This document shows, in pieces, positions 1-64,000 of a DNA stretch of 64,000 nt (positions are counted from its first letter, which is position 1; every line of letters begins with the position of its first letter). The stretch lies in the NCBI GenBank assembly GCA_951406725.2, contig OX597837.1, forward strand, positions 34,348,001-34,412,000. Direction: 5' to 3'. Origin of the DNA: Octopus vulgaris (taxonomy: Eukaryota). Under the pieces are notes generated by a model. The model saw only the letters and a program-made list of their open reading frames with translations. It did no database searches and was not told the DNA's origin. The position numbers and the translations under genes are program-made.

Positions 1-230
1 CTTGTGTGTGCGCGTGGATGTATGTGCTTGTGTGCGCGCGTGGATGTATGTGTGTGGATGTGTGTATGTGTGTGTTTGTGTGTGTGGATGTATGTATGGT
101 TATGTGTGTGTATGGATGTATGTGTGTGTATGGATGTATGTATGTATGTATGTTTATGTGCTTGTATGTGAGAAAAGGAACGAGAAGTGTGAGTATGTGT
201 ATGTACATGTACGTTTAAAGATCTGTGTAT

Positions 231-284
<54 letters not shown>

Positions 285-1200
285 CGCGTGTACGTTTTAG
301 CTTCTGTATGTGTATGTATTTATGTAATGTACGCTTAGAAGTGCGTGTGTTTCCGTGTGTGAGAGAGATAAAGGAGAATTATAGAGGAAAGAAAGTAAAG
401 AAAGATGGGAAGCGATGAAAAGAGGAAGAGAAATAGATACAGAAAGTGAGAAAAAGAAGGCGTAGAGAGACAGAGAGGGAGAGGGGAAGAAAGAGCGGCA
501 GAGAGAGAGAGAGTACGCGTATGCGCATTGATGTTTTGACAGTAATCTAACCCAACTGTGTGGTTTAAGTGGGCCTTTCCATCGGGTAAGGTGTTGATTC
601 CCATCAATCGGCGCACAGTTCCCTACTGTCCTTCTGTGTAGGAATTTAAAGGGTCACTTCAGTACTGCCCCTCCTCCTTTTCCTCCTCTTCCTTATCTTC
701 CCGAACCCCCCCTCCCCCACCGTCCATCCCATCGCCACCACGACCAAAAAAATGTCTTCTGGTGTTACACAAGTTCAAGTTCGACCAACTCTCTCCCCCC
801 TCTCTCTCCTCCATTCCCTCCCTCTCTCTCTCTCTCTCCTCCATTCCCTCCCTCTCTCTCCCCTCCATTCCCCCTCTTTCTCTCTCTCCTCCCCCTCTCT
901 CTCCTCCATTCCCTCTCTGCTAGTTTCATTCTCCCTCTTTCGCACCCCGCCTTTGGGTTTCTTTCTTTCTTTCTTGTTTGTTTGTCTCCTCTGCTCACTT
1001 TCTCTCTCTACTTATCTACATCTCCCCCTCCCCCTCTCTCTCTATCTATCTATTTGTCTGTCCAGCTACAGACACACATGAATATAGATTTTTATCTGCG
1101 CATACATACATACATGTATGTATATAGATGCATATATGCATAGATATATGTATGTATATATACATACATGTATGATATGCATATATATATATATATATAA

Positions 1201-1393
1201 GTTAATCCAAACAAGAAAGCACAAAAAAGCACAACAACGCGAGGACGTGGAACAAATATAGTATTATTGGACGCTCAGGAAAGAAGGAGGGCTTAACGTT
1301 TCGAGCGGAGCTCTTCGTCGGAAACATAGGAGAAGGAAAGATCCAGAGAAGGGAAGACAGAGGGGAAAAAATCGCCAACGGTACACACGAGGT
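1201..1393 (-). mobile_element. Penelope-like terminal repeat fragment (second copy at 15320-15514)
   Basis: Two near-identical copies, each flanked by (TA)n and carrying a CCGACGAAGAGCTCCGCTCGAAACG motif on the minus strand. Confidence 0.6.
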
Positions 1394-2584
1394 CTATATA
1401 TATATACATGTATGATATGAATATAATGTATGTATATATATGTGTGTGTGTATATATATATATACATACATAAATACATGCATGCAAACATCAGGACACC
1501 ATTGTTTAGTGCGTAGGATCCCTCGAAATATAGGACAAGATCTTGCAAGAACCTGGGGTTCAATGGCCCATAGCTCTTCAATATCCTCTTGAATGAGCTG
1601 AGAAACCTCCATGGTGTGGAGGTAGATGTCTGCAAACCCAAACTGGATCTCCCGTATTGTACTAACGGCTCCTCGCGCATTTATATAGGGATATTCTCAG
1701 ATAAACAGGTAGGAACGGACTGTGTCCTGCGAAGAATGTATGGAGGAGGCTAATAAGGGCGTGGCTCTGTGGTTAAGAAGCTTGCTTCCTAACAGTATTG
1801 TCCTGGGTTCAGTCCTACTTTATGGTAGCTTAAGCAAGTGTCTTCAACTATAGCTGCGGTTAAACCTTTCAAAACTGTGCCCCAGCATGGCCGCTTTCCA
1901 ATGACTGAAACACGTGAAAGATAAAACATGCAAAATAAACATCAGGAGCTGAGAGTGTGGCCCAGAAACGAAATCTGGGGGGGGCACATTGCGAGCTAAT
2001 TGGAGTTAATTGTTGGGGTTAATTGTTAAGGGAGCGGAGCTATGCTATGCAGTTTGTTAGCGAAACTGCAGTCACGGGATGGTCACTGAATGGTTTGGGT
2101 TAAAGAGAGTAGGCAGGTCTGTAGTTTTTTTGGTGTTGGGAAACCAGCTAGGACTTGATCAACCCCGGGTGGGTCAACTGGGTTGGTGGGGTGGGGCAGG
2201 GCGGCGAGGGGAGTCTAATGTTTAAAGACCTGAAACTTCTTGAGGCCCTAGTAGCATCACTGATGATGCACCCCCAGTGCATACGTTTACATGTAGAGAG
2301 AGGGGGGAGAAGACAGACAGACAGACAGATCAATCCTCTCCGTCGTTTTTAAACTCACTCTTCAAATTCTGTCTGTCTGTCTGTCTCCCTTCGTCTCTCC
2401 TCCTCCTCCCCTTCTCCTCTCCTCCTCCTCCCCTTCTCCTCTCTCACCCCTCTCTGCTAATCTCTCCCCCTCATTCTGCCGCTCTCCTCCTACCCTCTTT
2501 CTCCCCCTTCTATTTATTTACACTCTTCGGTCTATCTGCCTCTCAGGTTATTTAATCTCTTTCTACACACACACACACACACCT

Positions 2585-2950
2585 CTCTCTCTCTCTCTTT
2601 TACTCTTCACTCTCTTTCTCTTCTCTCTCTTTTTTCTCTCTCTTCTCTCTCTTTTTTCTCTCTCTTCTCTCTCTTCTCTCTTTCTTTCTCTCTCTCTTCT
2701 CTCTTTCTTTCTCTCTCTCTTCTCTCTTTCTCTTCTCTCTTCTCTCTTTCTTTCTCTCTCTTCTCTTTCTTTCTCTCTCTTCTCTCTTTCTTTCTCTCTC
2801 TTCTCTCATTCTCTCTCTCTCTCTTTCTTTCTCTCTCTTCACACTCTTTCTTTCTCTCTCTTCACACTCTTTCTCTTCTCTCTTTCTTTCCCTCTCTTCT
2901 CTCTCTCTTCTCTCTCTCTCTCTTCTCTCATTCTTTTTCTCTCTCTCTCT
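2585..2950. repeat. CT-rich polypyrimidine tract
   Basis: Directly visible. Similar low-complexity tracts at 790-1050, 25280-25520, 35235-35670, 52190-52548 and 57470-57908. Confidence 0.95.
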
Positions 2951-3658
2951 GATCTTCACTTTACCACCTCCAACGTCAGGCGTTATCAGATCCAAGATTA
3001 ATCTCCTGGCCTATCACCACGAACACCACCACCATTCCACCATCCCACCATCACATCACCACCAGAACCCCCAACACTACCGCTGCCCCACCGCCACCAC
3101 CACTCCTACCACAACCACAACTAGCCCCTTATGTGGCGGATCTGTCTACATACAGTCTCGTTAAGATGCTCCCATTAGATACGATGATAGATTAATTAAT
3201 AGCTTCGGGTGGTGGTGGTGGTGACGGCGGGTGTGCTGCTGTTGCTGCTGCTGCTGTTGGTCGTGCTGGTGATTGTGGTAGCGCGGTGGTGGTGGTGGTG
3301 GTGTTTAGCTCCGAGTCAGCTTTGATCAAGCAGATCTCTGATAAAAAAAAAATATATACTCCAGCTCCGACAATCCGCCATGTTTGCCTTGTCAGACGCA
3401 GCGGATCGAAAAAAGCTCTTCAAGGACACACCACACTCAAAGCCTCGCTGAAGAGCTTTGAGACGAACCCCGAAACCCGAGATACGCAAGCACAAGACCT
3501 CTCTTTCGGCCTGACGAAGATGCGCCAACAGAGTTGTCGTCTGCTTACGAACACGATTGCAGGAGCACAAAAAAAACGTGGTCTACGCAAGTCCAACGCC
3601 ATTTTTCCTTGCCTTCATCTCCAGGAGGCCACCTGTGACCGACCTGCGGCAGAGCCTT

Positions 3659-4010
3659 CGGATCTTTTCTAAAAGATGGACAGAATTTTCTACTTAACTA
3701 AATAATTTGAGACTTCGTATACTGGTAGAATGTGTCAAAAGAAAACATTAATTTCAATTCGTTTTTTTGAGAAAAATGTATTTTGTAACTTTTACGTAGT
3801 TTAATTCTTCGAATACGATTGGTTAAAATTCGAAACAGAGAATACGATTGGTTAAAATTCGAAGAATTAAACTACGTAAAAGTTACAAAATATATTTTTC
3901 TCAAAAAAACTAATTGAAATTAGTTTTCTTTTGACACATTCTACCAGTATACGATGTTTCAAATTATTTAGTTAAGTAGAAAATTCTGTCCATCTTTTAG
4001 AAAAGATCCG
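3659..4010. mobile_element. Foldback / MITE-like palindromic element
   Basis: About 155-bp near-perfect inverted arms starting CGGATCTTTTCTAAAAGATGGACAG; AGCCTT duplicated at 3653-3658 and 4011-4016. Confidence 0.88.
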
Positions 4011-5519
4011 AGCCTTCCAAACGCACATCAGACTGATTGACCACAACTGGACACACCGTGACCCATCTCCCTTCCCCACGTGATGTCCTTGGTCATCGTC
4101 GACGACGACGGAAGAACCTAAAAATAGTTTCAAATTTGGGCACAAGGCGAGGAATTCCGGAAAAGAGGGTTTGTCGACCCCCGGTGATCAACTGGTACTT
4201 ATTTTATTGAAAGGTAAAGTCCACCTTGATTGATTTTGAACTCAGAACATAAAGACGGACGAAATGCTGCTGAGCAGATTGTCCGGCATACTAACGTTTC
4301 AGCTAACTCTCCGCCTTCAGATGAACTAATAATGCTTTCTACTACAGGCATAAGGTCTGGAGTTTGTGGGGAGGGGGCATAGTCGATCATATTGACCCCA
4401 GTGTTTAACTGGTACTTAATTTATCGATCCCGAAAGGATAAAAGTCAAAGTCGAGCTCGGCGGAATTTGAACACAGAACGTAAAGACGGACGAAATGCCG
4501 CTATGCGTTTTATCCGGTGTGCTAACCATTCTACTAGCTCACCACCTTCGGACGAACTACTAAAAATAAGAACCACATGAGAGTCAATTCTCCTTTTGTT
4601 TAAGAAAAATAGACCAGGATTAGAGGAACACTTGGCTGCTGTTTTTAGTAGGTCATTGTTAGTTTTGTGATATTTTGTATGTATGTATGTATGTATGTAT
4701 GTATGTATGTATGTATGTATGTATGTATGTATGTATGTATGTATGTATGTATGTATGTATGTATGTATGTATGTATGTATGTGTGTGTATGTATATATAC
4801 AAAAGAAAGCTTAACCGTCACTCGCGAGCGAGTATACAACTTGGTAGCTTGTACCATGTTTTCGCTGATAGTTTTAGAGGCCTGTGTAGTCACGAGCAGA
4901 CATAGACACCTTCTGTCTCCCATTAACTTTGGTAGGGCCTCAGTTTCATGTCGTGTGTCCCTCTACCAATAACATCAATGTAGCCTTATGTAACATTATG
5001 AAGGCGGCGAGCTGGCAGAAACGTTAGCACGCCGGGCGAAATGCTTAGCGGTATTTCGTCTGCCGTTACGTTCTGAGTTCAAATTCCGCCGAGGTCGGCT
5101 TTGCCTTTCATCCTTTCGGGGTCGATTAAATAAGTACCAGTTACACACTGGGGTCGATATAATCGACTTAATCCGTTTGTCTGTCCTCTCTGTGTTTAGC
5201 CCCTTGTGGGTAGTAAAGAAATTGGTATTTTGTCTGCCAATACGTTCTGAGTTCAAATTCCGCCGAGGTCGACTTTGCCTTTCATCCTTTCGGAGTCAAT
5301 AAATTAAGTACCAGTTATGCACTGGGGTCGATGTAATCAACTTAATCCCTTTGTCTGTCCTTGTTTGTCCCCTTGTGGGCAATAAAGAAATAAGAATCCA
5401 AGACAATGAGAGAAAAAAGGGAAAAGAGAAATAGAAAACGTTTATGAGGGTCAATAAATATTTTTCTACATCAGTATCCACAGCATATTGTCCCCTCTAT
5501 GTTTAGTCCCTTGTGGCTA

Positions 5520-6125
5520 AGTGGTTTTCATCCTTTATTAGGGTGCAACACATGACCCCAGAATGTAACATCTTATATGGCCTGGTATTCAGCACGATAT
5601 CAGTGGCTTGCAATGCCTACCCTGCGTTGAGCAACAATAGCAGAGATGGGTGGGACGTGTCCACGAATCTCCTCTTTGGTCTTATACTCACGTGGTGTGG
5701 TGTGTTGAGTCCCGATGAGAAGACTGATATCTGTATCTATCATGAGGGCGGTCTTATATCTCCTCCTCCTTCCTTGATTAGGTTTCAGCTTTATAGAGAA
5801 GATTGATCTCTAGACACAAACTAAGCTTTGTAAGCTTTGAAATATTTGAAATACTTGTCTGTTAGATGTTGTACAACTTGTTTCTGGCACTTCAAGAGGA
5901 CTGTCCCCTGCGTCAGAGAAAATATTTCTGACTGTCGTCAACATAAGATCCAAGGTACTCGAAGTCCCTGATCTCCGTGAGTTGTGCACCATGGTTGAAA
6001 CAAATTGGAAAGTGGCTTTCATTCTCATTAATGGTGTTCTCGTTTTCTTTGTATGAGAAACAGGCTGGCTTTAGCTGCATCAGTCTCATGGAATCTCAAC
6101 AAGACTTACGCATCATCAAGTTATG
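5520..6125 (-). mobile_element. Decayed non-LTR retrotransposon reverse transcriptase fragment (RTE-like)
   Basis: EIRDFEYLGSYV motif and a downstream PPISAIVAQRR-like region, with stops. A second fragment (LALRRILEELRNTRQKASIVF) lies at about 6850-7075. Confidence 0.65.
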
Positions 6126-6171
6126 AGCCGTGAGGGCAAAATCACCCACATAGTGAAAATCAGAAGAGAAG

Positions 6172-6230
<59 letters not shown>

Positions 6231-6555
6231 ATAGATGCTCTGTTGAGGTCTTGATTGCTTCTGCTTCATGATGAGGCTTTTATTGTGGATGGGGGGTCAA
6301 GATTTGGTTCAAGGATAATACTACTCTCTCTCTTTACTCTTTTTACTCTTTTACTTGTTTCAGTCATTTGACTGCGGCCATGCTGGAGCACCGCCTTTAG
6401 TCGAGCAAATCGACCCCGGGACTTATTCTTTGTAAGCCCAGTACTTATTCTATCGGTCTCTTTTGCCGAACCGCTAAGTGACGGGGACGTAAACACACCA
6501 GCATCGGTTGTCAAGCAATGCTAGGGGGAAAACACACACACACACACACACACAT

Positions 6556-6594
<39 letters not shown>

Positions 6595-7475
6595 GACAGG
6601 CTTCTTTCAGTTTCCGTCTACCAAATCCACTCACAAGGCATTGGTCCGCCCGGGGCTATAGCAGAAGACACTTGCCCAAGGTGCCACGCAGTGGGACTGA
6701 ACCCGGAACCATGTGGTTGGTTAGCAAGCTACTTACCACACAGCCACTAAAGAAAAAAGAAAAGCTAGGAGAGGGTCACCTTGGAAAATGCCTACGGTTG
6801 TAGGAAATTCTTTAGTTGTACGGTCTGTGTTTTGCCCAAAATTGAATGGATTTTCGTATATTATAGTTATGCCTTTGGCAAGCTTATCTGAGCGTTTGTA
6901 ACATGGCCCCTTATTGACATTATGAAATGTGTTGGAGAAACCCCAACGAATACGATCGATGCCTTTTGCCTGGTGTTTCTGAGCTCCTCTAAAATTCTTC
7001 TAAGAGCCAATGTCTGTGGCAGTGTTGAGCTGCGGAAGTTGCTTTGCTTTGTCAAAAGATGGGTTCGGTATAAGGGGAAATTCCATTAAGGAACGTGGAA
7101 TTGTTAGGTTCTAATACCTATTTCTTTATTACCCACAAGGGGCTAAACATAGAGGGGACAAACAAGGACAGACATAGGTAATAAAGTCGATTACATCGAC
7201 CCCAGTGCGTAATTGGTACTTAATTTATCGACCCCGAAAGGATGAAAGGCAAAGTCGACCTCGGCGGAATTTGAACTCGGAACGACAGACGAAATGCCGA
7301 TAAGCATTTCGCCCGGCGTGCTAACGTTTCTGCCAGCTCGCCAATACTTGGTCGTCGTAGAAGGATAATGACTCCAAACTTCCTCAGTTTCCAAAGTCGA
7401 ACTCTGATTTCTTTCTCATTAACTCTTTCGTTCATCTGTTTCGCTATATTCTCCCCCATATTTCTCTCTCTCTCT

Positions 7476-7524
<49 letters not shown>

Positions 7525-7759
7525 TACACTTCAAATATTGAAAAAATGTAATTTCCTCATAAGGGATATTTTATAAAAATCCGGATATCAACTGGTATTA
7601 TAAAAATATATTGAAAGTTCCGCTATGTAGAAACTTTGTATACATATATACATACATATATATGTGTGTATGTGTGTGATAAACACACATGCATACATAT
7701 CTTGATATATAGACATGTGTGTATGCATACATACACAAATTGATTTGTATATGCATTTA

Positions 7760-7813
7760 TATCAATATCTGTATGTGTGTATGTATATATATATATCAAT
7801 ATGTGTATGTATG

Positions 7814-7853
<40 letters not shown>

Positions 7854-7913
7854 CACACATACACATATTGATATATATATATATATATATATATATCAAT
7901 ATGTGTATGTATG

Positions 7914-7953
<40 letters not shown>

Positions 7954-8007
7954 CACACATACACATATTGATATATATATATATATATATCAATATGTGT
8001 ATGTATG

Positions 8008-8042
<35 letters not shown>

Positions 8043-8141
8043 ATATGTGTATGTATGTATGTATATATATATATATATATATATCAATATGTGTATGTGT
8101 GTATGTATATATATATATATATATCAATATGTGTATGTGTG

Positions 8142-8176
<35 letters not shown>

Positions 8177-8191
8177 ATATGTGTATGTGTG

Positions 8192-8232
<41 letters not shown>

Positions 8233-8247
8233 ATATGTGTATGTGTG

Positions 8248-8284
<37 letters not shown>

Positions 8285-8299
8285 ATATGTGTATGTGTG

Positions 8300-8336
<37 letters not shown>

Positions 8337-8352
8337 TATATGTGTATGTGTG

Positions 8353-8395
<43 letters not shown>

Positions 8396-8440
8396 ATATG
8401 TGTATGTGTGTATGTATATATATATATATATATATATTTA
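7760..8440. repeat. Compound minisatellite, (TA)n-CAATATGTGTATGT units
   Basis: Directly visible tandem units with variable TA length. Confidence 0.95.
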
Positions 8441-8878
8441 CACACTTGTATATGTTTGTGTGCATACATATATTTGAACATATATAGCGCCTACATAAAC
8501 ACGCAAATATGTCTGTGTGGAGTGTGTGTGAATGTAGAATGAGTGTGAGAGACATTAGTAAAGGTATGCACCATCAGCACCGCCACTAACACCACCGTTT
8601 CCACCGCCATTACCACTACCACATCCAACACCACCGTTTCCACCGCATCCATCACCATCACCATAATCAGACAATTGACTGTCGAGAATCTCGGTACGTT
8701 TGAAAATCTATCCTTTTACAGCAAACATTCTAATCGCTGTTTGGTATCCCATTATCATTCAAGGAAATGGTATCACACGCAATCATGCTTCTCTCTCTCT
8801 CTCCATCACACACACCCTCTCTCCCTCTGTCTGTCTATCTTTCTCTCTCTCTTTCTCCATCACTCTCTTTTTGTCCCC

Positions 8879-8939
<61 letters not shown>

Positions 8940-9074
8940 TTATCTTGTTAGCCACTAACCCAAGCATCTGTCTTATACAATCATACATATATACATACAC
9001 ATACATGCAATCATACATAGATGTCTACGCACATACATACACACATGCATGCATACATACGCACATACATACGT

Positions 9075-9845
9075 AGGTTCATTTACTTCACCCTCACTAG
9101 AGAGACGAGTTTCAGAAAGCGCAACTACATCAAGGGAATATTTCTTAAGCTCACATGCGATAAGTGCAGTACACCTTTCTGGCCTCTTGTTGAAATCATC
9201 AAGAAGTGCGCGCGCATTCCAACAGCTAAAATTCAGAGGATGTTTATTTGACCACGGTGGCAGGATGACGACTTGGCCCAGCCTGTGATACACTGGGACA
9301 CCTGCCGAGCCAGACCGGTTCACCCTGACGTTCCCAAGCCTTTTTGCCATTTACTGAATCTGTTAGAGACATTTCAGGGTTAGTTGCCAGTGCACTTTTA
9401 GGTTTCTGCCAACCAATTCATTGATTTTACTAAGATTTTGTGTACAAGAAGTACCTGTGCGGATGAATAATTATCAGTGGGTTTAGCTTGCACTGCACTG
9501 CCCTCACCTATTGGCCCAAGAAGATGTTCGCTGGTGTGACATGAGAATTGACAAAACCGGGAGTTTCCAAGACCTCAAGTTTTCTTTTGAAAATTTCCTT
9601 TTCCTAGGTAGATTGTCAACCAAGGTTAAAGAGCTTCTATCTGCCCATGAGGTAGGCTATCCCGTGCAGACACTAAACCGATACCCAAACGCTCGGTAGA
9701 GTGGTTACATATCATTCTGGTGTACGACGTAGAGCAGCTCATGCATGCAAACATAAACTGGCAACCCCACCAAGCTTGCTTGGTGAGGAAGGTGATTGTT
9801 GGACACCCTGCGGGACAAAATGTAAGACCCGTCAAAAGACGGAGG
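9075..9845 (-). mobile_element. RTE-clade LINE 5' fragment (5' UTR and start of APE endonuclease)
   Basis: LNFSCWNARALLD...RPERCTALIACELKKYSLDVVALSETRLSSEG, typical of an RTE endonuclease N-terminus. Confidence 0.85.
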
Positions 9846-9848
9846 AAG

Positions 9849-9886
<38 letters not shown>

Positions 9887-10024
9887 ATGAAGGTGGTAGT
9901 AGTATTAGTGGTGGTGATAGATATTGTGGTGATGGTAGTGGTAGTTGGTGGTGATAACGGCGCTGGTATTGGTGGTGGTGGTGAAGTTTTGTGTATGTTG
10001 GTATTGTTGTTGTATATAATGTCA

Positions 10025-10455
10025 TGAACTGTAATTGTGTTGGAAGAAGTGTTGAAGGAATCTGTATTGCGGGAACCGGATCTGCTCTTTATGTAGAGTG
10101 GTTCTCCGTCTCAATGTCATACTCATCTGTCCTATATAGTGTTGTCCACAACCCGAGCAGGTTATTACATAAATTAGATTCTCAGAGGCACAGGTGGAAT
10201 TAGTTTTAATTGTGAACCTCTCTCCTTGTTTGAAAAAGAAATCCGAGCCTTCAAGTTGGCCGGGGCATGTTCCAGAGTTTGGGTGTCCACATTTTTAACC
10301 GTTGGTTTCGTGGTTGTTGTGTAAAGCTTCGCATTTGTTAGAAGTCTCTTTAGTGATTTGTGTTGCTTTTTGCATTTGATGAATTTATATGCTTTCAGGA
10401 TGTTGTTCATTTTTGGGTCTCTAGTTAGTAAAGGAAGATTTTGCACAATAGTGTT
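10025..10455 (-). mobile_element. Penelope-like retroelement fragment (GIY-YIG endonuclease)
   Basis: Minus-strand translation NSTCASENLIYVITCSGCGQHYIGQMSMTLRRR, preceded by KSLKRLLTNAK. Confidence 0.88.
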
Positions 10456-11734
10456 ATATATATGTGTGTGTATGTATATATCTATATATAGATATTAATG
10501 TGGGTGTTCGGCATTCATTGCTCTAATCTCTGTACTGTGAATATTGTGGAAGAGTAACTAGTCTTTCTTTTATTTCAGTATGAAACTTACCTCTACACAG
10601 CTCCTTCGTGAACAACAACTTATCTTTCAACTTACCAATCTCTGTCCATTTCATACCAACACTCATTTATTTTCCCCTAATTACTTTTCCACTCTTTTTG
10701 TCCCTTCCCTCACTAGTACAGGTGCAGACGCACATTCATTCCCACTGTTCAACTCAGACATTCGTACTTACATGCTGTCGTACCTACACACGTCATGCAC
10801 ACTCACACTACTACTTATGTATTGTGTGATACACTGTTGAATGTCTCCGTTGGTTGTATTTGATCTTCTCTTGTGTTGCCGGTACAGGTTTCTAAGGGGA
10901 TTTATCTAGGTATATATGTATGTAGTCCCTTTTATTTTTTTAATTATCATAAATCTTCCACTGAAGAGGGAGCCGGTTTCCAACAAAGACACAAGGCTCC
11001 ATCTTTGGGATGTAGCCACAGACAAATTCACATTTGGAATTTGAGAAAAGTCTTGCATATTTTTACTGCTCCACTCACGGATTGCGCTTGCAATGTACGA
11101 ATCAGCCGGTTGATTTCTCGTGCGTAGACGTCTTTGTATATACTTTTTTATGTACGTATGTGAGTATACGATCTATGTATGTGCTTTTATGCAGTAAGTA
11201 TCTATATGATAAGATCCCTCAAGGCTAATAACGCAGCATTCGGTGTTCTTACAAGACATCCATGTTAAGTTAGATGTAAAGATTACCCTTTCATGTGTGT
11301 GTGTATATGTGTTTACACGACGGGCTTCTTTTAGTTTCCTTCCACCAAATCAACTCACAAGGCTTTGGTTGGCCCGAGATTATAGGGACTGAACCAGCAA
11401 CAATGTGGTTGGCAAGCAAACTTCTTACCACACAGCCACGCCTGTTAAAAAATGTCAATGAAAGTCAAAGATCCTTTGACTGGCTGAACCAACCGATGGT
11501 GGAAGATTGGAGTTCCCTTTTTCAGTTTCACAATAAATCTGGTTTTACTCACAGAAGAGAGTGACACCATTAGTAAATAGCTGTTATTCTGGAAAGTGCT
11601 TTAGAATAATAACATTATAACACACACACACACACATTACACACACATCTCACACACATCATATTACACACAAATATACATGTATATATGTAGGTGTGTT
11701 TAAATGTGTTCTTGTGTATATATGGGTATGTATA

Positions 11735-11842
<108 letters not shown>

Positions 11843-12254
11843 GTATGTATGTATATAAGTGTGTGAGTATACATATATATATGCGTGCGTGTGCGTAAAC
11901 ATATTCGTGTGTGTGTGTGTGTGTGCATGATTGTGTGCATATGTTTGTGTTTGTGCATGATTCAGTATGTATGTGTGTATGCGTGAGTGTGTGTGTATGT
12001 GGTGGAACAATGTGCGGATGAATATGTAAAAACGCACGTATATGTATGTGTGCGTACGTACGTGTGTGTGTGTGTGTGTGTGTTTCTGTAGATTTGGTGT
12101 GTCTCTTTGAATCTGTAAGTTTCTGTAAGAGTTTCAGGAAAGTCCCACCACCACCACCATCGACTATTCTAACCATCAATCCACTTCATGCCCCTCCCCC
12201 CTCACGAAGCCCTAACTTAAGCCATCTATCTTCGACATCACGCAGACACCGCCA

Positions 12255-12795
12255 ACGCCACTTCAATCACCATCATCACCACCACCACCACAAGCATCAG
12301 CACCATGACCATCATCATCACCAATACCATCGTCACCAATACTTATACCACTACCACTATCACCACCTCCACCACTGTCACCACCATCTCCATGACGACG
12401 ACGACGACCACCACCACCACCATTATCACCTCGGTCACCACCACCACCACCATCGTCATCACTATCGCTGCGGCCACCACCACCACCACCACCATCGTCA
12501 TCACTATCGCTGCCGCCACCACCACCACCACCACCATCGTCATCACTATCGCTGCCACCACCACCACCACCACCACCACCACCACCATCGTCATCACTAT
12601 CGCTGCCACCACCACTACCACCACCACCATCTTCACTATCGCCACCACAGTCACCACCGTCTCGACGACGACGACCACCACCACCACCATTATCACCTCG
12701 GCAACGCCGCCACCGTCCCCCCCTCACCATCTTCACCATCGCCACCACAACGACCACCACCATCACCACCACCACCACTATCGCCACCACCATCC
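12255..12795. repeat. (CAC/CAT)n trinucleotide-derived tandem repeat
   Basis: Low-complexity repeat that is open in several frames. Confidence 0.95.
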
Positions 12796-12964
12796 AGAGG
12801 TCTAAAGAGTCACTTCATCTGCTATCAAGTGACAAAAGAGTAGCGTTGTTATTCCAAGAATGGCATGTCTGATTAAAAAACCAACAAGAAAGAGGAGGGG
12901 ACGGCGAGGCGGCGGCGGCGGTGAGCGACAGGGTCCCTTCGCCCTCTCTACCTTCCCTCCTTCT

Positions 12965-13000
<36 letters not shown>

Positions 13001-13653
13001 AAATACCTCCACACACCCCGCCCCTTCCACAAGCACCCCCCTACTTACCCCCTTACTCTTCTCTCCACTCCGTGTCCCCCCCTCCCCACCTCAAAAGGCC
13101 CTTTACATTCTCAACGCCTCGCCCCTCCCCTCCCCCACGAAACGTCTTACTTCTCCAGATGCTTTACTTCAAAGACTGTTTCTTTTGAGGGGAGGGGGAG
13201 AAGGGAGGGGGAGAAGGGAGGGGGAGGTGTGCAATGTTTTTGGTGTTTGTTTTTCTCGATGTCATTGTTTCTCTTGTTGTTGTTGTTGTGGTTAATGTTG
13301 CTGTTGTCTTCGTTGTGTTTTTACGTTGATGCTGTTATTGTTGAAGCTCTCTAAGTGTTGCTAATGGTACTGTTTGTATGTGTATTTGTGTGAATTTGTG
13401 TGTTTGCGTGTTTGTGTGTATGTATATATGTATATATATATATATATATATAAGAGTATGAATATATGTATGTATATATAAGAATATATAAGAATACATA
13501 TATAAGAATATGTATATATATGTATGTATATACACGTATATATATATGTATGTATATACGCATATAAGAATATGTATATATATACTCATATACATACATG
13601 TATAAACATATATAAAGATTTAGCTACGCATTTGTTTACTCACGCACACACGT

Positions 13654-13686
<33 letters not shown>

Positions 13687-14537
13687 CATACACACACATA
13701 TATATATATATATACATACACACACATATATATATATACACACATATATATATATATATATACATACACGTATGTGTGTGTATATATGCGTGTAAGTATA
13801 TATATGTATGAGAAAGGTTGTGTTCAATTAGAACTTTTACTTGGGAGGGTGAGGATATCCAAAGTTAGATTTCTAATAAAGATTCTTCATATCAAATTTG
13901 TAGCGTCCCATTGCAAGTATTTTAAAAAATACTTATATGCATACGTATATGTACATATGTGTATATATACTTACATAGTCAAACATGCATATATACAAAT
14001 GCGTATACGTATGAATTGCATGAATACATGTGTGTGTGTATTATACATGTGTAGGCATTTGTATACACTCATAAACATCCTAGTCCCAAGAGATTTCAGG
14101 TAATTAAATGAGTGTTCATAAATATCACAACAAAAATTAGTTTTGTCTAGAATTTTTCTTTTTAATCTCTTCTTAAATACAAACAACAAGCTTAAGTCTC
14201 GCCAGTTCTCGTGGGTACAATCACGTGTTATAGCAATTGCACATCATGTCGTTTGGGAACATCGCTCGGAATAGGACAGATTTCAAATACAGAAAATTTC
14301 AAATACAACAAGCAAGATAACATTTACATAAATGTGGTTTGTGAAAAAAATGAGCGTCGATGACTTATGTTGTAGAAAAAAAGCTACAGAAAACGATCCC
14401 TCGATATCCATGATTTCACGACAAAGAAACTGTTTGTGCTTTGGGGGTTACATGTGTGCAAGAAGATAAAAAAAAAGTCTTCGGTAAAGCGGGAAATTAA
14501 ATAAATGTAATTATATTTCAACTGGTAGGAATGTTCT

Positions 14538-14758
14538 TATTTCTTTACTGCCCACAAGGGGCTACACACAGAGAAGACAAACAAGGACAGACAAACGGAT
14601 TAAGGGGATTACATCGACCCCAGTGCGTAACTGGTACTTAATTTATCGACCCCGAAAGGACGAAAGGCAAAGTCGACCTCGGCGGAATTTGAACTCAGAA
14701 CGTAACGGCAGACGAAATACGGCTACGCATTTCGCCCGTTTCTGCCAGCTCGCCGCCT
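14538..14758 (-). mobile_element. SINE family B (Meta-domain-like) with a 17-bp target-site duplication
   Basis: GGCGGCGAGCTGGCAGAA head and GCCTTTC.TCCTTTCGGGGTCGATAAATTAAGTACCAG core; ACTGGTAGGAATGTTCT at 14521-14537 and 14759-14775. Other copies at about 4130-4550, 5002, 7118, 19443, 21750, 42650-43620, 50815, 56437. Confidence 0.9.
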
Positions 14759-15849
14759 ACTGGTAGGAATGTTCTGTCGAGGCTAAGCCAAGGTAGACGT
14801 TACCTACAAGGCAAGGGGAAAAGAAATAAAGGAACAATGTAACAGCTTACACATGTTTGTTGTTAGAATGAAATTCAGACGTTGAGAGATTGATCTGTCG
14901 AGTGTCAAGCTTTTGTGCCAAATGAGATTCGAATAATCTGAATCAATAATCACGTGTTTAAAATAGTCAAAACTAAGCACTACAAACTACTAGTTTTTTG
15001 ATTGGTTAAACTGACTGGCTAAAATAATACAGGTAACGGTGAATCTAAAATTGTCGCCTGTTTTCGTTCAATTAGTCAAAAATGGCTGAACTAAATTTTT
15101 CCTGAGTGGCTAAAAAGGAGCGCGTGACAAAGGAGAAACTAAATTACCACCTGCAAGAGATCGCTCCAAGGTTATGGAACTTCGGCCACAGAAAGTAAAA
15201 CAAGATTGTGAGGGATACCAGCGGTTTTCCCTAATGCTACTACCCTCGCTCCGCACACATACGTATACATGCATGCATGCATGCATACATACATACATAC
15301 ATATATATATATGTATAAAGTTAATCCAAACATGAAAGCACAAAAAAAAAAACGCAACAACGCGAGGACGTGGAACAAGTATAGTATTATTGGACGCTCA
15401 GGAAAGAAGGAGGGTTTAACGTTTCGAGCGGAGCTCTTCGTCGGAAACAGGAGAAGGAAAGATCCAAAGAAGGGAAGACAGAGGAAAAAAAATCGCCAAC
15501 GGTACACACGCGGTCACATGGTTAGAGTGTTGGGCTCACAATCATGAGGTAGTAAGTTCGATTCCCGGACCGGACTTTGTGTTGTGTTCTTGAGCAAAAC
15601 ACTTTATTTCACGTTCTTCCAGTTCACTCAGCTGTAGAAGTGAGGTGCAACGTCACTGGTGCCAAACTGTATCGATCTTTACCTTTCCCTTGGATAACAC
15701 TGGTGGCGTGGAGAGGGAGGATGGTATGCATGGGCGACTGCTGGTCTTCCATAAACAACCTTGCCCAGACTTGTGCCTCGGAGAACTTTCTAAGTGCAAT
15801 CCCAGGAGGTCTTTACCTTTATATACACACATATATACATACATATATG

Positions 15850-15905
<56 letters not shown>

Positions 15906-16159
15906 CTATCTATCTATCTATTTATCTATCTATTCATAAAGCTTCCCGTTATATAAATATATATATATACACACATGCATATATCATATACATATGTCGG
16001 GAATAAGTATAAACCAACCAATCATCTCGTCAGCATTTCACGTAGGAACATGGCTAGCGTGTTATTCCAATAACGAAAGGAAGATCTGTTACTCTTGAAT
16101 TAATGGCAAAAAAAAAAAGGTGCATTTCGCGAATCCAGTGTATGATCCAATATGCATGT

Positions 16160-16880
16160 TTATAAACCCCACAAAGTGAATAATAATAATTCTTCTCCAA
16201 AGTCTTGAGAATTCGGCCAAAGATATCGGCCTCCATGTCCACCCAAAAGAAAACAGAATACATTAGTTTATATTCAAAATGGAACGGTCAAAGCAGAATC
16301 TGGAACATCACTCAATTGCGTAGAAAACTTTACTTGTCAAGGTAGCAAAATTACTGATTGCGAAAGCGATGTAATCACAGACATTGGAAAAGTTTGGGAG
16401 CCGTTGACAAGTTATCTCTAGTGTGGAAACTTAGACCTTGCAGACATGAGAAGATGTCTCTTTTAAGCGACTCTTATCTCTGTTCTATTGTATATCTACT
16501 CAGCATGGACCCTCACTTCGAAACGGGGAAGAAAATTGCATGGAGCTTACACTCGCATACAAAAAGTGGCTTTGAATGTCACTAGGAGAGATCGTCTGAC
16601 CAATGAACGATTGTATAGGAACTTTCGTCCAGTATCAGACATTTTCAAATGATTCGCATGGCATTGCTGGAGAGCTGAAGACAAAATTTTTAGTGTTCTT
16701 TTGTGGGAGCCTACACAAAGAAGAGTTATCAGGGGACAATAAGCCAAGACCTGTATCAAGTAGATTTGTGACGAAATCGACTGCAATCCCTTTGACCTGT
16801 CGAATATAATGAACAATGGAATCGGATGGCGACAGAGTCACGGGAATCCGCACAAACAGTGCAACCGGATGATCGATGAA
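16160..16880 (+). mobile_element. Decayed RTE-like LINE 3' end
   Basis: KKTEYI and FAWHCWRAEDKIFSVLLWEPTQ motifs, with frameshifts and stops. Confidence 0.7.
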
Positions 16881-17375
16881 TAGATTTATCGAGACATTAT
16901 AGAACTCAATACTTACAAAACACAAAATAGAAATGATGTAATTAAGAAAAACTTGTTTACTTCCCGATTAATCAGTTCACATGGTAAAAAAAAAAAACAC
17001 CATGGTTTATTATATATAGATATATTCTTTTATTTGTTCCAGTCATCTTGACTGCGGCCATGCTGGAGCACTGCCTTTAGTCGAACAAATCGACCCCAGG
17101 ACTTAGTCTTTGTAAGCCTAGTACTTATTCTATCGGTATCTTTGTCAGCTGAGTGGACAGGAGCAACATGAAATAAAGTGACTTGCTCAAGGACAGAACG
17201 TACTTTAGGAATCGAACCCGTGAACCGACTACCTTAACCACGGAGCCACGCGCCTTCAAACTTACATACAACCGCACCCCACACACTCGTATATACACCC
17301 TCTACATTTCTTCTTGCTCATTTCCTTGAATTTTCTGCTTTTTACCAACTCGAAAATGTCTGCGTGTATGTACAT

Positions 17376-17576
17376 CAGTGGTTTTCAATCAGGATTCCGC
17401 CAGTACAGTCCAGGGGTTCCGCAAGAAGTTACAAAACTGCTAAAATCGGCAGTAATTTTTAAGTCTCCTGTGCAGATATGTGTGCATAAGACTATTAAAT
17501 TATTGCACACGGGTTCCTCGAGCCAGTGGAATGTTTCCTTGGGGTTCCGCTCTAGCAAAAAGTTTGAAAAGCACTG
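17376..17576. mobile_element. hAT-type MITE
   Basis: CAGTGGTTTTCAA...TTGAAAAGCACTG ends; 8-bp flanks ATGTACAT / ACGTACAT. Confidence 0.8.
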
Positions 17577-18222
17577 ACGTACATACATAAAATCTGTAAA
17601 ACTTTCCCAGAAGTTTATCATTTAAGCATATATGAACATATCTAGACCTGCAACTATATGCATGAGAAGACATACGTAAAACAAAATATACAAATCTGCA
17701 TACATACATACGAAATACCCTACTGATGTTGTTGAAATTCCCATGAAGGAGCCTTGGTTCTGGGTTAGAAACCGGCTCTTTCTCCATTGGCAAGAAATCT
17801 TGAAATAAAACTGAATAATGGCGTAGGAGTGGCTGTGTGGTAAGTAGCTTGCTTACCAACCACATGGTTCCGGGTTCAGTCCCACTGTGTGGCACCTTGG
17901 GCAAGTGTCTTCTGCTATAGCCTCGGGCCGACCAAAGCCTTGTGAGTGGATTTGGTAGACGGAAACTGAAAGAATCCTGTCGTATATATGTATATATATG
18001 TGTGTATGTATATGTCTGTCTGTCTGTTTGTTCTCCCAACATCGCTTGACAACCGATACTGGTGTGTTTACATCCCCGTAACTTAGCGGTTCGGCAAAAG
18101 ATACCGATAGAATAAGTCCCGAGGTTGATTTGCTCGATTAAAGGCGGTGCTCCAGCATGGCCACAGTCAAATGACTGAAACAAGTAAAAGAGTAAAGGGT
18201 AATAACATACATAATTACATCG

Positions 18223-18258
<36 letters not shown>

Positions 18259-19809
18259 ACTTATCTACCTACGTACCTATCTTTCTTTCTCATTTTAATT
18301 TCTCCCACCCCCTCTCTCTCTCTATTTCTCTTTCTCTCTTCTTAGTACTTTCATATTCTAAACTCCTCTTCTCCCACTTTACCTCTTCCTTATCCTTCCT
18401 CCACCTCTAACGATCGGTGCATCACACTCCATTGGTCGGCCGATTATCAAACGTAAGGCTCTCCAGAAGACTCTGCGACCAGGGCTGACCCTGGGCTAAA
18501 CAACAACAACAACGGCGATGATGATGACGACGGCGACTCATCAATCATAAAGTGTCCCTTTCTCACACGTGCACGCCCCTTTTCATTCTGCGCACTCCCT
18601 GTTTCAGCCTTAAGGAAGGCCCTATGTGTTTGCTTTAAAGTCTTGGCCCCGATTCCGTATTATTTTTGGAAGGTAAAACACCCAACAGTTTACAAGAAGG
18701 CGGGGCCAAGTAGCAGTCAAGCGGGGTGGGTGGGGGTGTTGCTGTGGTGTGTGAACGTGATGGAGGGGGTGGGGTGGCGATGGGGGGTCGACGCTGATGT
18801 GGATGCTGTTTCTTGATGATGATCGTGATGATGATGATGATGACGATAATGATGCTGATGTTCGTTTGTGACGACAACGGTGAAGGATGAAGATGGTGAT
18901 GACGATGAAGACAACGATGATGATGATGATGATGAACGTGATGATGATGATGATGATGATGAACGTGGTGATGATGATGATGATGATGATGAACGTGGTG
19001 ATGATGATGATGATGATGACAGTAATGGCGGCGGCGGCAGTGGTGGTGGTGGTGGTGACTCTAACAGTTGTGCGAGAGGTACTTCACGACAAACGTCCGA
19101 CACTGCACTCCCATCCCTCCTCATTCTCTCCCCCACTTCCCCTTCACGCAAATATCCTTCCTCCTCCTCCTCCTCTCTGTATACTGATACCGCCACCATC
19201 CATCCACCCCCAACCCCCTTCTCCGCTTGAATCTACAAGAAAATGTCAGATTCCTTCCAACTTTTTTTTTTTTTTTTTCATTATTTGTTTCTACTTTAAT
19301 TATCTTTCCTATTATAGATTCAGCATCTCTCTCTCTCCCTTTTTCTCTCTCTGTCTCTCTCCCCTCCCCTCCTCTCTCTCTCTCACACATACACATGAGT
19401 GTGCGTGTGTGTATGTATGTATGTATGTATAAGGTAGCAAAAGGTGGCGAGGTAGCAGAATTGTTAGCGTGTTGGACGAAATGCTTAATGGTATTTCGTC
19501 TGCTGCTGCGTTCTGAGTTCAAGTGCCGCCGAGGTCGACTTTGCCTTTCATCCTTTCGGGGTCGATAAATTAAGTACCAGTGAACCACTGGGATCGTTGA
19601 AATCGACTGGTCCCCTTCCCCAAAATTTCAGGCCTTGTGCCTATAGTAGAATGGATATATGGCTGTGTGGTAAGAAGCTTGCTTCCCAACCTCATAGTTC
19701 CAAGTTCAGTCCCACTGCATGGCACCTTAGGCAAGTGTCTTCTTCTATAGCCTTAGGCCGACCAAAGCCTTGTGAGTGGATCTGGTGGACAGAGACCGAA
19801 TGAAGCCTG

Positions 19810-19863
<54 letters not shown>

Positions 19864-21226
19864 CTGTCCCCCCACCAGCACTTGACAACCGGTGTTGGTG
19901 TGTTTGCATCCCCGTAATCTAGCGGTTTGGCTAAACAGATCGATAGAATAAGTACTGGGCTTAAAAAAATAAGTACTGGGGTCGATTAATTCGACTAAAA
20001 CATTCAAGACGGTGCCCCAGCATGGTCGCAATTTAATGACTGAAACAAGTAAAGGAATAAAAGTATATATATGTATATATATATATATGTATAAATATAT
20101 ATATGGAAAGAAAGGTCAAGGTAGAAAATTCTAAAATAATTTCATAAAAAAACATTTTCGTACCGGTTTCGGTCATTGAGACTTTTCAACTCTAAGTATG
20201 GAAAACAAATTTTGGAAAAATTAAATGAAAAGTTTTGCCGTTCCCTATATAGGCACAAATGTAATTCTTTCCCAAATAAGTTGCACTTCATTTGAATCTC
20301 TGATGAAGATATGAGGTGTTATTCCAGCACTCAATCATGAGTCGACTGCATCTTGTAGCAGGAAACAGCTGTAGGGTAATCGAGTTCAGAAGATAATCGT
20401 TAATTCCTTTGTCATCTCTCTTTCTTATTACCACTCTATACTCAGCTTCGTTGTGAAACATATGTAACTGAAGTTCTAAACTGGGTTATTTGTCTTGTAA
20501 TGCCTAAGAAAAAATATACAGTTCCGGGTTCAGTCCCACTGCGTGGCATCTTGGGCAAGTGTCTTCTGCTATAGCCCCGGGCCGACCAATGCCTTGTGAG
20601 TGGATTTGGTAGATGGAAACTGAAAGAAGCCTGTCGTATATATGTATGTGTGTGTGTTTGTGTGTCTGTGTTTGTTCCCATAGCATTGCTTGACAACCGA
20701 TGCTGATGTGTTTACGTCCCCGTCACTTAGCGGTTCGGCAAAAGAGACCGATAGAATAAGTACTGGGCTTACAAAGAATAAGTCCCGGGGTTGATTTGCT
20801 CGACTAAAGGTGGTGCTCCAGCATGGCCGCAGTCAAATGACTGAAACAAGTAAAAGATTAAAAGAATGTGTTTGTGTGCATGTAAAATGTTCTTCAGTTG
20901 ACGACTGATGAAGAGACCAGACTTATGCACCTCCATTTCAGTTGCCTTTTCTCTCTTACTTTTCAGATCCATTTGTCTGGCTGTATTCTTTTTTAGTGAT
21001 ATTACCTGTAATGTATAAACTGCAGTATTCATCCGGAGATAATCTCTTATGGGCGTACGTTAAAAAAAACCCACGTGTGGTAAGTAGCTTGCTTACCAAC
21101 CACATGGTACCGGGTTCAGTCCCACTGCATAGTATCTTGGGCAAGTAAGTGTCTTCTACTATAGCCTCGGGCCGACCAAAGCCTTGTGAGTGGATTTGGT
21201 AGAGGGAAACTGAAAGAAGCCTGTCG

Positions 21227-21269
<43 letters not shown>

Positions 21270-23226
21270 ATGTATGTTTGTGTGTCTGTGTTTGTCCCCC
21301 CCAACATCACTTGACAACCAATGCTGGTGTGTTTACGTCGCCGTTACTTAGCGGTTCGACAAAAGAGACTGATAGAATAAGTACTGGGCTTACAAAGAAT
21401 AAGTCCCGGGGTCGATTTGCTCGACTAAAGGCGGTGCTCCAGCATGGCCGCAGTCAAATGACTGAAACAAGTAAAAGAGTAAAGAGTATATATATCGGTA
21501 GCAAACGAAAATCGCCCAGTAGCGGCCGTGAGAACACCACATGTGCATTTCTCTCTTGTTGCGATTTGTCAGTAGTATTTACTTACTGACAATTGCAGTA
21601 AATTTGCTTTTCTGCGATGTGTGTACATTAAGTATGATACACAAATGGCTATTTTTCTTGTCTCTAAAACTGCTTCTGCTGCTCATAATGGATTTTTTTT
21701 TGCAGAAAGACATTCACTGGAACACTTCTTGAATATGTGGAAATATATATTTCTTTACTACCCACAAGGAGCTAAACATAGAGGGGACAAACAAGGACAG
21801 ACAAATGGATTAAGTCGATTACATCGACCCCAGTGCGTAACTGGTACTTAATTTATCGACCCCGAAAGGATGAAAGGCAAAGTCAACCTTGGCGGAATTT
21901 GAACCCAGAACGTAACGGCAGACGAAATATGGCTACGCATTTCGCCCTGCATGCTAACATTTCTGCCAGCTCGCCGCCTTTGTGGAAATATATTTGGATT
22001 AACCAATGTGTGTGTGTATGTATGAACAATAATGGTTGTACATATGTATGTATGTATGTGTGTATGAGGGCTAATGGGTGAGTGTGTGTGTGTTCTTCTT
22101 TATGTATTTGTATCCACTCACACATGCTCACAAAGGCATGCATGCGCCCATTGCTTTTAACGTGCACGTACATACATACACCGCCGATGTTCTGAGAGCC
22201 AATGGCTGATACCACCCTGAAATTCCATTGGCCAGAAGGGAAATTTTTTCCCCATGTTATGAACTCATTTGCATACAACCAATCAGAGCTCAACTATCAA
22301 ACAACTAATTTATGAGCGCATAACAAGTGCTGGGTGATAAGATAAGATCCCTTGGGGTAAGGAATGACCATGCTTCTTTCCTCTTTTAAGAAATGCTCCT
22401 TGTTCTTGTTCTTGTTTCAACCCTGGTTGCCTCTGCGTTAGTTATTTATGTTGTTTACTTTGTAAAACAGTAAGGGGAAAGGGTTCCTAGCACATCACCC
22501 TCTAACCACATTTCTCCCATCCACATCTTTACCATAAGGGGCCCTAACAGAATCCGATAATAGGTAGAGATGCAAACCCATCTAATTACTTGTCCCCTTC
22601 GAAAATCAGGCATAAACTTGGCGATCGGTCGACTTACAACACCGCTCTTTGTCTTGAGTTTCCTTGGTAGAGTGTGTTTGTTAACAAGGTCAAGGCGAGC
22701 TCTGATTGGTTGTATGCAAATGAGTTCATTACTGGGGTCCAGAACTCTCGTGGGAAAAAAAAAATTTCACCGGCTGGAACATAGATGACGTATGGTACTG
22801 GTATTTAGATACACGAGGTAAACTGCACTTGTTAGTGGTCATACTAAAATTTTGAGAAATTCTCAGCTTATTTAGCTGAAAGTTACCCTAGAGAACCAAG
22901 TGCATTAGTAATAGTGTCCAATGTAAACATGAAAACATGTCCTAAGATAAAGTGGAACTGAAGACCGAAAATGGACCATGGTGCTTCGGCACAATCCACG
23001 TGAAGCAACTTAGTCTTTTGCCTGTCCTTTGTATCACATCTCATACAATTAATATATTTCCCTGTTGTCCATGCAACATATGGAACCAACCACATGGTTC
23101 CGGGTTCAGTCCCACTGCGTGGCATCTTGGGCAAGTGTCTTCTGCTATAGCCCCGGGCCGACCAATGCCTTGTGAGTGGATTTGGTAGATGGAAACTGAA
23201 AGAAGCCTGTCGTATATATGTATATA

Positions 23227-23617
23227 TCTCTATATATATAAACGGCAGTTTGTCTGTCAGGTTGTACCCTCACCCTGACCACGGCTTTCAACCGATTCTG
23301 ATGAAACTTGACACACACACATAGCCCAATGTCATAATTCAAAACTAACGTAGCGAAAATTTTGAAAAGTTCCCCCAGTTCTGAAAAAAAATCGATAAAT
23401 TCGACATGGGGTCGAGAATCTAAGCTTTTTATATGCAACACATTTTCTGTCGGGAGACAGCTAGGGACATCGTATACACAGAAGTATTCGAGTGAAGAGA
23501 AGACACTGCAACCTACACATGCGCCTTCGTTCCCTAGAGGGAAAGGACTAGATTGGGATTAGTCGTTGCCTACTAGGGGCTCTTACATACCCGGGCAACG
23601 CCGGGCTATGCTGCTAG
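23227..23617 (+). mobile_element. Non-autonomous Helitron inserted within a SINE
   Basis: 5' TCTCTATATATATAAAC; 3' CCCGGGCAACGCCGGG hairpin then CTAG; A|T insertion site; SINE halves on either side. Confidence 0.8.
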
Positions 23618-24352
23618 TATATATATATAAGTGTGTGTGTATATGTTTGTGTGTCTGTGTTTGTCCCCCTAGCATTGCTTGACAACCGATGCTGGTGTGT
23701 TTACGTCCCCGTTACTCAGTGGTTCGACAAAAGAGACCGATAGAATAAGTACTGGGCTTACAAAGAATAAGTCCCGGGGTCGATTTGCTCGACTAAAGGC
23801 GGTGCTCCAGCATGGCCACAGTCAAATGACTGAAACAAGTAAAAGAATAAAAGAGTATATGATACACATTCACCAACTTTTGTCAGCCACCAGAGTAATT
23901 TGGGACTTATGAAAAGAAAGCTTCGTATAACTCAGAACACACGAAACAACAGCTAAGTAAAACTCTGAAACTGTGAGGTGCACAGTTCCAGACAAGGAGT
24001 TTTGTATTTTTTTCTCATAAATTAGGGGATGGCTTCTGACATTAAGCTTAAGGATCATATAATGTACAAGTATAAAGAAAGAATTAAAGAAAAAAGGACT
24101 CGTTATATTGAATGCTATTGATAACATGGAGTGGAAAAAGGGGGATCGGCAGTTTGGCAGTGCCTATACATGAGCCGCCACTGCAGTTGGCTTATACTCT
24201 CATCCGAAATTGTTGACCTTGTGCCTCCAGTGGAGAGGATTATTATATGACACCGGACGGTCCAGCAAAATGGTTAATTTGTCAAAGCTTTGGAACTGAG
24301 GATACCGGGGGGGGTGGGGTGGGTGGGATCGATGGCAAACCAATAGGTAGAT

Positions 24353-24385
<33 letters not shown>

Positions 24386-24479
24386 GCACACACCTTGGGC
24401 AAGTGTCTTCTACTATAGCCTCGGGCCGACCAAAGCCTTGTGAGTGGATTTGGTAGACGGAAACTGAAAGAAGCCCGTC

Positions 24480-24531
<52 letters not shown>

Positions 24532-24741
24532 TTGTGTGAGTGTGTTTGTCCCCCTAGTATTGCTTGACAACCGATGCTGGTGTGTTTATGTCCCCGTTAC
24601 TTAGCGGTTCGGCAAAAGAGACCGATAAAATAAGTACTGGGCTTACAAAAGAATAAGTCCCGGGGTTGATTTGGTCGATTAAAGGTGGTGCTCCAGCATG
24701 GCCGCAGTCAAATGACTGAAACAAGTAAAAGAGTATATATA

Positions 24742-24794
<53 letters not shown>

Positions 24795-25344
24795 ATACAT
24801 TGATATAAACTATATAAGGTCAATAAGAGAGTTGGAAAGTCTTATGAAAAGAGAGGGAGTGAGAGGGGTAGAAGTGAAAAGTTGTTTGAGGAACAGAAGA
24901 AAACAGAGAGGGGGATCATGGGGGAGGAGAGAGAAAGAGAAGATGAAAGAAGAGAGGGTGCGGGGGGGAGGGAAAAGGCATTAAGAAAATGGATGGAGTG
25001 TGTGTGAGTTAATATTGGTAACAACAAAAGTCTTTACAGTACAATGAGACCACGATGGGAAAGAGATGGATTTGGGTGGGAAGTAATATTAAGAGCAGAA
25101 ATTTTAACAATACACCGGTTTATCATAATGTGTGATAGGGAAGTGAGAGAGGGGGAGAGACACGGGGATGGGGATGGGGAGAGAGAGAGACTGACAGGGA
25201 AACAGGAAGAGAAAGAGAGAGAAAGAGGTAGTATTATCAGCAAGTCTTTACAATACACCATCACAATATAATAGGAAAGAGAGATAGGGAGAGATAGATA
25301 GAGAGATATATAGAGAGATAGAGAAGAGATAGAGAGAGAGATAG

Positions 25345-25375
<31 letters not shown>

Positions 25376-25416
25376 TAGAGATAGATAGATAGAGAGAGAG
25401 AGAGAGATAGATAGAT

Positions 25417-25459
<43 letters not shown>

Positions 25460-27437
25460 GAGAGATAGAGAGATAGATAGATAGAGAGATAGATAGAGAG
25501 ATAGATAGATAGAGAGATAGATACAGTATTAACAGCAACAGTCTTTATAATACAACTTCCACAATATGATAGGAAACAGAGGGATGGAGAGAGAAAGACT
25601 GAGAGAGAGAGAGGGGGAGGTCAAAGAGAAACAGAGAGTGAGAGGGTAAGAGAGACACAGAGGGGGGAGGAGAGGGAGAGAGAGAGAGAGCTAGTGTTAT
25701 AAGCAATGGGTCTTAACAGTACCACGCCCCTCCCTCCCCCCTCCCCTTCTCTTTCACAAAAAGAAATAGGAAACATTGCAGAAATAACTTTTTTCCTGAC
25801 TTGAACTGTGTGAGTAATGGAACTTGCTCAAGGCCACAATGTCTGTTCCTCTGTTTGTTTGATGTGCGAGAACGTCTTTGTAAAGGTGTGCATTAAAACA
25901 TGCACACGGCGTTATTGTTGTTGCGCACATGCAGCGTTCCAAAGCACAGCGTGCACTTAGTGGAAACACTTAGATCGAGACGAGGAACTCAAGTGCCGAA
26001 TTAACGGTTGCTGCTGCCGCTGCTACTGCTGCTGCCTCATCGATCGCCTTCAGCAGAAATAGTTATACAATAAGTTACTAAATCTTTTGGTAATTTTGTT
26101 GGTACCATCTCTAGCTATTTCCTTTCATTGGATTTCAATAAAGACCCCCACCACACACACACAATACATATACACATATGCGCAGGAGTGGCTGTGTGGT
26201 AAGTAGCTTGCTAACCAACCACATGGTTCTGGGTTCAGTCCGACTGCATGGCATCTTGGGCAAGTGTCTTCTGCTATAGCCCCGGGCTGACCGATGCCTT
26301 GTGAGTGGATTTGGTAGACAGAAACTGAAAGAAGCCTGTCGTATATATGTATATATATGTATGTATGTGTGTGTATATGTTTGTCCCCCTAGCATTGCTT
26401 GACAACCGATGCTGGTGTGTTTACGTCCCCGTCACTTAGCGGTTCAGCAAAACAGACTGATAGAATAAGTACTGGGCTTACAAAGAATAAGTCCCGGGGT
26501 CGAGTTGCTCGATTAAAGGCGGTGCTCCAGTATGGCCACAGTCACATGACTGAAACAAGTAAAAGAGTAGAGAGTATTCACAAAATTAAACCTTTGGATA
26601 GAGTTTAACTTTAGGACACCAAAGCCTATATCTGCTTGATCAGGGCTAATTAACTGCTAAACAACAAAAACTCCACCTAAAGAATGTAGTGAGCAGAAGT
26701 ATAGGGGTACCTTATGCAGAAGAATATAGTGGAAATTTGCCCTTTAATCTACAAAAAGTGATGCATTATTTTGGAAGATAGGAATGAAATAAAGTCAGTA
26801 AAAGTAAAAAATAAATACAACTGAAGACATTTTAAATTAAAAAAAAACAAAAATGGTTTTTATTTGTTTATAAACAACAGAAATGTTGAGGGAGTTTTTA
26901 TGTGGTCACTTGGTATGCTAGAGATAGCAGTCAAATCACTGTCTTAAGCATCCAACGGTATACAGACAAAAGAATGGGATATTTACAGGGGGAACACCTT
27001 TGGGTCAAAAGTGTGTGTGTGTGTGTGGGAGGTTTTGAGATAATCAACAACAATAACACAAACAACAACTGCATTAAGATTATCCAGATTATTGTACAGC
27101 TTCATGAGGTTTAATAAATGTGTGTATAAGTGTGTGTATACACTCATACCTCGGTAATATGGACCTCCCTTCAACGGATTTTGGAAGCAGCGGACAAAAT
27201 CAAGGCATATCAACAACACCTCTTCATCATCCATGTTAAGTCTGATTTTACAGTGTACGGGTACTTTACACTGTCAGATTGGACAGTGTGCTTGATTTAA
27301 AGTACCGTACTCTATTTATTCCTCTGTCTTTCGTAATGTAATTGTCGATATTAGCTGCTCCTAACCTTAGTGTTGGTACCTACGGACAATCGGCTTCATC
27401 AGATCGATATTCTCCACTTTCATTGTCCACTAACTCA

Positions 27438-28561
<1,124 letters not shown>

Positions 28562-29060
28562 CTTGCAATTCATCTTTGTTGCCTGAACAGGGGTATGTAT
28601 TAGACTAATGATGAAGGGAGTCATCAGCCTCAAATGAATATGCTAGTGTGTGTGTATACATACATACATACACAAATGCACACACACTCATATATATATA
28701 TATAAACATATACGTACAGATATATATCTGTACATATGTATAGACATATATACACATACACACATATATATACACATGCATAGACACATATATACATTTA
28801 TGCATATACACACAGACAGACATATATTCCCTTGCTCTTACACATACACACACCCTTATATATATCACTTGAAATAATACGCTTCCCACAAGGATAATAA
28901 CAAAGGAGGTGAAGTCCACTTTTAAGAAATGTATCCTCTCCCAGTGGAGTGTAACTTAACATGCCATGGCATTCGGATTGAGATCCCTCAATCTGATGTA
29001 ATCCCTCCCGATGAGAAACCTGTGATGCCTATTTGAGGATGTTGGCTCCACAACAATATA

Positions 29061-29296
29061 TAGGGTGTTCAAAAAGTCTCTCTGCAGTGAATTCAGCCTA
29101 AGAAGTGCTCACATGGCCGTAAAAAAGAAAATAAATTCTATGTATTGAAAATGAAGGATGACACTTTCAATGCCTCTTCTAAAGTTTTTTAAAGTCTTGT
29201 AAAGTCTAATATATTCTTTTGTAGTCTTATACCATCTTGTAAATATTTTATTTTGCAATAAACTACTTGCTGTGGAGAGACTTTTTGAACACCCTC
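29061..29296. mobile_element. Tc1/mariner-type MITE
   Basis: 21-bp terminal inverted repeats AGGGTGTTCAAAAAGTCTCTC (29062-29082 and 29275-29295), flanked by TA on both sides. Confidence 0.8.
29247..29252 (-). promoter_or_regulatory. Candidate polyadenylation signal AATAAA for FANCD2
   Basis: First AATAAA on the minus strand after the stop, followed by T-rich sequence. Confidence 0.45.
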
Positions 29297-29348
29297 TATT
29301 TATCCACCGTCCACTCTGGTGACGAGACATCACATCTTACTGGAGGTT

Positions 29349-29459
29349 CTAATAGATCTCACTGTACATTTGTTCCCCATCATTATCGTCATTATTTTCC
29401 TTGCCGCCATCACTTTCTTTGTCATCATCATCTTTTACTTCTTCTCCCCCTTCAATTTC
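29349..29459 (-). CDS. FANCD2: Probable terminal FANCD2 exon (EIEGGEEVKDDDDKESDGGKENNDDNDGEQMYSEIY*)
   Basis: Pyrimidine-rich TAG acceptor, phase 0, acidic tail like vertebrate FANCD2, TAG stop, AATAAA about 100 nt downstream. Confidence 0.75.
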   Translation of the reverse strand, partial: EIEGGEEVKDDDDKESDGGKENNDDNDGEQMYSEIY

Positions 29460-32400
29460 CTAATGAAGAAACAAAAGAAAAACAATGAAAATAAAATAAA
29501 AGTTACAACACAGCTACATCATCATCATCAACATTTAATGTACACTTTCCCATGGGTCAGACAGAAGGGCTGGCGTTAGGAAGGGCATCCAGCTGTAGAA
29601 ACACTGCCAGATCAGACTGGAGCCTGGTGCAGCCTTCTGGCTTCCCAGATCCCCGGTCGAACCGTCCAACCCATGCTAGCATGGAGAACGGACGTTAAAC
29701 GATGATGGATGCTCTTCCTGTTGCTAACCCTCACAGATTTCCAATCAAGGTTATTTTTGCCCAAGGTCAGACATGTTTTTTTTTTTTATAGAAGACAGTC
29801 ACTAAACAACACTGCTTATATGATAATGACGCTTGATATCTACACTCACACACAATGGGCTTCTTTCAGTTTCCATCAGCTGAATCTACTCACAAGACTG
29901 GTTGGCCTGGGGCCCTAGTGGAAGGTACTTCTCCAAGTTGCCCAAGGTCCTGTGCTATGGCAACTCGAGCAATACATACACAGAAGTGCCCTCTGTCTCT
30001 AAAATAGTGGTTTTCAAGGTAGGGCCAAAGTCCCTTCTTGCCATTGATGGAGAGTAAGTAGTGGTGGTGGTGATGGTGGTGGACCTTCTGTCCTTCAATG
30101 ATGAAGATTCAGTTGTTTGATTTACCTGCTCCTGAATTAAATGTATAAGTGGTTGAGTATTCCACAGATGTGTGTAAGTGAAGTAAAGTTCCTTACTGAG
30201 TTATATAGACTCGTAGGGCCAGTTTCCCTGATTTCTGTGGTGTATAAATTCTTCACATGGACAGGGTGCCAGTCTGTCACAGGACTACTTATTTTTGCCA
30301 GCTGAGTGGACTGGAGCAACATGAAATGAAGTGCTTTGCTCAAGAACACAATGCGTTGCCTGGTCCAGGAATTGAAACCACAATCTTACGATCAGGAGTC
30401 CAACACCCCTAACCACTAAACCACACACCTCCACAATGGACATGTATACTATTAATGTAACCTTTGTGTAGAATCAATCAGAGTGACACTGTGGCAGGAA
30501 TATTTAGTAATTGCAAAACTTAGAAATTTTGAAGCACAAAGGAAAAAAAGAAAAAAGTGATTTGCAGAAATGTTACTAACATCATCAAAATATCTGACCA
30601 TTCAAGATTATAGCTTTGAAAAAATAACTTAAATTTGAACTGCACTCTTCAAAACTTGCACTAAGAATAAGGAAAAGGTAAAATTACTACTGGTGTCATG
30701 CAAATGACACCTGTGTTAATGACATTGCACTCTTGGAGTGGTTGGCATTAGGAAGGGCATCCAGACGTAGAAACCATGCCAAATCAGATTGGGGTCTGGT
30801 GCAGCTTTCCAGTCCTGTTCAAACCATCCAACCTATACCAGCATGGACAACAGACACTAAATGATTGTGTGTGTTTGTACTTATATGCCATATAATAACT
30901 TTGTTCATGGGTAAGACATGCTTTTATTTGGATTTTGAAAATCAAAACCACTTTACAAAAGCAGATTTCGAATGATGAGCCTCACGGAGGCAATGACAAA
31001 TGATTGAGACGTTTGGCATTATGCTGTGCTTGAGTAGAAGATGCATCAAACCAAGTGAAATTGCAGTCGTGGCAGATACTGGTGTCATGCAAATGGCATC
31101 TGTGCCGGTGGCATGTAAAAGCACTCATTACACCCTTGGAGCAGTTAGCATGTTAGGAAGGGCATCCGGCCGTAGAAAACCCTGCCAAATCAAACTACAG
31201 CCTGGTGCAGCTCCTCAGCTTGCCAGCCCTGGTCAAATTGTTCAACCCATGCCGGCATGGACAACAGATGCTAAATGATGATAAAAATAGAGCAGGAGAC
31301 GCAAAATGCTGAGAAACCCTAATCTAAACCTGAAATGATGTTTTATGTCATGATGAGGTCTAAATATCACCTGCACTGTATGTGTTATTTTGTGGGTTGT
31401 CTGTGTCTCTCTCTCTCACCTCAAAATAATGTTACAATAAATAAACGAACCATATTTTATAAAAAAAAACGTCTCAAAATGAATCATAATACCAGAAAAA
31501 GTGGCAGAAAAAACATCTTAATGACATATAATACACTTCAAAATGGTAAAGACCCCCTTCGGTCATGAGTGACCATCGGTTTGTACCTAGAGAGTTACCC
31601 TCTGAGGCACAAGTCTGGGCAAGGTTGTTTTATGGAAGACCAGCAGTCGCCCATGCATACCGGCCTCCCCTCTCCACGCCACCAGTGTTATCCAAGGGAA
31701 AGACAAAGGTCGATACAGTTTGGCACCTGTGACGTCGTCGCAACTCATTACTACAGCTGAGTGAACTGGAGCAACGTGAAATAAAGTGTCTTGCTCAAGA
31801 ACACAACACGCAGCCCCGTCCGGGATTCGAGCTCACAACCTCACGATCGTAAGCTCGACGCTCTAACCACTGAGCCATGTGCCTTCAAAATGACATGCTG
31901 TATATACGTGTGTGTGTGTGTGTAACATTGAATCAGAATTAGGTGCAACAATATTTTTTAATTCACAACCAGGACAGGAAAAGATATCTGACACATCTAT
32001 ATACATATGAATTTAAGTGTGTGTGTATATATAGATATGAGTGTGTATCTATATATGTGTACCTATATATGTGTATGTGTGTGTATTTATATATGTGTAT
32101 ACAAAACTTAAGTGTATACATGTCTATATACACATAGCTCTAATAATCACTTTGACACCACACCTTCATGGCCATATATCTATGAAGAGGTGGTGTCTAA
32201 GTGCTTTGGACTAAATATCAATCACTTTTTTGTTTTGACTTCATTATTACAACTTAGATATTGACTCAACGCCACTCCAGACCCCACTTAAGTGGATTCT
32301 CTAACGACAATTTGGTGTAGTTTGCTATATATGACTGGTACTGTGCACCACCTCTTAGCATACCACACTCACTCTCTCATATATATATATATTTACTTGT

Positions 32401-33331
32401 TTTAGTCATTTGACTGCGGTCATGCTGGTGCACCACTTTTAGTTGAACAAATCGACCCTAGGACTTATTCTTTGTAAGCCTAGTACTTATTCTATCGGTC
32501 TCTTGTGCTGAACTGCTAAGTTACTGGGATGTAAACACACCAGCATCGGTTGTCAAGTGATGCTGGAGGGACAAACACAGACACACACACATGTATATAT
32601 ATACAAACACACATATATATATACACACATATATATACATATACGATGGGCTTCTTCAAGTTTCCATCTACCAATTCCACTCACAAGGCTATATATATGA
32701 ATGTCATACGACTTCTTGTCGTCACTGTTATATCAGAACTGTTATAATATCAAACATTTCTGATGTTCTCTCATTACTCTCCAACTGTGTATCTTCAACA
32801 AGCACTCCACGATATCTCTATTCAATAATTCCTATGACCTGTACACAATGACTGCACATAGCCAATCACGGGGGTGTACAGGTTCCCTATACAACATATA
32901 TATATATCGTCGTTGTTGTTTAATGTCCACTTGCCATGCTGGCGTGGGTTGGACAGTTTGATTGAGGACTGGCAAGCAAGAAGGCTGCACCAGGCTCCAA
33001 TCTGACCTGGCAAAGTTTTTCTACAGCTGGATACCCTTCCTAACCCTCCGGCACGAGGTCAGGTGGTACTGGCATCACTAACGCTTGAATGGTGCTTTTT
33101 ATGTGCCACCGGCATGGGAGCCAGTTGGGACTACTGTGTGTGTGTATATATATATATATATACACACACAGTAGTCCATCAACCATTATGGGTGTTATGT
33201 TCCAAAATCCCACCATGATAGGTGAAAATCCACAAAGTAGAAACAGTACTGCAACCGCTAAGTTACGGGGGACGTAAACACACCAGCATCGGTTGTCAAG
33301 CTATGTTGCGGGGACAAACATAAACATACAA

Positions 33332-33364
<33 letters not shown>

Positions 33365-36166
33365 CGACGGGCTTCTTTCACTTTCCGTCTACCAAATCCA
33401 CTCACAAGGCTTTGATTTGCCCAAGGCTACAGTAGAAGACACTCTCCCAAGGTGCCACACAGTGAGACTGAACCCGGAACCATGTGGTTGGTAAGCAAGC
33501 TACTTACCACACAGCCACTCCTGTGCCTATATGGTTGGATTAAACGCCAAAGAGTTGAATAAAACAAATTTACTAAAATAATTAAATGAAACCCAAGTAC
33601 CTGTACACTGGAGTAAATAAGTGTGGCTCATAAGAGGTTTTGGGCCAACAGTGTCCAGAAATTTGGTGTTGTACCTGAATATGAAGGAAAAGAAAAAAAA
33701 AAAGTCCACTAACCACATCGCTGACTTTGTCTTCATCTGATTCCTCTTCCTCTTCTGGAGAATCTTCCTTTGTATCTTCCTCAACCACCCTAGACTCTTC
33801 AGCTACCTGTGAGGGAATCTCATCACCCTGAAGAAAGCCAAAAAGGAACAGAAGTCTTTGTTGATAAATAAGAAACCAAGAATGAAACCTTTCCTGAAAG
33901 GTACCGGATTAAGGTACTTCATAAAAAAATAAATAATAAATGCACCCTTTTAAAGCCAAGCCAGGCTCATGGGCCCAGTTTCCCGGTTTCCATGGTGAAT
34001 GTGTTCCCCAGCTGGACGGGACGCCAGTCCATCGCAGCGTTACTCAAGAAACAGGAAGAAAGAGTAAGAGAAAGTTGGGGCAAAAGAGTACAACAGGGGT
34101 TGCCCACCCACCCCTCCCTACCAGAGCCTCATGGAGCATTGGGTGTTTTTGCTCAATAAACACACACAACGCCCGGTCTGGGAATTGAAACCGCGATCCT
34201 CCGACTGCAAGCTTGCTGCCCTAGCCACTGGGCCATTGTACCTCCACTGCGCCCTTTTAAAGCCTAGCCAGGCTCATGGGGCCCGGTTTCCCGGTTTCCA
34301 TGGCGTATGTGTTCCCCAGCTGGATGGGATGCTAGTCCATCGCAGCGTTACTCATTTTTGCCAGCTGAGTCGACTGGAGCAACATGAAATGAAGTGTTTT
34401 GCTCAAGAACACAAGTTACCTGGTGCAGGAATTGAAACCACAATCTTACGATCAGGAGTCCAACACCCTAACCACTAAGCTATGTGCCTCCATGGTAGAT
34501 ACACAGAGAAATAAAAAGAAAACGGAGGGAGGGAGGGAGAGTGATGGAGGCAGACAAAGAGAAGATAAAAAGAGACCATGAGTGACAGAGAAGAGTGGAG
34601 ACTGACAGAGACAAAGAGAGAGATAACATATTTTAACGTGTATAAGGAACCCTTTTTTGTCAAAAATTAGGTTAAAAAATATGGGAGTTTCTTAAACATG
34701 GATAGTATTATAATCTCTTAAACCTTTTTTCCAAATTTTAAGCTCCCAAAATTAGGGGGTTCCTTATATACAAGGGTTTCTTATACAGGTTTAAATATGG
34801 TGAATATTATGAACAAACCATTAAATTTCTGTTTTTGAGGACTCCAATCATATAACCCTCTTCGCATTTGTTCATGGACAGCATCACCTTCACACGGCAC
34901 ATCAACTGTTCAAGACTTCTCTTAACGCAAGGTATTTGGTTTGTTAGGCACACACTCTTCACAATCTGTAAAATAACAGTAGTAGTAGTTATGGGGGATG
35001 TAAACAAACAAATACCAGTCTTCATGTAGTGGTGGGAGACAAACACAAACACAGATATATGTTTATATATATATATAAGATAGGCTTCTTTCAGTTTCTT
35101 GTTTCTTTACTGCCCACAAGGGGCTACACACAGAGGGGACAAACAAGGACAGACAAATGGATTAAGTCGATTATATTGACTCCAGTGCATAACTGGTACT
35201 GATTAATTGAGCAAATCTTTCAGTCAACACCCAGCAGGAAAAAATGAAGAAAAAATAAAAGAAAAAATGAGAAAATGGAGGAAAAATAAAAGAAAAAATG
35301 AAGGAAAAAAATGGAGAAAATGGAGGAAAAACAATGAAGGAAAAATAAAAGAAAAAAATGAAGGAAAAAAATGGAGAAATAAAAGAAAAAAATGAAGGAA
35401 AAAAATGGAGGAAAAACAATGAAGGAAAAATAAAAGAAAAAATTAAGGAAAAATAAAAGAAAAAATTAAGGAAAAAAATGAAGGAGAAAATGGAGGAAAA
35501 ACAATGAAGGAAAAAAATGAAGGAGAAAATGGAGGAAAAACAATGAAGGAAAAAAATGGAGAAAATGGAGGAAAAACAATGAAGGAAAAATAAAGGAAAA
35601 AAATGAAGGAGAAAATGGAGGAAAAACAATGAAGGAAAAATAAAAAGAATTAAGGAAAAATGAAGGAAAAAAGTTATTTGATAGAAATAAAGTTGAGAAA
35701 GTTCTAGTTACCTTGGAGTGATTGCAGATGTGATGTAACGAGCGTGTACTTAATTGCATGCTCTTCAGTAATCCATGGATGTTTTCATGCTGGCTGCGAT
35801 ACATAATGTCAAGGAGGGGCATCGCTTGCAGGGTAAAGGCATCCACAAACATACGACCAGCCTGGAAAAGAGGGGACAAAAAAAAAAGGGAAAAATATAT
35901 ATAAAACAGATGAATATTAAGTACATGTAAAGAAGACAGTAAAAATAAGCAGGAGAATGTTCCTTTGATTTCAATAATGGCCGTTCCAGTTGTCTAGGCA
36001 ACTGGAACCACCAAAAAAATATTGTCCCTATCAGCACCATCGACCCTGAAAGGATGAAAAGCAAAGTCAAACCCCAGCAGAATTTGAACTCAGAATGTAA
36101 AGACAGACGAAAAATGCCGCTTAGCATTTTGCCTGGCATGCTTATGATTCAAACCAGCTTGCTGCC

Positions 36167-36198
<32 letters not shown>

Positions 36199-39100
36199 CT
36201 TCATTGTTTAACCTCTGCCTTCCATGCTGGCATGGGTGGGACAGTTTGACAGGAGCCTGCACCAGACTTCTGTGTCTGTTTTGGCAGGGTTTTTACAGCT
36301 GGATGCCCTTCCTAACACCAACCACTCAGTAGAGTGGACTCGTGCTTTTTACGTGACACAAGCACAGGTGAGGTCAGTTTTGGCAAGGTTTTTACAGCTG
36401 GATGCCCTTCCAAATGCTAACCACATTGCAGTGTGGACTGGATGCTTTCTAAGTGGCACCAGCACTTGCAAGACAAAGATCCTTTGAGAGAAGAGGGTGT
36501 ATTAGAGGACGTAATAATGATGATGATGATGATAAATCGAGAGTAGTGTGTTGGCATAATCGTAAGAGCTTCAGATGAGAAGCCTTGCAATATTTATTGT
36601 GGCTCTTAGTGTTGTGAGTTCAAATCCCACTCTGGCTTTTATGGGTGACAGACTTAATTCTGTCTCTTCGTTTAACCCCACCCCCTGATCACCCAGGGTA
36701 TCTTTACTGGCCACCACACTATTTCAAGCATTCAGGGGCCAGGCCTCTGGTTTGAGGATATATTCCTCCTTCCCAGTATCAGACATTCAGTGAAGGGTCA
36801 CGTGCACTGCATATTCCCTCTTGACTGAAAGATAAAAAAAACAACAAAACAACTGGCTGAGTACACCACAGACAAACATACATCCATAACACAATCTTCA
36901 GATGGAATTAACATGAGAGACATTGTGACAAGAGTGCTTATAGTAATTACTAGCTGACTCTGGCCATCAAAAATGACGGCTAATTGTAGTATTTTATATA
37001 TAAATATGGATGGTAAATCAAATTAATACACTTATCAATGTTATCTAGTAGTTGTCTTTTGAAGTGAGACATCGATTATCGTTTGTTACTGAAAGAACAC
37101 TGGCTTACACACACCAACATTCACATACTTCTCTTGTATACACACACACAGTTGAAACGCTGTTTGATTTTTCCTTTCAGTACTGAATGTTCACCATCCC
37201 ACTTCCATTGCACACACACCCACACACAGAGTTGAAACGTTCCTACTACCAGTTTGCCATCACCCCTCCCTTTCTCATTCATCTGTTGTGACGGAGAAAA
37301 ACACGAGTATTATTATAGTAGATATAATAAACACACATACATGCTTGCACATAATGAGATAGATCATCATCATCATCATTTAATGTTTGTTTTTCTATGC
37401 TGGCATGGGTTGGCCTGCATGACAGGAGCTTGCAAGCCGGACAGCTGCACCAGGCACCAACCATTTATTCTAGCAACGTTTCTATGGCTGGATGCCCTTC
37501 CTAACACCAACCACTTCATAGATTGCATTGGATCCTTTTTATGTAGCACCAGTGCAGGGTTTTTTTTTTTTTACTTGGCACCAACACCTGTGAGCCTGCA
37601 AAATAAGGACCTATCAACTGAGGTCTGTATAATTTGGCCCCTACCTTTAACGAGGTCCCTAGATTTGGAAAGCCATAAAATTTCTGAAACAGAAAATAAA
37701 AATAAGGACCTCTCAACTGAGGTCTAAAAAATTTGTATAATTTGGCCCCTACCTTTGGAAAACCATAACATTTCTGAAACAGAAAATAAAAATAGGGACC
37801 TCTCAACTGAGGTCTAGAAAATTTGTATAATTTGGCCCCTACCTTTGGAAAACCATAAAATTTCTGAAACAGAAAATAAAAATAGGGACCTCTCAACTGA
37901 GGTCTAGAAAATTTGTATAATTTGGCCCCTACCTTTGGAAAACCACAATTTCTAAAACAGAAAATAAAAATAGGGACCTCTCAACTGAGGTCTAGAAAAT
38001 TTGTATAATTTGGCCCCTACCTTTGGAAAACCATAAAATTTCTGAAACAGAAAATAAAAATAGGGACCTCTCAACTGAGGTCTAGAAAATTTGTATAATT
38101 TGGCCCCTACCTTTAATGCAGTCCCTAGATTTGGAAGGCCATCAAATTTCTGAAACAGGAAATAAAGATTATTACACAAATGAGAGAGAGAGAGAGAGAG
38201 AGAATAAATGAAAGTGTAGTTAGTGGTAATAGTAGTGGTGGCGGTAGGAGTAGATGCTAGAAAGCAGAGCTCTAGAAGGAAGTCCAAGCCCAACAATTAC
38301 TTTCAAAAGAGAAAGTATTTAGATTTATTTAGGTTGTTCATTAATTACTGTAACGAGAGTCATTAAGCAATTACTCTACACTGTCACCAAATTATTAATA
38401 TGACCATCATCATCATCATCACTTCATTTCCAACTTCCATGCTGGCATAGGTTGGACCAAATTACTTACAAACATTTTACAGTCTAGGCACAATCCCTCT
38501 CTCTCTCTCATTATTTGTTTCAAATTTTGGCACAAGGCCAGCAATTTCAGGGGAGGGAGTAAGTCATTTACATCAAACCCTAGTCATTAACTGGTACTTA
38601 TTTCATCAACTCTAAAAGGGGATTAAAGGCAAAGTCGGCCATGGTGGGATTTGAACTCGGAATATAAGGAATGAAATGCCTTTGAGCATTTCGCCTGGTG
38701 TGTTAACAGTTGTACAAGCTCACTGCCTTTCCCTTAATTTGGTTTTGTAACTTCCTGTTCTGTTTAGTTCATTCTCGAGAACAGGGGACACGTGGGAGGG
38801 AAGAGTCGCTGAAGAGGTCACAGGTGTGTGACAAAAGATTTCCAAACAAAGCATACAATAATAAATGAGTGAAAAATAAATATATATATTTGGCAAGAAC
38901 CCCCCCCCCCCCAAAAAAAAACAACGACCATCTTGAAATATAACAATAGATGATGTGATTGTTTATTTTTAGAATGACATTGTAGGGTAGGCGTGAGAGG
39001 ATGGACCTGGTCAGTTTGAACATAAAACGGGAAGAATATTTGGGTCCAGATATGACCAGTTTAAATGCCAAAGGGTTAATCTTGGGCAGCACTCACGTAG

Positions 39101-41753
39101 ATCCCTTAAAATTTGCCCCAGTTTTTGGGTTCCACTATCAATGGGGATCTCTTCTAGTGAAAGTTCATCCTTAAAATTGCTAAGAATACTTTATAATGAC
39201 TGACCCCTTCTCTTCAGCCCTCAGAACTGTTACTGATACTTTATAAAACTCTGATGAGACCCACAATGGGATGCTGATGCTACTACACACACACACATAT
39301 ACGCATGTACCATAGGCTTCCTTATAGTTTCCATCTACCAAATTCCACTCACATGGTATTGGCCAACCTGATACCACAACTATTGCTACTATTACCACCA
39401 CCACCACCACTACAATCACTACCACTGCTGTTGCTGCTACTACTACTACTGCTACTAAAAACACCACTACTGTTATTATTATTCAAAACAACAATAATTA
39501 CCTTAATGAGTGTCGTTAAAATCTGAAATATCCGGACTGCTAAATTCCATTGAAGAATTTTGTCATTTTTTGCCTAAAATAAAAATAACAACAAAACAAA
39601 AATAAATATACAAAAGCAAAATATATATAAATATAAAACAAACATAGGCGCAGGAGTGGCTGTGTGGTAAGTAGCTTGCTTACCAACCACACGGTTCCGA
39701 GTTCAGTCCCACTGCGTGGCACCTTGGGAAAGTGTCTTCTACTATAGCCTCGGGCCGACCAATGCCTTGTGAGTGGATTTGGTAGACGGAAACTGAAAGA
39801 AGCCTGTCGTACATATGTATATATATATATATATGTATGTGTGTGTTTGTGTGTCTGTGTTTGTTCCCCTAGCATTGCTTGACAACCGATGCTGGTGTGT
39901 TTACATCCCCGTCACTTAGCGGTTTGGCAAAAAGAGACCGATAGAATAAGTACTGGGCTTACAAAAAGAATAAGTTCCGGGGTCGATTTGCTCGATTAAA
40001 GGTGGTGCTCCAGCATGGCCGCAGTCAAATGACTGAAACAAGTAAAAGAGTAAATACCTTTAACCCTTTCGTTATTTTATTTATTTTGAGATGCTCTGTG
40101 TTTCTTTCAATTAATTTTAAATATAACAAAGAATTTAGTAAAATAACTCAGTTATCATTAAGCTGGTGTTAGGAACATAAATTGTGACTAAGGTCTGGTG
40201 GAAGATTTTAATCCAATACTTATGGAAACTAGACATTTGTACTACAGAGCCAGAGGCGGTTTCAGCCAGGTTGGTAACGAAAGGGTTAAGTGAAGCTATA
40301 TAAGAAAGAAAGAAAGAATGATTTTATTGCTGTTGAGGTCATCTTCACCTTTCATATCTTCAACATCAATATTAATGGGACCTGTGGAAATTCCACAAAG
40401 CGAAAAAGATTAACCCTTTTGTTACAATATTTCTGTTGAGATGCTCTGTGTTTCTTTCAATTACTTTAAATATAACAAAGAATTTAGTAAAATAACTTAG
40501 TTATCATTAAGCTAGTGTTAGGAACATAAATTGTGACTAAGGTTTGGTGGAAGATTTTAATTCAAAACTTGTGAAAACAAGACATTTTTACTCAGACCCA
40601 GAGCTGGTTTCAGCCAGGTTGGTATCGAAAGGGTTAAAATAGAACAAAACTAAAAATATATTTCCTTCCTCCGCATCCATCACTTTTTGTTTTGGTTTCC
40701 TCGCTTAGCGGTTCGGCAAAAGAGACCGATAGAATAAGTACTGGGCTTACAAAGAATAAGTCCCGGGGTCGATTTGCTCGACTAAAGGCGGTGCTCCAGC
40801 ATGGCCACAGTCAAATGACTGAAACAAGTAAAAGAGTAAATAAAGAACAGGAACAATGGTTTGAGATTAAAGGAATTGGCTGGACCCCTAAACCAACCAC
40901 CCAGCCAGCCAGCCTCACTCCTTTAATTTATACACTTGCTCCCACCATATTCTTAGACTTTAGTCATTAGCTTGACACAGTGCATCTTTAAATTTAAATA
41001 TTGCCCCTTTTCTTTAAATTATGGTTCAGGGTTGAAACACCCGATGAATGTTGGATACCGTCTGACATCAGTACCTTCTGGCCAAAGCTCCATTCACTTT
41101 GACGAGTGTTAAAGAAGCGCCTTCTTGGAGTTCTCAATAACAAATCCACTCCCTTTCTACAATTGAAAACCCCTTTCCCCACCATTTCAATCCCACCGGA
41201 TTGCAGAGAGAAGGGATGGCAGTCATGGCTTTCTCCAGTTGAGGTTAGCTGTAGGGAACCCCTGGCCTAGTCAGTATGAAGGAGGATGCTTACAGACATT
41301 GGAACAAGAGGAAAAAGAGTGAAGGATGTCTGTGAGTGGGATGGGAGAAGCAGCAGAAAGAACCCCTTGCTTATGGAACAGGTGAGAGGAGTTGAGATGG
41401 AAACCAGGAGGAGATGATGAGCAGTGAGGTGGCCACCACTGCTGACCCTTTAATGGGAGGGTGTTACGGTTCAGGATTGAAACTGCTTGTCATCATTGGA
41501 TACTGGTCTGGTGACATCAATTCCTCCTGGCCAAAACTCTATTCACTCAGGTGAGTAGATAAGGAGCATCTAAGAGTTACTAATAATATATATACAAACA
41601 TATATATCAGCATCATCATCATTTAATGGGTTTTCCATGCTGGCATGAGTTGGACGGTTTGACTGAAAGCTGGGGAGTTGCACTAGGTTTCAATCTGATT
41701 TGGCATGGTTTCTATAGCTGGATGCCCTTCCTAATGCCAACCACTCCAAGAAT

Positions 41754-41809
<56 letters not shown>

Positions 41810-44141
41810 CACCCCCTTTGCCAGTGCCCCCCTGACTGGCCTTGTGCCGGTGGCACGTAAAAAGCACCATCCGTTCGTGGCCATTGCCAGCCTCGCCTGG
41901 CCCCCATGCCGGTGGCACGTAAAAAGCACCATCCGTTCGTGGCCATTGCCAGCCTCGCCTGGCCCCCATGCCGGTGGCACATAAAAAGCAGCATCCGATC
42001 GTGGCTGTTTGCCAGACTCGTCTGGCACGTAAAAAGCACCCACTACACTCACGGAGTGGTTGGCATTAGGAAGGGCATCCAGCCGTAGAAACACTGCCAG
42101 ACCAGACTGGGCCTGGTGCAGCCTTCTGGCTTCCCAGACCCCAGTTGAACCGTCCAACCCATGCTAGCATGGAAAGCAGACGCTATACAATGATGATGAT
42201 GATGATATATATATATATACAGATAGAGAGAGAGAGAGAGGGGAGTTGAGCTGGAAGCCAGGAGGAAATGATGAGCAGTGATTTGGCCACATTTGCTGAT
42301 CCATCAATGGGAGAGAATTATGGTTCAGGGTTGAAACACCCGATGAATGTTGGATACCGTCTGACATCAGTTCCTTCTGGCCAAAGTTCCATTCACTTTA
42401 ACAAGTGTTAAAGAAGCACCTTCTTTATAACAAATCCACTCCCTTTCTACAATTGAAAACCCCCTTCCCCACCATTTCTAAAGGAATTCTATGTAATATG
42501 AGGCCAGAAGGAAGGAAGGAAGTTCCAGTTGCTAATTTAACGAGTGGGTGGCTACTAAACACAACAACATCCTACTATAATTAAATACAATAAGTCATTC
42601 ATAGAAAAACCACAGTTTGTGGGGGCCTTCTGAATGACATGCTTAACAAAATACCAATTTCAAATTTTCGCACAGGGCCAGCAATGTTTCGGGATGAGAA
42701 GTCAATTACAACAGCCACAGTACACAACTGGTACTTATTTAACTGATCTGAAAAGGATGAAAGGCAAAGCTGACCTCAACAGAATTTGAACTCAGAATGT
42801 AAAGACGGACAAAATGTTGCCTAGCATTTTGCCTGGCATTCTAATGATTCTGCCAGCTCACTGCCTTCAAGTTGGTGAATATTGGTTTCAAATTTTGGCA
42901 CAAGGCCAGCAATTTTAGAGGAGGGGGTAAGTCAATTACATCGACCCTCCCCCTGCCCTCAGCATTCAACTGGTACCTATTTTATTGACCCCTGAAAGGA
43001 TGAAAGGCAAAGCCACCCTTGGCCCCCAGCATTCAACTGGTACTTATTTTATTGACCCCTGAAAGGATGAAAGGCAAAGCCACCTTTGGCACGATTTGAA
43101 CTCAGAACATCTAAAGACAGATGAGATGCTGCTAAGCATTTTACCTGGCATGCTAATGGTTCTGCTTTTTGCTTAACGAAATATTAACTCCAAATTTTTG
43201 TGTTATTCCTCAAACCCATTTCAAGAGAGGAGGAAGAGAAATACTGGTTTAAAATTTTGGCCACAGGTTTCGGGGAGGGTCTAAGTTGATTACATCAACC
43301 TATTTCTTTACTACCCACAAGGGGCTAAACACAGAGAAGACAAACAAGGACAGACAAAGGATTAAGTCGATTACATTGACCCCAGTGCGTAACTGGTACT
43401 TAATTTATCGACCCCGAAAGGAAAACGGTACCAGTTGGACACTGGGGTTGATTACATCAACCCCAGTGTCCAACTGGTACCGTATTTTGTCAACCCTGAC
43501 AGGGTGAAAGACAAAGTGGATCTTGGTTGAATTTGAACTCAGAACATAAAGACAAATGATATGCTGCTAAGCATTTTGCCTGGCAGAACTTTGCCCCGAA
43601 AGTTCTGCCAGCTCAATGCCTTGAGGAGAAGAAATATTAAGACTTACTTCAAGAGATTCCATTTTCTTTCCTGTCAACAACTTCTTAACAGTAATTACCA
43701 ACTGGTTGAAAAGCACACGGTAAAACATGGAGAAAGACGAGCTGCAAGGAATGGGAAACAACAATATGATATTTGGTACATGTATCATCATCATCGTTTA
43801 ACGTCCGCCTTCCATGCTGGCACAGGTGGGACAGTTTGACAGGTGCTGGCCAGGTAGAAGCCTGCACCGCACCACGCAATATCATCTTCACCATCGCCAT
43901 AATATTCCTCATCATCTATTATAGCTTAGCCTTGGGCTGACCAAAGCCTTGTGAGCGAGATTGGTGGATGGAAACTGAAAGAAGCCCATCATAGGAGTGG
44001 CTGTGTGGTAAGTAGCTTGCTTACGAACCACATGGTTCCGGGTTCAGTCCCACTGCGTGGCACCTTGGGCAAGTGTCTTCTACTATAGCCTCGGGCTGAC
44101 CAAAGCCTTGTCAGTAGATGGAAACTGAAAGAAGCCCATCG

Positions 44142-44174
<33 letters not shown>

Positions 44175-47100
44175 ATATGTTTGTGTGTCTGTGTTTGTCC
44201 CCCCAACATCACTTGACAACCAGTGCTAGTGTGTTTACATCCTCGTAACTTAGCAGTTCGTAAAAAAGAGACCAATAGAAAAAGTATTAGGCTTACAAAG
44301 AATAAGTCCTGGGGTTGATTTGCATGACTAAAAGGGGATGCTCCAGCATGGCCACAGCCAAATGACTGAAACAAGTAACAGCGTATATATGTATGTGTGT
44401 GTATGTAAATATATATTTTATTTAACTAGTATAAGAAATGAGGTGACAGTGACTTCGAAGCTTTGACCTTCTAGCCTTCATCAGACTGTCTGAATGTGGT
44501 GGGGGTGGTGGTCATGGGGCCAGAGTGGGTCTCCTTGTCTTGACATCTCATGATAGATGTAAACAAGCAATGTTTGTTTCTAGTTTCCTGTGAAAAACAT
44601 GTCTAGCCTTGTGGAAACATTACCCTATTTGAATGCAGTTGAAGGTTGGTGCCAGGAAGAACATCCAGCAACACAAAGTCTACCAGAACAGATTCTGCCT
44701 GAAAGGAAAGTGGATGTCAAAATGATGCTGATACACACAACAGACAAAAACTGTGCCAGTGCCACACTATGGACACTCATGCTGGTGCCATGTATAAAGC
44801 ACCCAGTACACTCTGTAAAGTGGTTGGCATTAGGAAGAGTATCCAGCCATAGAAACCATGCCAAAACAGACAAATGGGGCCTGGGGTGGTTCTCTGGCTT
44901 GCCAGCTCCTGTCAGACTATCCAACCTATGCCATCATGGAAAATGGATTCTAAATGATTATGATGATGATGATACAGCTATTGGTGAATGAACAGAGACA
45001 ATATAGGGTAGAGAGGACTCTTTTGCTTTGCTGGGGCCAAGACGGCCTCTCTAATGTTGGTGCCATGATAAAATGCAGCCAATACATTCTGTAAAGTGGT
45101 TGTCATGAAGAAGGGCACCCAGACATAGAAATGAACCCAAAGATGAAATCCATGAGTGAGATGTGGGTCTCTAACTCATCTAAAAGAGCAGTAACTTCCC
45201 CAAAAATACTGAGATGGGCAGTGATGACCTGTTCAAGGGGCTAATGCAGTTTGTCACCTCTCCTTGAAAAATGCAGTTTTTTGAAAAAGTTTTTCTGGAT
45301 TTTAGGTTATGAATAAGCCCCAAATTTTTTTTGCCCCACACCCACCAATTAAAAAAATATTTTTTTTTACATATTCATAATTTAAAATGCAGGAATCCGG
45401 AAAAATTGAAAAAAAAAACTGCATTAGTGTTCTGTTCAACCAATCCATACCACAACATAGAAAGAGGATGTAAAATGATGATGATGATGATGATGAGCAG
45501 CAATTAAGCTTTTGTTTATTTAATGTAGGAAACATCGAAGAAAAACAATAACAAGACAATTAGGCAGAGTGGGAAATCCACTTGGCCCAGTGACTAATAA
45601 ATTTCATTATTTGAGCAATAAAATGTGGGGGGGGGGGGTGAGAGAGAAAAAAGAGAGAATGAATTTTTTAAACAGTGATGCTTTGATGACATTCCTTAGA
45701 AACAAATTAATTTTGTAGTTTTTGAAGGCAAATGAGATAAAATATGTGTTAACGACAGGAAGCATATTTATGCCAGAAGAATAAGTATTTGTCTCACCCA
45801 TGCAAGACACACTCATTCATATGTGCACACTGACAATGTTCGTCCAACAGAGCATGCTGGTTTCATTTCTTTCACTGCCATGTAGCATAGCTGTTTGTAT
45901 ACAGGCCATCATAACAACGCTACATGGCAGTGAAACATGGGCTTAACTGCAGAGGACATGCAAAGGCTTAATGTCTGGAAATAAAAGAGTTGACATCCAA
46001 TAATACCGGAGTTGACATCTGGTAACGACAGAGTTGACATCGAGTAATGACGGAGTTGACATTTAAAAATGATATGGTTGACCTCTGTTAATGGAAAGAC
46101 AGGTGTAAAACAAATGAAATTACAGGAGATAATGCCGGTCATGTTTATGAGGTTTAGTGGTTGGGGTGTTGGACTTACAAGTGTAAGATTGTGGTTTTAA
46201 TTCCTGGACGGGGCAACGCATTGCGTTCTTGAGCAAAACACTTCATCTCACGTTGCTCCACCCACTCAGCTGGCAAAAGTGAGTGACCCTGTGAAGGACT
46301 GGCGTCCCATCCAGGTGAGGAATTTATATGCAATGGAAACCAGGAAACTGAACCTTATGAGTCAGTATGACTCAAGAAGACAACTTTACTTTTTACCTTC
46401 TGATAGGACTCCATGGAAGAAAGGCCCGAGGACTCTACCCCTCCCCCCTCCAGGAATAGTAGATGGGCATGTTTTGGTTTTATTATGACCTCATCAGCAA
46501 AGCAGAGACTTTACCCTATTGGCTGAAGTAAGTGTATGTTAGCCGGCAAAGGAAACCAGGATAGTTTAGGGGATTTAATACTCGGAGTTTGTAAGGGTCC
46601 AGTCAGTGTTTCAACCAGGAGAGCCAAAGAAAGGACTGCAAATATTTGATAGGTTCTGTTTTAACAAGAAAATACATACACACACACAAAATCCCTTCCA
46701 GTCCCTTTGAATTTCAAATTACAATCACAAGCTTGGTACTTTAACCATTTAGCCATGCGCCCCTTTCATTCATTCATTCTTACATACATGGCGATGTGCT
46801 GTGCTTGAGAGGACCGGACAAGCCAAGTGAAATCATAGTCGCGGTAACTGGCACCCATGCTGGTGGCATGTGAAGAATGCCTTTTGTGCATCGGGCCTCA
46901 CAGAGGCGAAGTGGCTGAGTTCCTTTTGAGTGTTGGGCCTCACGGAGGCAATGACTGAGAGACCTTTGGCATTAGAAGAAAAACCATTAAGCTGAGCAAA
47001 ATCACAGTTGTGGCAGATACTGGTGTCACGCAAATGGCACATGTGCCGGTGGGATGTAAAAGCACTCATATCATTCTCAGAATGGTTGGCTTTAGGAAGG

Positions 47101-50100
47101 GCATCCAGCTGTAGAAAACCATGCCAAATCGGACTGGAATCTGGCGCAGCCTTCCAGCTTACCAGCCCTGGTCAAACCATCCAACCCATACCAGCATGGA
47201 CAACAGAGATTTGGTGATGATGATGATGATGATACATGCATGCATGGCACTCGGCTGGTCACGACAACGAAGGTTCCAGTTGATTGATTCAATGGAACAG
47301 CCTGCTTGTGAAATTAACGTGCAAGTGGCTGAGTACTCCACAGACATGTGTACCCTTAATGCAGTTCTCAGGGAGATTCAGCATGACATAGAGTTTGACA
47401 AGGCTGGCCCCTTTGAATTACAGGTACACCTCAACTTTACCAGCTGAGTGAACTGGAGCAATAAGGTGAAATAAAGTAACTTGTTCAAGGACACAATTCC
47501 TGTTGCCAGGAATTGAACTCCTGGCCTTACGACTGTGAGTCGAATACCCGAACCATTAAGCCATGCAGCTTTGCTAACATGGGTAGAGATAGAAGCATGA
47601 ATATATAATGAATATCAGCCATGCGATTATGGCTGGGTGGTTGGCACCCCAGTCTACTGAGCTGTTTGTATACAGGCCATCATAGGTACGCTACATGGCA
47701 GTGAAACATGGGCTTAACTGCAGAGGACATGCAAAGGCTTAATATCTGGAAATAAAAGAGTTGACATCGAATAATACCGGAGTTGACATCTGGTAACGAC
47801 AGAGTTGACATCGGATAATGACGGAGTTGACATTTAAAAATGATATGGTTGACCTCTGTTAATAATGGGAACGGCAGCTGGAAATGGTACAGTTGATATC
47901 TGGAAACGCAGTACCATATTTGATGGAATAAAAGACATGCAGCTATATTAGATGCACCTGAATTTCAGAAGCACAAATTTATGGAAAAAGTTTTTAGTGC
48001 CTTACGGCTGGCATTTAAACCAGTCATATCTGGCCAAAATATTTTACCTGCTTGATATTCAAATTGGCCCGATCTGACCCCTCACACATACCCTACAATG
48101 TCATTCTAAAAATAAATTAATCACCATCATCATCATCATCATTTAATGTCTGTCTTCCATGCCGGCATGGGTGGAATAGTTTGACAAGAGCCGGCCAGGC
48201 AGAATCCTGCACCAGACTTCTGTGATTGTATTCGCAGGATTTTTACAGCTGGATGCCCTTTCTAACACCAACCACTCAGCAGAGTGGACTTAATGCTTTT
48301 TACGTGGCACAAGCATAGGCAAGGTCAGTTTTGACAAGGTTTTTACAGCTGGGTGCCCTTCCTAACACCAACCGCTCAGCATTGTGGACTCGCATCATCA
48401 AAATCTCGAAGCCATGAGATAATGGATGATTAATTCAGAACAATGTGGAATAACTAAAGATTACATTTGACAGAGTAAAACCTGAATGCTAAAGGGTTAA
48501 AGCTTAGTGGAGGGCCAACGTTGTGGGCCTGGGGTGGATTTTTGAGACTGGTTTTCTAAAAAAAAAAAAAAAAAAAAAAAAACCCCAAAAACCCTCCTAA
48601 AAAAACAAAAACAAAACAGTGTGTCTCATATGTCTGGAAATACAATTATGACTAGAAAAACAAAAAAACAAAACAAGACATGGTACTTACGTTGTGAGTG
48701 AGGGGTACATTTCTGATGTGTTGTCATCAGCGTTGAGCAGTTGAGGAATGGCATCGCTACACAGTTTCTCAATGGCATCCAAAGGACTTGGAGAGTAGGA
48801 GAGGTAGCATCTGTAATAGGGGAATGGGAAGGTTGCAGTAAGAGAGAGGGAGAGAGAGAGAATGTAATATATCTTTTACTTGTTTCAGTGTATACACATA
48901 CACACGCACACACATATATACACAAGGGTTGGACAAAATAATGGAAACACCTAGCATCATAATTTTGAAAAATCTAAAAAACCGTCAAAAAATAGCTAGT
49001 TTATTTTCATGTTTTTTGAGTTCTTATTAGTGTTGCTTAATATGTTTTGCTAAAATTGCTGTTTCTTTTTAGATATCATCAGAAAAAGGTAATTAAAATT
49101 CATTAAAATGACAGATCTATCAGACTTTCAAAGAGGTCAAATTGTTGGTGCTCGTATGGCAGGTGCTAGCATAACGAAAACAGCCAAAATGTTTGAAGTA
49201 CTGTCTCAAAAGTAATGACAACCTTTGAGAAAAAGGGAAAAACACTCCTTGTCGAAACAAAATTCTGGAAGAAAACCAAAACTTTCATAGGGACTGTGGG
49301 ATTCTTACGTGAATTGTTCAAAAGGATCACAAAAGTACAGCTCCCAAAATTACTGCAGAGCTTAACAACCACCTCAAGAACCCAGTTTCCACAGAAACTG
49401 TTTGCTGGGAGGTGCACAAAGCCAGATTTCACAGTGGGGGAGGGCTGCAATCAGAAAACCACTACTTTCAAAAACAAACAGTGCAAAGCATTTAGAATTA
49501 AGTAAAAACCTACAGAATTGGTCCTTAGAGCAGTGGAAGAATTTATTTTCTTGGACGAGTCATCCCTCTCTCTCTCTCTTTCGGAGAGGCACTGAACAGC
49601 TATACGTACACATACACATACGGCAGCAACTTCTGCCTACCGAATTCAATCACAAAGCTTTGGTCGACTCAGGGCTATAGTGGAAGACACCTGTCCAAAG
49701 TGCCACGCAGTGGGACTGAACCCGAAACCATGTAGTTAGGAAGCAAGCTCCCTAACCACACAGCCATGCCCGCGCCTACAAAAATGTATGCATATATGCA
49801 CAGCGCTATGCGTGTGGCAAGTTTTCTACGGCCGGATGCCCTTCCTGACACCAACCCCCACTTGTTGCCAAGCGAACCACCGGCCGAGTATACATGTGGA
49901 GACAGCCAAAAGAAGCATTTGACCCAGACTGCCTTATTCCAACTGTTACACATGGAGGAGGATCTGTGATGATCCAGGGGTGGGGTGGTGGTGCTATATC
50001 TTGGAAATCCACTGGCCCAATGGTTTCCCTTTATGGCAGAATTAATAGTCAAGATTATTTAAGCATTTTATCTCACCAAATTCATCCTACGGTTGCGGAA

Positions 50101-53100
50101 CTGTTTCCGGAGAGAGATACAATCTTTCAAGATGATAATGCACCAATTCACACAGCTAAAGTTGTTACTGAATGGCAAGAGGAACATTCTAGTGAAGCTG
50201 AACATCTTATCTGGCCACCACAGTTCCCAGATCTTGGTATTATTGAACATTTATGGTGCATTTTAGAAAAACAAGTAAGGAGTCGATATCCTCCACCATC
50301 ACCACTACAAGAACTGGAGACTGTTTTTGCTGAAGAATGGACAAAAATTCCTTTGGAAACAATTCAAACTTTGTACAAGTCCATACCTCGTAGAATTCAA
50401 GCTGTAATTACTGCCAAAGGTGGTCCTACCCCATATTAAAATGAATTTATTTGAAATTTTAAGGTGTTTCCATTATTTTGTCCAACCCCTATATATACAA
50501 TGGGCTTTTTTCAGTTTCTGCCTACCAAATCCATTCAAAAGGCTTTGGTCGGCCTGAAGCTATGATAGAAAACACTTGCCTGAGGTGCCACACAATGGGA
50601 CTGAACCTGGAACCATGTAGTTGGGAAGCAAGCTTCTTACCACACAGCCACATGTCTTTCTTTGTCCTTCAGTCATACTTTAGCTTTCCAATCCCTAGCA
50701 TAAAACCACTTCCCTCAATACTACAACCCTACTTCACTCAGTTAAGGGGCCGTTTTGCAAATCATTTGCTAGTATTGGCAACAGTGTGGACACGCATGGC
50801 TTAGTGGTTACAGCAGCTGGCAGAAACGTTAGCGGTATTTTGTCTGCCGTTACGTTGTGAGTTCAAATTCCGCCGAGGTCGACTTTGCCTTTCATCCTTT
50901 CGGGATCGATAAATTAAGTACCAGTTACGCACTGGGGTCGATGTAATCGACTTAATACCTATGTCTGTCCTTGTTTGTCCCCTCTGTGTTTAGCCCCTTG
51001 TGGGTAATAAAGAAATAGGTTACAGCAGCAGACTCATGATAGTGGTTTCAATTCTTGGACTGGGCAACGCATTGTGTTCTTGAGCAAAACCATTTCATGT
51101 TGTTCCAGTCCTACGATGGACTGGCATCCCATCCAGTGGAAGAATAGATATGCCAGAGAAACCAGAAAAATGACCCTATGGTCCTTATGGAGAAATGTAG
51201 AATAACCATTTATGGTTGCGGTGGTAGTTTAATACAAAAGCTGGGTACGGACTTACTTTAGTATCTTCTGAACGTGTTTGTTAAATGTAGCTCCTTTTTC
51301 TCGTGCACCAGTGGGAGTGAGCCAGGCTCTGTGGAGGAAGGATTCAGCCAGTTCCGCTGGACGAAGAAGATTATTCAGGAGGTGAACATAAAGGAAAAGA
51401 AAAAGAGAGAAGAATAGTGGAAGAAAATGTTGATGAGAGAGCAAAATGGTTGGTCTGGGGCTTAAAGAAGATATCTGCCACGTAATGGGATTGAACCCAA
51501 AACCACACGGTTGGGAAGCAAGCTTCCTAACCACACAGCTATGCATATGTAAAAAAAAAAAAAATGAAGAATCTTCATGAAATATTGTTCACCTTTTACT
51601 TGTCTTAGTCATTGGACTGTGGCCATGCTGGGGCACCGCCTTGAAGAATTGACCCCAGTACTTTTTTTTTAACCTGGTACTTATTTTACCAGTCACTTTT
51701 GCTGAACCGCTCAGTTATGGGGATGTAAACCCACCAACACCGGTTGTCAAGCGGTGGGTGAGGAAAAAAACACAGACAAACAAACACACATGTACAGAGG
51801 GCTTCTTTCGGTTTCTATCTATCGAATCAACTCACAAAGGTTTTGGTTGGCCTGAGGCTATAGAAGAAAGACACTTGTCCAAGGTGCCATTCAGTAGGAC
51901 TGAACCAGGAACTATGTGGTTGGGAATCAAGCTTCTTACCACACAGCCACATCTATAGTAAATATGTAAATACATAATTTGAACAATGTCTCTCAGAGTG
52001 GATACAGTCAGAGGTTCAATACCTACCAGGATCATCATCATCATTATTATCCTTCTGCAATGTCTGTTTTCCGTGCTGGCATCATCTTTGGCCATTCTTA
52101 CCATCCAACGGGTCTTTAACTCAGACAGTTACAAACTCTGATTTATGGCTAAGTCTACTTTAAGACACACTGTTTACTGTGGAAAAGTGTGGGGAGGAAG
52201 AGGAGGAAAAGAGAAAAAGAAGAGTAGGAAGAGGAGACAGAAGTGGAAGGGGAAGAGGAAGAAGGTAAAAAAGAGGGAGAGGAGGAAGAAGTGGAAGGGG
52301 AGGAAGAATAGGAAGAAAAGGAAGGGGAGGAAGAGGAAGAAAAAGAAGAGAAGGCAGAAGTGGAAGGGGAGGAATAAGGCAGAAGTGGAAGAGGAAGAAG
52401 ACAAAAAAAGAGGGAGAAGAGGAGGAAGAAGTGGAGGGGGAGGAAGAAGGCAGAAGTGGAAGAGGAAGAAGACAAAAAAAGAGGGAGAAGAGGAGGAAGA
52501 AGTGGAAGGGGAAGAAGAGAAGGCAGAGGGAGAAGAGGAGGAAGAAGTGCTTGGCTTACCAGGTTTATGGCAGTATTCAGGGGCCCCTTTCTCAACCAGG
52601 GTAATCAGAATTTCAACCAACTTCACAGCAGTCTGCACATTAGGACTTGTATCAGAGAAGTTCTGGAGGTATTCAATAGCCAGCCTAAATGATGCGCATC
52701 CAGGGTCAGGTTCAGTGAAGTGGAACAAATGAAATATAAATAAACAAAATAAACAAAACAAAACAACAATAAAAAAATACTCGGGCTCTCAAATAAGTAA
52801 TGACCCTTTACAAAATTAATATGAGACCCGCAGTAAAGTACTGGTGGAGGCCCATGGCCTAGTGGTTAGAGCAGCGGACTCACAGTCGAGGGATCACGGG
52901 TTCGAATCCTAGACCAGGCGATGTGTGTGTTTATGAGTGAAACACTAAGGTCCATGTGGCTCCGGCAGGAGGTAATGGCAAACTTCTGCTGACTCTTTCC
53001 TCCTGCATCTTGTAGCTCACTTGCGGCGGACCAGCATCCCGTCCAGGTGGGGAACCTATATGCCAAGGAAACTGGCCTTAATGAGCCAGGGATGGCTCGA

Positions 53101-56100
53101 GAAGGAACAAACAATAAAGTACTGCCATCATATCTGAATGAGATATAAAACCAAGGCTGTGCAATTGTGATGGTTGGTGCGTGTTTGAGATGTGATTTGA
53201 GACATGTATTGTTTGAGCCTGGTGTTTGAGCCTGGTGTATTCTATTTGTTGGGAAAATCCGCTAGCGGTGAGTGCTTGATTATTGAAAATTTCCTCAGTG
53301 GAAGAGAGGTCAGATATGCGGGTTGAGATGTCCTCATTTGCTTAACCATTTTTCACACCGTCTCCGATAAAGGGATATAATAAATATCCTGGAAACAGCT
53401 GTAAGACCTTCTATTTATAAATGTTCTAAAATCTTCACTCCCTTGGTTTTTCATCTCATTCTGAAAAAAAAGGAGTGGCTGTGTGGTAAGTAGCTTGTTT
53501 ACCAACCACATGGTTCCAGGTTTAGTCCCACTGCGTGGCACCTTGGGCAAGTGTCTTCTACTATAGCCTCGGGCCGACCAAAGCCTTTTGAGTGGATTTG
53601 GTAGACGGAAACTGAATGAAGCCCGTCGTATATATGTATATATATATATATATATATGCGTGTGTATGTTTGTGTATCTGTGTTTGTTCCCCTAGCATTG
53701 CTTGACAACCGACGCTGGTGTGTTTAAGTCCCTGTTACTTAGCGGTTCGGCAAAAGAGACCGATAGAATAAGTACTGGGCTTACAAAGAATAAGTCCCGG
53801 GGTCGAGTTGCTCGATTAAAGGCGGTGCTGGAGCATGGCCACAGTCAAATGACTGAAATAAGTAAAAGTGTAAAGCGTATATATATTCAGGAATACATAT
53901 ACTCAGATATGCATGAGAGAGTGTGTGTGTGTGTATGTGTATGTGTGTGGTTATGTATTCCTCTATTTTTAAACAACAACAACAACAACAATAGTCTTTA
54001 TTACTCACTTGATGCTCTGTTGCTGTGGGAGACAGGTGGAATCTGAGGGGTTGATTCTGGTGGCAAGAATGGAGAGAGCAGAGTTGAATAGTTTTGTGTT
54101 CTTTGGACTGTCAATGTCTTTCCTGGAAAAGTTGAGATTAACAATTAGACATCATCATCATCATCACAACACTCCCACCCCCATCAAATGAATACAACAA
54201 CCTTTTCTATCATTTATTTCACAACCATCAACATCACACTCATCATCATCAACAACATAGGTTTTCAAAGTAGGCACTACTGCCCCCTGGTGAGCAGCAG
54301 TAGAGAAAAAGGCAGCATTGGGAGGAAGGCAACGGATTGGGGGATGCTATGAATTTATCGAACATGGTCGATGCCAGCGCCGCCTTGACTGGCTTCTGTG
54401 CTGGTGGCATGTAAACAGCCCCAAGTACACTCTCAGTGTGGTTGGCATTAGGAAGGGCATCCAGCTGTAGAAACACTACCAGACCAGACTGGAGCCAGGC
54501 GCAACCTCCTGGCTTCCCAGACCCCAGTCGAACGTCCAGCCCATGCCAGCATGGAAAATGGATGTTAAACGATGATGATGATGATGATGATTATAGTATT
54601 GTATACAAATTATATAATATTATATTAAATATCATAATATATATAAATTAGTAAATTTTTGACCCCAGTGTTTCACTGGTACTTATTTTATCGACCCCAA
54701 AAGGATGGAAGTCAGAGTCAGTCTCAGTGGAATCTGAACTCAGAATGTAAGGATGGATGAAATACTGCTAACGATTCTGCCAGGTTGCTGCCTTATAATA
54801 ATAATAATACTTTCTACTATTACCTACAGCAGACCCCAAAGTGCCACCCCTTTAAAAGTTCCACCCAAGGCAGACTGCCCCTGCCACCATGCGCACCCCG
54901 CCCAGCCAGGCTAGTAAAGAGGAGGAATTAGTCATTTATTTACCAAGAGAACAAGCTGTGAAAGACCTCAAGGAGGAGCTGGAAACAAGCCACAACGCAG
55001 GAGACTTCGTTGGTTTGCTGACAGAGGCTGTCCATGATTCCATCGTTACTGGCGATTAGGGCCTGAAATAGTAAGAGAGGAGAAGGTGGTGTTAGAATGG
55101 GGGAAGGAGATAACGGTAGAGAGGAGGAGGAGGGGGAGTGGTAGGGGTATAGGGGGAAGAGATCAGAGTGACCCGTGACAGGTTGATGTGCTAAAAATTG
55201 TTCCTGGGAGGGTAACTTTCTAGGTGCAAACCCATGGTCAGTCATGACTGAAGGAGGCCTCAGATCTGATTGTGGTCAATGATAGCCCCCTTTGGCCCCT
55301 GTGCCAGTGGCATGTAAAAAGCAGCCATGCTGGAGCACTGCCTTTAGTCGAGCAAATCGATCCCAGGATTTATTCATTGTAAGCCTAGTACTTATTCTAT
55401 CGGTCTCTTTTGCTGAACCGCTAAGTTACAGGGACGTAAACACATCACCATCGGTTGTCAAACGATGTTGAGGGACAAAGACACACAAACATATACACAC
55501 ACATACAATATATACGACAGGCTTCTTCCAGTTTCCATCTACCAAATCCACTCACAAGGCTTTGGTTAGCCCGAGGCTATAGTAGAAGACACTTGCCCAT
55601 GGTGCCACGCAGTGGGACTGAACCCAGAACCATGTGGTTGTTAAGCAAGCTACTTACCACACAGCCACTCCATGGCAGCAGTGAGAGACATATTCGTAAA
55701 ACAAGGAGTGCTTAGGGAATTATAATTTAAAACCATGGCAACATTGATACAGGACACGTAAAAGACACCTTCTATGCTCTTGAAGTGGTTGGTGCTAGGA
55801 ATGGCATTCAGCTGTAGAAACCATGCCAAAATCAGACTGGAGCCTGGTACAGCTTTCTGGCTTACAAGTTCCAGTCAAACCATCTAACCCATGCCAGCAT
55901 GAAAAACAGATGCTGAATGATATACACACACATATATATATATATATACATACATACATACATACACGTGTGTATCTGTGTGTTTTCCTTACCACTACTT
56001 GACAATTGGTGTAGATTTGTTTATGTCCCCTCAATTTAGTGATTTGGCAAAAGAGACTGATAGGGTACGTAGCAGTAATGGGGCCAACTTCTTTGACCCT

Positions 56101-57797
56101 TCAAGGAAGTGACCTCCCAGCATGGCTGCTATTCAATGACTGAAATTAACAAAAAGCAAAAAGATAATTTATCTTGTACGGTATTTGATATACTTTTATC
56201 CAACCTTCCTATCCAGGAGTTCAACACCAACAACCTGTCACCTGTCAAATCATCTCAGGACGTCTTTAATTCCGACTTACCTGGAAAAAAGCACTTGCCC
56301 CTTCCAGCTGTTGGCAAAGTGCTGGCAGCAAATGGATGGTTTTCTTTGCAACATCTTCTGGACTTTTCTGGTTGAGTAAAGTGAATCCAATGTTTTTATT
56401 TCCTGTGTCCTGCAAAGAATAACAATATATAAGTCTTATTTCTTTACTGCCCACAAGAGACTAAACACAGAGGGGGCCAAACAAGGACAGACAAATGGAT
56501 TAAGTTGATTACATCGACCCCAGTGCGTAACTGGTACTTAATTTATCGGTCCCGAAAGGATGAAAGGTAAAGTCGACCTCGGCGGAATTTGAACTCAGAA
56601 TGCAGCGGCGGATGAAATACCACAAAGCATTTCGCCTGGCATGCTAACGTTTCTGCCAGCTCACCATTCATTTCTTTCCTTTCACTCACCAAACACAGAA
56701 ACCCTAAAAAAGGGCTCAATAGGGAGGGAGTGGAGAATGGTTCCCCACCTCTCAAAAAGTCATTAAAAAATTTAAAAAAAAGACATCTAAAGTTACTTCA
56801 AATTAAAAATTAAACAAAATCAACACATAGCAATAAAAAAAATTAAACATGAAAACATATTTACAGAAATCGAATGAAATTCCATTTCCTTTGATCTTAT
56901 ATTTGTATTTTATGTATTTTATTTATTTTTGTTATTTACCTTACTGAAAAATATCTTCTTTGGTTGTGAGGCTTGGAACGCATGTTGGAGTTTATGAGTG
57001 AGGTCCTTCAGCAAGAATTCCACCTGTGGAGGTTCAATCTTCACTTCCCTCTGGGTCTTCAGGAAAAGGAGAAAAACAAACAAACATAATAATAATAATA
57101 ATTATAATAATAATAATCCTTTCTACTAAAGGCACAAGGCCTGAAATTTTGCGGGAGGGGACAAGTTGATCACATCAACCCCAGTGCATCACTGGTACTT
57201 AATTTATTGACCCTGAAAGTTTGAAAGCATTTTGCCTGGCGTGCTAATGATTCTGCCAGCTCAGCACCTTAATAATAATAATAATAATAATAATAGAGAA
57301 TGATGAGATGATTTCAAGCAGTGACATATTTTGGGAGAAGGAATAATCATTTATACTGACCTCCCTTCCCCAGTATATGACTGGTATTTTATTGTAAAGA
57401 AAAAAAAAAGAAAAAAACTGACACATTATTCAATCATTATTAGTTGTAGTCTTTATTGACTTGAGTGTAAGAGAGAGGAGAGTAAGAGATAGAGTAGTAG
57501 AGAGAAAGTGAAAGTGAAAGAGGGAGAAGAAAAGAGAGAGAGAGACAGGCAAGAAAGAGAGTGCGGGTGAGAAAGAGAAATACAGAATGATAGAGAGAGA
57601 GAGAAAGGGAAGAGAGAGAGGGAGGGAGGAAAAGAGAGAGAGAGAGGGAGGGAGGAAGAGAGAGAAAGGGAAGAGAGAGAGAGGGAGGGAGGAAGAGAGA
57701 GAGAGAGAGGAGGGAGGGAGGAAGAGAGAGAGAAAGGGAAGAGAGAGGGGGAGGGAGGAAGAGAGAGAGAGAGGGAGGGAGGAAGAGAAAGAGAGAA

Positions 57798-57848
<51 letters not shown>

Positions 57849-58410
57849 AAGGGAAGAGAGAGGGGGAGGGAGGAAGAGAGAGAGAGAAAAGGAAGAGAGA
57901 GAGAGAGATGTGAAAGTAAGACAAACCTCTGTGTTCATTTGGGAATCAAGATCTTTACTCGTGATTTTGCCAACCAACAGAATGTCTAAAACATCAATCG
58001 TTAATTCTCTGGTAATTAGATAAAAAAAAAAACAAAAACTAAATAAATATAAACGTATATCAATTTCCTTGGCTCGTTAGTTTTTTTTTTTTTACTTCAT
58101 TTTTGTGCTCTCTCTCTCTCTCTTTCTCTCATCATTATCATCATCGTCGTTTAATGTATGCTTTCCATGCTGGCATGGGTTGGATGGTTTGACTGAGGGC
58201 TGGTGAGCCAGGAGGCTGCACCAGGCTCCAGTCTGATCTGGCAAAGTTTCTACAGCTGGATGCCCTTCCTAATGCCAACCATTCCGAGAGTGTTAGTGGG
58301 TGCTTTTTATGTGACAATGGCATGAGAGCCAGTCAGGCGGCACTGGCAATGATCACGCTTTAATGGTCCTTTTTATGTGCCACACTGGTATGGGTGCCAA
58401 TCAGGCAGTA

Positions 58411-58453
<43 letters not shown>

Positions 58454-59327
58454 AAAGCAGGATATATAAAAGACTTCACCCTTGGAGTGGTTGGCACTAG
58501 GAAGGGGATACAATTGTAGAAACCCTGCCAGATCAGACTGGAACCTGGTGCAGTTCTCTGATTTACCAGTTCCGGTTAAGCCATCTAACACATGCCAGCA
58601 TGTAAAACAGATCCCAAATGATGATGATGATGATCTATATATACATATAGACACACAAACTTACACACACACACACATATGTAAATATGTATCTATCATC
58701 ATTTTCCTTCACTCAGAGAGAAATAATTAAACTTGCCCTCATCATCATTTAACGTCCGTTCTCCATGCTAGCATGGGTTGGACGGTTCGACTGGGGATCT
58801 GGGAAGCCAGAAGGCTGCACCAGGCTCCGGTCTTATCTGGCAATGTTTCTACAGCTGGATGCCCTTCCTAACGCCAACCACTCCGTGAGTGTAGTGGGTG
58901 CTTTTTACGTGCCACCTGCACAGGTGCCAGGCGAGGCTGGCATCGGCCACGGTCGGATTGGTGCATTTTACGTGCCACCTGCACGGAAGCCAGTTGAGGC
59001 GGCACTGGCTTCGGCCTTAAAATCTAGCGTTCCCATGCCGGGAATCGAACCCGGGCCGCCTGGGTGAAAGCCAGGAATCCTAACCACTAGACCACATGTT
59101 TATATATATTTACCACGTTCTTTACAGAGTGAGGTTGACTTAGCACATAGTTTCAAACAGACTAAATATATTATGAACTCTTTAAATAACAAAGGTAAAA
59201 AATCCAGGTGAAAAAGAAAAGAAACATACCTGAAATACTGGTGATAGCTAAGAAGGTCAACAGTATTCGGGGTACCTTCTTTACCTTCTTTGCTGGCGTC
59301 CTGTGAACCCGACCCTGAAGTATTTTC
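29349..59327 (-). CDS. FANCD2: Fanconi anemia group D2 protein, 3' part (16 exons, 1731 nt, about 576 aa); 5' part not in window
   Basis: Manual splicing gives a continuous frame with GT-AG borders and matching phases. Peptides such as GRMFVDAFTLQAMPLLD...LHHICNHSK and KRSLEQLMCRVKVMLSMNKCEEGYMIGVLKNRNL match human FANCD2 as I recall it (GRLFVEAFLKQCMPLLD...[43 protein letters not shown]). Confidence 0.95.
31550..31886 (-). mobile_element. tRNA-derived SINE family D
   Basis: Minus-strand head GGCACATGGCTCAGTGGTTAGAGCG...TCGAATCCC; related copies at about 15517-15810 (+) and 60575-60882 (-). Confidence 0.8.
33714..33827 (-). CDS. FANCD2: FANCD2 exon (GDEIPSQVAEESRVVEEDTKEDSPEEEEESDEDKVSDV)
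   Basis: TTCAG acceptor; GDEIPSQ matches human GEEIKSQ. Donor taken as GTTAGT; other in-frame GTs exist, so the 3' border is less certain. Confidence 0.8.
34819..34965 (-). CDS. FANCD2: FANCD2 exon (IVKSVCLTNQIPCVKRSLEQLMCRVKVMLSMNKCEEGYMIGVLKNRNLM)
   Basis: TACAG / GTTTGT, 147 nt; conserved G.LKNR.L motif. Confidence 0.95.
35712..35861 (-). CDS. FANCD2: FANCD2 exon (AGRMFVDAFTLQAMPLLDIMYRSQHENIHGLLKSMQLSTRSLHHICNHSK)
   Basis: TTCCAG / GTAACT, 150 nt; strong similarity to the human FANCD2 C-terminal region. Confidence 0.95.
37645..37683 (-). CDS. FANCD2: Duplicate 39-nt FANCD2 exon (KFYGFPNLGTSLK); possible alternative exon or pseudo-exon
   Basis: Intact TTTCAG acceptor and GTAGGG donor, open frame, 5 of 39 nt differ from the 38111-38149 copy. 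Confidence 0.35.
38111..38149 (-). CDS. FANCD2: FANCD2 39-nt exon (KFDGLPNLGTALK), first copy of a tandem exon array
   Basis: TTTCAG / GTAGGG, phase 0-0; fills exactly the 13-aa gap occupied by VFDSHPVLHVCLK in human. Confidence 0.85.
39502..39573 (-). CDS. FANCD2: FANCD2 exon (AKNDKILQWNLAVRIFQILTTLIK)
   Basis: TTTTAG / GTAATT, 72 nt; resembles human [22 protein letters not shown]. Confidence 0.93.
39645..40052 (+). mobile_element. tRNA-derived SINE family A (CORE-like), representative copy
   Basis: Head GGAGTGGCTGTGTGGTAAG...GGTTCAGTCCC, CCTTGGGCAAGT-like core, central (TA)/(TG) tract, tail ACTGAAACAAGTAAAAGAG. Other copies at about 6340(-), 17820(+), 19660(+), 20520(+), 21076(+), 23083(+), 24390(+), 26180(+), 32393(-), 33253(-), 43991(+), 51594(-), 53471(+), 55325(-). 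Confidence 0.9.
40064..40285. mobile_element. piggyBac-like MITE, copy 1
   Basis: TTAA|CCCTTTCGTTA...TAACGAAAGGG|TTAA. Confidence 0.8.
40414..40633. mobile_element. piggyBac-like MITE, copy 2
   Basis: TTAA|CCCTTTTGTTA...ATCGAAAGGG|TTAA; highly similar to copy 1. Confidence 0.8.
43648..43741 (-). CDS. FANCD2: FANCD2 exon (SSFSMFYRVLFNQLVITVKKLLTGKKMESLE)
   Basis: TTGCAG / GTAAGT, 94 nt; resembles human [21 protein letters not shown]. Confidence 0.92.
48691..48810 (-). CDS. FANCD2: FANCD2 exon (CYLSYSPSPLDAIEKLCSDAIPQLLNADDNTSEMYPSLTT)
   Basis: TACAG / GTAAGT, 120 nt; resembles human IYLEHTESILKAIEEI...VPELIN...FPTLTR. Confidence 0.92.
48923..50491 (+). mobile_element. Decayed Tc1-like DNA transposon with DD36E spacing, interrupted by a SINE (~49580-49870)
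   Basis: 27-bp identical TIR cores (48926-48952, 50462-50488). Transposase starts MTDLSDFQRGQIVGARMAG at 49108, has frameshifts, a DES motif near 49553, and a C-terminal ORF 49894-50439 with HGGGSVM, FQDDNAPIH and WPPQFPDLGIIEHLW. Confidence 0.92.
51257..51356 (-). CDS. FANCD2: FANCD2 exon (AELAESFLHRAWLTPTGAREKGATFNKHVQKILK)
   Basis: TCCAG / GTAAGT, 100 nt; resembles human ASLARQFLCRVWPSGDKEK. Confidence 0.92.
52560..52684 (-). CDS. FANCD2: FANCD2 exon (LAIEYLQNFSDTSPNVQTAVKLVEILITLVEKGAPEYCHKP)
   Basis: TTTAG / GTAAGC, 125 nt; resembles human [25 protein letters not shown]. Confidence 0.92.
54009..54122 (-). CDS. FANCD2: FANCD2 exon (KDIDSPKNTKLFNSALSILATRINPSDSTCLPQQQSI)
   Basis: TTCCAG / GTGAGT, 114 nt, phase 2-2; resembles human PENQNLLYSALHVLSSRL. 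Confidence 0.9.
54944..55062 (-). CDS. FANCD2: FANCD2 exon (ALIASNDGIMDSLCQQTNEVSCVVACFQLLLEVFHSLFSW)
   Basis: TTTCAG / GTAAAT, 119 nt; resembles human CYQRLLQIFHGLFAW. Confidence 0.93.
56281..56409 (-). CDS. FANCD2: FANCD2 exon (DTGNKNIGFTLLNQKSPEDVAKKTIHLLPALCQQLEGASAFFQ)
   Basis: TTGCAG / GTAAGT, 129 nt; resembles human GSRNIGFSHLQQRSAQE...MCNHLENIHNYFQ. Confidence 0.93.
56940..57056 (-). CDS. FANCD2: FANCD2 exon (TQREVKIEPPQVEFLLKDLTHKLQHAFQASQPKKIFFSK)
   Basis: 117 nt, phase 0-0, GTAAAT donor; resembles human PPELLFLLEDLSQKLE. The acceptor could instead be the CAG 6 nt further in. Confidence 0.9.
57927..58008 (-). CDS. FANCD2: FANCD2 exon (ELTIDVLDILLVGKITSKDLDSQMNTE)
   Basis: CCAG acceptor, GTTTGT donor, 82 nt; resembles human [27 protein letters not shown]. 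Confidence 0.9.
59030..59101 (-). pseudogene. tRNA-Glu(TTC) copy with damaged 5' acceptor stem
   Basis: Minus strand CATGTGGTCTAGTGGTTAGGATTCCTGGCTTTCACCCAGGCGGCCCGGGTTCGATTCCCGGCATGGGAA has intact D, anticodon and T arms. The expected 5' TCC is AAA, so only 4 of 7 acceptor pairs form. Confidence 0.85.
59230..59327 (-). CDS. FANCD2: FANCD2 exon (ENTSGSGSQDASKEGKEGTPNTVDLLSYHQYFR)
   Basis: CTGCAG acceptor, AG|GTATG donor, 98 nt, ends phase 2; YFR joins ELTID of the next exon (human FFRELDI). Confidence 0.8.
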
Positions 59328-59847
59328 CTGCAGCAAAATAAACAATAAATTTGTATCCAGGAGATGAAACTATACCAGTTTGGAATAGTTTTCCACTATT
59401 ATAAGGTACAAGGGTGCACTGTCTGTGTACCATAAGGTGCTTTGGAATTTATAACATGTACCCACAATATACCATGTATATATATGCATATATATATATA
59501 TATATAGTAGAAATATGTTACGAAAAGAAAATATAAAATACACGTGGAAATGTAAGGGTAAAATATGAAAAATCAACGAAAATGCATATTGCAAATAGAA
59601 AAAGGCTATAGAAAAGGTTAATATGTGTTGTTCAAACGATGAATAGCTCCGCGTAAACCCTTGGTTCGTTTTGTTCTCTTACTCTATTATCATCTTATTA
59701 TCATCTCATAATAATGACCTTTATGACTCGTATTACTACCTCAATCAATCTAAACGTATATAATTGTCGCTACCTGTCGTAAATAGCCTTTTTCTATTTG
59801 CAATATGCATTTTCGTTGATTTTTCATATTTTACCCATATATATATA

Positions 59848-60298
59848 TCATCATCATCATCATCATTTAACGTCCGCTTTCCATGCTAGCATGGGTTGGA
59901 CGGTTCAACTGGGGTCTGGGGAGCCCGAAGGCTGCACCAGGCCAGTCAGATCTGGCAGTGTTTCTACAGCTGGATGCCCTTCCTAACGCCAACCACTCCG
60001 AGAGTGTAGTGGGTGATTTTATGTGCCACTGACACAGGTGCCAGACGAGGCTGGCGAACGGCCACGCTCGGATGGTGTTTTTTTTTTATGTGCCACCGAC
60101 ACAGGTGCCAGACGAGGCTGGCAGACAGCCACTCTTGGATGGTGTTTTTATGTGCCACCGACACAGGTGCCAGATGAGGCTGGCGAACGGCCACGATCGG
60201 ATGGTGTTTGTTATGTGCCCACAGCACGGAGGCCAGTCGATGCGGTACTGGCTACGGCCACGTTCGGATGGTTTTCTTGCATGCCACCGGCACTGGTA
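59848..60298 (-). mobile_element. SINE-like family C with (GAT)n tail and internal ~60-bp tandem repeats
   Basis: GGTTGGCGTTAGGAAGGGCATCCAGCTGTAGAAAC...CCAACCCATGCTAGCATGG...(GAT)n. Other copies at about 29570, 31140, 32910, 36200, 41615, 41840-42205, 47080, 54430, 58137, 58480, 58741. Confidence 0.8.
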
Positions 60299-60521
60299 CC
60301 ACAAAGATACATATATATATATATATAGTTGAAATTTACAAAAAAATAAACAAAAGATGAAGACAGGTGTGTAAACAACAAACAGGTGTACTAGTTTAAC
60401 GCTCATCAACAGAAATAAACAGGGAGAGAAAATAAAAAAAGGTTTAGTGGCTAATACATACATACATATATATATATGTGTGTGTGTGTGTGTGTATGTA
60501 TGTGTTATCTTACCGTTTTTA

Positions 60522-60563
<42 letters not shown>

Positions 60564-60974
60564 TATAAAGGGTAAAGACCCCCTTCGGTCATGAATGACC
60601 ATGGGATTGCACCTAGAAAGTTACCCTCCTAGACACAAGTCCGGGCAAGGTTGTTTATGGAAAAACCAGCAGTCGCCCATGCATACCAGCCTCCCCTCTC
60701 CACGCCACCAGTGTTATCCAAGGGAAAGGCAAAGGGGCCGATACAGCTTGGCACCAGTGACGTCGCAACTCATTTCTACAGCTGAGTGAACTGGAGCAAC
60801 GTGAAATAAAGTGCCTTGCTCAAGAACACAACACGCAGCCTGGTCCGGGATTCAAGCTCACAACCTCACGATCGTAAGCTCGAAATATATATATATATAT
60901 ATATAAATTGATCAAAATAAAGACATGATGCCAATTGATCACCCCGAATAATTATCAAGTACTCACCCCGAATT

Positions 60975-61015
<41 letters not shown>

Positions 61016-62204
61016 GAGAGAGAAAGAGAGAGAGAGGTATTGGTATCAAGAAGACCCAAGGTGGCAGGTAAGGCTATGTAAGTGCTATGGCAGGACTGTA
61101 GTTAGACTCTCAGTTCGATAATAATACGAGTGACGAGTCTAATGCAGGTCTTGTGAGAGCATCTATATGTTGAATAAAATGGGACAATGAAACCAAGGCT
61201 GTGTGGAGTTTGTAGGACATTTATAAAGAGAAAGGTAGTCATACAGCCGTTTAAGGGATATGAGGGATATCCCTTCATCGGAGACGATATGAGGGAGTTA
61301 ACTAGAGGGAAATAGTAGGGTTCAATATAAGGAGTTGTTTTGGAAATGGATGGATAAAGTATAAAAGGAAATAAGAGAATAAAAATAAAATTAAAAATAT
61401 ATGTAGCACTTTCCTTGGATAAGGGAACTGCAACATCCAACATATTTTTATTCTCTCATTTCCCCTTATACTGTCTATATCCATCCTTTTCCAAAATAGC
61501 TCCTTATATTGAACTCTACTATTTCCCTCTAGTTAATTCTCTCACATCATCTCTGATGAAGAGATATCTCTTATTATAAAAGGCAGATTTTATCTGCCTC
61601 CCTTTGGGAGTTATACAAATCTACAATATAGGATTTCTTCAATTACAATTTACCTAGCAGTTTTGAGAGTACAATGCATCGCGTCATGCCAGGTCCACTT
61701 TTTAAAATTTAAACTCCAATTAAGCAAAATTTACAGAAAACTCACATTCTGGTGTGTGTGTCAAATGCTTTTCTTAGTCTGGTTTACACCACACGCAAAC
61801 GCACACACACAGTGGGCAACGAATAAAATGAAAGTAAATAGCGACAGAGAGATTTGAGGAAGACTAAAGTGAAAGTATTCTGTCCATGACGCTGATAGAT
61901 ACATGAGTAAAATGTATGGGAAGCTAAGAGCTAAGAGTGAGTGAAAATGTTCTTGGAAGAGAGTAATTAGTAATAAAGTAAACATACACACATACATACA
62001 TACATACATACATACACATACATACACATACATACATACATACATACATACATACATACATACATACATACACACACACACATACACACACACACAGTAT
62101 TGAAGCTTGAGAACAATCAGATACATTTGCAACACATCTGTTGAAAATATTATTGTTCACACACATACATATACATATATACATACAGACAGACAGACAG
62201 ATAG

Positions 62205-62235
<31 letters not shown>

Positions 62236-62294
62236 ATCCAGCATGGCCACAACCTCAAGGCTGAAACATATAAAAGAATAACAGAATATAAATG

Positions 62295-62645
62295 TGTGCA
62301 AAGTACAAGAAATATTAATGCAGTATATGGGGATTGGACAATAAGCGTAAGGCAGTGTCAATGGTGGTTCCAGAAATCCCGAGCCATAAACTACAGCCTA
62401 GAAGACGAGCCTCATCCTGAAAGATCTGTAGAACTCGACAAGGGCATCCTGAAAACCCTGGTGGAACAAAATATCATCGTAACTGTTGAGGAACTAGCAG
62501 AGAAGCTTGGATTTGGTCATTCAACCATTCATTGACACCTGTGTGCTATCGGAAAAGTCAGCAAATTGGGTCAATGGGTTCCTCACGAACTTTCCGAGTC
62601 TAATTGCATGCAGAGAGTGAATGTATGCTTTTCTTTGCTGTCATA
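62295..62645 (+). pseudogene. mariner transposase N-terminal fragment
   Basis: RNINAVYG...QCQWWFQK...SLEDEP...VEELAEKLG, an in-frame stop, then KLGQWVPHEL (mariner WVPHEL motif). Confidence 0.88.
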
Positions 62646-62670
62646 TCTCACCACTACTGCGCTATATATA

Positions 62671-63298
62671 TCTATATATATAAAACTGTAGTTGTGTGAG
62701 TGTCTGTCCCCTTCGATTTAGATTCCTAACTACTCCCACATTTTGCGGTACAGTTTAACCAAATTCGGGTAGCTTATAGTCGTGATTCATATCGAGCCCG
62801 TCTGAATATTAGTGCGCGTCTACGATGAGTCTACGATTTTAAAAATAATTTAACATCATTTTTTATTCCATTTTAATGCATAATTTTTCGTGTGTCGATG
62901 GCGGCGGAGTTGGCGTCTACGCTCACACCTGCACCTGTGGGGAAGGGAGTGTAAGGAAATCAACGTCGTAATGCGTTGTCAAGGAGACCAGTGTTCTTTT
63001 AGAACAACGACTTCATGGTTTGAAGACACCAAAACAGAAATAGCTAAGAAAGCGTCTACATGAGTCTACGATTTAAAAAAAAATTTACCATCGTTTTTTT
63101 TTCCATTTTAATGCATTTTTTCGCTATTATATAAGGGAAGTAACTCTCTAAAAATGTCTACGATGAGTCAACGATTTAAAAAAAAATTTACCATCATATT
63201 TTTTCCATTTTTAATGCATTTTTTGGCTATAACTCTCTAAAAATGCTTATATAGTTATTTCCCTTACAAACCCGAGCAACGCCGGGCGATACTGCTAG
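62671..63298 (+). mobile_element. Non-autonomous Helitron
   Basis: 5' TCTATATATATAAAA; 3' hairpin CCCGAGCAACGCCGGG followed by CTAG; inserted between A and T. Confidence 0.8.
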
Positions 63299-63487
63299 TC
63301 CCTAATATCCCAGAAACCTTTCTCTTTATAAATGCCCTATAAATTCCACACAGCCTTGGCTTCATTGTCTTATTATATTTAACATTATATATATACATAT
63401 AACAGTGTAGCTAGCAGAGGAGATAAAACAAACTTCGCTATTCTGTTGTTATAATGTACTTTGATGTACCATTCATTTATCTTAATA

Positions 63488-63778
63488 CAGTGCTACTCAA
63501 AGTGGTGGTCTGTGACCAATGTCAGTCCACAAGCCATCAGCTGCTGGTACCTGGAGAGTTTCCAGAAAAGAAAGAAACCTTATCAAATGCTTATGTAATA
63601 TTGTATTATTTGTTTACAAAATAAATATAAGATAGAAAAAAATTGTCAACTTTTATTATAATCATTATATATATTGTTTCCGGTATAAATTAATATTACA
63701 AAGAAATATTACTGGTCCCTGGTACATTGGCAAAACAAAAATGCCAGTATGTCACATCAGGTAGTTTGAGAAGCACTG
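63488..63778. mobile_element. hAT-type MITE
   Basis: CAGTGCTACTCAAA...TTTGAGAAGCACTG ends; flanks TCTTAATA / GCTTAATG match at 6 of 8. Confidence 0.75.
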
Positions 63779-64000
63779 GCTTAATGTACAGTCTGTCTTG
63801 GAATATAAAATGTGTTGTTACTGCATAAAAAGCACCTGTGCTGGCACTGTGTAAAAAGTAACATGTGCCAGAGTCCCATAAAAAACAGCTGTGTTGGTCC
63901 TACATAAAAGAGACCCCATAATGGCACCACATAAAAGAGCATCCATGCCAGCATCTTGTGAAAAGCACCCAGTACATTCTGTGAAATGGTTGGTATTAGG

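Follow-up and report, generated by a model that had tools for sequence, protein, structure and literature searches.

Several described systems bear comparison with the exon array analysed here. In CBS, a 31-bp VNTR is known, and a 68-bp duplicated junction still gives normal mRNA, one site being strongly preferred (PMC2630376). In ABCA7, one repeat unit of an intron 18 VNTR is retained as a minor event (PMC5954066). For mutually exclusive exons, a donor-branch point distance below 50 bp is a steric limit (PMC5740500), and most of the tandem events are described as ancient (PMC9741552). The exon-2 repeats of SmPoMuc in Schistosoma mansoni are units of about 1 kb that are spliced together into a repetitive mucin (PMC2576457). 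Finally, the neural microexons targeted by SRRM3/4 (eMIC) are enriched for a UGC motif near the acceptor (PMC10551640).

The window, i.e., the whole stretch of DNA that was analysed, comprises 64,000 nt of the Octopus vulgaris genome (contig OX597837.1 of assembly GCA_951406725.2, positions 34,348,001 to 34,412,000). On its minus strand are six head-to-tail copies of one FANCD2 exon, numbered here in transcript order, with lengths of 39, 21, 19, 21, 21 and 39 nt. Microexons are exons of about 27 nt or less. The features of the array and the two exons around it are the following:

39502-39573, minus strand: upstream FANCD2 exon of 72 nt in phase 0, which transcript contigs connect to copy 1.
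38150-38256, minus strand: native acceptor region of copy 1, with a 105-nt AG-free zone, a (TC)n tract and five predicted yUnAy branch-point candidates.
38111-38149, minus strand: copy 1, 39 nt, the exon used in mRNA, which encodes a three-residue turn and the first nine residues of a long helix.
38042-38110, minus strand: spacer 1, 69 nt, with a putative junction, at a TTATTT-like microhomology, between donor-side intron and a short acceptor.
38021-38041, minus strand: copy 2, 21 nt, with an 18-nt internal deletion, its use not seen in transcript contigs.
37933-37951, minus strand: copy 3, 19 nt, which would shift the frame and has private variants that were not seen in two DNA runs.
37843-37863, minus strand: copy 4, 21 nt, with the sequence of copy 2; DNA runs X5 and X19 contain its unit without a differing letter.
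37753-37773, minus strand: copy 5, 21 nt, with one substitution.
37645-37683, minus strand: copy 6, 39 nt, a full-length twin with three amino-acid changes in the window and none in X5.
37600-37644, minus strand: donor-side tail of copy 6 and end of the array, 9 nt shorter than the spacers and the same in X5 (no gaps).
35712-35861, minus strand: downstream FANCD2 exon, 150 nt, with a pyrimidine-rich acceptor, joined to copy 1 in transcript contigs.

The array shares traits with each of the systems above. As in ABCA7 (PMC5954066) and CBS (PMC2630376), a genuine splice site next to a coding exon is repeated in tandem and is mostly or wholly passed over; unlike in those genes as described, the FANCD2 unit contains a whole exon with its acceptor and donor. 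As in mutually exclusive exons, homologous exons stand in tandem, with short gaps near the steric limit (PMC5740500, PMC9741552). The like length and like phase by which such exons are recognised are shared by the two 39-nt copies (1 and 6) alone, the other four being 19-21 nt long. Unlike in mutually exclusive exons, four FANCD2 copies are truncated, and only copy 1 was seen spliced (in 2/2 runs by junction letters and 4/4 by depth, in contigs that may collapse an alternative of equal length). Four of the units are also nearly identical, unlike the events reported as mostly ancient (PMC9741552). The amplification of a small exon with flanking intron, head to tail in an invertebrate genome, recalls SmPoMuc (PMC2576457), but in FANCD2 the units are of 90-108 bp, the protein is rigid and helical, and a single copy enters the mRNA contigs. 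Like the microexons of SRRM3/4, the short copies are very short and mostly keep the frame (three of the four have 21 nt, one has 19 nt); unlike them, they have no UGC near their acceptors and no inclusion in contigs, and a conserved exon would be replaced by a deletion. A search that covered mainly literature outside subscription returned no relevant paper on the octopus FANCD2 locus, octopus microexons or octopus intronic minisatellites.

The genetic organisation of the array is very regular. Every copy is preceded by AG and followed by the donor AAG/GTAGGG, and five of the six have a length that is a multiple of three, which keeps the frame. The five spacers have 69 nt each and vary among themselves at only three positions. 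TRF reports a period of 90, 5.1 copies, 95% matches and a score of 846. A DNA search of the genome gave one matching locus for the array, and two spacer patterns searched in the same way gave five matches each, all inside it. We had considered the spacer as a dispersed repeat or MITE, which was rejected since both patterns match the array only. The window contains 16 exons of FANCD2, and the 39-nt exon is the only one that is duplicated there. The array is a minisatellite in the usual sense, i.e., a head-to-tail unit of 10-100 bp at a single locus, here with splice sites.

The initial annotation had read what looks like an intronic minisatellite as six copies of the exon, and their coordinates, lengths and peptides were all confirmed on the minus strand, together with AG and GT at 6/6 copies and the frame in 5/6. 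The acceptor that it gave, TTTCAG, holds except for copy 3, which ends in TTTTAG. It had also derived the 21-nt copies from the 39-nt exon by one 18-nt deletion between AAA triplets. The alignment shows this deletion between two AAA triplets in all of copies 2-5, copy 3 having an additional 2-nt loss, but the source was a copy-6-like unit and not copy 1, because exon positions 7 and 13 and the acceptor base at -10 are common to the short copies and copy 6. Since the units are about 95% identical and the short copies inherit one deletion, intact splice sites and frame are not independent signs of selection. Only about the last 17 nt of the native acceptor region of copy 1 are part of the duplication. 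These patterns support an origin by tandem exon duplication, deletion and amplification, as had been proposed. The first step would have been the duplication, at a T-rich microhomology, of a 108-bp unit made up of the exon with about 17 nt of acceptor before it and about 50 nt of intron on its donor side. One unit resembling copy 6 would then have been shortened to 90 bp by the loss of the 18 nt between AAA triplets, and this short unit would have multiplied to about four copies. Inverted repeats shared by exon and spacer may have assisted in this history.

Could such an array result from misassembly? A search for sequencing runs gave 24, all in the form of assembled contigs, of which six were used. 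Two of these are DNA runs from two studies (X5 and X19), and we compared them with positions 37595-38310. X5 may be the source of the window itself, which makes X19 the safer independent witness. Both contain the complete 90-bp unit with no differing letter, as 119 nt at depth 193.5 and a 31-nt piece at about 160 in X5 (the latter derived from depth bins) and as 120 nt at depth 46.8 in X19. One contig of X19 leads from copy 1 into the repeat and ends at 38085, and one of X5 leads from beyond 37595 through copy 6 into the repeat and ends at 37757. The contig ends (37757, 37995-38025, 38085 and 37818-37936) are the breaks of a simulated 31-letter graph of the window's array. The depth of the unit relative to its single-copy neighbours is 4.0 and 3.3 in X5 and 2.1-2.6 in X19, for predictions of 3.2 and 3 from the window, and these ratios fit about two to four short units. 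As contig depth is not copy number, they are at most a weak hint of length variation, and copy-number variation between individuals is only weakly hinted at.

The notion of an assembly artefact, or in its weaker form of a real array in which the private variants of copies 3, 5 and 6 are consensus errors, draws on two facts: no contig spans the whole array, and these private variants were not seen in X19 or in X5 (about 80% of which was read). The variants may be haplotype-specific, collapsed or consensus errors. Missing coverage over parts of the array carries no weight in these runs, given that the contigs are filtered and X5 was read to about 80%. The complete unit at 2.1-4.0 times the depth of single-copy neighbours in two studies, and the contigs that enter the repeat from copy 1 on one side and leave it into copy 6 on the other, make an artefactual array extremely improbable; the weaker form, with consensus errors in the private variants, may still apply. 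The initial annotation had named such an artefact as a way in which it could be wrong; the contigs of the two runs break where a real array predicts. In X19, no contig covers the array exit or copy 6 (37595-37810), and its 90-bp unit is not broken where the exit in the window would break it; the end of the array may differ in this run, or the record may be filtered.

The host gene is FANCD2, as had been annotated. The flanking exons match the Pfam family PF14631 (FancD2) and solved vertebrate FANCD2 chains, and a protein named as Octopus vulgaris FANCD2 maps exon by exon onto 16 exons of the window, passing through copy 1. The 13 residues of copy 1 are identical in records of O. sinensis and O. 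bimaculoides and near-identical in Argonauta and cuttlefish. A 13-residue segment matching copy 1 is present in 18 of 19 cephalopod proteins, the remaining one having no anchor.

To see which copy is spliced, we compared four transcript-like runs (X1, X8, X12 and X14, from four studies and under two organism labels) with positions 35690-39600, and X1 and X12 also with the array alone, the letters of the copies being known for these two only. The RNA status of these runs is a guess, none of the 24 being on record as RNA, and X12 is of unknown type; the contigs are nevertheless spliced. X1 and X12 each have a single FANCD2 contig on the array, of 4612 and 2416 nt respectively; it covers 38110-38151 and continues at its unmatched ends into the 72-nt and 150-nt exons. 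It carries the letters of copy 1, with one other letter in X1 and none in X12. Nothing in the contigs of these two runs falls on copies 2-6 when the array is compared alone, a comparison in which inclusion of 21 nt yields a match of only 24 nt, possibly too short to be placed. For the copy-1 bin, the depth expected from the main contig (its own depth multiplied by 40/131) is observed in all four runs (3.74/3.76, 5.48/5.50, 3.69/3.69 and 14.7/14.69), and the bin with copy 4 has depth zero in 4/4. Junctions from the 72-nt exon into each copy and on to the 150-nt exon, a mapping that the initial annotation had proposed for reads and that was run here on contigs, join copy 1 only. The dominant FANCD2 isoform uses copy 1, at the level visible in assembled contigs, which drop rare variants and in which a copy-6 path of equal length could collapse even if fairly common. 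Since the assembled spliced transcripts use copy 1 only, copies 2-6 are likely silent, which favours the second option of the initial annotation, that of exons kept silent. A table of joints, of which 15 of 256 were listed with none at the array, was not used, as dispersed repeats swamped the comparison.

The first option, an array of alternative exons and microexons, obtained no support. Under it, FANCD2 isoforms would arise from regulated inclusion of the 21-nt copies, as microexons or cassette exons, and from use of the 19-nt copy as a poison exon. All copies do keep AG and GT, three of the short ones keep the frame, and the bin of copies 2 and 3 has small signals in X8 (1.94) and X12 (0.92). 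In X8, the arithmetic permits a 24-nt piece at a depth of about 11. Yet no such junction was found in the transcript contigs. In X12, the main contig accounts fully for both flanking-exon bins, which leaves no room for an extra junction contig, and the signals of 0.92 and 2.24 in this run are thus not junction contigs. Larger signals in X1 (13.8) and X14 (12.1) would need depths of 53-75, far above those of their FANCD2 contigs, and the one in X1, non-FANCD2 noise in the bin next to that of copies 2 and 3, vanished in the comparison with the array alone. The UGC motif reported as enriched in SRRM3/4 targets (PMC10551640) is absent from the 30 nt next to the acceptor in all six copies. Copy 1, spacer 1 and copy 2 (38021-38149, minus strand) form a stop-free in-frame stretch of 129 nt, so that use of the copy 2 donor would insert 30 residues; this product is not seen in the contigs, and a stop-free spacer also arises in 22% of shuffles. 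Together with the conservation of protein spacing described next, these results render regulated microexons very improbable.

The 21-nt copies would cut six residues from a conserved helix. The region could be aligned in 143 of the best 150 homologues and is spanned in full by 129. Among the latter, the spacing is the same as with copy 1 in 97, longer by 1-6 residues in 26, extended by long insertions in 2, shorter by 1-3 residues in 3, and in one the 13 residues are missing; none of the 129 has the spacing of -6 that a 21-nt copy would give. Among the residues that the short copies lose are the conserved leucines at exon positions 8 and 12 (89 L and 19 I at position 8, 103 L at position 12). 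When the exon is placed on the model of a cephalopod homologue, its 13 residues close helix 222-248 with one residue, form a turn of three and open helix 252-280, to which the six lost residues belong (local pLDDT of 95-97). The model is that of the homologue and not of the protein of the window, with a mean pLDDT of 84.8; an earlier model (47.6) was dropped as low-confidence. A 21-nt copy in place of copy 1 would likely damage the fold. A search of the region for distant homologues gave only three proteins. The aligned protein without exactly these 13 residues, a distant FANCD2 homologue (P0039), suggests that the same small exon is skipped or was missed in that gene model. Another protein (P0046) has a 35-residue insertion right after the 13-residue segment.

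We thus favour the reading in which the array is a silent single-locus minisatellite built from a 39-nt exon and its splice sites, with mRNA using copy 1, and we consider it probable. If it holds, five copies with perfect AG and GT and identical donors are unseen in mRNA, so these dinucleotides and a kept frame do not predict exon use. Copies 2-6 would be pseudo-exons removed together with a 2.25-kb intron. What sets copy 1 apart may be that its original upstream intron is still in place, which holds for no other copy and provides a long AG-free zone as well as predicted branch-point candidates at a normal distance. Its AG-free zone has 105 nt vs 24 nt in the other copies, and it has five yUnAy candidates, including those at -32 and -71, the latter within a simple repeat; the others have one, at -14 from the AG. 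Being the only yUnAy of the spacer, this candidate is 56 nt away from the donor before it, close to the steric limit of under 50 bp used in PMC5740500. The predicted probability that the acceptor AG is unpaired is 0.24-0.28 for copy 1, as against 0.01-0.08 for the other five. The other copies would therefore be handicapped, by prediction, by a short AG-free zone, a close branch-point candidate, a hairpin-paired acceptor AG and gaps of 69 nt near the steric limit, and selection would also disfavour the short ones, which lose six helix residues. A short AG-free zone alone does not silence an exon, because one genuine FANCD2 acceptor in the window has a zone of 26 nt (two misplaced control acceptors were left out of this comparison).

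The donors barely separate the copies (unpaired probability of 0.20-0.32 in copy 1 vs 0.10-0.24 in the others). The idea that the lost 18 nt free the donor in the long copies by competing pairing is unsupported, positions +1 to +6 being paired in copy 1 too. The folding of the whole array (z of -2.27) was not used, as it is based on 20 shuffles only and on repeated sequence.

Copy 6 requires separate consideration. An X5 contig covers 37595-37757 at depth 47.9, without gaps and with seven letters that differ from the window. Five of the seven are listed, and all five are inside the 39-nt copy 6; spacer 5 and the tail of copy 6 match the window. The variants all lie within 27 nt and are thus linked by one 31-letter word. 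In X5, copy 6 encodes the exact peptide of copy 1, from which it differs by silent changes only, at exon positions 12, 13, 15 and 30. Among random sets of four changes, 0.27% keep the peptide (a simulation performed post hoc, on one run and one contig). Purifying selection on a twin exon could explain this pattern, as could a duplication that drew on two divergent working alleles, a conversion event or a sequence error in the window.

It raises the question of whether copy 6 is, or recently was, a working alternative to copy 1 with the same peptide and under purifying selection, with intact and decayed haplotypes and with silent short copies. Neutral decay would rarely hold the peptide despite four nucleotide differences, which speaks for such a twin. 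The argument comes from one run, one contig and a post-hoc test, however, and the mRNA contigs of X1 and X12 carry the letters of copy 1 and not the X5 variant; a copy of the X5 type may occur in the mRNA of X8 and X14. No contig of copy 6 was found in X19. The same picture would also arise, with copy 6 not in use today, from a duplication that drew on two divergent working alleles, from gene conversion or from a wrong consensus in the window. Templated changes are also conceivable, since 10 nt of copy 6 in the window form a perfect inverted repeat with the spacer. Between copies 1 and 6, divergence does not differ significantly between exon and flanks (Fisher p 0.45, from counts made by eye). 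On balance, we find a working alternative unlikely. It is similarly doubtful that the array contains a redundant twin of an essential exon, in which selection would have kept the peptide of copy 6 identical, some transcripts or animals would use copy 6 in place of copy 1, crippled copies of microexon size would expand between the two, and intact and decayed twins would segregate as alleles.

If the array is silent, as we favour, this is an ordinary outcome, and the locus is a small natural minigene in which one could study what elements upstream of a short exon define it. If instead copy 6 were a working twin, the locus would show a rarely seen early stage of a mutually exclusive pair in a core DNA-repair gene. 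Alleles would then differ in whether the spare exon works, i.e., the exon duplication would be caught between birth, backup and loss.

The window contains other repeats in and around FANCD2. Two near-identical tandem arrays with units of 22/44 bp (45986-46069 and 47757-47840) lie about 1.8 kb apart in one FANCD2 intron. A mixed TG/TA microsatellite of about 1.1 kb (27440-28561) begins about 0.8 kb beyond the stop codon of FANCD2. A repeat of about 410 bp is dispersed over many places between 15534 and 60879, with 78-92% identity.
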